A stretch of DNA of 44,406 nucleotides from Chrysochromulina tobinii. Lineage: Eukaryota. The number at the start of each line of letters is the position of its first letter. The first letter of the stretch is position 1. The notes under the pieces were generated by a model that was not told where the DNA came from, did no database searches, and saw nothing but the letters and a program-made list of their open reading frames with translations. Location of the stretch: contig JWZX01003019.1 in the NCBI GenBank assembly GCA_001275005.1, forward strand, positions 1 to 44,406, given 5' to 3'. The position numbers and the translations under genes are program-made. Shown here in pieces: positions 1 to 44,406 of this stretch.

Positions 1-87
1 GCGCCGATCACGGCGGCGAGCGAGATGAGGCGCAGGTGGTGCGTGAAGAAGGAGGTGGTGGCCGTGCGCGACGTGCCGTAGACCGTG
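1..87 (-). mobile_element. Possible 3'-terminal fragment of a non-LTR retroelement-derived ORF, cut by the window edge
   Basis: The minus strand reads TVYGTSRTATTSFFTHHLRLISLAAVIG. From memory this resembles C-terminal segments of retroelement-like ORFs in haptophyte genomes. It is short and unverified. Confidence 0.25.
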
Positions 88-544
88 CACCCGAGCACCC
101 CTCGGCGCGCGTCTCGGCGTGCCACGCGTGTGTGCATACGTACGCAGAGCGTACTGGTACATATGGCACAGTGGCACGGTGCCCGCTGTGTGGGGAATTA
201 GAGGGAACGTGTCGTCAGGTTCGCGAGTCTTTCTCTGTGCAGAGTGGCTCTGCTCGACCTCGTCCTCGAGCCCGTGTGCGTGTACGAGGCCTGCGGTGTT
301 GACCCGCAAGCAGTGTAGCTGATTGCCTGACAATCAGTCGAGGAACGTAACGGATTATATAGTCCTGTAATTGAAAATGAAAATGATTACTGAAAGCCTA
401 TAGGATTTTTTTCGCATGATGATGATGATGCTGGCCTTGCTGCACAATCGCCGACTGACATCGATAAGGAAGCGGCGCACAGCCGCGAATCAGCTGACAG
501 TCAGGACCGGTCCGGGCGTCCGGCGCACACTTCCACCATGTGAC

Positions 545-2269
545 TTACACGGTTTTTCCACGCGTGATCGGCAGAGTCCCTTTGGTGGAAGACCTGTGGA
601 AGACGCGCTCAAAGGAGATACCGGCATTGGTATTGGTCTGCACGAGCGCGCCATCGTCGCGCCGTATGCTCCGGCGCGTGATCGTATCCGCAGTCGTGCC
701 CGCCTTGTCCCTGGCGACGGTGACGAGGGTGGATCCCTCCCACCACGACGTCTTGATAAACTCATTGCCAGCGGGGTCGACGTCAATCACCTCCTGGTGC
801 AGTGGCAGCAGCTCGAGCCGCTCTCCAATAGGCGATGGCATTAGCACCTGCAGCACGCCATCGATGATCGCAAACGAGAGCTCTGGCTTGAATGCGCCGG
901 CCAGCTTGCGCTTAGCCCAGGGGATGCCAAGGTGCTTTAGGTACCCCTCGAGGTTCGTCACGCTCACCTGCCTCCAGCTGCCCACGAATGCGAGCGCGTT
1001 CTGTGCGGTCTCGACGCTCGAGATCGCGCGGGAAGAGCGGTTGCGCGGCGAGAGCAGGTTCGACGTGACGGAACGGCTGAGCGAGCGGCGGAGCGTCGAG
1101 GCTCTACTTGAGAGCTCCAGGTCGAGTTGACGAAACTCTATATCGAGACTCCTCTCCGAGGGCAGCCTGCCCAACGGTGCACACAGGGTGCGTAGCCGTG
1201 CGCCACCAGGCGTAGCGGGGCCATCACCAGCGGTGGCGTCGGCAGCGCCGACGGCGGTGGGCGCTGCCTCAGCGGCGGCGGCACTGGCGGGCGCCGTGGC
1301 GGGCGCCGTGTCGGGCGCCGTGTCGGGCGCCGTGACGGGCGCCGTGACGGGCGCCGCCCCGTCGTCGATGCGCGCTGTCGCGCTCGTCGCTGCCTCGAAT
1401 GCTCTTTTAAAGACCGCTTGCGCGTCCGGCTCCGCGGGAGCTGTGATTGCCGTGATGTCCGCGAGAGCCACAGGGGCATCTGCGGCGTCTGCCGAGGCAG
1501 ACACGTGGCCCAACGGACTGGATGCTCTTGTGGATTCACATGTGGAGACCGCATCGAAGTACATGGACGTCCTCGAACTCGCGCTGGCCTCATCGAGCGC
1601 GTCAAAGTACATGGACTCGCGTGGCTGCTTCGAGCCCGGCATGCCGAGCTCGACCTGCGGAGATCCATGTGAGTGCTTGATATCCCGGATTCGGACCCGT
1701 CTTGGGCGCAGCACGTCATCCACCGCCTCCACCGCCTCCACCGCCTCCACCGCCTCCTCCGCCTCCACCGCCTCCTCCGCCTCCTCCGCCTCCTCCGCCT
1801 CCTCCGCCTCCTCCGCCTCCTCCGCCGCCGCCGCCAGCTCGGTGGCGGTGAGCCACTCCTCAGTGAGCTTTGTAGGGTCCGGCAGCTCGGCGTATTCCAA
1901 CTTGGCCAGCTCTTCGTACTCGAGGATGAACTCGGCATTACACTCGTTGGGGTCGAGCACAGAGCCCTCGGCAGGCCCGTTGCGATACTCGGGCGACATG
2001 CGCACGAGCCTCGAGGCGACGGCCAGCTGAGCTTTCTCCATGAAGGTGCGAGTGGCTTCCGGGTCGTGGCGAAGCTGCCGGATCAGGGTTCGCATCGAGC
2101 GCCTGCGCTCATTGGCCATGTGGCGCTTCTCGTCCGTCAAGATCGACAAGGGAGGCAGCCCATTGGGTCGATTGTTGTAGCTCACCGCCCGAGTCAAGCT
2201 CGGCTTCACCGTCGACACTACCTCGACGACATCCTTCTTGGATGAGGAGCAGACGGAGCAGCACATCAT
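545..2269 (-). CDS. Protein with acidic/Ala-rich repeats and a C-terminal FABP/intracellular lipid-binding (calycin)-like domain
   Basis: 574-aa ATG ORF. The last ~135 aa (FVGSWRQVSVTNLEGYLKHLGIPWAKRKLAGAFKP...WEGSTLV...RRSIRRDDGALV...FERVFHR) follow the FABP pattern: GxW, helix-turn-helix, then a beta-barrel. Confidence 0.7.
   Translation of the reverse strand: MMCCSVCSSSKKDVVEVVSTVKPSLTRAVSYNNRPNGLPPLSILTDEKRHMANERRRSMRTLIRQLRHDPEATRTFMEKAQLAVASRLVRMSPEYRNGPAEGSVLDPNECNAEFILEYEELAKLEYAELPDPTKLTEEWLTATELAAAAEEAEEAEEAEEAEEAEEAVEAEEAVEAVEAVEAVDDVLRPRRVRIRDIKHSHGSPQVELGMPGSKQPRESMYFDALDEASASSRTSMYFDAVSTCESTRASSPLGHVSASADAADAPVALADITAITAPAEPDAQAVFKRAFEAATSATARIDDGAAPVTAPVTAPDTAPDTAPATAPASAAAAEAAPTAVGAADATAGDGPATPGGARLRTLCAPLGRLPSERSLDIEFRQLDLELSSRASTLRRSLSRSVTSNLLSPRNRSSRAISSVETAQNALAFVGSWRQVSVTNLEGYLKHLGIPWAKRKLAGAFKPELSFAIIDGVLQVLMPSPIGERLELLPLHQEVIDVDPAGNEFIKTSWWEGSTLVTVARDKAGTTADTITRRSIRRDDGALVQTNTNAGISFERVFHRSSTKGTLPITRGKTV
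1722..1823 (-). repeat. 9-bp coding tandem repeat encoding (EEA)n/(VEA)n
   Basis: (cctcctccg)/(cctccaccg) tandem units on the plus strand. Confidence 0.9.
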
Positions 2270-2418
2270 ACTGTGGGTTTTGCAACTGTGAATTCACGCT
2301 CCGATAAGTTCGATAACAAAGAAGGTTGCAGGTCTTCAGTCTGTGTCTCGTTTCACTGATACATGTAACAAGAAAGCCCCAAAAAGGTCACGAAAGGCAA
2401 CCATCACTTTCACGCGGA

Positions 2419-3234
2419 ATGGCGTCTGTCGTTGTTTTCAAGGAGCCTCCTCCTCCGACGTCAGCCGCTGCACGATCCTCGGCGTGTGCCACGCTGTGGC
2501 CGCCGCCGTCGCATTTTTTCGCGACTTACACGGACCTGAGGCCGTGCCTGGCGCACGTCGCGGTTGCCAAGGCCTCGCTTCTTCACCTCGAGGATCAGCT
2601 CGATGATGGCGATGCAGAGCAATCTCTCAAGCGAATCCTCGCCGCGACGGCCGAGCTGCAATTGGCCTTCGAGTTCATTGACGCGCTCGAGCTCGGCGTC
2701 GCCTCGGCCGGAGATCTCGTCGAGGCGACTGAGCGCCGGCTCAACACGCTTGAGCTCGGCGAGCCGCTTCCCGACTCGCTTGCGCAGCTTCCGCCGCCAA
2801 CCTTCTCGGCGTCGCAGTTCTCTCGACAGCTTCGCCGCCGCGAGAAAGCTGCAACGCTCGACCTGCCCGAGCTCGTGCTGTTGCCACCGTCGGACAGCGC
2901 TGGCGGTGGCCAGCGACCACGCACCTCAGTAGAGGGGCTCGCGACTGCAGCGGAGCAGGTCGCCACTGTCGCGGCCGCGGCGGCCGCTGTGGCTGCTGCG
3001 GCCGCGGCCGCTGCGCCCAAGAGCGTGGACGAGGCGCGCGTCCGCGCGGAGCAGGTCGCCTCCGCAGCCGCATCGGCGGCCGCGGCGGCCGCGGCCGCTG
3101 CGCCTAAGAGCGTGGATGAGGCCAAGGCGCTGGCCTCTGCCTTCCTTGGCCGCGCGGTGGCCAAGACACCGTCCTCTTTGGCCGACGGCATCAACGGCGC
3201 GTGGACAGCCTTCAGGCGGTTCCAGGAGAAGTAG
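2419..3234 (+). CDS. Hypothetical protein, Ala-rich, with a duplicated APKSVDEA motif
   Basis: First ATG at 2419 in the 2326..3234 ORF. Codon usage looks coding. Divergent from the upstream gene. Confidence 0.55.
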   Translation: MASVVVFKEPPPPTSAAARSSACATLWPPPSHFFATYTDLRPCLAHVAVAKASLLHLEDQLDDGDAEQSLKRILAATAELQLAFEFIDALELGVASAGDLVEATERRLNTLELGEPLPDSLAQLPPPTFSASQFSRQLRRREKAATLDLPELVLLPPSDSAGGGQRPRTSVEGLATAAEQVATVAAAAAAVAAAAAAAAPKSVDEARVRAEQVASAAASAAAAAAAAAPKSVDEAKALASAFLGRAVAKTPSSLADGINGAWTAFRRFQEK

Positions 3235-3339
3235 CAGCTTAAAGCAGGTCGCATGAGGTCGGAATTTCGTCACACGTCACACAGGTTTGACTCCCGCTCG
3301 CTTCACAGTTCGCATTTCTGCGCGTCTCCTTCTGCAATC

Positions 3340-5027
3340 ATGCCCGTGCTCGTTGGCATGCCCGAGACCTTCGTAGAAGGTTTCCACGAAGTCACGGCTG
3401 TCATGAAGATGAAATACAGAACTGTGCCTCACCTAGGGTGTGTGCCGCTCCCGCGCTTGCCTCTCGTGCCTTGGGCTCGCTCATTGTGTGTGTGTGCGTG
3501 CGCCCGCATCGGCAGCAAAGTATCGGTGCTCTCCTTAGGCGGCTCGGGGTTTGCTGGAATGCACAGCGCCAGCTCGGCGGCGGGGGTGAATAGCGCCTCC
3601 GCGCTGCCAATGAGCTCCGAAGACAAATGGTTCGCAGAGGACGCAGAGGCCGACAAGCAGAAGGTGCTCGAGATCGTGACCGCGTGCCTCAAGGCAGGTG
3701 TCAATCTGATCGACACCGCCCACTGGTATGGTCAGGGCCGCAGCGAGCGTCTTCTGGGCCACGCGCTCAGCAAGCTGCCTCGCAACGCGTACCACATCTT
3801 CACCAAGATTGGACGGTACGACACGGCCCTTTTGCAGATGTTTGACTTCAGCTACGAGAAGACGTACCAGGCGGGACAGGACTCGCTCAAACGGTTGCGC
3901 TGCGAGTACATCACCTCCCTGCAAGTTCACGACCCCGAGTTCGCGCCCTCATACGAGATCATCCTCAACGAGACACTGCCCGCACTCCAGGTGCGCTCGC
4001 AGTTCGTGTCGCCGGATGATCGCCTCGATTGCCTCAGAGCATGATTGCCTCTGATTACCTCTGATTGCCTCTGATTGCCTCTGATTGCCTCATCTGATGA
4101 TCGCCTCGATTGCTTCTGAGCATGAGCGTGGATCTCAATCTGGATCTCAATCTGGGTCTCCATCTGAATCTCTTCGCGCCGCAGAGACTCAAGGAGGAGG
4201 GCGTGTGCCGTCTCATCGGCATGACCGGCTACCCCCTCGATCTGCAGCAGGAGATCATCAGCCGCTCGTCCATTGCCCTGCAGACGTCGCTCACATATTG
4301 CCACTACACGCTGAGCGACACGTCGGTGCTCGCGTCGGGCTTCATCGAGTTTTGTGAGAAGAAGGGCATCGCGCTCATCAACGCGGCACCAATTGCTATG
4401 GGGCTGCATACACTCGCCTCGCCGCCCGGCTGGCATCCAGCGAAGCCCGAGACCAAAGCGCTGTGTGCGAAGGCGGCCAAGTACTGCATGCAGGAGAATG
4501 TCGACATCTGCAAGCTCGCGCTCCACTTCTCTATGTCGCACGAGCGTCTCCCGAGCACCCTGATCTCATGCACGAGCCTGCAGGAGCTCGCCGCCAACGT
4601 CCGGGCGGCGACCGAACCATTGAGCGCCCACGAGCAGCAGGTGCTCGCGTATCTCGTCGACAAGATCTTCAAGCCCGCGGGCCCTCAAACATGGCACGGC
4701 GTCGAGCTGCAAGCGTACTGGACCAGCGTAGGCAAGGCGCTGCTCACCCAGCGGTTGTACGACGGTGGCGCCCAAAATGGGTGCTCAGCCGGCCAGGGAG
4801 ACAGCATGGGGGCAAGATATGGGAGCTCAGCCGCCCGCAAACTTGTCCCTACCGTCGCGGACTCTGACTTCTCCATCGCTGTCGGCATGGCGCTACTGCT
4901 CGTCGGCATCGCCGTCCTCGTCGCCGCATGTATGGGCTACAACGACTACGAGCGCCTCGTCGTGCTCCTTGGACCATCGCCCCCGCCGCCCCCACCACCA
5001 CCCTCCAAATTCCTCGGCCTCTTCTGA
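3340..5027 (+). CDS. Aldo/keto reductase, L-galactose dehydrogenase-like; 3 exons (3340-3437, 3516-3990, 4185-5027)
   Basis: Motifs MKYR..LG, GVNLIDTAHWYGQGRSE, TKIGRY, LQVHDPEF, IGMTGYPL and YCHYTL. GT-AG introns 3438-3515 and 3991-4184 restore a continuous frame (ETLPALQ|RLKEEG). Confidence 0.88.
3991..4184 (+). other. Intron containing (TGATTGCCTC)n decamer repeats
   Basis: cag|GTGCG donor and CGCAG| acceptor; tandem gattgcctct units at about 4028-4092. Confidence 0.85.
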
Positions 5028-5891
5028 GCTCCAGGGCGGACCGCAATCTTGTGACTTGTCTACCCCCCGACCGAGGACCGACGGGCAAACGCGGACACAC
5101 ACGACTCCACGAATGCGCCGGCCGGCATCGCATGTTCGATGTTGGGCTGCTGCTATACACGGGGCTCGGGGGTCCTAGAGGCGTGCGCAATACGTAGAGC
5201 CCGCAAGCACAACGTGCGCAACGCAACCTTAGCGCAAAAACTGCACTTCTCTCGAGGTATACACCCGGCGGCGTCGACGGCGGCGGCCCGCGACGGCGCG
5301 TGTTGGTGTTCCGTGAGCGGAACTTCGTCGCTATTTCTTTTCACTTTCGGGTCTTCGAATCCGGTTTGGTTTTGAGCGCACGCGCCGGGGGGCCGCGCGG
5401 CCGCGGTTCCGACTTCCGTTGGCGTTGCGTCGCGCCGTTGCGCGTTGGTTCCGTTCGGCGCGGTTCCGTTCATACGGTCCGGTTGGAGGCGCGCTGCGCG
5501 TGACCGGTCGGCCACCGACCCCGGAGGACGCGCCACCCAGCCGCAGCAGCCACCCCGCTCTACACAACCCGCTACCTTGATCCTTGTACCTAGGCATAGG
5601 CTCTGCCGTGCCGTCTAAGGCTACACGTACGCTATACGGATCGCTAAAGTGACCATGCTGTAGAGCGTAGTAACGCACACTACGGAATACCGCTCGCCTC
5701 TGCACGGCTTCAACCGTTGTAGTCGGCACTCAGCGGTTGCATGCTGATGAATGCCCCGTTCATGGCGGCCCGACGTGAGCAGCACACGCTCCGCGCGACT
5801 GCACATGGCATGCCATTCCGGGGCATCCCACCCCCAACGCGGCGCACGCGCACCTCTTGCGTCAGGCGCGAACGTTATGATGAGCATGGGC

Positions 5892-7157
5892 TCAGCGACC
5901 TTGCCCTCGCGGTTGCAAGGCACTTACAGTCTTCCTCCATACCGGTGACACCTTATTCCAGTCGGGCGCAGCCGCCGGAGGCGGCGCCACGTCAACGCCC
6001 ACTCGCGTACCAGAATCTTCTCCGGAGAGTTCTCGTGTCAGCTGGTGGATCGTCTCGGCCTGGGCTAAGTGCTCCGCCCGCCAAGCGGACTCGAGCGCAG
6101 CTATGCGCCTCGCAAGGGTGGCCTCGGTGCTCGCGTCGCCTCTGCTACCAGTGTCGACGCCGATGTCTGGCTTCCATCCGGGCGTCATCTCGAGCAGGAT
6201 CTTCTCGAGGTCGATCAGGAAGGCCTCGATCGGCAGGTCGTTGGCGTCGTTGCCAAATGGCTGCTCGATCTCGACGGCCATCTGCTCGATGTTGAGGAAG
6301 AGGAAGGCGATCAGCGACGACACCGGCACCGCAAGCCACCCGAACTCGCCGATGAGCGGGATGGACATGGTGGACAGCCAGAGGATTAGGAACGAGCGTA
6401 GCGTGGCGATGTAGGAGAAGACCATGGGGGTGCGCTTGATCTTCATGCATGCGCCCACCATGTCGTTCATCTCGCGGATCGCCTCGGAGGTTTCGTCATA
6501 GATCGCCGGCCCGAGATTCGAGGCTAAGTTTTGGCGCGCCGTGCGCGAGAGGCATTGCAGTGCCGTGACGGGCGGGTTGTGCGCCGCGTTGAGCTTGCGG
6601 ATGTACTCCCAGTCCATGCGGCCGCCGCACTCCTCGCGCTGCACCGTCGTGTCACGCAGAAACGCCTTGAGGCACACGCAAAACGCCATCAGCTCCATGA
6701 GCATCTGCTCTGAAGCCTTGACCGTCTGCAATGCAGGCGCCGTCTGGCAGCCGATCGAAATGCAGGAATTCATGAGCTCCTGCCACGAGCACCGCGCCTC
6801 CCACCAGCGGTTCATCGACGCATCAGTGCGCATGACGACGAGGAAGGCAAGCGCGCCGCCTAGGATAACGTGTGCGTCCAGCGGAAAGATGATCGCCGCG
6901 GCGGAGTCGGGGTTGACCTCGAGCAAGTACAGGGCCTGCAGAAACGTCAGCACGGAGATCAAGAGCCAAGGCCAGAACATCATACCCTTGACGGAGAATC
7001 GGAAGGTGGGCAGCCACAACGTGGGATCGTAGATGTTGAAGCCGTCGAGTGCCTCCTTGTAGTACGCAGTATCTAGCCAAGGCGTCATGCTCATCGTCGG
7101 GGTCTCGGGTGGCAGCTGATGGTAGCCGTCGCCCGGCTTGGCGAGGTATTGCGTCAT
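5892..7157 (-). CDS. Bestrophin family (UPF0187/bacterial-plant type) anion channel
   Basis: Motifs RWWEAR, KIKRTPM.FSY and IEQPFGNDANDLP, with hydrophobic TM segments. First ATG at 7157. Confidence 0.88.
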   Translation of the reverse strand: MTQYLAKPGDGYHQLPPETPTMSMTPWLDTAYYKEALDGFNIYDPTLWLPTFRFSVKGMMFWPWLLISVLTFLQALYLLEVNPDSAAAIIFPLDAHVILGGALAFLVVMRTDASMNRWWEARCSWQELMNSCISIGCQTAPALQTVKASEQMLMELMAFCVCLKAFLRDTTVQREECGGRMDWEYIRKLNAAHNPPVTALQCLSRTARQNLASNLGPAIYDETSEAIREMNDMVGACMKIKRTPMVFSYIATLRSFLILWLSTMSIPLIGEFGWLAVPVSSLIAFLFLNIEQMAVEIEQPFGNDANDLPIEAFLIDLEKILLEMTPGWKPDIGVDTGSRGDASTEATLARRIAALESAWRAEHLAQAETIHQLTRELSGEDSGTRVGVDVAPPPAAAPDWNKVSPVWRKTVSALQPRGQGR

Positions 7158-7623
7158 GCCGATGTCAGTTTTGGTGACTCTTTTCCCACACGCGAAAACA
7201 TGCGAGGTCGCCGTCCCCAATCTCCCATCTCAAGACACACTGAGGCTCTCGCCTCATTGTAAACACGCCCCACGTGGGCGCGCGCTTGCATGAGCGCCGT
7301 CGTAGGAATTGCAGTACACGCACAGTAGTACATGTACTCGTGTCGAGCCACTGTCTGTCGACCTAGACCGACTCGGGCGGGCGGGCGCCCGCCCGCGTCG
7401 CGTTACATCGGTTTCTTCACGAATAGACCATTTTAATTGCGGGTCGTTTTATTGCAAAAATCAATTGATTTTAATTGCAAAAATTGATTGCCGAAACGCC
7501 TCGTAACGATCTACTGAACGAAGTGCGTTGGACACTTGTGTCACCAAAAATCTTCCATTTGCTGTACCATCTTGATCGCGCACCCTCGAAGAGCCCGATT
7601 GGGGCCGCGTTGAGGTCGCAGCC

Positions 7624-9440
7624 ATGCAGGGCCAAGCGATGGCGAGACGTATCAAAGAGGCCAAAAAGAGTCGGAGCGCAGAACAGGAGCGCAAGTCGAA
7701 AATGCTCACGTTCTTGACCCGAAGTCCGAAGAAAACATTAGAGGCGATTCCGCCCGGACAATCGGAACTGGTGCAGCAATTGACGCCGCAGCAGTACGGA
7801 GAACTGCGCATGCTCTTCGATCAGTTCGACAGTGACGGTTCAGGTACGCCCGCCGGCGCACAATAGTCGCAGCATAGGAGCCGCAGCCCAGCGATGGCAC
7901 TCACCGCGACCCCACGCCCCACGTTTCGACTCGCGCACCACTCGCAGGCCAGCTCAGCGAAGCGGAGATGAAGGCGGCGCTGCGGCTTATGGGCGTCGCA
8001 AAATCCGATGAGGAGATTGAAGAGCTCTTCACGCTGGTCGACTTGGATCGAAACGGCACCATCGAATGGGGAGAGTTTCTTGAATACGGGGCGTCTCTGA
8101 TCAACAACGGCAGCATCCTCGAGTCGCAGCTTGAGCTGGCGTTCACCGCAGTCAGCAAGCACTGCTTCGCCCAGGGGACGTCGAGAAAATTGGAGCTCCA
8201 GGAGCTCGAGCTCGACCGCAGGAAGCTCATGGAGCTGCTGACGACGGCGGGCTTCCCTCCCTTCACGGTCGAGGAGGCCGAGGAGTTTTGCAACGTGCTC
8301 GACCCCCAAGGGACGGGACGCATGCCGATGGCCGCCTTGATGAACCTACCTTGCTGGGCCAGCGAGGACGAGTTGGCAAAGCTGCGCCAGCAAGCCGCAA
8401 GCAGGCCACCAAGGTCAAGGAGGTCCTCAAGTGCAGAGGCGTTCGAGGAGGAGGGTTCATTACCCGCCGCCACGGCGCCACGGCTGCTCACGGCGGCGCC
8501 ACCTATGGCGGGCGCTATGGCGGGCGCCGGACCCTCAGGGCTACCATTGGTGACGCCGACGCCAAGCACGGAGCCCTTTTGGTGGGCGCCCGTCATCGCG
8601 CCCGCAGATGAGAGGGCAGCTCGCCGTCCCTCACACGAGGTCCTGCCAGCGCCGCCTCCGGCGGAGGCGCAGCCGTCTCGTGCAACGCAGCCACCGCGAG
8701 AACGACCCTCCGCGGCAGCGCCGCCCGCCGCTGAGCCTGCGCTGCCGCCATTCGATGCTCCCTCGCTGACGCCGCACCTGGTGCCTGAGCCTGAGCCACC
8801 GCCTGAGCCGACTCGGTCGGTCCCTCCGACGCCGCCACCTCGCCGGGATGCGGCGGCGGTGCCCTCGAGCAGCAGCAGCATAGCCAGCACGCGAGAGCGA
8901 GCCTCGGCCACATCCGGCGCTGGCGCCGTGCTGAGCGCGCTGGGGACGCGCATGCGCGCGGCCCTCACGAGCAGCCTGCCTCGCGACGAGCGCGCGATCG
9001 AGTCCATTCCCAACGAACGCACCGCCATTGAGCCAGCTAACGACCAGAGCTACGCGTTGCAGTCGCTGGAGCAGCGGCGCGCCCCGCAGGATGGATACGC
9101 TGGGCATGGCTATCCGACGGGCGTACGAGCACATCTCGAGCACAGCTCGAGCACACCAGGCGCGATTACAGGGCTCACGAGGGTGCCGATCAATGCTCCC
9201 TTGCCGCAAGTAATGGCCCACGCGATCTTTGAGGCCGCGCAGGCCAAGCTCGAGGCGGTGCAGGTCGTGGCACAGGCAAGAATGGAGCTCGCGCACGCCA
9301 GGCTGGCGGTCGTGCACTCGCACGTAGAAAACACACCAAGCGACGACAAATGGGTCGGCGGCGTTTGGGAGAACCTCTCGACACTATGGCCGCTCCCGCA
9401 GGATTTGCCAAAGAATCGGGACCGCCAACTGTTCGCATAA
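7624..9440 (+). CDS. EF-hand calcium-binding protein with a long Pro/Ala-rich C-terminus; exons 7624-7843 and 7948-9440
   Basis: Intron 7844-7947 (GT..AG) joins DSDGSG|QLSEAE into a canonical EF loop. Second loop is DLDRNGTIEWGE; a degenerate DPQGTG follows. Confidence 0.82.
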
Positions 9441-10079
9441 ATTAGAGCATCGCGAGCAAGCTTGGCGATACATTGGCATACGGTCCGCCGGGCAACCGCA
9501 CGGCAGCCTGCGGAAAGTTTCACTAGAGACGCCCGGCTCCCGACAGAGTCGTCAGTCCCCCGGCCGTCGAGCCCCTCGCGCGGCTCGTTCTCAATTCCCG
9601 TAGGTCGCTCGTCGATATGTTTCTTTGTTATTTTAGGGGGAAAAGCCGATGGCGATGCGTGCGTCTGTCGTCTTCGCTTCTGGACCTTCGTCGTTCGTGA
9701 ATTACTTTGTAAGCGCCTTTGCGTACCTACCGTACGATAGCCTAGTAGAGGAGAATTTCGGAAGGAAGAACCGGACGTAAACCGGACGAGGCGCCTCGGG
9801 CGCCTGACACCCGGTGGGCGGTGGGTGACTGTCCGGTCGGACGGCATGGTCGACGGGCTCTGACGTGAGCGCGGACGCGGTTCCGCTCGGCTAAAGAAGC
9901 GAATCGGCACTCTGAGCAGTGGTTTTCGGAGGCATCCCTCTTGACATGAATATATGCGCGTAGTTGTTCCGTCGTGTAGCCGAGCGTAGTCCGTACGGTC
10001 GGCGTGCGGTGGGGTATGAATCCGATCGGCGCGGCAAACGGGTCGGAAACGAAGATGAAGTACTCGAGAGAAACTCCTC

Positions 10080-12422
10080 CTAAGCCTCCCCTCGGCGCCT
10101 CGGCGCGCTGGCGGCGCGGTAGAGAAGCACGCGAAGCATCGTTTGAAGAGCGTCCTCGTGTTGCTCGTTGTGCACAGCAAGCTTGAGGAGGACGTTCCGC
10201 TGCGGCCCCGCTGGCCACAGGCGCAGCTCGTTCCGGGCGAGCGAGCCATAGCCAAATCGGGAGCGCACACGTGCCAGTCCCGCCTGCAGCGTGGCGATGC
10301 GCTCGGGCGGCACTGCGCGCAGGATGGCTGGCAGCCGCGGCACGTCCTTTTCGGCGATTCGTATCGAGAAGGCGCTGTAGTTGAGCACGTTCTCAAAAGG
10401 GAACTCGATGCCATCCATCACGATCACCGGCACGCATCCGGCGAACACAGCGGATGAGATGCCGCCTGACCAGCCGTCACCCGGAAAGGCGCCGCAAAAG
10501 GTGGCGTTTCGCAGCTTGGCGTGGTACTGGATGTGCCACCAATCGCGCGTCAGGTGGCCGGTCACTTCGATGTCGTCGGCCCGCGCCGCAGCTGCCGCCC
10601 GATAGACGGCCTGTCGGATGCCCATAGAATATTGTGGGGAAGTATGTGGGCCGGCGCCCGTCGTGCCCGGTGGTGAACCCAGGTCGCCGGAGAAGAAGAA
10701 GAGCGCACGCCGGGGGGCGGGCACGCGGCGCGGCGGCTCGGGTAAGAAGGTCTCAAGCTCGCGAAAGGAAGGCAACACGAGGTCCTTGCCTGGCACGAAG
10801 CACGGGTGGCCCTCGATGAGTGAACCGAGTGGCCAGCCAGTGTACGGATCAGTGGCGACGTCCCAACGGTCGTCGCTGTACGTCGTGGTGCATCGGTTGT
10901 GCGCGCTCATCGTATTACCCCAGTGCGAGATGAGCAGAGACGGGCGCAACGGCGCAGGCGCGAAGCATGCGCCCTCGTCGTACCCGAATGCCCAAATATG
11001 GTCAGCGCCGCCCGAGGCGTTCCAGTACGGCAGGCTGGTGCGCACATGCTCATACGCACGCAGGTAGAGGCGCGAAGCGATGGCGAGCCGGTAGCGCGTG
11101 GGCCTCGTCGTCGGCGTGCCGAAGATGGCCGTTACGATCGCGCACGTCGCGTACACAGGCACAAAGAACCAGTCAGCTTCGGCGGGGTCGGTGGTGCGGT
11201 GTGCCGAGCCGAGTAGCCATTCGTGCAGCATCACCTCGAGCACATAGCCCTGGTAGATACCGTATGCGTACTGCGTCGCGTTTGCCTTGAGATACGTCCG
11301 ATGCGCGCAGAAGAGCTTGTCGTGGCGCCGCTGCAGCAGGTCCGTGGTGAGACTCTGCGGCATCTCGTACACGTAGATCAGCGGCCGCACGCGCGACGCC
11401 GCGGCCGTAGCGGCCGCCGCGTGCGCCGCGCTGGCTGTCGGTGCTGCGGCCGACGCTGCCGTCTGAGCGATGCCTGCTGAGGCGTCAGTATTCGCAATCG
11501 AGCAATCGATGCCCCACCACCCAGGCTCACAGAGGCAGAACCCATGCTCACATCGACCACGGAAATTGCACTGGTTGAGGCAGAACATGGCCACGCTGTA
11601 CTGGCACAGATAGCCGTCCCGCCCGTCGTACCGGCACGCGCACACAACCGCCGGCTTCTCGCCCACGCTCGCGTTCGCGTCACACCAACCGGGAAGCTCC
11701 GCCGTTCCCTCTCTCGGCCGACCCCAGATAGAACTCCATGGATGGCGCTCCGCTTCGTTCCGCGCGTCCACCTTCCATGGCTGGATCTCGCGCTCGATGC
11801 CCCGCGGCTCGCATTGGAGCAGCGGTCGGTCTGGATACGTCGCCCGTGCGCCGCAGTAGCAATGGCCGTAGCGCTTGTCGCACTCGCCGGCACAGCGCGT
11901 CCACAGATACCGTCCGTCGTCCGCGTTGCACTCCCAGCGCTGTTCGATATCGCAGCGATCGCCCATCCAGCCACTAGTGCAATGGCACGTGCCAAGCTGT
12001 GCGTTGCAACTGCCATGGTCGCCGCAGCCGCCCGCGCACCCAACCCACCGCTTCACGAGCGATCGGCTGGTTACTTGCATGCCGACGTGCCGCGTAAGCC
12101 ACGAGCCGATGCGCGGCTGCCAAATGGCCGTGCTCTCGTCGGCATGCAAAGGTCGCGTGTGGAGCTCTGACCCTCTATCGGAACGTTTGAGACCAACAGC
12201 GGACGCTGGTTGTGAGATTGGCAGCGACGGCTGCGATGGCGGAGGCGGCTGCAACTCATCGGGCGTGGGCCCTCGGTCTATGGCGTGAAGCGACGACACG
12301 CTGGCGGCGATGCGAACTACGACCGGGTGTGACCATGCCGTACGCTCGGTGAAATGCTCCGCGCAGCGCAGGAGGAAGAGGAAGAGGAGCAGGACGACAG
12401 GGCCGAGCGCAATCGGTCGCAT
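10080..12422 (-). CDS. Exostosin-family (GT47) glycosyltransferase with EGF-like repeats and an N-terminal signal anchor
   Basis: Hydrophobic N-terminus; EGF motifs (CxCxxGWxGxxC); RPLIYVYEMP; RTTDPAEADWFFVPVY; FCGAFPGDGWS; GCVPVIV. Confidence 0.9.
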   Translation of the reverse strand: MRPIALGPVVLLLFLFLLRCAEHFTERTAWSHPVVVRIAASVSSLHAIDRGPTPDELQPPPPSQPSLPISQPASAVGLKRSDRGSELHTRPLHADESTAIWQPRIGSWLTRHVGMQVTSRSLVKRWVGCAGGCGDHGSCNAQLGTCHCTSGWMGDRCDIEQRWECNADDGRYLWTRCAGECDKRYGHCYCGARATYPDRPLLQCEPRGIEREIQPWKVDARNEAERHPWSSIWGRPREGTAELPGWCDANASVGEKPAVVCACRYDGRDGYLCQYSVAMFCLNQCNFRGRCEHGFCLCEPGWWGIDCSIANTDASAGIAQTAASAAAPTASAAHAAAATAAASRVRPLIYVYEMPQSLTTDLLQRRHDKLFCAHRTYLKANATQYAYGIYQGYVLEVMLHEWLLGSAHRTTDPAEADWFFVPVYATCAIVTAIFGTPTTRPTRYRLAIASRLYLRAYEHVRTSLPYWNASGGADHIWAFGYDEGACFAPAPLRPSLLISHWGNTMSAHNRCTTTYSDDRWDVATDPYTGWPLGSLIEGHPCFVPGKDLVLPSFRELETFLPEPPRRVPAPRRALFFFSGDLGSPPGTTGAGPHTSPQYSMGIRQAVYRAAAAARADDIEVTGHLTRDWWHIQYHAKLRNATFCGAFPGDGWSGGISSAVFAGCVPVIVMDGIEFPFENVLNYSAFSIRIAEKDVPRLPAILRAVPPERIATLQAGLARVRSRFGYGSLARNELRLWPAGPQRNVLLKLAVHNEQHEDALQTMLRVLLYRAASAPRRRGEA

Positions 12423-12599
12423 TAGGAATGTCAAGTCAAGGCAAGTCAGGAATGCGAGCGGGGAGAAGGGAACGCCGTCTTTGTCGAAAGAGCGAGGCCG
12501 AGTCGCACGTTACATGTACGTGCCCGGTGAGGTGGACAAGAAGCTCGCAGAAACGTTTTTTCTCGCGTTCCCCTTTCCATATCCAGCTGTGGAGAGAGT

Positions 12600-14126
12600 A
12601 TGCCGTCCGACAACCCGGGTGTGGACGATAGAGCGCCGAGCCCGCGCGCGAAATCCGAAGGTGGCGCGTCCTTGGAGATCAAGCTTGAGAAGGTCCCCGG
12701 GATGGCCGTGGGCATCAGCCTCATGAACCGCAGCGCAGGCGGCGGGGTCAAAATCGCAGACGTGAGCGCAGCGAGCCCACTTGCCCCCTACGTGAGCAAG
12801 GGCGATGTCCTTGTCTCCATCAACGGCCAGGCCTGCGAGCAGGGGCATGAAAGGGCAAGCGACATGCTGCGCGCATCCACAGGCATGGTTGATTTGGTCT
12901 TCAGGGCCAAGACAGGTTCGATCCTCGGGACATCGCGTCGCAGCAGGATTGCCACCGCATTTCGAAAGGGATCTGATGCCATGATCTTCATCGGGGGTGA
13001 CGGCCAGCGACGCGATGAGTTCGGGAAGCCATCTGAGGCGCTGGAAAAGCTGATCTCGCCCCGTGATGACACCTCCGGTGGGGTCTCGACCAACGCCGAG
13101 GTCGGCCAGAGCGGCGGCGGCACGGATGTGCGCAAGCTGCAGGCAGAGGCGGAGGCAAAGGCGAATAAGGCGGAGGCCAAGGCGATCGAGGCGAAGGCGA
13201 TGCGTGCGCGTGTCGGCGAGCTGCAGGCGCAGCTCACCAACGGCACCATCACGCCCGAGGGACGCAAGGAGCTCGAGCGCTATGAAGTGCAGCTCAAGGA
13301 GCTCAATGAGGCGCTCAAGGAGCTCAATGAGGCGGCGGACGAAGCTGCGCTGGGGGTGCAAATGGCGGCACACACGGTGGGGTCAACGGTCGACGCAGAG
13401 ACTCCAGCCGCCGCCGTCCCATTCGCCGTCGCCCCTGTCACCACCGCCGCTGCCAGCGCGGCCGCTGCCAGCGCGGCGCCCCGTGTTCGAGAACCGTACG
13501 GTCGAGAGATGTCGCGACCGCCCCGCGGCGCATCTGAGGGCGCCGTATCGAGCGGCTCGACGAGGGACGAGGGCGCCGTATCGAGCGGCTCGCCCCGCGG
13601 CGCATCTGAGGGCGCGGGAGCCCTCGCATCGCCGGGCTTGCCAAGGCTGGCTGCACGTCGGATCGAATCCAGCCCCGCGCCGTCAAGAACGCCGAGTTGG
13701 GCTCCGCGCGTGTCTGTGACCATCGACGCGACCGGTGGACTGCCCGTGCTATTCCGCGCGACGTACGTGCACACTCGCATCGTCCAGGATAGCACCATCG
13801 TCTCCAACACGCAGACAGTGAGCTGGCGGTACAGCGTGTGGCGCGCGCTGCACCAGTACCTGTGCCACTGGTTCCCGAACGAGGTGCGCCCGTTACGTTT
13901 CCCGCCAAAGGGATTCCACTTGCTTGGGCGCCCAGGGCCCCAATCGGCTTTCGTGCAGCAGCGGCGCGAGGATCTTGAGGGCTACTTGCACGTCTTTGTG
14001 TCGGCTTGCGGCGCGGAGCTGCTGCACGCCGCCATCACTGCCGTACACGAGAACCCTTTACTTCCTCCTGTCCCCGTCTCGCGTGCCGCGTCATTCACGC
14101 CGCGCTCCGGGACACACACGCCGTAA
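12600..14126 (+). CDS. PDZ + coiled-coil + PX domain protein (sorting-nexin-like)
   Basis: PDZ: VGISL...GVKIADVSAASP...KGDVLVSING. PX: VSWRYSVWRALHQYL...FPPK...FVQQRREDLEGYL. Confidence 0.75.
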   Translation: MPSDNPGVDDRAPSPRAKSEGGASLEIKLEKVPGMAVGISLMNRSAGGGVKIADVSAASPLAPYVSKGDVLVSINGQACEQGHERASDMLRASTGMVDLVFRAKTGSILGTSRRSRIATAFRKGSDAMIFIGGDGQRRDEFGKPSEALEKLISPRDDTSGGVSTNAEVGQSGGGTDVRKLQAEAEAKANKAEAKAIEAKAMRARVGELQAQLTNGTITPEGRKELERYEVQLKELNEALKELNEAADEAALGVQMAAHTVGSTVDAETPAAAVPFAVAPVTTAAASAAAASAAPRVREPYGREMSRPPRGASEGAVSSGSTRDEGAVSSGSPRGASEGAGALASPGLPRLAARRIESSPAPSRTPSWAPRVSVTIDATGGLPVLFRATYVHTRIVQDSTIVSNTQTVSWRYSVWRALHQYLCHWFPNEVRPLRFPPKGFHLLGRPGPQSAFVQQRREDLEGYLHVFVSACGAELLHAAITAVHENPLLPPVPVSRAASFTPRSGTHTP

Positions 14127-14818
14127 TCGTCATGATCAGTCGTCATGACGGCGTCACGTGGGCCACCGCTCGCGCAAGGGAAGAAAATAGGTCACGTCGC
14201 TGTCTATGGTGGATCGGATGTTTCGGATCCGCGAGCCGCGGTCCGGCTAACGCACACGGTGGTCTCAATCAGTCGCCGCGCGATCGCGCCCGGTACGTAA
14301 CGCATGGCCATGGCCTACGTATAATCGCGTCCATCTATGACGAAAGGGATCTTGTTCTTGAGGATCGGCCGAACGTAAATCCCCGTAATCGACGTAGCAC
14401 GTACGACGATGGACGAACCGTCGTTGCGAGATCGTCGCCGTCCCATCGGCATCGCGCAAAGACGGTATGGAGATGTGCAGATTCCCCGATATTTTAGCGT
14501 AGCGGTATGCGGTTCAATCACATGTACGCAGAATGAGTAACGCGAGTAGCCTATAATAGGCATTTCTGAGTTGCCGGGTCACGACCGCGTCTCCGCCGCG
14601 GACGCGGTGCGACGCGGTCCCGAGCCTCCCCGTCTACATCTCCCACGCGACTGCCTCCCTCCCCCCCCCTCCCCCCGACACTTCACACTGCTGTTGGCGT
14701 CTCTTCTGCTTGGGATGTTCATCATTCCCTGTACGAACCGCGAACCGCTGCGCGCGGAAAACCGACTCGCGATGTGTTGTCGTGCCGCTAGGAATCGGGA
14801 ACGCGACCAGAATGAGGC

Positions 14819-16003
14819 TCACGATGCCCCCCCCGTGGCGGCGCGTAGGCCCTTCTCACGCTCGATGATCCAGTCGACGGCGTCGCCAATGCCGTCCACC
14901 ACCACGGTCGCGCCGTTGGTCTCGTCTCCCGACTTGTACACGCCGGTGCGCACGAGCACGCCGTCCCACGAGGTGCACGTGCTTTTATGCACGATGTTCG
15001 AGCGGCGCGTGCCCTCGATGTCGGATGTCGGATTATCGCCCACCATGTAGAAGCGCTCGGTCGTCGCGTGCGGCATCGGCGCGAGCTCACGAAGCCGTTG
15101 CTCAACGAATCGGAACGTCGCGTCTGTCGGCTTTCCCCACTGTCGGATGGCCGCGATCCTCTCATCGATGGTCTCTTGGGGGATGCGCAGGAAGCGCATC
15201 CGCTCCATGTAGAGGGCCTTGAGCGCAATCTTGAAGGCGCCCTGCCCAAAGCGCGGGAAGGGGTGCTCCGACTTCCACAACACATCCGGATTCGAGAAGT
15301 GGCACGGCATGGGCGGCACCGTGACGTCGAACTCGACAGTCAGCGGTGTTGGCGAGCACAGCACATCGACGCCGACTTGCACGGCCTCATACCACTCGTA
15401 CGGATCGCACATGACGAGCACGGCCTCAAAGGGCCGATCGTCCGCGCCCTCGCAGGCAGTGCGTTTCGCGCCTTCCGCGTTAGACACCGCCGTCGTCGCG
15501 ACGGCCGTATGTGAGTGGCCGCCCTCGCGCGCGCCGCGGAACGGATTGATATTATAGTGCTTCACGGCGTAGTCGGAGTAGTGCACGGCGTACTTGAGGC
15601 CGTAATTATGCGCCACCTGGAGCACCTGTTCTTTCGGGTCACCGATGATCAGCACAGCGCCCTCGGCAAGAGACGGTGCCAGCAGCGACTGCCAGGGCGT
15701 ATACGAGAGCACCATCCGGCTCCCATCGATGATGACATCGGTGCGCTCTTTCTCGGGCAGCGAGGACGCCGCGCGGATCTTTGATGACATGCTACTCGCG
15801 TAAGAGGCCTCTGTGAGCCCACCACCGCCGTTGGTCACGAAGACAAAGGGCATCTTTGCTTCGGTCACCTTTTGCAGGGCCCGCAGGCCATCTTTTGACC
15901 ACTCGCGGCCGTACTTGAAGACGCCGTCGATGTCGAAGGCGATGGCCACGCGGGCCTCGCCGGCTTCGGTGTCCGTGCGTGCGCGCTTGGCGGGGCTCGA
16001 CAT
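14819..16003 (-). CDS. HAD-superfamily subfamily IIA hydrolase (HDHD5/CECR5-like)
   Basis: Motifs FDIDGV, FVTNGGG, SNPD..W..EHPFPRFGQGAF, GKP, YMVGDNPTSDIEG and LVRTGVY. Confidence 0.92.
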   Translation of the reverse strand: MSSPAKRARTDTEAGEARVAIAFDIDGVFKYGREWSKDGLRALQKVTEAKMPFVFVTNGGGGLTEASYASSMSSKIRAASSLPEKERTDVIIDGSRMVLSYTPWQSLLAPSLAEGAVLIIGDPKEQVLQVAHNYGLKYAVHYSDYAVKHYNINPFRGAREGGHSHTAVATTAVSNAEGAKRTACEGADDRPFEAVLVMCDPYEWYEAVQVGVDVLCSPTPLTVEFDVTVPPMPCHFSNPDVLWKSEHPFPRFGQGAFKIALKALYMERMRFLRIPQETIDERIAAIRQWGKPTDATFRFVEQRLRELAPMPHATTERFYMVGDNPTSDIEGTRRSNIVHKSTCTSWDGVLVRTGVYKSGDETNGATVVVDGIGDAVDWIIEREKGLRAATGGAS

Positions 16004-16600
16004 CTCCGCACGCTTCAGTCGAAGTCCGGTTCTGCACCAAGATCGGAGATGTCATCTTGTCGCTCGAGTCAAGTCAAGTCAATCAAGTCAAGACGAGGCG
16101 GTGAATTGAAGGACACATTTCGACTTGCCTCCACCTGGCCCCTGATATGTCAGCAAGAAGGACACCCAAAGGTGAGGTGTCGAGTTGACCTCTTGGCTCT
16201 CGCCCTAGCCTTCATACACGCTTACACGCCGAGAGCTCAAGTCGGTGGTCGCCCGCGACGTCCGACGAAAAGCGCATCGACCACAGCGGGGCGAAGCAGA
16301 GGAAGAGGAACACCCTCGCCCGCTCGGTCCTCGCACCTCGGACAAGGTAGGACAAGGAATATCGCGTGCCGACCCCCCGTTATGCGTTAAATATCCGAAA
16401 ATCCGGAAACCCGGAAAGACGAAAGTGTCCGTGAGTGAGTTTTTCATCTGAACAAGCTGCCTAATGTAATGAAGGGACCCCTGGAGTGCGCACTCCGGGG
16501 AATTGAAGGTGATACGTGCCGTGCTGCCGTCGTCGCGTACTCGCATGACGTGGCAGGGTCACAGATGGATGAAAGGTCGCGGCTCGCGCACCTCGCACTG

Positions 16601-18205
16601 CTAACTAATGGGCGCGTCCTTGACCGAGAGCCCGAGATCTTGCATCGCGAGCTCGCGCTCGAGGTTCTGCACGAACACGGGCGTGAATTTCGCGGCAAAT
16701 GCCGCACGGAGACCCTCGAGCTCATGGCGGCGCAGCCCCTCATTTCGAAGTGCCTTCTCGAGCCGCTCCACTTCGAGGTGCATCGTGAACAGACTGACGC
16801 CTTGAGAGTTGCGCATAGCCGCCGACGCGGATAGCCGCCGGCGTGCCTCGAGTTCCGCACGAACAGAGATGCCGGCAGTGCTCGGAGCACTCTCCGCGTC
16901 CTCGTCCGTGCGCTCAGGGTTGGCATGCTTCGACCGTTCGATCATCAGCTCCGTCTTGAGCTTCGCCTTCTCGAGGCGCGCTGCCTTCAGTTCCGCCCGG
17001 AGCGCGGTCACCTCGGAGGCCAGCTCGGAGCTCCCTTTTCTGGTGGACGAGGCGGCTACGTCGGCAGCGGCGGCCGGCGCCACGGCGAGAGCGCCCCGTC
17101 GCCTCTCCTGCGTCAGCTCCGCGTGCAGCCGCTCGACCTCATTCTCAAGCCGCTCCTGCGTACGCGCCCAGCTGGACACGTCAGCGGCCTGCCTGTCGGC
17201 GAGAGCATCTAAAGTGAGACGGTCGCGCTGCAGCCGACGCAGCTGTGCCATCAGCGGCTCCGCGCGCTGCCCAAAGTGTGTGAGCAGCGCGACGAGGGCA
17301 CGCCACATGCACAGTGCCAGGCCGTCGCCAGAGACGCGCAGCAGGCCACCGACATGCTGGCACACATCGTGCATGGCGCGCCGGTGCTCGGCGAGGAGGA
17401 GATCCGCCGAGGCCGCCGAGGAGGCCGCCGACGCGCCGGCGCCGTCGCTGACCACCATGTCCACGAAATTGTACAGCCAGGTGATGGCTGGTCGGATCTG
17501 CTCCACCCACACGTCGCTCATGTCTGCAGAGGGTGCGCCCTCCGGAGCAAACGATGCGGCCGATGGTGCCGCCGTCTGAGCTGGCGGCGTCGGCACCGGC
17601 TCTGCATGGGCTAAAGGGCCGGCGGCAGGTGGCGGCCGGTGCGTGGCGCCAAACGAAGGCGGCGCGCGGTGCACGGGCGTCTTCCGAGTGCTTGGGCTGG
17701 CGACGGGTCGGTACGGCGCCGCCGGTCGTGGCGCGCGTGGGGACGCCGACGTCATGCTGGTTCGGGGGGGAGGCTTTCGCGCCTCCCACTGGAAGCGGCC
17801 ACCAGGGCCAATCTCCCAGCCGGGCGTCGCCAATGCCTGCTTGGCCGGCATGACGCCAAAGGAGCACGCAGCGATAGCTGCAACGGCAGAGGCGGCCTCC
17901 GTCCCAGCAAAGCGCGAGATCGCAGAGCCAGGCTGCGTTCCCTTTGCACGCTTGTCGAACATCCTTTTGCCGGCGAGGTAGGCCGATTCCCAGGCTTCAG
18001 GCGGCTTCAGGCCCTCGCTGCCAAAGTGTCCATGCGTGAACTGTCCGTTGCCAGCCTGCGCATGGCTGAGGGCAGCTCGTGCGCTGGCGGGACGTCGGTT
18101 GGGTGCTGCGATCGCGGCGGGCGCGGCATCGTGAGCGATCGGAGACGCAGGAGCCGTCCATGGTGCCGGCGCCGCCTCGACGGCCATTCGTGCTGCTGCT
18201 GCCAT
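16601..18205 (-). CDS. Hypothetical protein with a Pro-rich N-half and a coiled-coil C-half
   Basis: Long ORF with coding-like composition and heptad-rich E/R/L segments. Start at MAAAARM (18205) is inferred. Confidence 0.6.
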   Translation of the reverse strand: MAAAARMAVEAAPAPWTAPASPIAHDAAPAAIAAPNRRPASARAALSHAQAGNGQFTHGHFGSEGLKPPEAWESAYLAGKRMFDKRAKGTQPGSAISRFAGTEAASAVAAIAACSFGVMPAKQALATPGWEIGPGGRFQWEARKPPPRTSMTSASPRAPRPAAPYRPVASPSTRKTPVHRAPPSFGATHRPPPAAGPLAHAEPVPTPPAQTAAPSAASFAPEGAPSADMSDVWVEQIRPAITWLYNFVDMVVSDGAGASAASSAASADLLLAEHRRAMHDVCQHVGGLLRVSGDGLALCMWRALVALLTHFGQRAEPLMAQLRRLQRDRLTLDALADRQAADVSSWARTQERLENEVERLHAELTQERRRGALAVAPAAAADVAASSTRKGSSELASEVTALRAELKAARLEKAKLKTELMIERSKHANPERTDEDAESAPSTAGISVRAELEARRRLSASAAMRNSQGVSLFTMHLEVERLEKALRNEGLRRHELEGLRAAFAAKFTPVFVQNLERELAMQDLGLSVKDAPIS

Positions 18206-18443
18206 TCGTGCGGTTGCACAACCCACAACGACGCGTTCAGTCAGTCGGAGAATGAGCGGAGGTGAATATGTTCGTAAACGGCTATTCACAGTTTGAAGTT
18301 CGGACAGGCACTGAGGGGGCGTGGGGACAGCTTGGCACTTTGGAATCCAAGTCTCTGCTTTTCGAGCTGGCTGGGCACACGCACGCATTGACGACCTCGA
18401 CGTCCGGCAGGAGACTGGCGCGAGCGCACGCTGGCCAGTAACC

Positions 18444-19178
18444 ATGTCGCCGCCGACTCATAGTAACATGCTGTCCCTCGAGCAAAAGATGGCCGCGCTC
18501 CAGCTCCCTAGCGGCTCGATGACCGACCGGTCCACCTGCTCGACGACCCGCTCCGAGTACGGCCGCGACCCCAATCGGAGGGTCGCGGGCGCGCTCACGC
18601 TCGAGCAGGAGGAGGCGCTCCTCGGGCTAATGTACGACCACTTTCAGATGAGTGACAGTCAGACCCTCGACCTCGAGACTGTCATGCGGTGCGCGCTCAC
18701 GTTGCAATGTGACCCCGACGTGTGCAAGGCGCTCGGCGCTCAGCCTGTGCCGATGGAGGAGGCGTGGTTGCCAGAGCAGGATTGGGTGACGGACATGTGC
18801 TTCGCGTTTACCGATGCCGGCTCGCAGCTGACGGCGCGCTCCAAGCCCAGCGGCATGGTCACGCCCGAGGGCATCTCGTATCTGGTCGCCCAGGCTATCA
18901 TGACAGACCTGCAGAGTGCGCCGGCGGCGGACCCGGGGGCGATCCCCCCGCCGGCGGTGCTGGTGCCGGTGACCGCGATCCCCTCGTCTGCGGATAATGC
19001 GCGCTCTACCTCCAGGAAAAATAGCAAGAAGAAAAGCACCAAAAAGGACGTATCCGACGCTGATCTTCTCGCCGATCCTCGATCGCAGCGCAAGGCGACG
19101 CCGACGAAGCCGAAGGCGACTCCCAAGCCGAAAAAGTCGCCCAAGCGTGGCGCGACGCCGCGCGAGGTGACAATCTGA
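18444..19178 (+). CDS. Hypothetical protein with a Lys-rich C-terminus
   Basis: ATG at 18444 in the 18321..19178 ORF; GC3-rich codons; basic tail KKKSTKK...PKKSPKR. Confidence 0.6.
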   Translation: MSPPTHSNMLSLEQKMAALQLPSGSMTDRSTCSTTRSEYGRDPNRRVAGALTLEQEEALLGLMYDHFQMSDSQTLDLETVMRCALTLQCDPDVCKALGAQPVPMEEAWLPEQDWVTDMCFAFTDAGSQLTARSKPSGMVTPEGISYLVAQAIMTDLQSAPAADPGAIPPPAVLVPVTAIPSSADNARSTSRKNSKKKSTKKDVSDADLLADPRSQRKATPTKPKATPKPKKSPKRGATPREVTI

Positions 19179-19589
19179 TGGCGCGGCCGCCGCCGCGCCT
19201 TGGAGCGCAGCTTGTTCCTTAACTTGCTCCGGTCCGCCCCGTTTCCCTCACGTGTGCCCGCGTGCCTCATCGAAGCGTTGTTGCGTGGCTGCAAGCATGC
19301 ATGAGGGACCTAACATGTGGTGGTCAGACTACGACGATGATGACTGATGATGGCGATGCAGATATGAATATTCATACGTTGTGGCGTGTGTGCTCCCCTC
19401 GAAGCAAGTATTGAGTAATAGCATGTGCGGATTACACGCCCCGTTATTTGAATACATTCTAGGGACTAGCGGCCGGCGACGCGGCCGCGTTGCTTCCGCC
19501 TTCCGCGCCGTCCCGTCCGGTGTGATTCCCGTCTGCGGAGCTCGTCGTTTTAATTACGGAATAGCGGCGCCCTGCAAGAGGTCTACCGT

Positions 19590-20384
19590 TCACAATAGCA
19601 AGTGCTTTCCTTTGAATGGCGTATCTTCATATCTGGAGTTTGGTGGCGGCGCAGCAGGGCTTGATAGCGGGCGAACCCAAGTCGCTCCATCTGGGCTCCT
19701 CGGGCTCTCGTAGGTTTCGAGGTCTGGAATGCCGGCTTCTCGGAGGGCCTCGGAGGCGACCGCGCCCACCTTGTACACCGTTAGGAAGGTCACCACCAAT
19801 CCAAATATAGATATCGCGAGCAGCGGGCCGTCTGTGGGCGGGAACTCGTGGAGCACCTGCTGGCCGACGACCGCCGCGTACGCATAGGGGAACCCAGATG
19901 GGATCATCCCAACCACCATAGTCCACGTGTACGTCCAGAAATCGATTGAGGTGAGAGAGAGCATGAAATTGGTCAACACCGCCGGTGATGCCGGCGTCGA
20001 GCGTATCAGCAGCGGGATTTTCCAGCCGTCGCGTGCCAAGGCACCATCCATTGAGCGCCACACTTTCGCATTCTCGCCGAGGCGTTCTAGAAAATAGGGC
20101 TTGAAGGAGCGCGCAATCGCAAACGAAATGGAGCAGCCGATCGCACTCGTGACCATGGCAAAGATGAATCCAACCACCGGCCCGTACAACACGATCGCCG
20201 CGATCCAAAATACGCCCGAGAGCGGTATTGGGAGGACCGAGTGGATGAGCATGTTGCCAAAGGAGAAGGACAGCACCGTTGTAGGGTTGTTGGAGTCCCA
20301 AGAGATGCCATACGGACCATCCACGTGGTCGTCGGGCAGCAACTCAGCGAATGAGCCCGTCAGGTTGGCCAAGCTCAAGCCCAT
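19590..20384 (-). CDS. DedA/VTT (SNARE-associated Golgi, TVP38/TMEM64-like) membrane protein
   Basis: LPIP...YGPVVG...IGCSISFAIAR, GWKIPLLIRSTP..P...NF and VGMIP motifs; multiple TM helices. Confidence 0.85.
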   Translation of the reverse strand: MGLSLANLTGSFAELLPDDHVDGPYGISWDSNNPTTVLSFSFGNMLIHSVLPIPLSGVFWIAAIVLYGPVVGFIFAMVTSAIGCSISFAIARSFKPYFLERLGENAKVWRSMDGALARDGWKIPLLIRSTPASPAVLTNFMLSLTSIDFWTYTWTMVVGMIPSGFPYAYAAVVGQQVLHEFPPTDGPLLAISIFGLVVTFLTVYKVGAVASEALREAGIPDLETYESPRSPDGATWVRPLSSPAAPPPNSRYEDTPFKGKHLLL

Positions 20385-20897
20385 GAGGGTTGGCAAAGCT
20401 CAAGCCCGGGTGCGAGGGGGTCGAGACAAAACTCCACCATGATTGTCATTGTGCCGCCGGGCGGGAATTTCACATCAACACCTCTCTGCTTGTGTCCACC
20501 CAAGAAGCTACAAGTACGTACTAACAACTCAGACTCTTCTGTTGTTGGCACCGTTCGGGTTCTACAGCACTGCCTACTGCAGCCACACATTCGCTCATCG
20601 TCAGCGCGCCGCTGAGCATCAAAAGCCGACCTCCATTACCCACAATCCTCTGTACGAGTACACTGTCCGTCAGGGACTGAACGGGGAAAGGCGCGTGGAG
20701 CTGGACCTGGAGGCGAACCCCGGAGAACATGATCTGATAGCATCTCAGCTCGTCACCTGTCCGCGATGCACAGTTCGTCTCGGGCGCGACGTGAGCGCAA
20801 CCTGTCCCCTTCCCGCATCCGCGCAGCTCCGGCATGCACGCATGCACGCATAGCAGCGTTGCGCTCAGAAACGGTCTCTCCCTGGCACACACGCCTC

Positions 20898-21690
20898 TCA
20901 GGCCTTACCAGCCTTCTTGGCCTTCTTCTTGGCCTTGGCCTTCTTCTTCTTAATGGCCGCGAGCTGCTCCTGCAGCTTCCGCTCCTTATCCACTGCCTTG
21001 AGCTGCTTCTCACGCCGCGCCATGCACAGCAGGTCCCTATCTTCGCACTCCTCGACGTCCGCCTCGAGCTTCTCTAACTTCGACATGTCCTTCCTCTCCT
21101 TTTTCGCGCCGGCGCCGCCGCCGGCCGCGTCTGCCTCCGCAGTCTCGCCCGCGGACGCCGCCTCGCGTTCCTCGCGCGCCCGCGCCTCCTCTGCGAGGAT
21201 CTCGGCCATGATATCGTCCGCACCCTCGTCGCCTTCGCCCTCCTCCGCGTACGCCGCCGCGCCGCGCTTCACCTCGGCGCAATCGACCTCTTCGAGGGTG
21301 GGGAACGCGTCGAGCGTCTCGGTGCTCTTCTTGCCGGCAGCGACGAGCGAGCCGAAGGCGCCGAGGGTCTCGACGTCGAAGGCGCCCATGTGCCGAGCCC
21401 ATTTGAGCTTGGTCGGCGAGATGAAGATCATCGTGGGCAGGTCGACCTCAGAGAGACCGAAGGCGCCCGCAAAGGACGGTTGACAGGTGGCGTCGAGCCA
21501 CGAGAAGGAGAGAGGCGAGCCACTCTTACGCTTCTTGAGCTTCGTGAGCATCTCGAGGTGCGCCGTCTTGGCCGCCTCGTTCTCGGGAGCGCCGTCGAGC
21601 ATCGCAATGGCGCACAAGCCGCCCTTGGCCACGCAGAGCGGGCCGATGGTCGCCGCATTCAGCTCCTCGATCGGTCCCTCCTCCTTCTTC

Positions 21691-21721
<31 letters not shown>

Positions 21722-23303
21722 CTCCCTGGTCGGTGCCGCCGCCTTCGCCGCCCGCGCCGCTGCCAATCTTTTGCTCTCGCATGAGCACGATCTGCGCCAC
21801 GAAGTTGGCAATGTTGCCGTAGTTGAACTTACCGTGCATCTGCGGCGTGAAGATCATTCCCGTGAGCGGCACCTGGCCTTGCTCGTCGACCTTATCCCCG
21901 GGGAACATGACGAGCAGCGTGGGGGCCTTCTGCACATTGAAGCGCTTCGCGAGCGCAGCCTCACTCGCCTGCGCCATGCCGAAGGCGACCTTGCCCTCGA
22001 AGGAGAGAGAGATGGCGCGGAGCAGGGGAGGAATCTCACTCTTGTCGGAGAAGAGGAGGCAAAAGGATTGGGCGGACGCTGTCTGCATCGCCTCCGCGAT
22101 GAACCGGTCGATATTGCCCCCATTGAGCTGCATCACGCCCGTCTCAGGCAAGGACTCGAGCGCCGCCTTCTTGGCCGCCGCCACCCCCTCCTCGTTGGCT
22201 GCGAAGGGCTTCGAGGCCTTGCGCTTCACACCGACCTTTCGGAATGGATAGACGACCAGCTGCGGCTGCGCGCTCGGTTTGAGCCCGAAGCGGTCGGCGA
22301 GGTCGGCGGCCGCGCGGCCCACCTTGACCTGCCCGTACAACGACTCCGCGAGCGCGCCCACTCCGCCGGGAGTCGAGAGCGCCGCGACCTCGCTCCCGGC
22401 GAAGAGGAGGACCCATGCGTCACGCTCACCCTCGACGAGCTCCGCCACATTGCTCGCGCTCACGGCGAGCGACAGGTCCTCAGCCGCGGCTGCGTCGCCA
22501 CCGTCACCGCCCGCCGCGCCCGCCTCCTCTGCCGCCGCGGGCGCCTCGGCTGCATGCGTCATGAGGAAGGCGGCCAGAGCCTGTGGCTTCAGCTCGCCCT
22601 CGTACGGGACAGGCGCCGCGTCGGGTGCGCTGGGCAGCACGACGACCTTCGGGAAGTCAGTGACGCCAAACTCGGCGACCGTCTTCTCGGCCGTCTCGCG
22701 AGCCTCGCCCAGCAGCATCCGCCCCTGAAGCTGCACCGAGAGTGACTTGAGCAGCGGCGGAGTCTCCTCCTTCTTAGTGAAAAGCACCGCCTTGGGCAGC
22801 GTGCCATTCTTCTGGAACTTGGCGAGCGACTTGTCGGTCACCGGGACGACGAGCGACGGCAGCGTTGCGGTCGCAAATTCCACCACGCCCTTGGCCGTGC
22901 GCGGCCCGCTGTAGTCGACCGGCGTCTTGTAAAATTTGCCAGTGTACGGGTTGCGGCTGCCGGAGCCAGGCAGGTACAGCTTGACGCTCGGGTAGCCCTG
23001 GACGCCGGCGGCCTGCACCGTCTTCTTGGACTCATCCGCGTTCACCGCGCCGAACTTGACGATGCCGGCCAGGTTCTCCGCCGCCTTCTGGAAGCCCTTT
23101 GCAAATTGCTTGCAATGCCCGCACCAGTCGGCGTAGTACTCGACGACCCACAGGTGCCGGTCGTCTTTGATGACCGTCTGGTCAAAGTTGGTGTCGTCGA
23201 GCTTTGTGAGCGGCGATTCACCGAAGTCGTACAGCGGCGGCGGCGTCTGCGCCAGTGCAAGGAGCGCAGTCCAGCTGAGCACGATAGAAAGCAGCGACGC
23301 CAT
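20898..23303 (-). CDS. Protein disulfide isomerase-like (PDIA6/P5-like) multi-thioredoxin-fold protein
   Basis: Signal peptide MASLLSIVLSWTALLALA; VEYYADWCGHCK; VQGYPSVK; DYSGPRTAK; followed by several inactive Trx-like domains. Confidence 0.85.
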
Positions 23304-23704
23304 CGCTGCCACGTCACACAGCGAGCACCTTGTGGTTACTGGTACAACAGTTAAGAAATCCGCGGCCGGGGCTCCTTGCTTAGCTTGGGGCGACAAGATG
23401 TACCATCGAGCATCTACCTTAGCCATGTGGATGTCGTGTGCAGAAGCGACGGTTAGTGCAGAGCCACGCGCCCCCACGCCGCACGCCCCCTACCCACACA
23501 AGAATCGACACTGCGCGGTGCACCCTTGCCGCGGACGCGCCGCGCCATCTCGCTCTCCCATCCCCGTCGCGCTCACCGTCGCGCTCGGGCCGCTCGCACG
23601 CGGCGAGTGGCCTCGCACACGCGTCCATCGCGCGCAGCCGCTCGCTTTGGGCCGGGCGGCTTGAAGGTTACATCCGCCGTCGGACGGTCGCCTATGGGCA
23701 TCGC

Positions 23705-24830
23705 TTATGCCTCGACCATCTTGGTATTGGCAGCATCCATCTCGGACTTCTTGCCCCACTGGGCGCCGGTGGGCGAGCCCATGACCGACGACTCGATGCC
23801 GCCCTCGTTGTTGCCGCGCACGATGCGGAAGTAACCCTTCTCGCCCCAGAACGGGTTCCAGCTGTTTTGGACCTTCCAATACTTGACGCCATTCTCGACG
23901 CCCCAGCCGACGAACTTGACCGCGTGGCCACCGGCCATGCTGCCCGAGACATGGTGGTAGATGCCCGAGTCGTAGTCCTCAAAATCCGAGTACACGGTGA
24001 ACGCCGTCTCGACCGGGCCGGCCTCCATAATCATCTGCTGGATCGCCAGCTCGCCGCTCGCCGACACGGGACGGCCAGCGAAGGTGATCTTGTCAGCAGC
24101 GAAGCTCGAGTGCGCGGGGGAGGCGGTTGGGTCGCATGTGGTGGGGCCCTGCGGCGAGTGCTCCGACGGGCAGCCCGGGGTGCCCTCGGCCGGCCACGGG
24201 TCATTCTTGGTCGGGCCGTGGTGGTGGCAGTGGGGCCAGAGAGAAGTCCGAGCACATGCCCTTGAAGCCGGTGTCTTGGCCCTCGGAGTCCTTGTACAGA
24301 CCGCCCGTGACGACGCCCTTTGACGAGATGTACGTCCATGGCGTGCTGATCTGGCCGCCGCCGCACCCGTTGTAGTTCGCGTTGAAGCAGATGTCCTGGT
24401 CCGAGAGCGGGAAGAGCATCGATGCGTTCGTGGCGATGCACATGCGGTCTGAGGCCGCCTCCGAGCCGCCGAAGGCCCAGCAGCAACCGCAGTTGCTCTG
24501 GTCGCGGATCATGCCAATCGACTTGGAGCATTGCGGCCAGAAAGTCGCCGAGTCAAAGCTCTCTGGGATGGCCATGTTCGCGTTCTGCGGCACGAATGGC
24601 GTGACCAGGCCCTTGGCGATGTGCTCGCGGATGTCCTGCGCCCAGTCGCCCTTGACGCCGAGCAGGCTCATCGAGGCGCCCGGCCGGAAGCTCGCGAAGC
24701 GCGGGTGCGCCTTCGCGACCCACTTGGCGCCGGCCTTGGCGACGGAATCGATCTGGGCCTGGCGCTCCGGGTGGACCTCGACCTCAGGCTGGGTGGCGAG
24801 CGCGAGGGCAATCGTGGCGATGTACAGCAT
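23705..24830 (-). CDS. CTSB: Cathepsin B-like cysteine protease with a single +1 frameshift at ~24236 (assembly error or pseudogene)
   Basis: Signal peptide, [13 protein letters not shown], occluding-loop [23 protein letters not shown] and YWKVQNSWN. The span is 1126 nt (3n+1); removing one base in tct ctg g ccc cac restores SLPHCHHH. Confidence 0.88.
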
Positions 24831-25076
24831 AGTTGATGGGGCTGCTCACGGAGGTGAGGGGGAGGGCGAGAGCGTGATGAGGAGGAGGCGGCGGCCAAGG
24901 CGTCAGGGGGGACAGAAAGCCTCACATCTTGCGTGTCGGGGTCTCCGAGTGTCGTCAATCTCATCACGTTACGAAGATGACTTTTCTTGTCATCGCTGAT
25001 GTCCACTTGGAGAACTTCCATGGACCGATGTGTCACGGCGTGGATGAAACTCCCTTGGCGCACGGACCGGCACACG

Positions 25077-25850
25077 ATGAGAGTTGTTTTCTTCGTGCTC
25101 ATCTCACTTGCCGCGACTGCTCCTACGTATATCGGGTGCAAATCCGTGCGTCAACACGCATTCGGTACGCCAACAGTCACATGCAGCCGCTCTCGCCTCT
25201 TAAGCCATCCACGGCTCGACGAGCAGCGAACGCCCGGGCTCGGCGGAAGGGTGCCATCCCAGCGGCCGTCGCCTCCACCGTTTGACGACGACATGCTCAG
25301 CAGCTCATCGGTCCTCGATACGTCACGGCGCCCGCGCGGTGCCCGCACGCGCATCTCGAGCACCGATGCCGGGTCGCTCGTCATCGACGTGCCAGCCGCC
25401 GGACTCAGCACCAGCACACTCTTCGGTGGTGCCTTCACAGCTGCGTGGTTCTCGGCCATTGTGCCGGCGACCTTCAGTGCTGGCGCGCCACTCCTCTTCA
25501 TGGCACCATTTTGGCTCGCCGGCGGCCTCGTGGCCAAGCAGTCCCTCTTCGATCCCGCCAAGGCGACGAGCCTCACCGTGGGTGAGTTTGCGTGGGAAGT
25601 GACCCAATCAGTAGCTGGGCTCGTGAAAGTCGCGAGTGATGGTGGGCCGACGAGCGAGCTGGACGGTGCATCGGTCGACGTATCTGCCTTCGTGAACGGC
25701 GTGCCGGTGTACGTCTGTAGGTTGGTGGCCGGTGCCGATGAGTGGACCATCGGCGAGTGCTTGCCCGAGGCCGAATTACAGTGGATCGCGCTGGAGGTGA
25801 ATGCGCATTTGGCGGCGCTCAAGGGTGGCGCAGCGGTAGAGCGATGGTAG
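25077..25850 (+). CDS. Hypothetical membrane protein with a signal peptide, possibly plastid-targeted
   Basis: MRVVFFVLISLAATA signal, then an R/S/P-rich segment, then two TM helices (AFTAAWFSAI...LLFMAPFWLAGG). Confidence 0.6.
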   Translation: MRVVFFVLISLAATAPTYIGCKSVRQHAFGTPTVTCSRSRLLSHPRLDEQRTPGLGGRVPSQRPSPPPFDDDMLSSSSVLDTSRRPRGARTRISSTDAGSLVIDVPAAGLSTSTLFGGAFTAAWFSAIVPATFSAGAPLLFMAPFWLAGGLVAKQSLFDPAKATSLTVGEFAWEVTQSVAGLVKVASDGGPTSELDGASVDVSAFVNGVPVYVCRLVAGADEWTIGECLPEAELQWIALEVNAHLAALKGGAAVERW

Positions 25851-26011
25851 AGGGACGTGGAAATCCATGGCCCTTTACACGCGCGACTTGACCGTGTAAT
25901 ACATACTTCGAAGATATTATACTATTAGCGAGTTAGGCTACAGGGCTACACAGCCCTCACAGGTGGAGACCCAGCAACGAGCGCGACCTGGTGGTGGCGC
26001 GAGGGATCACC

Positions 26012-26465
26012 TCAGTAGATATGGACGATCTGTGCGGCACACGACGGGAAAGAGTGCGCGATCGCGACGGAGCGAGTGAGCAAGAGCGGAGTCAGAATAG
26101 CAGGATGGGCGGGGGCAGCGATGTGTACGGAGGCACGTGCTGGGGCTCACATCGTAGAACAGCGTCCAAAAGAGGACGTAGGACATTCCAGCCTGACTGA
26201 TGCCCTCGGACCAGATGTCGTTCGGGTTCTTGAAGTAGGGTCGTGGGTTGCAGCCGACCGAGAGGTACAGGCCGACCGAGAGGAGCAATGTGCTCCCGAA
26301 GAAGGCAAGGAAACCGAGGATGCCGGTGAGCCCGAGGATGCCTGACGCCATGCCGGAGACGATGGCGACGAAGACCCGGCAAAAGTTGATTTGACGCATG
26401 TTGTACCCTATCCGGTCCATGGCGTAGATCTCTGAGAAGTCGACGTTATCGGCGCCGGGCTCCAT
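26012..26465 (-). CDS. EMC6: ER membrane protein complex subunit 6; exons 26465-26151 and 26029-26012
   Basis: SGILGLTGILGF and SYVLFWTLFYD|IVHIY* after splicing a GT-AG intron at 26150-26030, giving the canonical EMC6 C-terminus. Confidence 0.93.
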
Positions 26466-26727
26466 GTGGCAGAGCCGATCTAGGGCGAGGAGCGGGCAGA
26501 AAAGTTACGTGCCCCGAAAGGCTTTGTTTCGTGCAAGCAATACTTGTAAGGCAACTTAGAGGCACGGTTGCAGGGAGCGGCCCATTCAGCTTCAGGCGTG
26601 TACGAGGAATGAACGAAACCTACCTGCCGCCAAATCCGCAGGAAGGAGGCTTCTGCTGAGGCTCCGCCGACCGGCTGCTGGCCGCACGCTCCAAAAGTAG
26701 CAGCAAAGGCAGCGCGCTGCAATCGGC

Positions 26728-29700
26728 ATGGCGCTCGCCGTCAAGGTAGTCGGCGCACTCAACATCGAGGCCTCGTACGAAGCGTTCCACGTCGTCGTGC
26801 ACCTGCAGGCAGCTGATGGCCGCCACCTCGCCTCGGTGCGCACCGGCAACGCGGCCGAGGTGGCACCCGGAGCGGGTGCGATGTGGAACGAGGAGCTCGT
26901 GCTGCCCATCTCGAACGATGCCGGTTCGGAGGTCGCGAGCGTGCTCTTCGAGCTCCAGGGCGGCAGTGCCAGGGACTCAGCGGCGCACGGCATCGGCTCA
27001 GCAGCCATCGACTGGCCGACCGTGTGTACCAATGCGGTGGGCGACGGCTGGGCGACGGAGCCACCGCTGCTCGCGGCGCACGGCGTGCCCAATGGCAGCC
27101 GGCTCCTCGTGCGCCTGCTCCACGTCGACGCGGCTGCCTCGGCGGCCAAGCTCAAGCAGCTCAAGGCTCAAGTGTCCGAGGCCATCTCGGTGACGGGACG
27201 CGAGCGCCAGGCGCTGCTGTCTGCGGCGACGGAGCACACGCGGCAACTCAGCTCGACGCGCACGCAGCTCACGCTCAAGCTGCGCACCGTCTCGCAGAAG
27301 GCCACCGAGAAGGAGGTCGGAGACTTTCGCGCCGCGCTCGAGTCGCGTCTACAGGCGGCGCGTTCGGGACGCGACGCCGCCCTGGTGAACTTCAATGTGC
27401 TGCACCAGCAGGCGCTGAGGAAGGCGATGCCGCGAGTGCACGAGCGGCTCAATCGAGAGGCGCGCCAGCAGAGGGAGGCCATTGGGCGCGTGGGCGGCAA
27501 GGCGCGCGAAACGGAGGCTAAGATGAGAGCCGAGCGACGTCAGCAGTGGCAGGTGAGATGGCCTCTGAGGGCCTCTGAGGACCTCTGATGACCTCTGAGG
27601 ACCAGACCTGATGACCAGACCTCTCTTGAGTGCGCCTCGGAGTGCGCGCGCCTTGGAGCGCCGAGTACCCCTTTCCTGACGCCGCGTCCCGTCGCCGGTC
27701 GCAGGTGACAATTGTCAACGAGCGCGAACGTTCGTTACTCGCTGCCAGCCAGAAGGCAGCGCGCGCTGCGCACCGCCTGCAGGTGGCCTTCAAGCGAGCG
27801 GCAGCCCATGAGGGGTCGACCCTCGGACGTAGGCTACGTCGGATCGGGCTGGACGCCGAGGAGGCGGCCACAAAGGAATGCGCGGCGCTCCAGCCTGCAG
27901 GGGACCTGCTGGCGAAGCAGATTGGTCGAGGCCGCGCGGAGATCGACGCTGAGGCAGCGGAGGCGGTGAGTGCAGTGCGCCTCGAGGTGAATCGATTGGC
28001 CGCCGAGTGGTCGAATAGCCTGGCGGCCAGCTCGCGGGGCGCGCGCGAGGTGCAAGCGCACACGCTCCTAGAGCACCAGCAGGCCCACCGTGAGGCACGC
28101 GCCGCGCGCCGCGTCGTCGACAACTCGGCCGAGCAGACGAGGCGCGTCGCGATCTCGTCTCGCGAGAGCTCCCTCACCCAGCTCACGACCAATCTCGAGA
28201 AGGAGATTGAGGGCCTCGCTGGCTGGCTGGCGAAGCGCATCGAGGCGGCGAACGCGGCGGCGCAGGCGGCCCCCGCAGCGGGGGCCTTGTCGGCGCCGGT
28301 GGATTGGTCAGTGGCGGCGACGCGCTTCGAGGGCGAGGTGAGTGATCTGCGTGGCCGGATCGAGGCACAGCGCGTCAAGATGGGCGAGCTGCACACGCAG
28401 CTCTTCGTGGCGCGTGCCAAAGGCACGGCCACCCGCCAGGTGGCGGAGGTGATGAGGGCCGTCGAAGACCGGTGCGAGGAGATGATGGCGAGCGCCGCCG
28501 CTGTCGGAGACGATGCGGCAGGGAGCTTGCGCTGCGCGCTGGAGGGTCTGCTCGCCGAGGTTGGCCGCCAACACGACGCGTCGCTCGCGCAGACTGCCGT
28601 GGATGCGGACGCGTACGAGCGGGCGCTCGTCGCGCCGTCGGTGCGCGACGCGCCCAAGCACGAGGAGCTGCTTCGTCAGCTCGAGCACGAGCTCAGCCTG
28701 CAGACGCAGCTCTCGCTCTCCCGCCCAAACGAGTGGTTTGAACTGCTCGGGCGCAAGCTCAAACTCGACGAGCATGAGGTGGCCGAGTGGCGGGAGCGCG
28801 CCGCCGTGGGCACCGCGCGCCACACGGAAGAGCTCTCAGCGCTTGAGGCGCGAGCGGCGGAGGAGGTGGCAGCGGAGGAGGGGCTACAGGCTGCGCGTGA
28901 GGGCGCACTCATTGCAGACGCTTCCGCAGCGGTCCACCGGATGGCGCACGAGCGGCGCGAGCGCCTGCGGGAGCTTCCGATGCCCGAGCTCGCGTCCGTC
29001 ATCCGAGAGGCCGTCGAGAAGACGGCAAGGAGCGGCGAGACGATGGCGCTCGAGCGCCGGCGCGCCGCGTTTGAACGGCTCGACCTTTCCCGCCCAAAGC
29101 TGCCTGCGCCGGCGATTGTTGGCGCACGGCCCAAGGGCAGTGGCGGCGGCGCGGCGGCGCACGCGCAGGGCGAAAGCTTGGACGGCCGTCGCCACCCATC
29201 GCGCCGTACCGGTACGGCGGACGTCGCCGCAGACGAGGCCGAGGGTTTCGTCACCGGCGCCGAGTCGGAGCTTCTCTTGAGGCTCCGCGAGACTTTCCAT
29301 CAGTTGGCGGCGGAGGCGACGGCGACGCAGCCGTACGCGGCGGCCGCGAGCTCGCTGCAGCTCGACTGGGCCGAGGAGGCGGCCGAAGGGAAGCACGGGC
29401 TGCCGGCCCTCGAGACGCGCCAGCTGCGCGATCTCGAGGCGGAGCTCGCTACCAGTCTGCGCGAGACCATTCGAGAGGAGCACCTCGAGTTCGCCGCCAA
29501 GGTCAAGGCCCTCGCTGAGGAGCGCGAGGAGCTCCGCGCGGCCGCGAGCGCCGCGCCGCCGCAGTCGCCCACGAAAGCGCTCGATTCGGCGCCTCCAGTG
29601 CGCAAGGCAGAGGCGCGTGTAACTGCCGCCCGCGCGGAGCTCGCGCCTATCACAGCTTCTGAGCTCAACCGGAGCTTGGGTTCGCCCACGAGAGCGCTCG

Positions 29701-31220
29701 TCAGCGCCAATGCGCCCAAGCGGCGCGCGTTTGACGAAGCCCTCGAGGAGCAGCGTCGGGTGCGTCGGGAGGCCGTGCGCGCGCTGATCGCGGAGCGTGA
29801 GGACGGGGCAGCGGCGAGCGGCGCGCTACGCGCCACGGCGCTCGAGGCGCGCACGGACGCAGCGAGATCTGAGCTCGACAAGGGCAATCGTGAGTTCAGC
29901 GCCAAGCTCGACGAGAAGATCGCTGCGGCGCGGCTGCGGCTCGAGCCGGCGCGTAAGCGGCTCGCAGCCTCGAAGCGCTCATGTGCGGCGGAGCTGCTCG
30001 CCGGGCTGGTGGAGGAGTCTGAGGAGGCGTCCTTGGGTCTCGTCAGATACAATCTCAAGGCCAAGGAGGCCAAGGAGGCGGCGTGGGCTCGGCGGGTGGA
30101 GGCGCTCGTGAGAGCGCACGAGGCCGAGGCGGCCGAGCTCGCCGCAACCCGCGCGAGCTTGCTCGAGCATCTCTCGCACCAGAGCGGTTGGGCCGACGGC
30201 TTCGTGCCTACCCTCGTGGCCGTCGGGGCGCTGGGTGAGCCGCCAGCGCCGCCGCCGCCCTTCCCGCCATCCAAGCCCGCGCGCGAGATCACCGACGAGC
30301 TCCGAGATCTCAATCTCCCCGAGGGGATCGACGAACCCCGACTCCCGCGGTTGAGCTCCAACCCTCTGCCCACCGCCTCGGCGCGCGCGCGGGCGGCGTT
30401 TGTGAAGCGGCCGCTGCTCCTGAGCGCGCTCGCGCCGCGCTCGATCCCGGCGGCCAAACCGCGCCCGCCCGCGCCTCTCGAGCCGGTGGACGTGAACGCG
30501 GTGCTCGAGGAGCTCGGCACGGCGCTCCAACTCGACGGCAGCGACAAGGGCGGCGGCGCTCACGGCGGCGCGTGGGTGTGGGAGCGCGCGTCGCTGGAGC
30601 GCGCGCGAGCGCTGCATGCGCCGCTCTCCCGCGCGCGCGCGCCCCGTGCGCCGTCGCTCCCGCCTGAGGAGGACCTCTCGCCCGAGGCGCTCCGCGCAGC
30701 GGCTGTCAAGGCCGCGACGACGGCCGAGGGCGAGACGGAGGATGCGAAGCTCGCGCGCGAGATCGCGCAGCTCGAGCGGCACGTGGAGCAGCGTGCGGCC
30801 CAGAAGCGTGCCCTCGAGGCCCAGGCGGCGGAGCGCGTCAAGGCTCAGCGGTTCGCGCAGCTCGCGGCGGCGCGTGAGCGTGCGGAGGCGGAGCTCACAC
30901 AGGCCCAGCAGGCTTTCGAGCGCGAGGAGTACAGCATGCAGGAGCTGACGGCCCAGGCCAAAGCGATGGCGGTCGCGCGGATACAGGACCGAATGCGCGC
31001 CGAGGCGGCCGCCAATGGCGGCGTGGCCGCGCGCATCTGGTCCGAGGCGCTGTTGCGTCGTCAGTCCGAGGAGGCGAGGAGCCACGGGCGACGGCTCCGG
31101 CACGAGGCCCACGCGGCGGCGAGCAGCACGCTCGGCGAGCGCGGCGAGGCGTCCAAGGAGCAGCTCGCGAGTATGCGCGAGCTCATGGCCACGCTGAGCG
31201 CCATCGCCGAGGAGCACTAG
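26728..31220 (+). CDS. Large coiled-coil protein with a possible N-terminal C2-like domain; exons 26728-27552 and 27705-31220
   Basis: Phase-0 intron 27553-27704 (cag|GTGAG...GCAG|) joins the two long ORFs. The N-terminus has LAVKVVGA...WNEELVLP, a C2-like pattern. Confidence 0.7.
27553..27704 (+). other. Intron with GCCTCTGAGG/ACCTCTGATG decamer repeats
   Basis: GT-AG boundaries and tandem ~10-bp units at 27561-27620. Confidence 0.8.
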
Positions 31221-31621
31221 AGCGTATAGCCGCTGAAGTTCAGAGATGGAGGAGAGCCAGAGGCAGCAAAGGCACAAGGCGCCGCATGAGCACCGCAGGC
31301 TCGGGGTCCACGCCTGATTGCCCCACGGAGCGACGGCACTCGGGCGACGACGCCGGCACGCCGCGCGGTCCAGCGGTCCGGCGCGGGTGCCTGCGCCGCT
31401 TAGGCGCCGCGCTGGGCCTCGGGCGCCGCTCGCGACCCGCGCCGCCGTGTTGCGCCTTCCGGGCTCGCGGTTGGTCGGCCTTGCGCGCGATCGAGCCGTC
31501 GCGTCGTCGTAATCGACGGTAATGTGCAGGTAATGAAACCTAAGCTGCAGGATCCACGGTGCTATTTCCGGAGAGGCACACATGCTCCACGTATACTGAT
31601 ACTGGCAGCATGCGAGTGGCC

Positions 31622-32200
31622 TCAGGCTATCCTCCGAGGTATGCTGCGGTACCGAGAGCCAAACGGTCTGTAATCCACGTCCGGACTTCTCCTCGGCCCC
31701 GTCGCGGCCCCGATCTTCTCGTCGCTCGAGTCCGAGCCCGAATCATCCGAGTCCAAACGGTCGAGCTTTTCGAGCGTGCCGCGCATTCTGGAGATCATGA
31801 AGTTGAGCGGCGCGCCGCTGCCCGGCCCTACGTGCGGCCCTACGAGCGAGTTCTGAGCCAGACGGGCTCCGGTCGCAAACACCGCCTGCTGATCGGGACG
31901 CACGTATCGCAGGATGTGCCGCGGAGGATCGGAGCTTACGGGAATATGGACAATGTGACATTCCGTGCCGACTTGGCGCAGCGATGCGGCGAGCTGCGGC
32001 TGACGTTGCGTGGCAAGGTAGGCGGGGTCGTTGTAGGGAACCCTCGGCTGCGGAGGCGGCGGTGGCGGCGGCGGCGGCAGCGTCGGCGGCGACTGCGCTC
32101 TTCGGACAAACTCCTGGTCGGTGTCCAGGGTCTCCCACATCGCGGAGGCGCTCACGGACGACGCGCCTTCAGAGGTGGCCCAGCTCAGTGGACGGTGCAT
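31622..32200 (-). CDS. Hypothetical Pro-rich protein
   Basis: First ATG at 32200 in the 31622..32239 ORF; poly-Pro tract; no recognisable domain. Confidence 0.4.
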   Translation of the reverse strand: MHRPLSWATSEGASSVSASAMWETLDTDQEFVRRAQSPPTLPPPPPPPPPQPRVPYNDPAYLATQRQPQLAASLRQVGTECHIVHIPVSSDPPRHILRYVRPDQQAVFATGARLAQNSLVGPHVGPGSGAPLNFMISRMRGTLEKLDRLDSDDSGSDSSDEKIGAATGPRRSPDVDYRPFGSRYRSIPRRIA

Positions 32201-32405
32201 GAGCCGACTCCTGTCGTGAAGAACGAAACCGTCTTCCACGCCGCCGGCGACCCGAACTCAAGACGTTGTGTGTGCACTTCGAATGGCTATTCGACTTCAG
32301 TCTACCTGCAATGTAACTTTCTGTCAAACTTGCGGATTGGTCGGGCGAGTCGGCACGGCACCTCGACAGTCTACACGTGCACGCGTGGCACAAACGCGTT
32401 TTGCC

Positions 32406-34360
32406 ATGGCGCGTGAGCTTCTACAAGTCCGTGCCTCTGATGGCGTAACTATCGACCATCAATCCTCGAGCGTGCCGCTGTTGCAACTTCGTGAGCCCGT
32501 GACGCTGGCGTGCGGGCACAATTTTGAGCTGGCGCTCTTGAAGGCACACTTTAGGGCGGGCGCCCACCAATGTCCGGGCTGCGGCGCGCTCGTAGGCATC
32601 GAGGCGGACGAGCTCAGGATCAACGCCGAAGTCCTGCATTTGATCCTGAAGCTGCGGCCGCCGCCGCCGCCTCCACCGGTACCGGGGGCGCAGCCATTGC
32701 AGGTGGTGGCGGGGGACTTGGCTGCGGGCACGGAGAGCCCGTCGCGCGCGGACGCTGCGGCTGCGGCAGTTCTCGCCGGTGTTGCAATGTCGACCGTCGC
32801 CGCTGTCGACCGCAGCTCCAACCTTCGCAGCAGCTTCGGAACCGGCGCTGCCGGCGCCACCTGTGCGCCCTCTCTGCCTCTGGTCGTCAGGGTCGACTCG
32901 GGCAGTAACAAGGGCATGTCGCCGCTTGCGTCGCGCGTGCGTACCGGCCTCCCAACTTCGTACCCCTTTTGCCGCGACTCGGCCCAGGTGGAGGCCGTGA
33001 CGGCGACGTACTTCGCGCGGCAGCTCACGGCGGTCATCGCCCGTAGTCATCAGGGCGAGGCGCTCAGCGAGCTGCCGATCTCGCTGACGAAACGCGTGAT
33101 GAAGCAGGATGCGGTCAACATGCATTTGCGTATGGTGAGCGCCGAGGCCGTCGACTTGATGGCCTGCGGCAACGAGCTCTTCATAGGGCTGGTCACCGAA
33201 CTGGCATGGCATGTGTCCACGTTGCCGGGCAAGCGCGTGACCGTCGACTTACGCGACCTGCAGGTGGGCTGAGTGCCCCAGAGTGCTTCTGAGCGCCCCT
33301 GAGTGCTTCTCTGAGTGCCCCTGAGTGCTTCTGAGTGCCCCTGAGTGCCTCTGAGTGCCCCTGAGTGCTTCCGAGCGCCTCTGAGTGCCTCTCTGAGTGC
33401 CTCTCTGAGTGCCTCCCATGGTTGCCTCTCGCGAGCTTCAGAATGCGGTCAGCTCGACGAGCAAGCTCGACTTTTTGTACGAATTCTCCCTCCAGAGCGA
33501 CCTGCGCGCCGCCGAGTCGCCAGACGGTGGGAGGAGCGTCGAGGAGCAGTTGCGAGCGTTCGACACGCATCGCGAACGCTCGCCAGCTGCCTCGCATCCG
33601 CGCGCGACGCGAGGAGAAGGCCCACGCGCTTGCCAGTGGCAAACTTTCCGGCCGCTCGCATGCATCTCGTCGGCTGCATGCAATGAAACGGCAGCGTGGG
33701 CTTGGGGGGCGCTTCCTCGGGCGTGCTGAGGAAGATGCCGTCCAGATGCTCGTTGGGCAGGGGAGCGATGATGGATCGCTGTCCGCCCTCCGGCGTCTTG
33801 ACAGCGCTGCAAGCTGCGCGAGTGACGCATCGGCCGCAACGTTGGGCAACGGTGCTCAAGATGGTTCGTTCACATGCAAGATGGGGGCGCCGTTGCCGGG
33901 GGCGACATTGCTGGCCGCCGCCGCCGCTGCCACCTGGACGGTCGCGCCCGGCATGGCGCCCGGCTCACCAATGACCCTCGGCGTGCCACGCGCCGAGTTG
34001 AGCTCGTCGGTACCGGTGCATGCTCAGGCCGTCTCCTCGCTCAAGCGCGACCATGCGCATCTCTGCCCGACTTGGGAGGGCCGAGAGGGCGCTCGGGACG
34101 GCGCTCGGGGCGGCGCTCGGGACTGCGCTCGGGACGGCGCTCGCCCGACTTGGGAGGGCCGAGAGGGGGAAGGCTCAGGGGCTAGCATGCCTCTGGCTAG
34201 CGTGCCTCTGGCTGGTGTTGTGCGCAGCCGTCTGCGTGAGAGCGTGCTGAGCGTCCCGGCGCACGACGACGCTGCTCACGACGACGCTGCGCACGAAGTT
34301 CTGACGATCCTCTCCCGTGTGTCGAGTGATCCCGGGCCGTCGACGAGCTACGCAACGGCG

Positions 34361-34396
<36 letters not shown>

Positions 34397-35167
34397 GCGG
34401 CGGCAGTGGTGGCGAAGGCAAGCGCACCAAGGCAAGCGCATGGCGGACCCCGTTTTGAGAGAACAGGCTGCTCGTGGCAATCCCTCGGCGCCGAAAGGGC
34501 GGCTGGGTCCACTGTGGGCGCGCTCGGCGTGCTCGCGGCGGGCGCATTGTATGAGCAACAGCAGCAGCAGCAGCAGCAGCACCGCCATCAGCAGCATCAG
34601 CAGCATCAGCAGCACCAGCAGCACCAGCAGCACCAGCAGCACCAGCAGCACCAGCAGCACCAGCAGCACCAGCAGCACCAGCAGCACCAGCAGCACCAGC
34701 AGCACCAGCAGCACCAGCTCAGCGGCGGCGGCGGCAGCCCGGCTTCTCAGGTCGACCGTGAGCGATCTGTATTCCCACTCGCGAATGTGACACGTGTCAT
34801 GGGTCAGAATCTGCCCGCGGGCACGAAGATCTCCAAGGAGGCCAAGGAGGCCATGTGCGAGATGGCCGTTGAGCTCACGGCCTTTGTCTCGATGGAAGCA
34901 GCCATGCTCGCCGCGCACGAGTCCTCGCGCTCGATCTCGGCCGAGTGCCTCCTCGATGCCTTCAAGAGGCTCGACCTCGGGAGCTTCGCGCCGCCGCTCC
35001 AGATGTGGTTGGTAGGGCGCGCCGTGAAGGCTGAGCCCCAGATGATGCCTGATGCGGCAGCCAACTACACGGCGTCCGCTGTGGCCGATCTGCTCTTTAC
35101 CGAAGTGGAGGATGACGTGAATCAGAACGTCTATCATGACGCGGCCCCTGCCAGGGCCATGGGCTGA
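32406..35167 (+). CDS. Putative single-gene NF-Y: RING/U-box-like + NF-YC histone fold + NF-YA motif + poly-Q/H + NF-YB histone fold (intron 33264-33441; frame discontinuity at ~33490-33565)
   Basis: RING/U-box-like: EPVTLACGHNFE...CPGC. NF-YC: ELPISLTKRVMKQD...SAEA...ELFI..VTELAW....KRVTV...DLQ|NAVSSTSKLDFLYEF. NF-YA: NARQLPRIRARR...HASRRLHAMKRQRGLGGRF. NF-YB: FPLANVTRVM..LP..TKISKEAKE...E...FVSMEA...ISAECLLDAFKRL. Confidence 0.8.
33264..33441 (+). other. Intron filled with (TGAGTGCCTC/TGAGTGCCCC)n decamer repeats
   Basis: cag|GTGGG donor and TTCAG| acceptor; splicing restores the end of the NF-YC fold. Confidence 0.85.
34556..34717 (+). repeat. (CAGCAGCAC)n coding repeat encoding poly-Q/(QQH)n
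   Basis: Tandem repeat seen directly, in frame just upstream of the NF-YB-like domain. Confidence 0.95.
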
Positions 35168-35600
35168 GGTCGCCGGAGGAACGCGCCTCAACCAATGCAC
35201 GAGGGGAGGCACAGGTCAGGCGAGAGGTAATGCGCCCTCCTCTGAGCATGAACGTTTCTCGAGGGTGCCGATGGGGGGGGGGGGCGCGACTGCCGCACCA
35301 CGGAACGTAACGCGCAGGGGAGTGCCGTATCATATGTATACGTGTTCGGACGCCCACGCCAGACGCGCGCGGCACCACCGGAGTGTTGACGAGACCACAG
35401 CACCGCGCACGACAGTGGCGCGGTAACCGCGGTGCGGCGTGCAGTGTGGCCCGCGGCCGTCACCGGACACCGCCCGCCGGGCGATCGCACCAAACCCATT
35501 GCGTTACCGTCGCTTATTATTGCGATGTAGAGCCGACCGGCGCGCCCCGGTGTACCGCACGCGCGGTGTCGGGGTATGCCAAAAGAGTCAGACGCTCCAA

Positions 35601-35626
35601 CCCTAACTCTAACCCTATCCCTAACC
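35601..35626. repeat. Short degenerate interstitial telomere-like (CCCTAA)n tract
   Basis: ccctaa ctctaa ccctat ccctaa cc. Confidence 0.7.
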
Positions 35627-36406
35627 ATAAAGGCGTACAATAAGAGCAACAGAAACAGCCAAAGCCATCGCACGTAGACCGGGCGCAGCTCTCACCGTCA
35701 GGCTTCGGGAGGATGTTGGAGCCAGACCAGACGTCATGGTACCCCACGCCCTTCTGATCGCCTCGTTCGTAGTATTGTACGCCTTATCGAGGGCGTCTTT
35801 CGATGTCTCGATCGACTCGTCCGCGGCCTTGCGAATCTGCTCGAGAGCGCGGCCGTCCCTTTCAGCGCGTTCGATCTGTTCGAAAACGGCACTCGTCATG
35901 TTGGCAATGTCTTCTGCGGCTCTGGTCGAGGACCTTTTTATATCCTCCAGCTTGCTGCAGAAGGCCCCGGACGCGACCGCGAGGGTGCCAGCGAGCGGAA
36001 GCCCCTGCTTGAGGATGCTGAGGAGCTGCCCACGGGCTCCAAGGCTTTGGAGTGTCGCGAAGAGAGATTCCTTCTCAACATTGGGAAAGGTCGCTTGCCA
36101 GGCGGCTGCAGCGCTCTCAGCTTCGACGCCACCCTCGGCGAACCCGAAAGCGGGAATGATGGCAGCAACGGCAGCGAGCAGTGCGGTACCACTGAGCGCC
36201 ACGCCTGCCATTTCATACAGGCACACTGGTGGAACGGTGAAATTGAAATCGAGTTCCATCATCATGAGTTCATCCTCGAGTTCCGTCTGGCTTGATTTGA
36301 TGCAGGCATACACGACGGCCGATGCGCATGCGATGCCCAGGAGCGTGACCCACAGTGCCGATGGTTGATTCCTCGTTGGCCGAGCGAGAAGAGGTTCCGA
36401 TAACAT
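35621..36406 (-). CDS. Membrane protein with an Ifi-6-16/ISG12-like motif
   Basis: AFGFAEGGVEAESAAAAWQA..PNVEKESLFATLQSLGA matches the GF...G(I/V).A.S.AA...(GS)L.A.LQS.GA pattern. Hydrophobic segments occur near both termini. Confidence 0.65.
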   Translation of the reverse strand: MLSEPLLARPTRNQPSALWVTLLGIACASAVVYACIKSSQTELEDELMMMELDFNFTVPPVCLYEMAGVALSGTALLAAVAAIIPAFGFAEGGVEAESAAAAWQATFPNVEKESLFATLQSLGARGQLLSILKQGLPLAGTLAVASGAFCSKLEDIKRSSTRAAEDIANMTSAVFEQIERAERDGRALEQIRKAADESIETSKDALDKAYNTTNEAIRRAWGTMTSGLAPTSSRSLTVRAAPGLRAMALAVSVALIVRLYG

Positions 36407-36802
36407 CAAAGGACGTGCCCGCTCCACACACGCACCCTGGAGGGGAACATCATGATGTTTCGCCCGACGGCAAGGCAAGTCTGCAAGGCAAGTCAAGTCA
36501 AGTCAATGACCACCACTTTGTGAAACTGCGGAAACCATTTACTAGCAGGCTTTTGCCGGGTCTACGACTAGTACATAAGTACGATGTAACGGTACGCAGA
36601 CCGGTACGATACTCTAGGCGTCCTAGGGGGGTTCCGGCGGGTTCGGGGTTCCAATCGCGCCAAACGCGGAAACGCGAACCGCCCCCGCGCCCCGGTGCAT
36701 ACGGCCCCTGGGGTCAACGCCGACCGATGGCGTCGCCCGCCCCTCGTTAGGTACGGTTCAAGGTACGGTCCGGTGAGACAAAAGACAAAGACTTTTCTAC
36801 GA

Positions 36803-37473
36803 CTACGATGCAGTGCCTGGGTCGAATACAGACCGAACCGTGACCGTCTCCTCCTCGTCGTCATCGTCACCCATGGTGGCGGCGGCAGTGGTGGCTCGCT
36901 TCTTGCGCTTCTTTTTACGATCCGAGCGGCTCGGCTCCGCCGCTGCATCCGCACGCTCCGCCGCCTTCTCCACCTCTGCCTCTGCCTCTGCCTCCGCTGG
37001 CTCCGCTGCCTCCGCACCATTCTGCGCCGCCGGCACTAATGGCACTGATGCCTCTGCCACTGCCTCCGCACCATCCGTCGCCGCCGGCACTGATGGCGGC
37101 GGCGGCGCTGATGGCGGCGGCGCTGACGGCGGCGGCGGCACACCGAGAGGCACGAGTGTCAGGGGAGGAAGGGCCATGGCGCCGAGGGTACGGCGCGCCT
37201 TGCGCCCAGTGCGCCGGAGTGTCTCCGCTGCCGCCGCGAGCCGCGCCGCGTGCTGTGCCAGCACCTCCTCGAGCGCAATCAAGCGCTCAGGGACAAGCGC
37301 CGCCGCGTGGCGGATGGCTTCGAGGAGGCGCGCAGGGGCGACCGGCAGGCCGCCTGGCTTGTGGAGCGCGCAGAGCTCCTGATGCTGGTTGAGCACCACC
37401 GTCAGCCTTCCCTCGAGCACCAGCTCCTCGCGATCGGACGGATCCACTACGGATAGCATCTCCGCCGACGCGC

Positions 37474-37504
<31 letters not shown>

Positions 37505-38152
37505 GCCACCGCCGCTGCCGCCGCCGCTTCCGCCGCGGAAGAAGCCGAGGCTGACTGCAACAGGCGTGTGGTGGAAGACGAGCGGCGTCGGCTCGCCTTG
37601 ATCCATCGAGAGCACCGATGCACTCGCCTCGTCACCCACGCCGCTCACCGACACGGGTGGCAGGCGCAGGTGGCGCAGTGCCACGAGCGCCGCAAAGGTG
37701 GCGGCGTCTGTCAGGTTGCCGCGGTCGTCGATCACAGTCACATCGGTGCGCACCGACCATACGTGCTTGCTCGCGACGACGCACAGCGACTCAACGTCGA
37801 TTGCCTGGCTCATGCGCAGCGCGCGGTCGAGGAGCCTCGACATCTCGACTGCTGCCTCGGGCGGCCGCCCTGCCTCGAAGGCGGGTGAGGCCATCGGCGA
37901 GAACTCGACGAAGAACTGAAGCACGCCTTCAGCCGGCCGGTCGGGATACGGCTCCACCAACTCAGCAGTCGCGACAGCAAGCACCTGCGTTGCACCCAAC
38001 TTCACCTGCACACTTCCTGCCACGGAACCGAGCGCCACCAGAAGAGGGCGCGCCTCGAGCGGCCGCCGGCCGTCGACACGCAAGCCGGAGGCGAGCGCGT
38101 TCGTGATGAATCGGGACTCTGAGGTCGATATGAGCGGCGGCGCGTGCTGCAT
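36803..38152 (-). CDS. RRP45: Exosome complex component RRP45 (EXOSC9), RNase PH family
   Basis: GLRVDGR, VKLGATQV, PYPDRPAEG, EFSPMASPAFE, AIDVESLCV...VWSVRTDV..IDDRGN and LHKPGG; extended C-terminal tail. Confidence 0.9.
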
Positions 38153-38384
38153 TTGTTCCGCTCGTGGCAAAAAAGGCGACGTCGCCACACCCTGCAACGC
38201 TTTTTTGGAAAGTAACCTGGTAGGGCCTCAGGTGCCACATGCAGACGTCCCACGCGAAATGCCAAAAGTGTGTCGCGTTACGCCCACAAAGGCGCGTCGT
38301 CGACCGCCTGAATTGTAAGGGCGGATCGCGAACCGCCCCTTGACGCTTGAGCGCTACGCGTTTCGAGGCGAGCCGGGCTCGACG

Positions 38385-39100
38385 ATGCAACAGCGCAGCA
38401 TCGTCGTGCTCATCGTGGCGACGGCACTACCAGCGCCGGTGCGTCCCGAGCCCTTCTGGCAGAGGTGGCAAGACTCGGTGATCGAGCGGCTGGGTGTGAA
38501 CTACTCTTCGTATGTTGCAGCCCAGGTGCACAAGTTTGATCGGAAAGTGGTCATGAATCCGGAAGGTTCGCTGGACACGGACGCCCAATCCAAAAAAACC
38601 ACGAGTGAACACGCAGGCAAGTTTGGCAACCTGCTTCGCGGCGGCGTCAGCAAGGAGTCCATGAAACAGATCGCAGACTACATACGAGCGCATGTGCCAC
38701 TCAGCAAAACATTTGCCCTTTGCCATATGAGTCAATCACAGATTTGAGGTTCAAGCTTTCCGGGACGAGTTCCCGGGAGTTGAAGTGTTGGGCACGGAGC
38801 TCGCACCGATGACCGCCAAGATGAGCCAATGGACCATTAACTGGGACTTCCACGTTGTGAAGCCCGAGTGGCGACACAACGCAGACTTTGTCTACTCAAA
38901 TGCGCTCGACCACTCACCAAATCCAAAGCTTGCTGTCACGCAGTGGATGCGAGAGGTGGCGTCGCACGGTGTGCTCATCCTCGAATGGTCTGAGCATTTT
39001 TCAGGCAGTGGTCGTACATCGGTCACCGATGTGTTCGGCACGACGTTCGCCGGCCTCATCAAGATGGTGACAACGGCCGCCGCCGAGGCGGTGGTTCGCT
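38385..39100 (+). pseudogene. Disrupted class-I SAM methyltransferase-like gene with an N-terminal hydrophobic leader
   Basis: Frame A ends ...FALCH and frame B resumes VNHRFEVQAFRDEFPGVEVLGTELAP...WDFHVVKPEW...DFVYSNALDHSPNP...W...GVLILEW. There is a +1 shift at 38727-38730, and the 3' end runs into a dispersed repeat. The 3' boundary is approximate. Confidence 0.6.
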
Positions 39101-39222
39101 GGGGGCGGCCTCTTCTGAGTCGGCCGCGGGGAGCGGTCGGCTCCGGGCCTGCGGCTGTTGAGTCGGCCGCGGCTTCGGTCGTCGCGCTGACGTGCGGGGT
39201 GCGTGTTGTTGGTGGGTTTGGA

Positions 39223-39327
39223 TGGTTGTGAGGTTCGTCTGTGTGGTCCGTGTGCCTTTGTGCGTCCGCGTGTCCCGTGTGTCCCGTGTGTGTCCCGGCT
39301 CCCCCCGGTGTCTTTTTACCGGTAAGT
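39223..39327 (+). repeat. Dispersed ~100-bp repeat, copy 1 (GGTTGTGAGGTTCGTCTGTGT...(GTGTCCC)n...ACCGGTAAGT)
   Basis: Closely matches the reverse complement of 41933-42020. Confidence 0.85.
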
Positions 39328-39346
39328 GCATGGATTGTGGACTTCC

Positions 39347-40408
39347 ATGCGTGATGCGAAACCACATTTCACCGCGACCACAGATATGCCGACGTCGGCC
39401 ATTGCCACGAGCTCGCCGCAGCGATGCGCCATCTCCAACACCGTGGTCGGCACGGTGGCCTCCGCCTCATACGCGGTTGGCATGCTCAACCTAGCGCAAA
39501 CAGCTCGCAACGTTGGGTTTGCATGCATCGTGGTGATGCCATTCGACTGGTTCGACGAGCTGCGACACGAGCTGATCGCGCCATTACCCGTTGCCTCTCC
39601 ACCACTGCGCCCACGTCCGCTGTGGTGCAACCCACCGTATCATCACCAATATGGCTGGCGACGCTCTCAGCTCTACCGTGCGCGTTTATGGCGGGTTGTG
39701 CTCGAGATGGGACTGGACCTGCTGGCACTCGACCTTGACCACCAACTTGGTAGCATGAATCCCGTCCCATTCCTGCACGCCATCTATGCGCCCTCGGAAA
39801 CTGTGGTATGGGTCCATCCTATTGCAGCAAACGCGCGCGTCCCTGAGCACACGGATGTTGTTGCAATGTGGGATGGACCGAGCAACAGATACCTCAACGT
39901 GGGAATCATGTGGCTGAGGTCAACGGATCGCACACGCGCACTCACCCGACGCTGCGAAAATCGCACCTTTGGGGGCTGGGAGCAAGGCGTCTTCAATGAA
40001 GAGATCAATTTCAACGAGGAGTTAAGCAGCGTACGCTGCTGTCATTCAATGTGCTTCAAGCGGCTCTTTGCCCAGAGCAAGGTTGATAAATTACTGCCAA
40101 CAAAAAGCGCGCAGGGTGATATAGCGCGTCTCAAGGCTGAAGGGGCAGACCGGTGCACTGATGACCAACCGTTCGCCGCCATGCCACCGCGTGGGTCCCA
40201 CGAGGTTCAGGTGAAGCAGTGGACTGGCGTCAACGACACGTTGCGCTCGAAGCACGGATCGAATCGGAAATTTGGCCGCTGCAACCACGAGGGGAATGTA
40301 TGCATAATGCTCAACGCCTCGGGACTGCCCGCTTTCAAAGCCACAGCCGACTCAAACTGCAGCCTTCACTATGGGACGGTGCATCACGGACAATCGCCCT
40401 TGCCGTAG
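39347..40408 (+). CDS. Nucleotide-diphospho-sugar transferase (GT77-like), probably 5'-incomplete
   Basis: LDLLALDLD (DxD), LNVGIMWLRST and WEQGVFN motifs; no N-terminal signal anchor. Confidence 0.75.
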   Translation: MRDAKPHFTATTDMPTSAIATSSPQRCAISNTVVGTVASASYAVGMLNLAQTARNVGFACIVVMPFDWFDELRHELIAPLPVASPPLRPRPLWCNPPYHHQYGWRRSQLYRARLWRVVLEMGLDLLALDLDHQLGSMNPVPFLHAIYAPSETVVWVHPIAANARVPEHTDVVAMWDGPSNRYLNVGIMWLRSTDRTRALTRRCENRTFGGWEQGVFNEEINFNEELSSVRCCHSMCFKRLFAQSKVDKLLPTKSAQGDIARLKAEGADRCTDDQPFAAMPPRGSHEVQVKQWTGVNDTLRSKHGSNRKFGRCNHEGNVCIMLNASGLPAFKATADSNCSLHYGTVHHGQSPLP

Positions 40409-40587
40409 CCCGTGTTAGGTGTTAACACCTCCGTGTGTCGGTAGCTGCATTGGGTAGCTCTGTGTACAGCTCCGGTGTGTTAGTATCCAATCCAATCCGA
40501 TCGGTCCAGCCGGTCGGTCGCAAAAGGCATCACATAAATTGAATAAAATCAAAATTTGTCTGCGCAAACCCGCAAATACACGTCAGG

Positions 40588-41667
40588 TCAACCCTGGGAT
40601 CGAGCACGCTCGACGCTGCGCTGCACGAGCGCGCGCACAGTGGCACGCATCGACTGGTTGTGTGCGTCTTCGACGCCGTACTCGTTCTCGAGGGAAATGA
40701 GGTACGGTGCGCACAACTTCACAGCAAGGTGAGAAGCATCGTCATCTCGCATGGCCACAAGACATGCAAAGGTCTCAGCAACCTGGGAAGAGACGAAATG
40801 ACGCTTAGCAGGGAAGTTGGACTCGCACCAGCCAAAGTAGGAGGTGAGCAGAGACATCCCACGCTGTGCCAGACTCTTATCACCGCTCAGCACCCCGGAG
40901 CGCAGCGCGTCGACACCATCGCTCCACATCTGCAAGACTGCGTCAGTCGCCCCTACCTCATCATCGCCCCCCCTGCAGCGTTCACATTGACAAGTGAACC
41001 GCTTGCGAGCGCTCAGAAGCTTCCGCCGTGACGCACTGGGAAGTAGCAGCTCGTGCGAGTGCAAGTAAGTGAGCAGAATCGGTTCGCCGGCCTTGATAGG
41101 CCTTATGGCGCGGTACACGAGCGCCCCCGTGTTGTTGGTGTGGAACACCACGTTTGGATCACATGAGTGATTAGCCAATGACCCCACAGTGAAGATCGCA
41201 CTTCCCCCGCCACAGTCGTGTGAAGAGAGGAGCCAGGTTGTGATCGCGTGCACGAGATCTAAAGCCTCGCAAGCGGCTGCCGGTGCCCATGCAGCCTGAA
41301 CGCTGTGTACCACGTTTTCAAGGAAGCCAACAAGCCCGATCTCGCCAGGCTCTAGGCCCTCGTCATCGGGCTTGTGAAAGATGGCAAGCATTTCCCGCCG
41401 TCGTGCAACGTCGCATGAAACGTACAGGTTGAGAACGCTGGCGATATGTTGACACATTGCATTCTCTGGATTCGTCTGCATCGCAGCGCATGTAGCTGCG
41501 AGGGCCTCTACACTCTCAGGAGGGCCATCTGGCAACATGTGCAAAGGCTGCTCGGTGAGAACAATCTCACCAGCAGCCCACGATGATACGCTGACGAGCC
41601 CGTTGCCGAATTCCGTCGGCACGCTCAGCAGACCCGGCGCCACACTATTGGCGGTGATGACCGCCAT
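40588..41667 (-). CDS. SET-domain lysine methyltransferase (SMYD/SET5-like)
   Basis: GNGLV....AGEIVLTEQP, LANHSCDPN, AIRPIKAGEPILLTY and post-SET FTCQCERC. Confidence 0.88.
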   Translation of the reverse strand: MAVITANSVAPGLLSVPTEFGNGLVSVSSWAAGEIVLTEQPLHMLPDGPPESVEALAATCAAMQTNPENAMCQHIASVLNLYVSCDVARRREMLAIFHKPDDEGLEPGEIGLVGFLENVVHSVQAAWAPAAACEALDLVHAITTWLLSSHDCGGGSAIFTVGSLANHSCDPNVVFHTNNTGALVYRAIRPIKAGEPILLTYLHSHELLLPSASRRKLLSARKRFTCQCERCRGGDDEVGATDAVLQMWSDGVDALRSGVLSGDKSLAQRGMSLLTSYFGWCESNFPAKRHFVSSQVAETFACLVAMRDDDASHLAVKLCAPYLISLENEYGVEDAHNQSMRATVRALVQRSVERARSQG

Positions 41668-41932
41668 TACCACGTCGACGCGCTGTCGTGAACGTTCTGA
41701 TCGCAGCCTGCAATCTGTCAGTTTCGTCGCGGGCGGTACCCGGCGGTCCCCCCGCGCTCCACTCCACCCTCTCAAAGGACGGCTCCGCACCCCTCGGTCA
41801 ACGCAATTACTGAGTACTCGTTGTGCTCAGCGTCGGCCCGCGCGACGTACGAGTGAGAATTGACGACATGCGTGACGAGCGCTTCACTTGAAGCAATTTG
41901 GGCGCGGGGAACAGCAGACTGAATTTTACATG

Positions 41933-42020
41933 ACTTACCGGTTCAAAAACACCGGTGGGAGCCGGGACACACGCGGGACACACGGGACACACGGATCGAC
42001 ACAGACGAACCTCACAACCA
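41933..42020 (-). repeat. Dispersed ~90-bp repeat, copy 2 (inverted relative to 39223-39327)
   Basis: acttaccggttcaaaaacaccggtgggagccgggacacac...acagacgaacctcacaacca. Confidence 0.85.
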
Positions 42021-42589
42021 AACCGACTCAGTGCGTAGAGAGTCCCCCGCTCGACTCTGAGAGTGTTTGTCGTTATACACATATTGGACGGAGTTATATG
42101 CCGTGCCGCGGTGAGAGAGCCGCCCTGCGCGACCTCACACAGGCGCGTGGCACTAGCGCGACAAGACAGGCGACGCGGCCTTGCGCTTTCCACAGTACTG
42201 GTTAATTACCACTGATAATTCATGTATGGTATGTATCAAGCATGCATTCGCAGATCCACACCCACCCGCCGTCGCGCCCTGCTCGTTTCAGGGTTGCGCC
42301 TCCTCCCAAAGTTGCATTGCTCGCCCCAGAAGACAACCAATCTAGCGCTAAAGCGCTAGAACTCACCTTTCCAAGACGCGGCCGCGACTTCTGAGCGCAG
42401 AGATTACTCTAAGATTACTCCACCGTATCAACTCAGCCCGAGTTGAAAAGGCGCTCTCGTGGTCATAGATGATGATGAGCTCATCCGCGACGGTCCACTC
42501 AAGCTGATCCAACTTGTGGGGTGGGGGTTGACCAGCGGGATGCCGTTGTTGGAATGCCTGTGTCGCCAGCCTATTAGCTTACCGAGCTC

Positions 42590-42795
42590 CTGCTCCACGG
42601 CACGAGGTTCGGCGACATTGGGTGACAATCAGAAATAGGCATTCAGAGGCACTCTGCGAGGCGCTCAAAGACAGTCAGAGGCACTCCGCGAGTCACTCAG
42701 CGCGAGTCACTCAAAGGCACTCAGGGGCACTCAGAGGCACTCCGCGAGGTACTCGGCGAGGCACTCGGCGATGCACGCCAAGCCCGCCGTCGTAC
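42590..42795 (-). other. Probable intron with GAGTGCCTC decamer repeats, downstream of the DOMON/b561 stop codon
   Basis: Minus-strand ctg|GTACG donor and GCAG| acceptor enclosing the same satellite as intron 33264-33441. Confidence 0.6.
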
Positions 42796-42850
42796 CAGCG
42801 TCTCGACGAAGAAATTGAAGGCCACGCGCTTCTCGGTGCCGTCTCCGGGA

Positions 42851-44406
42851 TCACGCGGTAGCTTGAGAGGGAGCTACATCAAATTTATGAATGTGCACGG
42901 TAGAACCAGATGGTACCACATTCATAAATCTGCTGTTGAACGAAAATTTCCGCGGAGCTCGTCCGTTAGAGGCAATACGAAGGGCACGCAGGACACAGCA
43001 GCAGAAAGAAATTATGAGAACAGCTCCATAAGCGAAGTAGCCGGCGATTTCAATGGTACTCGACCCACTGGCACGTGCATACAATGGAAACGCGAGGAAG
43101 ATGCAGACGAACCCAAGTACTAATCCGCACCAGCCAGAGCCTTTGTGCAGGATCTCCCAAGCGAAGCGTCCGTAGGACTTATCTTCTCCTTTCTTTGGTG
43201 GATGTGGGCGGAAGAACGCATTGGCGGGTTGAAGAACGCCGATTCCCATGACCACCAAACCAAGGTAGCCGTGAATGGTATCGATGGCTCCAAACTCTGG
43301 CCGCGTTAGTGCAATAACAATGCCCGCAATCGCAACCAGTAAGCCAACGGATTGGAAACCTCGGTGCAGCTTGAACCAGAGGCCGTTATTGCTGAGCCTT
43401 GTCTTGAAGAGACGAGGAATCAGAGCTCCCACGGGGAGAACGACGCCCCATGAAGCCAGCATTAGCACGCCATGGATCAGCTGCCATTGATATGCGGAAA
43501 ACGACCGATCGACTGAGGTCCCACCGGAGGTCAGAGAGAGCTGCATGGTACCCGAACGCGAGTGATCAGAGATGGTGGGCATGTCTGAGAGCGCCCAGAT
43601 CAGCTTGAAACCCGCCTCAGCGTTGAAGTTCCGCGGTGCACTCCTCGCGTCCAGGGTGAACTTGATCGTCGTCGCTCCGTTCACACACGAAGCAGACGGG
43701 GCGTTCACGGAGAACGTGCTCGTCGCCGTCACGGACGTGGGCGTCTTGCCCCCCAGGAGATACGCGCCGACCGTTCCAGCTGCACCGCTGCTGCACCAGC
43801 CGATGACCGCTTCACTGCCCACCATGGCGCCATCGGAAGAGAAGCCGACGCCCACGTATCCTGCCATGCTCGCCCCCACCGCCGCCATACGGGTAAGGCT
43901 GCCATCGACCGCCCAGTGCAGGCTAAAGCCACCCTGGCTCACCATGCAAACGTAGCGCTCGGGGTCGTTGGCGAGGGTGGATGAGGTGCAGCCGGGCGTG
44001 AGACTTGACCCCGCCGGCGTGGAGATGACCAAGCTAGGAGGCTCCAAGACGACGACTGTCACACTGACGGCGCGAAACGCACTCTCCACCGCTGCGGCAG
44101 TCGGGAGCGCATCGCCGAGCGACTGGCGCACTGCGGCGACTTGGGCAGTAGTCGACGTGACCTCAAACGCAATGATGACTGAGGCGGCCGTCACCGCCGC
44201 ACTGACGGCAGACGGGTGCACCCCGGCGAGCAATGCGACACGCGCAGAGAGGGTCGCAAGGACAGAGCTTGGGAAGTCGCTCACCTCGCCGGAGAGCTTC
44301 AGGCGTAGCGTCACCACCGGGGCCGGGGGTGGGGGCAATGGACGCGCCCCTGGTAGTGGTGAGGGAGGCGGAGGCGTACGTGGAGTGGGCGCGGAAGGTG
44401 GGGGTG
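42851..44406 (-). CDS. DOMON + cytochrome b561 (CYBDOM) protein with a Pro-rich linker; 5' end lies beyond the window
   Basis: DOMON: GYVGVGFSSDGAMVGSEAVIG, LIWA...H. b561: HGVLMLASWG, WFKLHR, HGYLGL, QPANAFFRPH and WEILHK. The frame stays open to the window end. Confidence 0.88.
   Translation of the reverse strand, partial: PPPSAPTPRTPPPPSPLPGARPLPPPPAPVVTLRLKLSGEVSDFPSSVLATLSARVALLAGVHPSAVSAAVTAASVIIAFEVTSTTAQVAAVRQSLGDALPTAAAVESAFRAVSVTVVVLEPPSLVISTPAGSSLTPGCTSSTLANDPERYVCMVSQGGFSLHWAVDGSLTRMAAVGASMAGYVGVGFSSDGAMVGSEAVIGWCSSGAAGTVGAYLLGGKTPTSVTATSTFSVNAPSASCVNGATTIKFTLDARSAPRNFNAEAGFKLIWALSDMPTISDHSRSGTMQLSLTSGGTSVDRSFSAYQWQLIHGVLMLASWGVVLPVGALIPRLFKTRLSNNGLWFKLHRGFQSVGLLVAIAGIVIALTRPEFGAIDTIHGYLGLVVMGIGVLQPANAFFRPHPPKKGEDKSYGRFAWEILHKGSGWCGLVLGFVCIFLAFPLYARASGSSTIEIAGYFAYGAVLIISFCCCVLRALRIASNGRAPRKFSFNSRFMNVVPSGSTVHIHKFDVAPSQATA

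Follow-up and report, generated by a model that had tools for sequence, protein, structure and literature searches.

One gene with two exons and a single frame

In the window, by which we mean the whole stretch of 44,406 nt that was analysed, a gene with two exons occupies 32406..35167 on the + strand and codes for 860 aa, in which a RING/U-box-like domain is followed by NF-YC, NF-YA and NF-YB. Two long + strand ORFs appear here in the ORF list (32220-33272 and 33365-35167). Exon 1 (32406..33263, + strand; aa 1-286) contains the RING/U-box-like domain, a low-complexity linker and the bulk of the NF-YC fold. The intron (33264..33441, + strand) is 178 nt long with GT..AG ends and consists of a 10-nt repeat throughout, and exon 2 (33442..35167, + strand) encodes the end of NF-YC, NF-YA, a long linker, NF-YB and an acidic tail up to the stop. 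A probable 3' untranslated region (35168..35468, + strand) is indicated by an RNA contig of run X13 at 34863-35468, such contigs giving neither strand nor end.

The stretch is contained in 17 public sequencing runs, and all contigs of 8 of them (2 DNA, 6 RNA) were examined. Exon 1 is covered by RNA contigs at 32394-32713 and 32735-33260, and its donor is spliced in 2 RNA runs. Splicing of the intron is seen in 2 of the 6 RNA runs (X12 and X13, from 2 studies), while the remaining runs hold no contig across it. One X13 RNA contig of 1008 nt joins 32973-33260 to 33439-34138, that is, NF-YC through NF-YA, spliced and in frame. Between NF-YA and NF-YB, no contig crosses 34348-34722 in any of the 8 runs, this repeat region being skipped in assembly; the same gap is present in the DNA runs and was not counted as evidence. 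At NF-YB, the RNA contigs and the DNA contig alike start with 34 letters ahead of 34723, which gives no sign of a splice acceptor directly before this domain. A 19-nt mini-intron ahead of 33496 was also considered and rejected, as RNA contigs continue through it unspliced.

Spliced as assembled, the window sequence reaches a stop at aa 382, while without base 33571 (33571..33571, + strand) the frame runs through 860 aa to a terminal stop only. Among the 8 runs examined, this base is absent in all 5 whose contigs cross the position (X1, X13, X9, X16 and X17), being left out in 71.3 of 71.3 for X1 and 14.4 of 14.4 for X13; the X12 contig starts just 3' of it, and X14 and X15 have no cover there. 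It is also missing from all three independent assemblies, the metagenome loci L001-L003. Because the base is missing from every spanning run and from these assemblies, the 1-nt shift stems from an error in the assembly and is not biology, and a programmed or true frameshift is ruled out by the reads. The initial annotation had joined NF-YC to the rest with a 1-nt shift (~860 aa) or through an alternative acceptor (~833 aa). The length of ~860 aa stands, with the splice at 33264-33441 seen in RNA, but the shift is only the extra base, and the alternative acceptor is abandoned, since no such joint occurs in the 6 RNA runs, which are shallow.

L001-L003 carry the same gene with 95.9, 95.8 and 99.2% identity, each with a single frame that stays open from the tail of NF-YC through to NF-YB. 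Exon 2 is thus a single stop-free frame in these loci and in the read-corrected window, and the exon is supported by the P0001 cluster as well. The three assemblies have introns of 132, 128 and 178 nt and spliced ORFs of 844, 839 and 869 aa, all with the four domains, and they differ in length in the linker and the tail by whole codons, the frame never being broken. In YA and YB there are 0 non-synonymous substitutions in the three assemblies and 3, 3 and 0 synonymous ones in YB, with few substitutions overall. L004, one of the four loci fetched, is an unrelated RING gene.

Public annotation presents the gene differently. P0036, the public model on the contig, is an NF-YC fragment of 161 aa, and the Chrysochromulina parva model is exon 1 alone, its protein P0028 being identical at 282 of 288 positions to exon 1 read to the first stop, a likeness that places the window in a haptophyte of the Chrysochromulina type; with such NF-YC fragments as models, the fusion is hidden in both named annotations. 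These fragments, of 161 aa here and of 288 aa in C. parva, the stop at aa 382 in the sequence as assembled and the lack of any RNA contig covering the full gene might suggest neighbouring separate genes, a pseudogene or a misassembly. However, none of the spanning reads or independent assemblies contains base 33571, spliced RNA links YC to YA, and the full frame is held by 3 assemblies and 8 distant relatives, by which an artefact is effectively refuted and the single-gene YC-YA-YB fusion proposed at the outset is supported. The locus is an expressed and conserved fusion of four domains, and its gene structure, splicing, single frame, domain identities and conserved domain order are matters of observation.

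Three NF-Y domains and a RING/U-box-like domain

The NF-YC-type histone fold (aa 196-300; 32991..33483, + strand) is split by the intron and was identified by Pfam and PDB sequence searches. Its alpha-C helix ('LDFL') lies in exon 2 and is restored by the observed splice; exon 1, which lacks this last helix of the fold, scores 21.3 bits against Pfam CBFD_NFYB_HMF, for which the cut-off is 21.4. In the PDB sequence search the best match of this N-terminal fold is NF-YC/HapE (3e-7 in the relative P0002), compared with 8e-3 for Dpb3-like proteins. The NF-YA core (aa 329-378; 33568..33718, + strand) consists of an A1 helix, a shortened linker, an A2 helix and a GxGGRF motif. The ORF 33365-35167 matches Pfam CBFB_NFYA (PF02045) with 33.9 bits (cut-off 27), and the PDB sequence search identifies the middle domain as NF-YA/HapB. 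Only 1 of the 8 intact relatives passes the PF02045 cut-off.

A low-complexity linker of about 340 aa (33719..34762, + strand) connects NF-YA to NF-YB. Repeats of 12 and 15 nt occur in it, along with poly-Ala and, at 34556-34717, a Gln/His tract, and its length differs between strains in whole codons. The NF-YB-type histone fold (aa 727-811; 34763..35017, + strand) is recognised by Pfam, by PDB search and by a model of the relative P0002 that fits NF-YB with an rmsd of about 1 A. For CBFD_NFYB_HMF, the ORF 33365-35167 reaches 35.7 bits (cut-off 21.4), and against the PDB this C-terminal fold gives E values of 2.5e-12 to 3e-10 for NF-YB, 7e-7 for CHRAC-14, 9e-3 for NC2-beta and 0.44 for Dpb4. 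An NC2, POLE3-4 or CHRAC identity of the folds is ruled out by their scores against the NF-Y subunits.

Pfam and the PDB searches therefore agree with the positions and the + strand first assigned to the three folds, with CBFB_NFYA and CBFD_NFYB_HMF above their cut-offs apart from the exon 1 fold, and the ORF 33365-35167 upholds the common stop-free frame of NF-YA and NF-YB. Transcripts ending between the domains, an NC2 or POLE identity, or a lack of expression or of orthologues, which the initial annotation had named as signs against a fusion, did not occur. To our knowledge, NF-Y is described in all eukaryotes as a trimer of three gene products. Here, the heterotrimer of separate genes is replaced by one gene and one frame.

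A fourth domain, which had been missed before, is RING/U-box-like (aa 27-86; 32484..32663, + strand). It is indicated by sub-cut-off Pfam matches, conserved ligands and the model of P0002. All Pfam RING/U-box matches are under the cut-off, with a weak signal at aa 27-59, and those to U-box and zf-Nse are weak (E 0.05-0.1). All 10 of the sequences examined retain C-x-H and C-x2-C, the ligands for one of the zinc sites in the RING cross-brace, while the other four RING cysteines/ligands are missing, so that the eight-ligand cross-brace of RING-finger E3 enzymes is incomplete. In the P0002 model, residues 30-100 resemble U-box and RING domains to the same degree (Z 7-8.3, with an rmsd of 2-2.7 A over about 65 residues), and an Atlas feature match to RING was obtained at 0.92; with the whole protein as query, the ESM Atlas returned no match. 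Self-ubiquitination at the equivalent of a human NF-YB lysine is not supported, because the position compared, which we take to be K138, is Gly here and Lys in only 2 of 9 fused domains.

Relatives, predicted assembly and DNA-reading residues

Relatives were collected by word-indexed searches, a profile search of 1.84 billion representatives and cluster look-ups. Eight of them are intact, with the order YC-YA-YB in a single ORF; seven (P0002, P0011, P0012, P0047, P0048, P0049 and P0198) contain RING-like, YC, YA and YB domains, and P0196 contains YC, YA and YB. Among the best 150 profile matches, 5 have all four domains and 3 have two or three in the same order, the rest being fragments, or YB or YC domains that occur alone or in tandem, and no other domain order was found among these 150. 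Pairwise identity across the three NF-Y domains is 42-75%. The YC-YA linker measures 11-18 aa in the 8 relatives and 29 here, and the YA-YB linker 34-136 aa in the relatives and about 340 here. Long linkers, once proposed to allow intramolecular folding, are thus not what enables it. The relatives are probably haptophytes.

The fused YC domains form one branch with a support of 91, next to some 50 free NF-YC-like paralogues that have an insertion behind helix 1 in common, in a quick tree of 65 rows with only 2-3 ordinary NF-YC among them. Likewise, the fused YB domains and five fragments form one branch with a support of 98 (FastTree, 91 rows, with a long-branch warning). Both trees are compatible with a single origin of the fusion, short of proof.

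The AlphaFold2 model is that of the relative P0002, not of the window protein, and was built from an alignment of 54 sequences, from which 20 ordinary NF-YB rows misaligned on the YC region had been removed; from the single sequence of P0002, the pLDDT was 40. In the final model the pLDDT is 96-97 for the N-terminal domain, 75-97 for YC, 87-88 for A1, 57-67 for A2 and 93-96 for YB, with a pTM of 0.52. The linkers are disordered, and the pLDDT of the YA-YB linker is under 50. The modelled NF-YB fits solved NF-YB with an rmsd of about 1 A, and residues 253-621, taken as one unit, can be superposed on tandem histones and on single-chain H2A-H2B, with Z 14-15 and an rmsd of 2.5-3.7 A across 150-175 residues. 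Within one chain, the YC and YB folds are accordingly predicted to form a histone-fold handshake, and the intramolecular pairing suggested earlier gains support from this model. AlphaFold favours textbook histone-fold pairs by their likeness to solved structures.

Seven DNA-reading residues of NF-YA (R274, H277, R281, R283, G286, G287 and F289) are listed in an excerpt of PMC12101057, according to which single substitutions in the reading motif abolish binding. All 7 are present in the window protein and in P0002, and 5-7 of the 7 in the relatives. R274, R281, R283, G287 and F289 do not vary among 10 family members, for P0196 with a gap of one residue (read ungapped it keeps 2 of 7). H277 is retained by 7 of the 10 and is V in the other 3, and G286 is retained by 3 and is R or H in the other 7. 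For the ten A1 trimer residues given in the same excerpt, 6 are identical, K241 and R253 are replaced conservatively and V238 is Ala, R266 being ambiguous. The distance from A1 to A2 is 28, compared with 32 in human, which makes the linker 4 residues shorter.

Histone folds contact the DNA backbone via basic residues of L1, L2 and alpha-1, as stated in a part of PMC11802806. The NF-YB loop-2 R..D occurs in 0 of 9 fused domains; among ordinary NF-YB it is present in 63 of 65, and among divergent free NF-YB-like proteins in 0 of 11. The NF-YC helix-1 arginine occurs in 0 of 9 fused versus 55 of 55 free NF-YC domains. Position S97 of NF-YB, by a numbering taken from the structural-alignment offset, is Met in 9 of 9 fused domains; this serine presumably has a role in NF-YA binding. 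The lost histone-fold residues, the short A1-A2 linker and the G286/H277 changes in relatives all speak against a plain NF-Y.

We favour the reading that this spliced, conserved gene produces a single 860-residue chain, a predicted self-contained NF-Y that probably binds CCAAT-type DNA partner-free. The YC and YB folds would pair in cis within the chain, as in the model. Attached a few turns after the alpha-C helix of YC, the A1 helix would dock on the YC/YB pair, and A2 with GxGGRF would read the minor groove at CCAAT, this binding being likely from the residues. Such a self-assembly geometry is plausible because YC-first NF-YC-CONSTANS chimeras exist as DNA complexes. NF-Y is regulated through the supply of its subunits and, in plants, also through subunit mixing. 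Tethering would set a 1:1:1 stoichiometry and prevent the fused NF-YA from combining with free paralogues of the histone folds, and in a tethered chain some residues of the interfaces and backbone contacts might be dispensable. More tentatively, the N-terminal domain could recruit an E2 enzyme, for ubiquitin-type modification of the bound promoter or for the factor's own turnover.

It is rather unlikely, though worth serious attention, that the chain self-assembles as a specialised derivative with an altered motif or weak DNA binding, serving mainly as a scaffold docked on chromatin for the ligase-like domain, or as a sink, and not as the cell's CCAAT activator. The basic residues of NF-YB loop 2 and NF-YC helix 1 are gone in all fused copies, G286 and H277 vary within a motif whose substitution abolishes binding (excerpt of PMC12101057), and the RING-like domain is kept in 7 of the 8 intact relatives. 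P0196 adds to its one-residue gap a weak CCT match (Pfam, E 0.079), while the window protein has no Pfam CCT match at E up to 1. However, P0196 is intact without a RING-like domain, the five constant reading residues are kept in 10 of 10 despite diverging flanks, all seven are present in the window protein, and most of the other L1-L2 site is preserved (7 of 9 fused domains have the basic motif of YB loop 1, and 9 of 9 the R..D of YC loop 2).

Action in trans, by domain swap, by pairing with free NF-YB/NF-YC or after linker cleavage, seems improbable to us. The YA-YB linker is sufficiently long and disordered, and databases hold about 50 free NF-YC-like clusters and 11 divergent free NF-YB-like ones, but the short, length-conserved YC-YA linker and the changes that every fused YB and YC domain has in common are in keeping with a private pair, the P0002 model pairs the folds in cis, and the alignment has no conserved linker motif suggestive of a cleavage site. 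In summary, the fusion probably works like NF-Y, though it is not NF-Y in the three-gene sense.

A bolder reading, which we regard as doubtful, is that an algal lineage has a single-chain, self-assembling NF-Y family with its own ubiquitin-ligase module and with base-reading residues that, once subunits no longer mixed, diversified for new motifs. If true, it would provide a one-gene device for finding, bending and marking the box, and a natural library from which the specificity code of NF-Y could be read.

Comparison with known systems

A full-text literature search, with few subscription papers and no supplements in its coverage, turned up no natural NF-Y fusion, in line with the initial annotation, which knew of none described. 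In the part of PMC4827209 available, separate NF-YA/B/C were counted in three haptophytes, with no NF-YA in Tisochrysis lutea; its main text, as far as available, does not mention the fusion, and its supplementary gene lists could bear on the question. The available parts of PMC6843132 and of bioRxiv 10.1101/2021.11.30.470311 hold nothing on a natural NF-Y fusion. As 7 of 8 intact relatives fall under the Pfam NF-YA cut-off and the public models are fragments, algal NF-YA absences like that of Tisochrysis lutea (PMC4827209, in part) merit a re-check. The naturally fused form of NF-Y appears to be new, NF-Y itself being known. A conserved natural single-chain NF-Y would mean that the three-gene organisation is dispensable, and the YC-YA-YB topology, with linkers down to about 11 and 34 residues, offers a one-gene CCAAT factor for structural work and synthetic biology. 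Because the partners are fixed per chain, the family changes at H277 and G286 could be mapped directly onto DNA preference, and the RING/U-box-like domain may link CCAAT factors to ubiquitin.

All three conserved cores are common to the fusion and to NF-Y, also known as CBF, HAP2-3-5 and, in Aspergillus, CBC (4AWL, 4G92, 6R2V). The fusion differs in being one gene and one chain with an extra RING/U-box-like domain, in lacking the NF-YB loop-2 motif and the NF-YC helix-1 arginine, and in its shorter A1-A2 linker. Divergent NF-YB/NF-YC-like folds also occur in a protist in Plasmodium ORP1/ORP2 (9RIF), whose solved dimer consists of two separate proteins without an NF-YA part.

U-box and RING E3 domains (PUB13 and CIE1 of plants, CHIP, TRIM25) resemble the N-terminal fold with Z 7-8.3, and the one-zinc SP-RING of Nse2/Mms21 with 5.9; the fusion keeps the ligands of just one zinc site and falls under every Pfam cut-off. 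Tandem histone folds (Methanopyrus 1F1E, Marseillevirus 7N8N, SOS 1Q9C, SAGA subunits) pair two folds per chain, as modelled here, and are the best whole-body structural matches of the P0002 model (Z 12-14, 10-20% identity). However, none of these matches spans the NF-YA-type reader, and by sequence the folds of the fusion belong with NF-YB and NF-YC.

The NF-YC-CONSTANS chimera chain is absent from the structural search matches listed. NF-CO/CCT complexes and these engineered chimeras, crystallised on DNA with YC first (7CVO, 7CVQ), resemble the fusion in having a histone-fold pair and an A1/A2-type reader tethered after NF-YC, and in some relatives of the fusion the reading motif ends CCT-like. 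The chimeras are laboratory constructs of two parts, whereas the fusion is natural, has three NF-Y parts and carries a reader that scores as NF-YA and not as CCT.

Base differences and the intron repeat

Contigs assembled from public sequencing runs differ from the window at two positions in or near the fusion gene (32406..35167, + strand). At position 33166 the assembly has G, while the contigs of runs X1, X9, X12, X13 and X16 have A, by which Cys254 is replaced with Tyr. In the G run at 35272, one extra G is found in the contigs of X1, X9 and X17. These differences are likely two further errors of the window, or alleles.

The intron of the fusion gene contains a degenerate 10-nt tandem repeat (33269-33413). 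Contig depth summed over this repeat in the DNA runs is about 300 times the single-copy depth, and the 10-nt unit is therefore an intron repeat spread genome-wide.

Neighbours of the fusion gene

Upstream lies an Ala/Glu/Arg-rich ORF of 1196 aa (27630-31220, + strand), identified by ORF calling, for which the Pfam search gave no match. Downstream lie a short, degenerate telomere-like CCCTAA run (35598-35628) and a convergent neighbour (35621-36502, - strand), which matches the Ifi-6-16 family near threshold (Pfam 28.2 bits; cut-off 29.1). RNA cover is continuous from the fusion gene to this neighbour. Beyond it lies an RNase PH-family gene of the exosome core type (36803-38227, - strand; Pfam RNase_PH 93.8 bits, plus RNase_PH_C).

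Fused and free relatives

Two intact fusion relatives, P0011 (aa 41-129) and P0196 (aa 146-239), share an extra N-terminal domain with 32% identity (E 1e-7), and its Pfam matches are chromo/Tudor-like but weak (E 0.12-0.17). Judged from these matches, it may be a chromatin-reader module, beside or replacing the RING-like domain. The NF-YA reading motif of P0196 (aa 501-518) contains a gap of one residue and matches CCT weakly (E 0.079), which together suggest a drift to a CONSTANS-like motif. The proteins of one sub-branch (P0012, P0048, P0049 and P0075) carry a long, acidic C-terminal tail, the end of which is basic and resembles a nuclear signal.

Among proteins P0053-P0166 from the profile search, the free NF-YC-like proteins form about 50 clusters, in which helix 1 is followed by a common insertion. 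The loop-2 motif (R..D) of ordinary NF-YB is missing from the free NF-YB-like proteins among them, which are divergent and number 11. Possibly, these free proteins represent a pair of histone folds that is specific to the lineage and gave rise to the fusion.
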